Shown one piece after another: positions 1 to 11,878 of a stretch of DNA of 11,878 nucleotides (position 1 is its first letter; the number at the start of each line of letters is the position of its first letter). The translations under genes and the position numbers were made by a program. Below the pieces are notes generated by a model, which was not told where the DNA came from, did not search any database, and saw only the letters and a list, made by a program, of their open reading frames with translations. This DNA comes from Candidatus Hadarchaeota archaeon (GTDB taxonomy: Archaea > Hadarchaeota > Hadarchaeia > Hadarchaeales > Hadarchaeaceae), in contig JBFMBF010000030.1 of assembly GCA_040755315.1 (NCBI GenBank), positions 1-11,878 on the forward strand, written 5' to 3'.

Positions 1-83
1 TAGCCCTTTCTGCCACGTCCCTTGCGTTCCTGAACCATCGTCTTGTTCACTGCTATCCTTGCCAGTTCCACTGGGTCTATCAC
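1..83 (-). CDS. Partial ORF running off the left edge; possible IS transposase N-terminus
   Basis: GTG at 83 reads MIDPVELARIAVNKTMVQERKGRGRKG(Y/stop). A basic GRGRKG(Y) motif is reminiscent of the GRP-x-Y motif near the N-terminus of IS5/IS1182-like transposases. Only 27 full codons are visible. Confidence 0.3.
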   Translation of the reverse strand, partial: MIDPVELARIAVNKTMVQERKGRGRKG

Positions 84-243
84 GAACCATCTAGGGCGTC
101 AGGGAGAAAGAATTATGCACCCCCCTAGATAACATTGATGTGGCGCTCCCCCTCATTTCACTCCCGTATTAACGTCAAGAAACTTACAAATAAACGTTTT
201 CGATTTCAGACCCGCAGTTCACTGCCATTATTTTCTGCTTTGC

Positions 244-2991
244 TCACTGACTTTGTTTCTGTTGTTTTTCACACAACTCAATCGCTTTTTTCAGCGCCGC
301 GATTATAAAATCCTTCTTCGGCCCGCCACCCTGCCCCATCCTGGGCTTGCCGCCTCCCCCCCCGCCGAGCACGCGGGAGGCCTCAGCAGCCATGGCTCCG
401 CAGTCCGCTCCGGCCGCCACGGCTTCGTCCCCAGCCATCACCACCACCCGAGCCACGCCATTGTGGGAGCCCAGGATCACCACCAGCCGCCTGTCCCCCC
501 TGACCAGAGAGTTTCCAGTTTCTATCAGCTCTTCAGCGCTCGCCCCCTCAACTTCCTCAGCTATGACCTTGAAATTCCCGACGGCCCGGGCCTTCGAGCG
601 CAGCTCGGCGAGCCTCAGCTCTGCCAGCCTGCGGCCGAGCCTCTCCACCTCCTTCTGCGCCGCCCTTCTCTCGTCGAACAGCTGCTGCACGGCCGAGACA
701 ACTTTTTCCGGAGTTGTCCTCAATATCCCGGACGCCGCGACAAGCTGGCGCTCCTGCGCCTGCGCAAACTTCAGGGCGGCCTTTCCCACGGCAAACTCCA
801 ACCGCTCTATCCCGTCCTGAATCCTCTCCGTGCGGACAACCTTTATGAAACCCACTTCTCCAGTCCTCGTGTAGTGTGTCCCAGCGCAGGCCTGGGTGTT
901 CCACCCTTCGATGTCAACCACCCTCACCAGCTTCCCCGGGACGACGCCGCCCTGATAGAGGTCAAACCCGTGCTCCCCCTCCGCCTCGTTCCTGTCCATC
1001 CAGACGGCATTCACGGGCCTGTTCTCCACAACTACTTCGTTTGCCAGCCGCTCTATCCTCACAAGCTCTTCCGGGCTGATGCGTCTGAAGTGGGAGATGT
1101 CGATGCGGCTCCTGTCCACGCCCTTCTGGACCCCCTGCTGCCAAACATGGTTGCCGAGCACCCGCCTCATGGCACCGAGGAGGACGTGTGTGCCTGTGTG
1201 GTGGGCCATCAGGGAGCTCCGACGTTCCCAGTCTAACTTCATCCTGACCTTCTGCCCCGGGTTGAACCTGGCCCGACCGACCCTGTGCAGGACGATGTCC
1301 CCCACCTTCACGACATCTTTAACCATAGTCTTAGCTCCCTTGGCCAGTATCTCGCCGACATCGCTCGGTTGCCCCCCGCCCTCTGGGTAAAATATCGTCC
1401 TGTCAAGCACCAAGTATTCCCCGACCATCCTCACAACTTTCGCTTCAGACTCCTGCTGGTACGGGTCGCTGTAGTAAATGAGCTTCGTGCGCGGCAGGCC
1501 TTCCAGGTCAGTTGTTGGGACCGGCGACGTGACAGATGGGACATGCCTGGGCCTGCTGTGCGACTGCGCCACCTTGATGTAAAAATCATCTGGCACTGCC
1601 ACTTTCACCCCGGACTTTTCAGCCGCCTCCTTCGCCAGTTCCGGCGGAAGCCCGTGGCTCTCCCATAGCTGGAGCAGCCGTGATTCCGACATAGGCTCCC
1701 GCCTCGAGAGCAGCTCGCCAGCCATCCTTTCAACAAGCCTCTTTCCCCTGTCTATCGCTTCCCTGTACCTTCGCTCTTCCAGCTCCAACACTTGGAGGAC
1801 ATAGTCCGACTTCTCCTGCAACTCCGGGAACTGCTTGTGCAGGATATCCAGGTTCAGCTTCATGATTTCTGAAATGGGAACCTGAATCTTCAACTCCCGC
1901 ATGAACCTTAGGGCCCTCCTGAGGACGAGCCTCGCCAGGTAGCCCTCCTTGACGTTGCTCGGTGTTATGCCGTCCGCCAGCATGAAGGCCAGGCATCTGA
2001 GGTGGTCAGCCACGGCATAAATGGCCTCGACGGGCGAGAGCAGCCTTTCAAGCTCTTCGACGCTGGTCCCAGTTCTCTCCGCGACTTTTGACCTGAGGGC
2101 GCGAATGTCCCGCCCCCCCGCTATGTCTATTATCCCTGCCAGCTTGGAGTTCTCACGAAGGATATCGTCAGGAGGCATCTGGATTCCGGAAAGATTCCTG
2201 AGCCTGTCTATCACCGGGCCGAAGATAGGCTCGTAGCTTGTGGGAGTCCCCTGCGAGAGCCAGGTCAGGCGCTCCATCCCGTAGCCTGTGTCTACTATCT
2301 CCAGCGGCAGCGGCTCGTACTTCCCCTTCTCCCCAGCATAGTGCATGAACACGAGCGTAGCGACCTCGAGTCCTCGCACATTGACCTCAAAGTCCTCTCC
2401 AGCGTTGCCTCCTCCCTCCCACATGTCTTGGACATAGGTGATCTCCCGCGGCCTTATGCCAATCTGCCTAGTGAGGAATTTGTGGCAAAGCTCCACCGTC
2501 CGATCATTCCAGTAAACTTTCTTTCTGGACGAGTTGAACGCGTGGTGGCCCCCCATGAAGAACAGCGTGAAGTGACGGCCCGAGCGACCCACGTTGTCGA
2601 CATCGTTCAGACGGATGCTTGGCTGACTCACCACGAGGGGGTTTGCTGGGGGCGGGGCCTGCCCGCTGGTCACCCAGGGCTGGAAGTCGGCGATGGACGC
2701 TATCGTGAGAAAGATGTCGTCCCTCCAGCGGGCGGCCACGGGATACCTCTTTATGGTTTCGTGGCCTTGGCGCTTGAAGAACTTGAGAAATGCGGCTTCG
2801 GTTTCCGCGAGCGAGAGCTTCTTTCTCGTGGGCGGGTTGCCGATGAACGTGTACTCCACGCAGGGGGTGTCGCCGCAGAGCTCCCTGGCGGGGTCGAGCG
2901 TCCAGAACACCCTCCCGCAGCTCTTGCACTTCTTCTGCTCAAAGCCCTCCCGCTTGAACAACTCCACTTGATAGATGTCTTTCACGTTCAC
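244..2991 (-). CDS. alaS: Alanine--tRNA ligase, archaeal type
   Basis: 915 aa. Archaeal N-terminal Cys cluster (CKSC...CGDTPC), FLTIASIADFQP, QPSIRLNDVDNVGRSGRH, VDTGYGMERL, editing-domain motifs HHTGTH and CAGTH, and a C-terminal GGGGGGKP DHHA1-like tail. Confidence 0.98.
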   Translation of the reverse strand: MNVKDIYQVELFKREGFEQKKCKSCGRVFWTLDPARELCGDTPCVEYTFIGNPPTRKKLSLAETEAAFLKFFKRQGHETIKRYPVAARWRDDIFLTIASIADFQPWVTSGQAPPPANPLVVSQPSIRLNDVDNVGRSGRHFTLFFMGGHHAFNSSRKKVYWNDRTVELCHKFLTRQIGIRPREITYVQDMWEGGGNAGEDFEVNVRGLEVATLVFMHYAGEKGKYEPLPLEIVDTGYGMERLTWLSQGTPTSYEPIFGPVIDRLRNLSGIQMPPDDILRENSKLAGIIDIAGGRDIRALRSKVAERTGTSVEELERLLSPVEAIYAVADHLRCLAFMLADGITPSNVKEGYLARLVLRRALRFMRELKIQVPISEIMKLNLDILHKQFPELQEKSDYVLQVLELEERRYREAIDRGKRLVERMAGELLSRREPMSESRLLQLWESHGLPPELAKEAAEKSGVKVAVPDDFYIKVAQSHSRPRHVPSVTSPVPTTDLEGLPRTKLIYYSDPYQQESEAKVVRMVGEYLVLDRTIFYPEGGGQPSDVGEILAKGAKTMVKDVVKVGDIVLHRVGRARFNPGQKVRMKLDWERRSSLMAHHTGTHVLLGAMRRVLGNHVWQQGVQKGVDRSRIDISHFRRISPEELVRIERLANEVVVENRPVNAVWMDRNEAEGEHGFDLYQGGVVPGKLVRVVDIEGWNTQACAGTHYTRTGEVGFIKVVRTERIQDGIERLEFAVGKAALKFAQAQERQLVAASGILRTTPEKVVSAVQQLFDERRAAQKEVERLGRRLAELRLAELRSKARAVGNFKVIAEEVEGASAEELIETGNSLVRGDRRLVVILGSHNGVARVVVMAGDEAVAAGADCGAMAAEASRVLGGGGGGKPRMGQGGGPKKDFIIAALKKAIELCEKQQKQSQ

Positions 2992-3015
2992 GCCAAGTGA
3001 ATATCTTGACCAAAG

Positions 3016-3021
3016 TTAAAA
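3016..3021 (-). promoter_or_regulatory. Putative TATA box of alaS
   Basis: TTTTAA on the minus strand begins 30 nt upstream of the GTG at 2991. No RBS is visible, which is consistent with a leaderless or near-leaderless mRNA. Confidence 0.5.
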
Positions 3022-3140
3022 GGTTGAGTCAGCGAGAGGTTTGTCGGCATCAGGGCCATTTTACACGGATTTCCCGCCGTTGGCCGGTCTACCAGCATTT
3101 TTTTAAGCGGCCGTTTTCACCTTATAAAGGAGGTGCCAAA

Positions 3141-3383
3141 ATGGTAGGAAGTTCGCCGAGGGAAATTATGGGTCTTGGATTCACCATAGCGGGCGCTGTA
3201 TTGATTGTCTTAGGGCTCCTGACGTTGGGCCTGTCCATCTTGTCGTCCGCTACTGGAACAACAATCCAACTGGGAATGGAAGTGTCAGTGTTGGCGTCGG
3301 TGGTTATGATTGCTATCGGCTTGATTTTCAGTTGGGTGAGTTTTTACTACCTCAAAACCCCAGAAGGCAAACGCAAGCGCTGA
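3141..3383 (+). CDS. Small hypothetical membrane protein, 80 aa, two predicted TM helices
   Basis: Strong RBS GGAGGTG at 3129-3135 before ATG 3141 and TTTTAA at 3101-3106. Two long hydrophobic segments followed by a basic tail (KTPEGKRKR). Confidence 0.8.
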   Translation: MVGSSPREIMGLGFTIAGAVLIVLGLLTLGLSILSSATGTTIQLGMEVSVLASVVMIAIGLIFSWVSFYYLKTPEGKRKR

Positions 3384-3493
3384 AGCAGTGTTGTAAAATC
3401 CACACCAGCAAACTGGCAAGCGAGGGAAACCTTAGCACTGGTTTTGGCCAGCCCTAGGCAGTTTAAGCCATCTCAGAATTCCGTGTTTTTAAT

Positions 3494-3799
3494 CTACCCG
3501 AACAGCGCGCCCAGTCCGGCCAAGGCTTCCTCTTCCTTTTTCTCTTCCTCGACCTTCTTCTCTTCCTTCTTTTCCTCTGGTTTGGCCGGCGCCGCTGCGG
3601 CCGCTGGTGCCGCCGCCACAGGGATTGCTGCCCCCTTGATCGCCTCATCTATGTTGACTCCCTCGAGGGCCGCGACCAAGGCCTTTACTCTGGCCTCGTC
3701 TACCTGGGCTCCCGCTGCGGCGAGGACCTTCTTCACGTTATCCTCGTTCACAGGCTGCTTCACGCTGTGGAGCAGGATTGCTGCGTGTACGTATTCCAC
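3494..3799 (-). CDS. rpl12: 50S ribosomal stalk protein L12 (aP1)
   Basis: True start is GTG 3799 ([12 protein letters not shown]...), giving 101 aa. It has [19 protein letters not shown], an Ala-rich hinge, a Glu/Lys tract and the C-terminal GLGALFG signature. Confidence 0.97.
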
Positions 3800-3830
3800 T
3801 TCAATCCCCTTGGTGATTGCACATACCCCA

Positions 3831-3837
3831 ATATAAA
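3831..3837 (-). promoter_or_regulatory. Putative TATA box of rpl12
   Basis: TTTATAT on the minus strand, 32-38 nt upstream of the GTG, with a purine-rich upstream segment and a GGGGA RBS-like motif in the short leader. Confidence 0.6.
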
Positions 3838-3869
3838 CCATTTCCAACGGGGGGCCAAGGCATTTTTGC

Positions 3870-3893
3870 CACAAAACAGTTGGCGAGCGCCAA
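3870..3893 (-). terminator. Hairpin plus U-rich tract, possible 3' end signal of the upstream ncRNA
   Basis: Inverted repeat TTGGCG-AG-CGCCAA (3880-3893), followed on the minus strand by CTGTTTTG. Confidence 0.35.
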
Positions 3894-3899
3894 GTTCCG

Positions 3900-4019
3900 T
3901 AATACCAGGCGGCGCAACCACACCGACTGCGATGGAGGTGACACATCTTCGGCTGAAAAGCTACATCGCCTCAGCTCTCAACTCTCGTCATCGTCTCGGC
4001 CACGCCGCCCGGTATTAGC
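3900..4019 (-). ncRNA. Candidate structured ncRNA with variant box C/D motifs
   Basis: 20-bp terminal stem (4017-3998 with 3919-3900) that pairs fully only on the minus strand (4 G-U pairs). Inside: AUGACGA, 10 nt, CUGA, GG, CGAUGU, 10 nt, CCGA. TTATAATA at 4051-4044 sits about 25-32 nt upstream. Confidence 0.55.
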
Positions 4020-4043
4020 GTGATTCCGGGATTTCTCCCAAAA

Positions 4044-4064
4044 TATTATAACGCCGTTATATTC
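4044..4064. promoter_or_regulatory. Back-to-back TATA elements within the palindrome TATAACG-C-CGTTATA
   Basis: Perfect 7-1-7 inverted repeat at 4047-4061. It yields TTATAATA on the minus strand (toward the ncRNA) and TTATAT on the plus strand (toward endA). Confidence 0.5.
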
Positions 4065-4139
4065 TTAAAGCTATCGGAGAGGCCCCGATTTCAGGTGCGC
4101 TGCCTTTTTAACTCTAGGACCGAGATGGTGGGGGACGGC

Positions 4140-4676
4140 ATGGAGTCCGAAATCCCTGTTGAGGCACGCCTGCACAAGGGCAGGGTGATGGTCTGGGAAG
4201 AGGCGCTTGCGAACCAGCTCTACCAGAGGGGCTCTTACGGGAAGCCCCTGACAGGGGGAAAGCTGCAGCTTGCGCCCGTGGAGTCGCTTTATCTTCTGGA
4301 CAGCGGGAAAATCTGGGTCGTCGATGAGGAGGGGAAAAAGCTCAGCTTCAGGGAACTGTTCTCCAAATTCGCCGAGAAGGATGCAGAGATTGCTTTGAAG
4401 TACCCTGTCTACAACGACCTCAGGTCACGAGGTTATATCGTCAAGACAGGGCTGAAGTTCGGCTCGCATTTTCGCGTCTACGAGCGTGGGGACAAGCCGG
4501 GTGAAGCCCACTCCAAATTCCTCGTCCACTCGGTCCCAGAGGGAATCAGGCTGACACCGGCGGAGCTCGCGCGCGCGGTTAGGCTGGCACATAGCGTCAG
4601 GAAGAAGATATTGTGGGCGATAGTTGACGACGAGGGCGACGTCACATACTACTCGTTGGCCCGCGAGCGGCCGTAG
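4140..4676 (+). CDS. endA: tRNA-splicing endonuclease, single-unit (alpha4-size)
   Basis: 178 aa from ATG 4140, with RBS-like GGTGGGGG upstream (alternative ATG 4125). Motifs VYNDLRSRGYIVKTGLKFGSHFRVY, HSKFLV, VRLAHSVRKK and IVDDEGDVTYY. The Tyr-His-Lys catalytic triad is present. Confidence 0.96.
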   Translation: MESEIPVEARLHKGRVMVWEEALANQLYQRGSYGKPLTGGKLQLAPVESLYLLDSGKIWVVDEEGKKLSFRELFSKFAEKDAEIALKYPVYNDLRSRGYIVKTGLKFGSHFRVYERGDKPGEAHSKFLVHSVPEGIRLTPAELARAVRLAHSVRKKILWAIVDDEGDVTYYSLARERP

Positions 4677-4677
4677 G

Positions 4678-5796
4678 TCAATCCTTGAGCATGAACTTCT
4701 CGACGACATCTTTCGCCTTTTCCCTTTTTTCCTGGTGCTGGATTAGGAATCTTGCGACCTTGTCGGCCAAGATTTTCTTGCACTCTCCACATATCAGTTC
4801 CCCCGCCCTGCAGGCCCGGCCCATTTCTTTGACCTTCTTGTCGTCCTCCTCAAAGATGAAGTCGAAGTACTGGTAGACCGAGCAGACCTCCGGGACCCCG
4901 CCCTTTTCCTTGTGCTCCTTGACGGTTCCGCCGCCGCCCGTGAAGGCGTTCATCACCTTCCTTCTCGCGACCTCCGGCGAGTCTGTGGTGAATATGGCGG
5001 TTTCGGGCTCACTCGCGCTCATCTTGCCGCCCTTGCCCAGCCCGGGGATGAATTTGCAGTGCAGTTGAGCCGGCTTGTAGAAACCAAGCTTTGGCGCGAC
5101 ATCCCTGCTTGGCCTCCAGTAAGGGTCCTGATCAATCGCGGCGGGGATGAGGCAAGGGGTGTTTTTCCCTTTCAGCACAGAAGGGAAGAAGCACGGGGCC
5201 GCCTGGATGGCCGGGAAGAAGATTGTGCCTATGTTGCTATCATTGGTGAACCCGAAGACTGCCTTCGCCGTCGAGAAAGTGATGTGCTTGGCCACTTGGA
5301 CGCCCATCTTGTATAGGGTCTTGCCATAATCGATGTCGGAAAAGATGAAAGTCTTCTTGGGGTCAAAGCCGCAGGCAATCACGTCTAGAGCATTCTCGTA
5401 GGAGAATCCCATTGACTCCTCTAGGCTGAGTTCTCTTTTGAACAGGAACTTCTCGTCGTCGGTCATCTGGAAGTAGAGCTCAGCGTCGAAGGCATCTTGA
5501 AGGTATTTCGTGAATATCCACGGGATCAGGTGGCCGATATGGGTGTTGCCTGAGGGGCCCCTGCCGGTGTAGAGATAAAACTTTTCCCCCTTCTCGTGCA
5601 TGTCCAAAATCCAGTCCATGTCCCTGTGAGAGAAGAAGATCTTCCTCCGGAGATACATGTGGAGCTCGCCAGCGCGCCTTTCCAGCCTCCTCAGTAGCGC
5701 TTGGTCCAACAGCTTTGTCCCGAACTGCTTCACGAGCTTGTCATAGTCCACCTCGCCCTTCACTTCCCAGGGGGTGACGACGAACTTCTTAGGCAT
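4678..5796 (-). CDS. trpS: Tryptophan--tRNA ligase
   Basis: 372 aa. VTPWEV start, YTGRGPSGNTHIGH (HIGH), AIDQDPYWR and KMSAS (KMSKS-like). Archaeal/eukaryote-type TrpRS. Confidence 0.97.
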   Translation of the reverse strand: MPKKFVVTPWEVKGEVDYDKLVKQFGTKLLDQALLRRLERRAGELHMYLRRKIFFSHRDMDWILDMHEKGEKFYLYTGRGPSGNTHIGHLIPWIFTKYLQDAFDAELYFQMTDDEKFLFKRELSLEESMGFSYENALDVIACGFDPKKTFIFSDIDYGKTLYKMGVQVAKHITFSTAKAVFGFTNDSNIGTIFFPAIQAAPCFFPSVLKGKNTPCLIPAAIDQDPYWRPSRDVAPKLGFYKPAQLHCKFIPGLGKGGKMSASEPETAIFTTDSPEVARRKVMNAFTGGGGTVKEHKEKGGVPEVCSVYQYFDFIFEEDDKKVKEMGRACRAGELICGECKKILADKVARFLIQHQEKREKAKDVVEKFMLKD

Positions 5797-5811
5797 TCTA
5801 ACGACTCCATA

Positions 5812-5835
5812 AACAATTGATTGTTGTGTTAAAAA
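5812..5835 (-). promoter_or_regulatory. trpS promoter: TATA (5835-5829) plus palindrome AACAAT-TG-ATTGTT (5812-5825)
   Basis: TTTTTAA on the minus strand, 33-39 nt upstream of ATG 5796. A perfect 6-2-6 inverted repeat lies between the TATA and the expected start site. Confidence 0.5.
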
Positions 5836-5866
5836 GATGTTAACTCGACGCGGCAGCGCGGCTAAC

Positions 5867-5873
5867 TTTATAT
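5867..5873 (+). promoter_or_regulatory. TATA box of the box C/D sRNA
   Basis: TTTATAT begins 27 nt upstream of the first base of the sRNA terminal stem (G5894). Confidence 0.65.
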
Positions 5874-5893
5874 CTGCAAAAGAGTGAATTTTC

Positions 5894-5954
5894 GTGCGCG
5901 ATGATGAGCTTGGCTTCCCTGATCAATGATGAAGATTTTGAGTTCGGAGCGCGC
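5894..5954 (+). ncRNA. Box C/D 2'-O-methylation guide sRNA
   Basis: Stem GUGCGC (5894-5899), G, C box AUGAUGA (5901-5907), 11-nt guide, D' CUGA (5919-5922), UCA, C' AUGAUGA (5926-5932), 12-nt guide, D variant CGGA (5945-5948), stem GCGCGC (5949-5954). Spacing and K-turn geometry are canonical; upstream TATA and downstream T-run are present. Confidence 0.88.
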
Positions 5955-5966
5955 TTGGGCAAATGA

Positions 5967-5980
5967 TTTCATTTTTTGTT
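5967..5980 (+). terminator. Oligo-T terminator downstream of the C/D sRNA
   Basis: TTTCATTTTTTGTT starts 13 nt after the sRNA stem. Confidence 0.5.
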
Positions 5981-6000
5981 GCTGCATGTTATTGTGATGA

Positions 6001-6016
6001 CTGCACGGCCGTGCAC
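6001..6016. repeat. Palindromic repeat copy 1 (CTGCACGGCCGTGCAC, 15/16)
   Basis: Direct reading; consensus GTGCACGGCCGTGCAC. Confidence 0.95.
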
Positions 6017-6092
6017 ATGGAACCTTTTCAATAGATAATTCGATCTGGTACGAGTTGACGGCTGACCGTTGAGTTATGGTGATGAACTTCGA

Positions 6093-6108
6093 GTGCACGG
6101 CCGTGCAC
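6093..6108. repeat. Palindromic repeat copy 2 (16/16; extends to an 18-bp palindrome at 6092-6109)
   Basis: AGTGCACGGCCGTGCACT read directly. Confidence 0.95.
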
Positions 6109-6125
6109 TGCCGCGTTTTTCTCCC

Positions 6126-6132
6126 TTATAAA
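6126..6132 (+). promoter_or_regulatory. Putative TATA box of the Cas2-like ORF
   Basis: TTATAAA between repeat copies 2 and 3; RBS-like GGAGGGT at 6153-6159. Confidence 0.55.
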
Positions 6133-6159
6133 CCACGTTCACCTAAAGGCGCGGAGGGT

Positions 6160-6175
6160 ATTCACGGCCGTGCAC
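6160..6175. repeat. Palindromic repeat copy 3 (ATTCACGGCCGTGCAC, 14/16), contains the GTG start codon
   Basis: Direct reading; GTG 6170-6172 lies in the right arm. Confidence 0.9.
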
Positions 6176-6421
6176 AACAGACTGGTATTGTTTACCTGGG
6201 AGCTTCGCGATAAGGCGAAATGCAAGCGCTGGTTCTACGTTAACCTGAAGCGTGTTTTGGGGGACCTTCCGCAGAAAAGTTGGGAAAAAGTGGGAGGTTC
6301 AGTATATCTCGTCGACGAACGTCACTCGCTTGACATCAGGGAAATTTTAAAACGCTTCGGAGGTCAAGAGCTGAAGTGGCGCGAATTCAAAATAGCATCC
6401 CACGGTTTTTCGCCGTCATGA
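6170..6421 (+). CDS. Small hypothetical protein, Cas2/VapD-like ferredoxin-fold candidate (83 aa)
   Basis: TATA and RBS upstream. The pattern LVLFTWEL...KRWFYVNLKR...WEKVGGSVYLV...IREILKRFG parallels the Cas2 pattern hhhYDI...R..h.K.L...G.RVQ.SVF. The fold call is by eye. Confidence 0.6.
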   Translation: MHNRLVLFTWELRDKAKCKRWFYVNLKRVLGDLPQKSWEKVGGSVYLVDERHSLDIREILKRFGGQELKWREFKIASHGFSPS

Positions 6422-6424
6422 ACA

Positions 6425-6440
6425 GTGCACGGCCGTGCAC
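6425..6440. repeat. Palindromic repeat copy 4 (16/16), 3 nt after the ORF stop codon
   Basis: TGA at 6419-6421, ACA, then GTGCACGGCCGTGCAC. Confidence 0.95.
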
Positions 6441-6445
6441 ACTTC

Positions 6446-6451
6446 AAAAAA
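6446..6451 (-). terminator. Possible oligo-T terminator of atpA-atpB
   Basis: T6 on the minus strand about 35 nt after the atpB stop. Confidence 0.35.
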
Positions 6452-6484
6452 CGTACCCCATGACAAAACCCGCGTGTTCCAAAG

Positions 6485-7882
6485 TTACGCGTGGCCCCCG
6501 CCGTTCTCTACTTTCAGGTACTTCTCCACCAGCTTTGGATCTATCCGCTTGAGTTCGGCTTTAGGCAGCGCCCCCAGCAGTTCCCACCCCAAGTTCAAAG
6601 TTGATTCAATTGGCCTGTCTTCATCCCGCCCCTGCCTGATGAACTCCTGCTCAAACCTGTCAGCAAACGCAAGATACCTCCTGTCCCTCTCCGTGAGCGC
6701 CTCCTCCCCAACGACCGCCACCAGCGCCCTGAGATCCCTGCCCTCGGCATAAGCCGCGTAAAGCTGGTTGGAAACGTCCACGTGGTCCTCGCGCGTGCGC
6801 CCAGCCCCGATACCGTCCTTCATCAGCCTGGAGAGCGACGGCAGGGGGTTGATCGGCGGGTAAATCCCCTTCCTGTGCAGCTCCCTGTCCATCACCAGCT
6901 GCCCTTCAGTGATGTAACCCGTGAGATCCGGGATGGGGTGTGTGATGTCGTCCCCCGGCATAGTCAGAATCGGCATCTGCGTCACAGAGCCCTTCTTCCC
7001 CCTGATCTTCCCAGCCCGCTCGTACATGGTCGCAAGGTCGGTGTACATGTAGCCTGGGTAGCCCCTCCTCCCCGGGACCTCCCCGCGCGCGGCCGAGACC
7101 TCCCTCAAAGCCTCGCAGTAGTTGGTCATGTCAGTGAGTATGACAAGGACATGCATCCCGTGGGTGTATGCAAAGTACTCGGCAGTGGTGAGGGCCAGCC
7201 TCGGGGTCATGATTCTCTCGATCGCCGGGTCGTTCGCCAAGTTTAGGAAGACCACCGCCCGCTCCAAGGCTCCCGTCCGCTCAAAGTCCCGGGTGAAGAA
7301 TGCCGCCTCCTCGTGGGTTATCCCCATCCCACAGAAAATCACGGCAAATTTTTCCTCCTCCCCGAGGACCTTCGCCTGCCTTGCAACCTGGGCCGCGATG
7401 GCATTGTGCGGCATGCCAGCGCCAGAAAAAATCGGCAGCTTCTGCCCCCTGATGAGTGTGTTCATGCCGTCTATGACGGAAATGCCAGTCTGGATGAACT
7501 CGCTCGGGTACTCCCGGGCAGCCGGGTTCAGAGGCGCCCCGTGAATGCTCCACTCCTCTTCAGCTATGGGTTTCGGCCCGCCATCAATGGGCGCCCCGCG
7601 CCCGCTGAAAATCCTCCCGAGCAGCTCCAGCCCAACGCCGAACTTCGTCGTCTCCCCTGTGAACCTGACCCTGGTCTGCGCCGTGTCTATGCCCCTGGTC
7701 CCCTCGTAGACCTGCACGACTGCGTGGTCCAGGTATGCGTCCAGCACCTCGCCGTGCTTGGTTTCCCCACCGGGCGTGACCACTTCCACGACCTCCCCGT
7801 AGGCCACCCCCCTCACGCCTTCGACAATCATCAGTGGTCCCGAGACCTCTGAAACTGTCAAGTACTCGCGGCTCTTCACCAC
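6485..7882 (-). CDS. atpB: A/V-type ATP synthase subunit B
   Basis: 465 aa. Motifs [48 protein letters not shown] and [21 protein letters not shown] start 1 nt after the atpA stop (alternative GTG 7879). Confidence 0.98.
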
Positions 7883-7883
7883 A

Positions 7884-9668
7884 TCACTCCCCGCGGCTGC
7901 CCCCTGCAGGCGCCTTCTTTGTCTTCAGTATCTCCTCAAACTCCTCTTTGAACTGTCGCTCCATCTTCCCCATCTCCCTGTCAAACTTCTCCGTCGGCAT
8001 CCTCTTCATCACGGCGATGGCCTCCTTGATTGGCAGCTTCTTTATCTCCTCCACCGGGACGCCTCGCTTCGCAGCATCAGTGGCGTTGCGGTAGAAACCA
8101 AGCGCCAGCTTCAGCATCCCAAGCTGTTTTTCCGCCGCGCAGTATGTGTCAACCTCATGGAACGCGAACTGCTGCAAAAAGTCCTCCCTCATCATCCTGG
8201 CCGACTCCAGCACAGCCCTGTCAGGCTCGGGAAGGGCGTCCGGCCCCACAAGCTTCACTATCTCCTCGAGCTCGGCCTCCTTCTGTAGCATGGCGACCGC
8301 CTCGTCTCGGAGCGGCTTCCAGTCCTCATTGAGCTTCTGCTTCCACCACGCCCTCACGTTGTCCACGTAAAGAGAGTAGCTCGTGAGCCAGTGGATGGCC
8401 GGGAAGTGGCGGCGGTCGGCCAGTCCGGTGTCCAGCGCCCAGAAGACCTTGACTATCCTGAGTGTATTTTGCGAGACGGGCTCCGAGAGGTCGCCTCCCG
8501 GTGGTGAGACTGCGCCCAGCACCGTCACTGAGCCTAGCCTCCTCTCGCTCCCCAGCGTCATCACCCTCCCTGCCCTCTCGTAAAACTCCGCGAGGCGCGA
8601 TGCCAGGTAGGCTGGGAAGCCCTCCTCCCCAGGCATCTCCTCGAGCCTCCCTGAAATTTCCCTCATGGCTTCCGCCCACCTCGAGGTGGAGTCCGCCATC
8701 AGCGCGACATTGTACCCCATGTCCCGGAAATACTCCGCGATTGTGATTCCAGTGTAGACGCTGGCTTCCCTGGCGGCCACCGGCATGTTGGAGGTGTTTG
8801 CAATCAGGGTAGTCCTCTCCATCAGGGACTCCCCAGTGCGCGGGTCCTTCAGCTGTGGAAAGTGGACGAGGACATCGCACATCTCATTCCCGCGCTCCCC
8901 GCAACCTATGTATGTCACCACCTCGGCGTCCGCCCACTTCGCGACCTGGTGCAGGAAAACAGTTTTTCCAGTCCCGAAGCCGCCCGGGATTGCTACAGTC
9001 CCTCCCTTGGCTATCGGGAAGAAGGTGTCGGCGACCCTTTGTCCAGTCAGAAGCGGCTCCTGCGGTTCAAGTTTTTCCTTGAACGGGCGCGCCCGGCGGA
9101 CTGGCCAGACCTGCATCATCTGAACGTCTCGTTTCCCGTCTGAGGTTTCTACAACCGCCACGGCATCTTCTACCTTGTGGGTGCCGTCCGAAACATCGAG
9201 AACCTTCCCCTTCACCCCCGGCGGCACCATCACCCGGTGCTCTATGAGCTTGCTCTCCTTCACAACCCCTAGAATGTCTCCATCGACGACATCCGCCCCC
9301 TTCTTGACCTTCGGGATGAAATCCCACTTTTTGTCTCGCGGGAGCGCGTTGGCGAAGACCCCACGCTTTATGGTGTCTCCTACTTTCGACTTGATGACAG
9401 TGAGAGGCCTCTGGGTCCCGTCGTAAATGGCTCCCACCAGTCCCGGGCCGAGCTCCACAGAAAGGGGCTTTCCAGTGCCCTCCACCTTCTCGCCGGGTTT
9501 TATCCCGGATGTCTCCTCATAAACTTGGATTGTCGCGCGGTCCTCCTTCAGGCCTATTATCTCCCCCATAAGCCCCTCCTCCCCCACCTTCACCAACTCG
9601 TACATCTCCGCGCCCTTCATCCCGTCAGCGATGACAACGGGGCCGGTTATCCTGAATATTTTCCCCAT
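7884..9668 (-). CDS. atpA: A/V-type ATP synthase catalytic subunit A
   Basis: 594 aa. Walker [32 protein letters not shown] and [20 protein letters not shown] at 9679-9674. No intein. Confidence 0.98.
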
Positions 9669-9700
9669 TCAGACCCTCCAGCTATGATAGGCAGTTCTTC

Positions 9701-9714
9701 TTTTATGTATATAT
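9701..9714. promoter_or_regulatory. Bidirectional TATA element between atpA and atpH
   Basis: TTTTATGTATATAT in the middle of an 89-bp head-to-head gap. The TATATAT centre is about 43 and 47 nt from the two ATGs. Confidence 0.6.
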
Positions 9715-9757
9715 CTCGCTATCTTATTCAGCCGGTCGGAAAGCCAGAGGTGATCGA

Positions 9758-10069
9758 ATGGAAGACCTGAAAGCGATCTTCGAAGCCGAGAAAAAGGCGA
9801 AGGCCACAGTTGAAGGCGCCAAAGAACAGGCCCAGGCGATACTTGTAAAATCTAGGAAGGAGGCCGAACAGATAAAAGAGAAGTCAAAGTCAGAAAGCCA
9901 CGCCAAGCACCAGAAGCTTGTAAACGACTCCATAGCCAAGGCCGAGGCAGATGTTCAGAATGAGCTCGCGGAAGCGAGGAAGAGAGACCAGCTAAGGGAC
10001 AAGCGGCTTGAAATGAGGAAGAAGAAGGCCACGAAGCTTGTCGTGGATTCAGTGGCGCGGGTGGGTTGA
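9758..10069 (+). CDS. atpH: A-type ATP synthase subunit H (peripheral stalk)
   Basis: 103 aa charged coiled coil (LKAIFEAEKKAKATVEGAKEQA). RBS GAGGTGA at 9747-9753. Directly upstream of atpI with a TGATG overlap. Confidence 0.85.
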   Translation: MEDLKAIFEAEKKAKATVEGAKEQAQAILVKSRKEAEQIKEKSKSESHAKHQKLVNDSIAKAEADVQNELAEARKRDQLRDKRLEMRKKKATKLVVDSVARVG

Positions 10070-11878
10070 TGTTCAAGCCCGCAAAGATGAAAAAGGCCCA
10101 AACAGTTGTTCTCCAAAGTTACAGGGACGACGTCGTGTCCCGGCTTCACGAGATGGGAGTTATCCATCTAAAGGAAACGACTCACCCAGACTTCATCAAG
10201 AAGGCTGCGGGCGATGATTTTTACAAGGTTTCCAACCTCCTCTCAAGGCTCGGGGAAGCCCAATCAACACTTGGCAAAATGAAGCCAAAGCGCCCCATCG
10301 CTGTAAAAGAACATTCCCACGAGAAGATGGTCGGCAGCGTGGAAAGTCTGCTGGAGAAGATGGAGCCAAAACTTGAAGCTGTAGCGAAGAGGCGCTTGGA
10401 AATAACGAATGAGCGCCAGAAGCTGCAGGGGCAGATAGAGGCCCTCCGCGACTTCATTGAGATAAAGTTCCCGCTGAGATATCTCCAGCCAACAGAGGAA
10501 TTTTACATCGCAGCAGGCCGGATTGTTGCGGAAAATGTGAAGGAGTTCACCGCCGCCTCGGAAGAAGCCCTGCAGTCTCGAGTTTTCGTGAAGGTTCTGG
10601 GCAGGGGCGACAAAAGGACGGTCGTGGTGGCGTGCAGAAGAAAAGACCAGCCCAAGCTGGCCCCGCTCATTTACAGGTTCGGTGTGGAACTGCTTGAGCT
10701 ACCGCAAACCTCGGCGGTGCCCACGAGGGCGATGGCAGATCTCTTAAAGCAGGTCGGGGCGCTTGACGGCAAGCTGGCTGAAGTACAGAAAGATGTGGAA
10801 AAAATGTCCAAAAAATGGGGTCTGGAAGTCGTGCGGTGGGCGGAGATTTTGGGTATCTACAAGGAGCGGCTGGTCGCCTGTTCAAACTTCGGCTACAGTG
10901 AGTCAGCCGTCCTCATGGAAGGCTGGGTGCCAGAGAAAAGCGTGGGGAAATTGGAGGGCGCGCTTGCGGTCGCCACAAATGGCAGGTTCCTCTTCCAGGC
11001 GTCGGATGTCCCAAAAGAAGAGGTCGAGAACGTACCGACAAAGCTTGAGAACCCGCCGCTGGTGAAGGATTTTGAGCCCATAGCTGAAATGTACGGGATA
11101 CCTTCGCCCACGGAGGCCGACCCGACGCCAACCATAGCCGTGACATTCCCTATCTTTTTTGGCATAACTCTCGGCGATGTTGGTTATGGGGCGCTGCTTT
11201 CGTTAGTCATGATTTCTGGCTTTTGGATAGGAAAAGTGTTCCCTCGAAACTGGAGGACAATCCTAGCAGTGTCAGGGATTATGGGGATAGTTTTTGGAGT
11301 TTTGACGGGCGGCTTGTTTGGCCCGAACATCCCTGCTCTCTGGTCCGACCCGATAAAAAATCCAGTTTCGCTATTGAAGCTCTCCATATTCATCGGGATA
11401 CTGCACTTATTCATAGCCTTTGCCTTGGTCAAAGTCATTAAGGATGTGTTCAGAAGGGAGTGGAAGAGAGTCTTCTTGGAGGACATCGCGCGCGCTTTAG
11501 TCATAATCGGATTTTTCGGGCTTGGGTTCTGCATTCTGGGAATAAGCCTGAGAACATTCGGGGTCGACTTCACCTTCCCCAAGATGGCGCTCGCCGACGC
11601 CTTCAACCCGCTTGTCCCGGCATCCACCCTTGTTGTGATTCTCAGGGCCATGTTTTATGTCGGACTCTTGGGAGGTGTTGTCGGGGCAATAATCATATCA
11701 AAGGAGGCGCGCGCGAAATTCAGCGGCTCTATAAATGCAGTCTATGGGATAGTCGGACTCATCGCGGACGTCACATCCTACAGCAGGTTGATGGCCCTTG
11801 GTGTTTCCACCACCGTCATAGCCTATCTCTTGAACCTCATCCTCGGCATGGCGTTTGATGGGATGGTGAGACCAAACC
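10069..11878 (+). CDS. atpI: A/V-type ATP synthase subunit I (subunit a), 3'-truncated by the window
   Basis: Absent from the ORF track because no stop codon falls in the window. Translated by hand: MFKPAKMKKA...LHEMGVIHL, EGWVP, VPTKLENPP...YGIP...DPTP...FPIFFGITLGDVGYG, and DVTSYSRLMALG with the essential Arg at 11785-11787. Confidence 0.96.
   Translation, partial: MFKPAKMKKAQTVVLQSYRDDVVSRLHEMGVIHLKETTHPDFIKKAAGDDFYKVSNLLSRLGEAQSTLGKMKPKRPIAVKEHSHEKMVGSVESLLEKMEPKLEAVAKRRLEITNERQKLQGQIEALRDFIEIKFPLRYLQPTEEFYIAAGRIVAENVKEFTAASEEALQSRVFVKVLGRGDKRTVVVACRRKDQPKLAPLIYRFGVELLELPQTSAVPTRAMADLLKQVGALDGKLAEVQKDVEKMSKKWGLEVVRWAEILGIYKERLVACSNFGYSESAVLMEGWVPEKSVGKLEGALAVATNGRFLFQASDVPKEEVENVPTKLENPPLVKDFEPIAEMYGIPSPTEADPTPTIAVTFPIFFGITLGDVGYGALLSLVMISGFWIGKVFPRNWRTILAVSGIMGIVFGVLTGGLFGPNIPALWSDPIKNPVSLLKLSIFIGILHLFIAFALVKVIKDVFRREWKRVFLEDIARALVIIGFFGLGFCILGISLRTFGVDFTFPKMALADAFNPLVPASTLVVILRAMFYVGLLGGVVGAIIISKEARAKFSGSINAVYGIVGLIADVTSYSRLMALGVSTTVIAYLLNLILGMAFDGMVRPN

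Follow-up and report, generated by a model that had tools for sequence, protein, structure and literature searches.

The window analysed here is the whole 11,878-nucleotide stretch that forms contig C30 in the assembly of a Candidatus Hadarchaeota archaeon (1,211,039 bases in 50 contigs). Between a C/D box sRNA on the left and the end of atpB on the other side, it carries a compact module consisting of an 83-aa gene and four copies of a 16-bp palindrome. The module is arranged as follows.

6001..6440, + strand: whole cassette, in the order site, spacer, site, promoter, site/gene, site, a layout common to homologues.
6001..6016, no strand: palindrome copy 1 (15/16), an extra upstream site 92 bp (about nine helical turns) before copy 2.
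6017..6092, no strand: unique spacer of 76 bp; the rest of the genome, viral contigs (searched with one 19-mer) and phage records gave no match.
6093..6108, no strand: palindrome copy 2 (16/16), just 5' of the TATA box; putative operator.
6116..6161, + strand: promoter/leader motif of 46 nt, common to the A, E, F and G cassettes, with the TATA box at 6126-6132.
6160..6175, no strand: palindrome copy 3 (14/16, TTCAC variant), overlapping the GTG start; the best-conserved position, without a stable hairpin.
6170..6421, + strand: 83-aa gene, with a predicted Cas2/VapD-type ferredoxin fold and a predicted homodimer.
6425..6440, no strand: palindrome copy 4 (16/16), 3 nt past the stop codon; right end of the cassette.

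A sequence scan recovered the four-copy palindrome of the preliminary description in full: its positions (6001, 6093, 6160 and 6425), its 15, 16, 14 and 16 matches (1, 0, 2 and 0 mismatches to the 16-mer), and its gaps of 92, 67 and 265. Only 0.05 matches are expected by chance, and four or more copies occurred in none of 200 shuffles. The finer details also agree: the GTG of the ORF sits within copy 3, the stop codon lies at 6419-6421 with copy 4 starting 3 nt later at 6425, and the TATA box (TTATAAA, 6126-6132) falls between copies 2 and 3. The earlier remark that the window holds no other full copy extends to the entire assembly, where the 16-mer with up to two mismatches occurs only at these four places and three-mismatch matches number two. 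No cas1 or integrase lies in the window, as also described; cas1 is on C24 and a tyrosine recombinase on C40, and neither is on C30. Neighbouring gene names (trpS, atpB, ilvD, leuC, cdc48, radA, glmU, glmM, rpiA, LacI-type and others) were read by eye from translations throughout.

The C/D box sRNA (5897-5951, + strand), which the preliminary description missed, matches Rfam snoPyro_CD with 38.5 bits (E 2e-6), below the gathering score. It is conserved beside trpS in genomes G001-G005 and has a variant D box; no targets were found in the assembly. The 46-nt promoter/leader belongs to a class with about 20-25 further places in the genome and none in the reversed genome. Its users are cassettes, pilin-like genes, HTH genes and one tRNA, and it has a pyrimidine run before the TATA box, where a purine-rich BRE would be.

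Among 16 intact genes of the GGCC type, the median dN/dS was 0.11 over 72 unsaturated pairs (45 more pairs were saturated), which indicates that the 83-aa ORF is a real gene. All 15 candidates of a homologue search were 62–87% identical, one of them named Hadesarchaea, and a profile search of 1.84 billion representative proteins found 21 proteins. As far as sequence comparison goes, the family belongs to Hadarchaeota. Pfam, NCBIfam, PADLOC and PHROGs gave no match to the protein family, and an ESM Atlas search returned only unnamed clusters under 0.9.

In the AlphaFold model of the protein (pLDDT 85), the structural elements follow one another in ferredoxin order. Cas2 chains make up all of the top Foldseek matches (E 4e-4 to 1e-3), and VapD comes in at rank 15. 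A wide structural search gave generic ferredoxin-like matches with Z up to 7.5, Cas2 chains scoring Z 6.0–6.1, and the Cas2 ranking thus rests on Foldseek. The Cas2/VapD likeness put forward in the preliminary description is borne out by the predicted fold but not by the sequence libraries, which assign the protein to no family. The homodimer prediction scored 0.59 against 0.01 for the best control, and the runs agreed in at least 95% of contacts with pLDDT of at least 88; the score mark used was reached by 20 of 30 solved homodimers and by one of 23 monomers. The protein is accordingly predicted to pair as a homodimer via its β-sheet, a pass that may reflect likeness to solved Cas2 dimers. 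It is a single domain bounded by its own promoter and stop, with no added winged-helix or sensor domain. Residues 19–32 form a basic helix 1. E11 and S44 align with the Cas2 active-site aspartate (after strand 1) and serine (β2-β3 turn); the acidic position is Glu11 in clade A and Asp in the other clades, and its retention in every clade would fit a nuclease as well. Neither an HUH motif nor a conserved histidine pair was found, and the conserved tyrosine of helix 1 is absent from the F and G families. A relation to origin binders of the papillomavirus E2/EBNA1 type was considered but found no support, E2 appearing only at rank 27 (E 0.055) in a viral fold search and not being listed in PDB searches.

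Clade A, to which the gene belongs, gave profile matches in 32 of the 65 genomes of the order and at 15 metagenome loci. Sites were counted with the pattern T[A/G/T]CAC-RSSY-GTG[A/C/T]A at 41 clade-A loci (29 genome, 12 metagenome), a set that omits 20 loci of the distant clades B/D and three near-copies. At least one site was present at 37 loci, a start-codon site at 33, and sites on both sides of the gene at 25. At least two sites were found at 33 of the 41 loci and in none of 76 control windows, the co-occurrence of palindrome and homologue that the preliminary description had proposed to look for. Neither of the two outcomes it had named as refuting was seen: homologues are not devoid of palindromes, and the GGCC form is not scattered over the genome, having no copy elsewhere in it. 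The eight loci with fewer than two sites comprise six with a broken gene, one at the end of a contig and L052, an intact homologue without any site nearby, which counts against the site-gene rule.

A clade-A locus runs from a site through a TATA box and a start-codon site to the gene and a further site; upstream sites number up to five and downstream sites up to two. The copy after the stop codon, which the preliminary description found hard to explain as a simple operator, is a rule of the family (25/41). Most loci have a single form of the central four bases, which differs from locus to locus and is symmetric in three variants (GGCC, ACGT and AGCT). Residue 19 of the protein is Lys where the centre is GGCC and Arg where it is ACGT or AGCT, a correlation that is confounded with descent. 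A paralogue on C8, 57% identical, has four ACGT-centred copies, and the two centre variants of this genome are each confined to their own gene. A single change on the tree suffices for the GGCC centre (support 73/81, not starred). The degenerate A pattern has eight sites in this genome, all at the two cassettes, and none of a clade-A regulon was found with it away from them; the maximum in any of the 65 genomes is 12. Over these genomes the pattern gave 184 matches against 23 in the control.

Across all GTDB genomes, the two-site A pattern occurs at 45 loci, six in Hadarchaeota and 39 in others without a family match. At 10 of these 39 loci, pairs of the 14-mer precede LacI-type regulator genes (named by eye); in the Chloroflexota genomes at L286, L290, L303, L306, L313 and L323, these are TGCACACGTGTGCA pairs. 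The Chloroflexota TGCACACGTGTGCA pairs are probably operators of the LacI type whose resemblance to the A site is convergent.

An unbiased scan of the genome for palindromes repeated within 600 bp gave eight clusters. Five bracket a Cas2-like ORF (C1, C8, C18, C30 and C42); of the other three, one is on C12 and two consist of tandem repeats at the ends of contigs. The five bracketing clusters comprise four unrelated palindrome types plus two centre variants. Besides the gene in the window, the genome has the following Cas2-like genes with their own palindrome sets.

C8:27432-27797: Cas2-like gene with its own palindrome set.
C1:71518-71757: Cas2-like gene with its own palindrome set.
C18:20855-21200: Cas2-like gene with its own palindrome set.
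C42:163-800: Cas2-like gene with its own palindrome set, after a 107-aa partner gene.
C25:14440-14764: Cas2-like gene with its own palindrome set, before a cdc48-like gene.

Since each of the six Cas2-like genes of this genome stands beside its own palindrome, site and protein go together. The type TGCAC-N4-GTGCA belongs to clade A and also to the distant clade C. The E, F and G families have TGCGAACGTTCGCA, TGTCAAACGTTTGACA and TGACAYAGCTATGTCA, respectively, clade B has a fifth type (TTGTTATAWATAACAA-like), and genome G023 has a sixth (TCTAGACACGTGTCTAGA). The clade-C proteins have 17–18% identity to clade A yet the same palindrome type, which loosens the rule of one site for one protein. 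The E palindrome occurs in 27 and the F palindrome in 17 of the 65 genomes, with no control matches. Members of F and G pass the Pfam Cas2 cut-off (24.7 and 24.0 bits vs 23.8), and the G protein also weakly matches ChrB_N (E 0.009) and the central Cas2-like domain of PaaX (E 0.026). No match emerged when clade A was compared by profile with a single G protein; wider profiles of A-D and E-G align weakly (E 0.001, probability 22%), with E11 paired with the aspartate and S44 with the serine. The common descent of A-D with E-G therefore rests on fold and motifs.

Among the matches listed, F relatives (44–56% identity) have inner variants of TGTC-N8-GACA, and the conserved 107-aa partner gene lies upstream in most of them. 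The partner matches no family and no antitoxin, and its fold search gave no match at E <0.001 but only generic ferredoxin-like folds. Of the 19 clade-B loci examined, 18 have the Cas2-like gene in front of a cdc48-like gene, where clade B appears to be fixed and domesticated as a regulator. Lone clade-B palindromes lie at C4:44260, about 100 bp before a dnaG-like gene, and at C23:5291, on the start of a lipoate-ligase-like gene; they are possible distant targets of the cdc48 regulator. Some other relatives and sites were observed. A widespread Hadarchaeota protein of 170–190 aa (L162-L166, L173-L175) has an N-terminal domain of the Cas2-like family and a helical C-terminal part, and has no Pfam family. 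Two clade-D genes (L055:3027-3311 and 5234-5518) each lie behind a small zinc-ribbon ORF, with an imperfect 24-bp dyad about 100 bp downstream of each. On a viral contig (L139:3001-3095), TTCACACGTGTGAA occurs twice in front of a gene for a Zot-like ATPase (by eye), with no Cas2-like gene.

Gaps between sites, gene-spanning ones excepted, are variable and range from about 10 to 108 bp. The gaps of extra sites are periodic near 10.4 bp (R 0.47) in a set of 49 hand-picked gaps, from which promoter-spanning gaps, gaps <20 or >110 bp and homologous repeats had been dropped; none of 20,000 jitters was as strong. Rule-picked clade-A gaps (n = 23) gave R 0.47 at 10.0 bp (p 0.019), and the unfiltered set gave R 0.29. 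As a hairpin, copy 3 folds with −0.2 kcal/mol, copies 1 and 2 fold no better than shuffles, and copy 4 alone beats most shuffles. The would-be hairpin loop is self-complementary in the three centre variants. The whole-turn spacing of extra sites, the hairpin-less copy 3 and the rise of sites by substitution in genes (see below) point to sites that act as double-stranded DNA and not as REP hairpins, CRISPR repeats or excision scars. Nothing foreign was found for 73 spacers, whose matches were confined to the spacers themselves, orthologues, promoter look-alikes and a few of 15-17 nt at chance level, and the one spacer 19-mer tried against viral contigs had none.

The clade-A genes have different neighbours at nearly every locus, mostly housekeeping genes (named by eye). 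Both flanks were matched in this genome for 27 of 44 clade-A loci, and they are adjacent here in 15. Of these 15, three are the genome's own loci or an orthologue, two are unclear and four are gene-less; the other six concern the glmU-glmM gap, which in this genome is occupied by other DNA. The four gene-less gaps are 444–552 bp shorter than their filled counterparts. A fifth empty gap measures 38 bp against 478 bp when filled, and the filled form begins with a site right at the upstream stop codon. None of the five empty gaps of this genome contains an A palindrome; the genomes in these comparisons are about 65–85% alike. In genomes with several copies (G043 and G053), the common DNA reaches roughly from the first to the last site, and 15 of the 29 genome copies of the clade-A gene are broken. 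The differing neighbours, the five empty gaps and the broken copies suggest that gene and sites are likely a mobile mini-cassette of 0.3–0.5 kb that moves between intergenic gaps of Hadarchaeota chromosomes. Gaps are also reused: one that is occupied by an A cassette in G024 has a G cassette in G012 and is empty in this genome. For the gap in the window itself, the suggested search of the trpS-atpB interval for an empty site with a single repeat was unproductive: none of five relatives has a clean one. In four, the neighbours are present with unrelated genes between them, and in the sister genome G002 (86–90% identical) the gap is 179 bp with a lone E palindrome.

The recombinase genes elsewhere in the genome are a Y1 transposase on C15 and the only tyrosine recombinase, on C40, and neither is linked to the cassette. 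As no recombinase travels with it, movement by recombination in trans is most likely. The IS200-type transposase gene at C15:25878-26210 has a broken 5' part, and the surrounding DNA has other hairpins (by eye). Genes for cas1, cas2 and a cas4-like protein lie at a contig end (C24:16665-18219), and a simple scan found no CRISPR array in the assembly. A viral origin was rejected: four candidate stretches in viral contigs include no relative, and the cassette matches no phage record. Two-site patterns in viral contigs occur at three loci, none with a family match.

Sites are also found away from the genes. F sites number nine in this genome, where the gene is present, against two in G002, and six intergenic places have F-site arrays with two or three members. 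At L209:2264-2340 and 5104-5200 (C16 of this genome), three F sites stand about 30 bp apart, interspersed with sites like those of E and G; these gaps exceed their G002 counterparts by about 108 and 130 bp. Of 66 dispersed intergenic sites, 19 fall into convergent gaps, in which no promoters would be expected, compared with 74 of 582 background gaps (p 0.001, with rough gene calls and related genomes). Family palindromes also occur inside conserved coding genes, at the following places.

L204:1502; L225:891 and 1556; L192:1502 and 2545; L201:1502; L107:1514; L124:626.

These E and A sites are in frame, without length change, and differ from the orthologue by four to nine bases, so that some of its residues are replaced; the site in rpiA keeps the same codons in five genomes at 65–89% protein identity. 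Some coding A matches are chance. Comparison with orthologues indicates that sites were gained by substitution and then kept, which points to binding at remote positions being favoured by selection or drive. Lone sites inside genes are not taken as excision scars, since frame and length are kept there; intergenic relic sites may be such scars. Template switching was weighed as the origin of coding sites, but some of these are asymmetric variants of the consensus.

We propose that the 83-aa protein is a self-repressing, sequence-specific DNA-binding dimer carried on a small cassette that is moved in trans, a reading that we consider moderately probable. Because the same layout recurs at many genome positions with one palindrome per protein family, the protein likely binds its palindrome. 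The Cas2-fold homodimer would bind T[G/T]CAC-GGCC-GTGCA as a duplex, each protomer reading one half-site via basic helix 1. Sites flanking the TATA box and covering the start codon would shut off its own promoter, extra sites at whole-turn spacing may allow cooperative binding, and for the site after the stop codon we infer looping or insulation. Host or foreign recombination would move the cassette in trans. In a newly entered cell that lacks the protein, brief expression of the gene would give way to self-silencing. The preliminary description had offered an autoregulated palindrome-binding protein, a site-bounded mobile cassette or a REP-like/mini-array module; the first two hold together in this proposal and the third finds no support. 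A pure self-repressor has no obvious benefit for the host, and it does not explain the movement or the sites of sister families in convergent gaps and coding genes.

An alternative that we consider unlikely but worth weighing makes the protein its own mobiliser: as a site-specific nuclease or minimal recombinase, it would pair two palindromes, free or copy the cassette and seed new sites, in the manner of a RAYT acting on dsDNA. This would account for cassette ends that coincide with the outer sites, with start and stop codons often within sites, for the reuse of the same gaps by different families and for the lack of a travelling recombinase. The alignment of E11/S44 with the Cas2 aspartate/serine is consistent with it, and a stand-alone Cas2/VapD protein cuts dsDNA, according to the accessible part of its report (PMC10491678). 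The F-site arrays dispersed in the gene-bearing genome, with fewer F sites and shorter matching gaps in G002, also fit. The empty gaps, however, offer no palindrome for recombination, and sites within genes come by substitution at constant length, not by insertion. The missing HUH motif and histidine pair and the absence of the helix-1 tyrosine from F and G argue against such an enzyme, as does clade B, which is fixed before cdc48-like genes despite the same acidic residue. We hold it equally doubtful that one 80-residue Cas2-fold protein and its palindrome make up a self-spreading element, in which the dimer would recognise, pair and cut or convert its own site, move its own gene without a transposase and drive sites into gaps and conserved genes.

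Two further readings are improbable. One takes the protein as a VapD-like toxic nuclease held in check by its own DNA sites, through repression and as a sink, in an addiction module. VapD is among the fold matches, the many redundant perfect sites, some far from the gene, would be sinks, and the F family has its conserved partner gene upstream. Clade A, however, has no partner gene, the F partner matches no antitoxin family and only generic ferredoxin-like folds, and half of the copies decay, promoter-side loss included, with no pattern of addiction. The other, just as improbable, takes the palindromes as operators of another host regulator and gives the Cas2-like protein an unrelated role. 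The 14-mer pairs before bacterial LacI-type genes (10/39 non-Hadarchaeota loci, by eye) and the single site type shared by clades A and C at low identity agree with this. Against it stand the ties of single Cas2-like families to palindromes of their own, of which there are at least six unrelated types, and the confinement of two centre variants of one genome to their genes; a separate host regulator for each would need to be gained and lost together with genes that are patchy and mobile. Scarcely credible is a hairpin-based element, with REP/PATE-like ends moved by the host IS200 transposase or an RNA-processed CRISPR-like mini-array: it would draw on cognate flanking palindromes that vary with the protein, as in RAYTs (PMC2817692, available portion), on unique spacers between repeats, and on the Y1 transposase and cas1-cas2-cas4 set elsewhere in the genome, but the best-conserved copy forms no hairpin, copies 1 and 2 fold no better than shuffles, the would-be loop is symmetric, the variable spacers, about 10 to 90 bp long, follow helical phase without foreign match, the DNA around the IS200 gene has other hairpins (by eye), and Cas1 was found in 23 of the 65 genomes but not in eight cassette carriers (75–92% complete).

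Cas2 is known as a sequence-blind scaffold or nuclease. Stand-alone proteins of its fold appear here to have turned into sequence-specific DNA binders, a single order of archaea having at least six cognate palindromes. The six Cas2-like genes in one 1.2-Mb genome would offer a natural protein-site code that is cheap to test with 80-aa proteins and 16-bp duplexes. They may form a new class of archaeal regulators, one clade of which heads a cdc48-like operon in most genomes, and they bear on the open question of the origin of Cas2. The cassette would be a mobile unit for which no mobilising enzyme is known, and perfect sites enter conserved genes by a process that self-repression does not explain. 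Should the self-spreading reading prove correct, such site-specific Cas2 relatives with repeat-spacer arrays would offer a living model for the first union of Cas2 with palindromic CRISPR repeats, and a set of very small DNA-binding proteins whose natural specificities number at least six.

The cassette can be compared with several known systems. It resembles Cas2, VapD and BPSL1038 in its predicted ferredoxin fold, its two-fold dimer through the β-sheet and the positions of the acidic residue and the serine. Unlike Cas2 and VapD, it has no cas1, array or antitoxin beside the 83-aa gene, and Glu replaces Asp in clade A. The accessible portions of the papers on BPSL1038 (PMC10491678) and on Cas2 origins (PMC3150331) describe no cognate palindrome of 14–18 bp. 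Unlike in a CRISPR adaptation module, cas1 does not adjoin the gene at 64 loci (neighbours named by eye), and the cas1 of this genome has its own cas2 on C24. Spacer lengths vary and spacers have no foreign match, in contrast to CRISPR arrays. From VapXD the clade-A loci differ by the lack of a conserved partner ORF, whereas the F family has its 107-aa partner. An integron cassette or integrase-mobilised island differs in that here no integrase is linked and no site is left at empty gaps.

In layout, the cassette can be likened to mobile palindrome systems. In the part of the RAYT study that could be consulted (PMC2817692), RAYT genes lie between palindromes of their own, and these change along with the protein. 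As in REP/RAYT (REPIN) systems, one gene here is flanked by its own palindromes, which co-vary with the protein, and cognate copies are dispersed in carriers. The cassette protein, however, has 80 aa and is no HUH/Y1 transposase. REPs are hairpins, whereas the cassette sites are spacer-less 14-18-bp dyads, helically phased and also found inside genes. They number about a dozen per genome at most, compared with >100 REPs, and the cassette gene relocates and decays. Archaeal PATEs, as far as the available text describes them (PMC3119063), are small mobile elements with near-terminal palindromes, no terminal inverted repeats and core deletions that leave one palindrome. The cassette is likewise a small, probably mobile unit with near-terminal palindromes, a likeness that extends to IS200/IS605 elements. 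PATEs are non-coding, with palindromes related to IS605 ends, whereas the cassette has its own promoter and a conserved gene, and a different dyad in each family.

Among regulators, ChrB and PaaX are dimeric autoregulators on an inverted repeat of their own promoter, and ChrB, which has a related fold, binds this repeat (PMC3817168 and PMC9493321, portions available). The G family has the weak matches to ChrB_N and the central Cas2-like domain of PaaX given above. PaaX binds DNA by a winged helix and ChrB has a sensing domain, whereas here the Cas2-fold domain stands alone, cassette sites lie on both sides of the gene, and clade A has no regulated operon. The full-text literature that we searched, subscription journals lying outside it, has no description of stand-alone Cas2-fold genes with cognate palindromes. 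By the tests that define CRISPR, RAYT, VapXD and integron systems, the cassette belongs to none of them; this Cas2-fold gene and palindrome cassette is real and undescribed in the literature searched.
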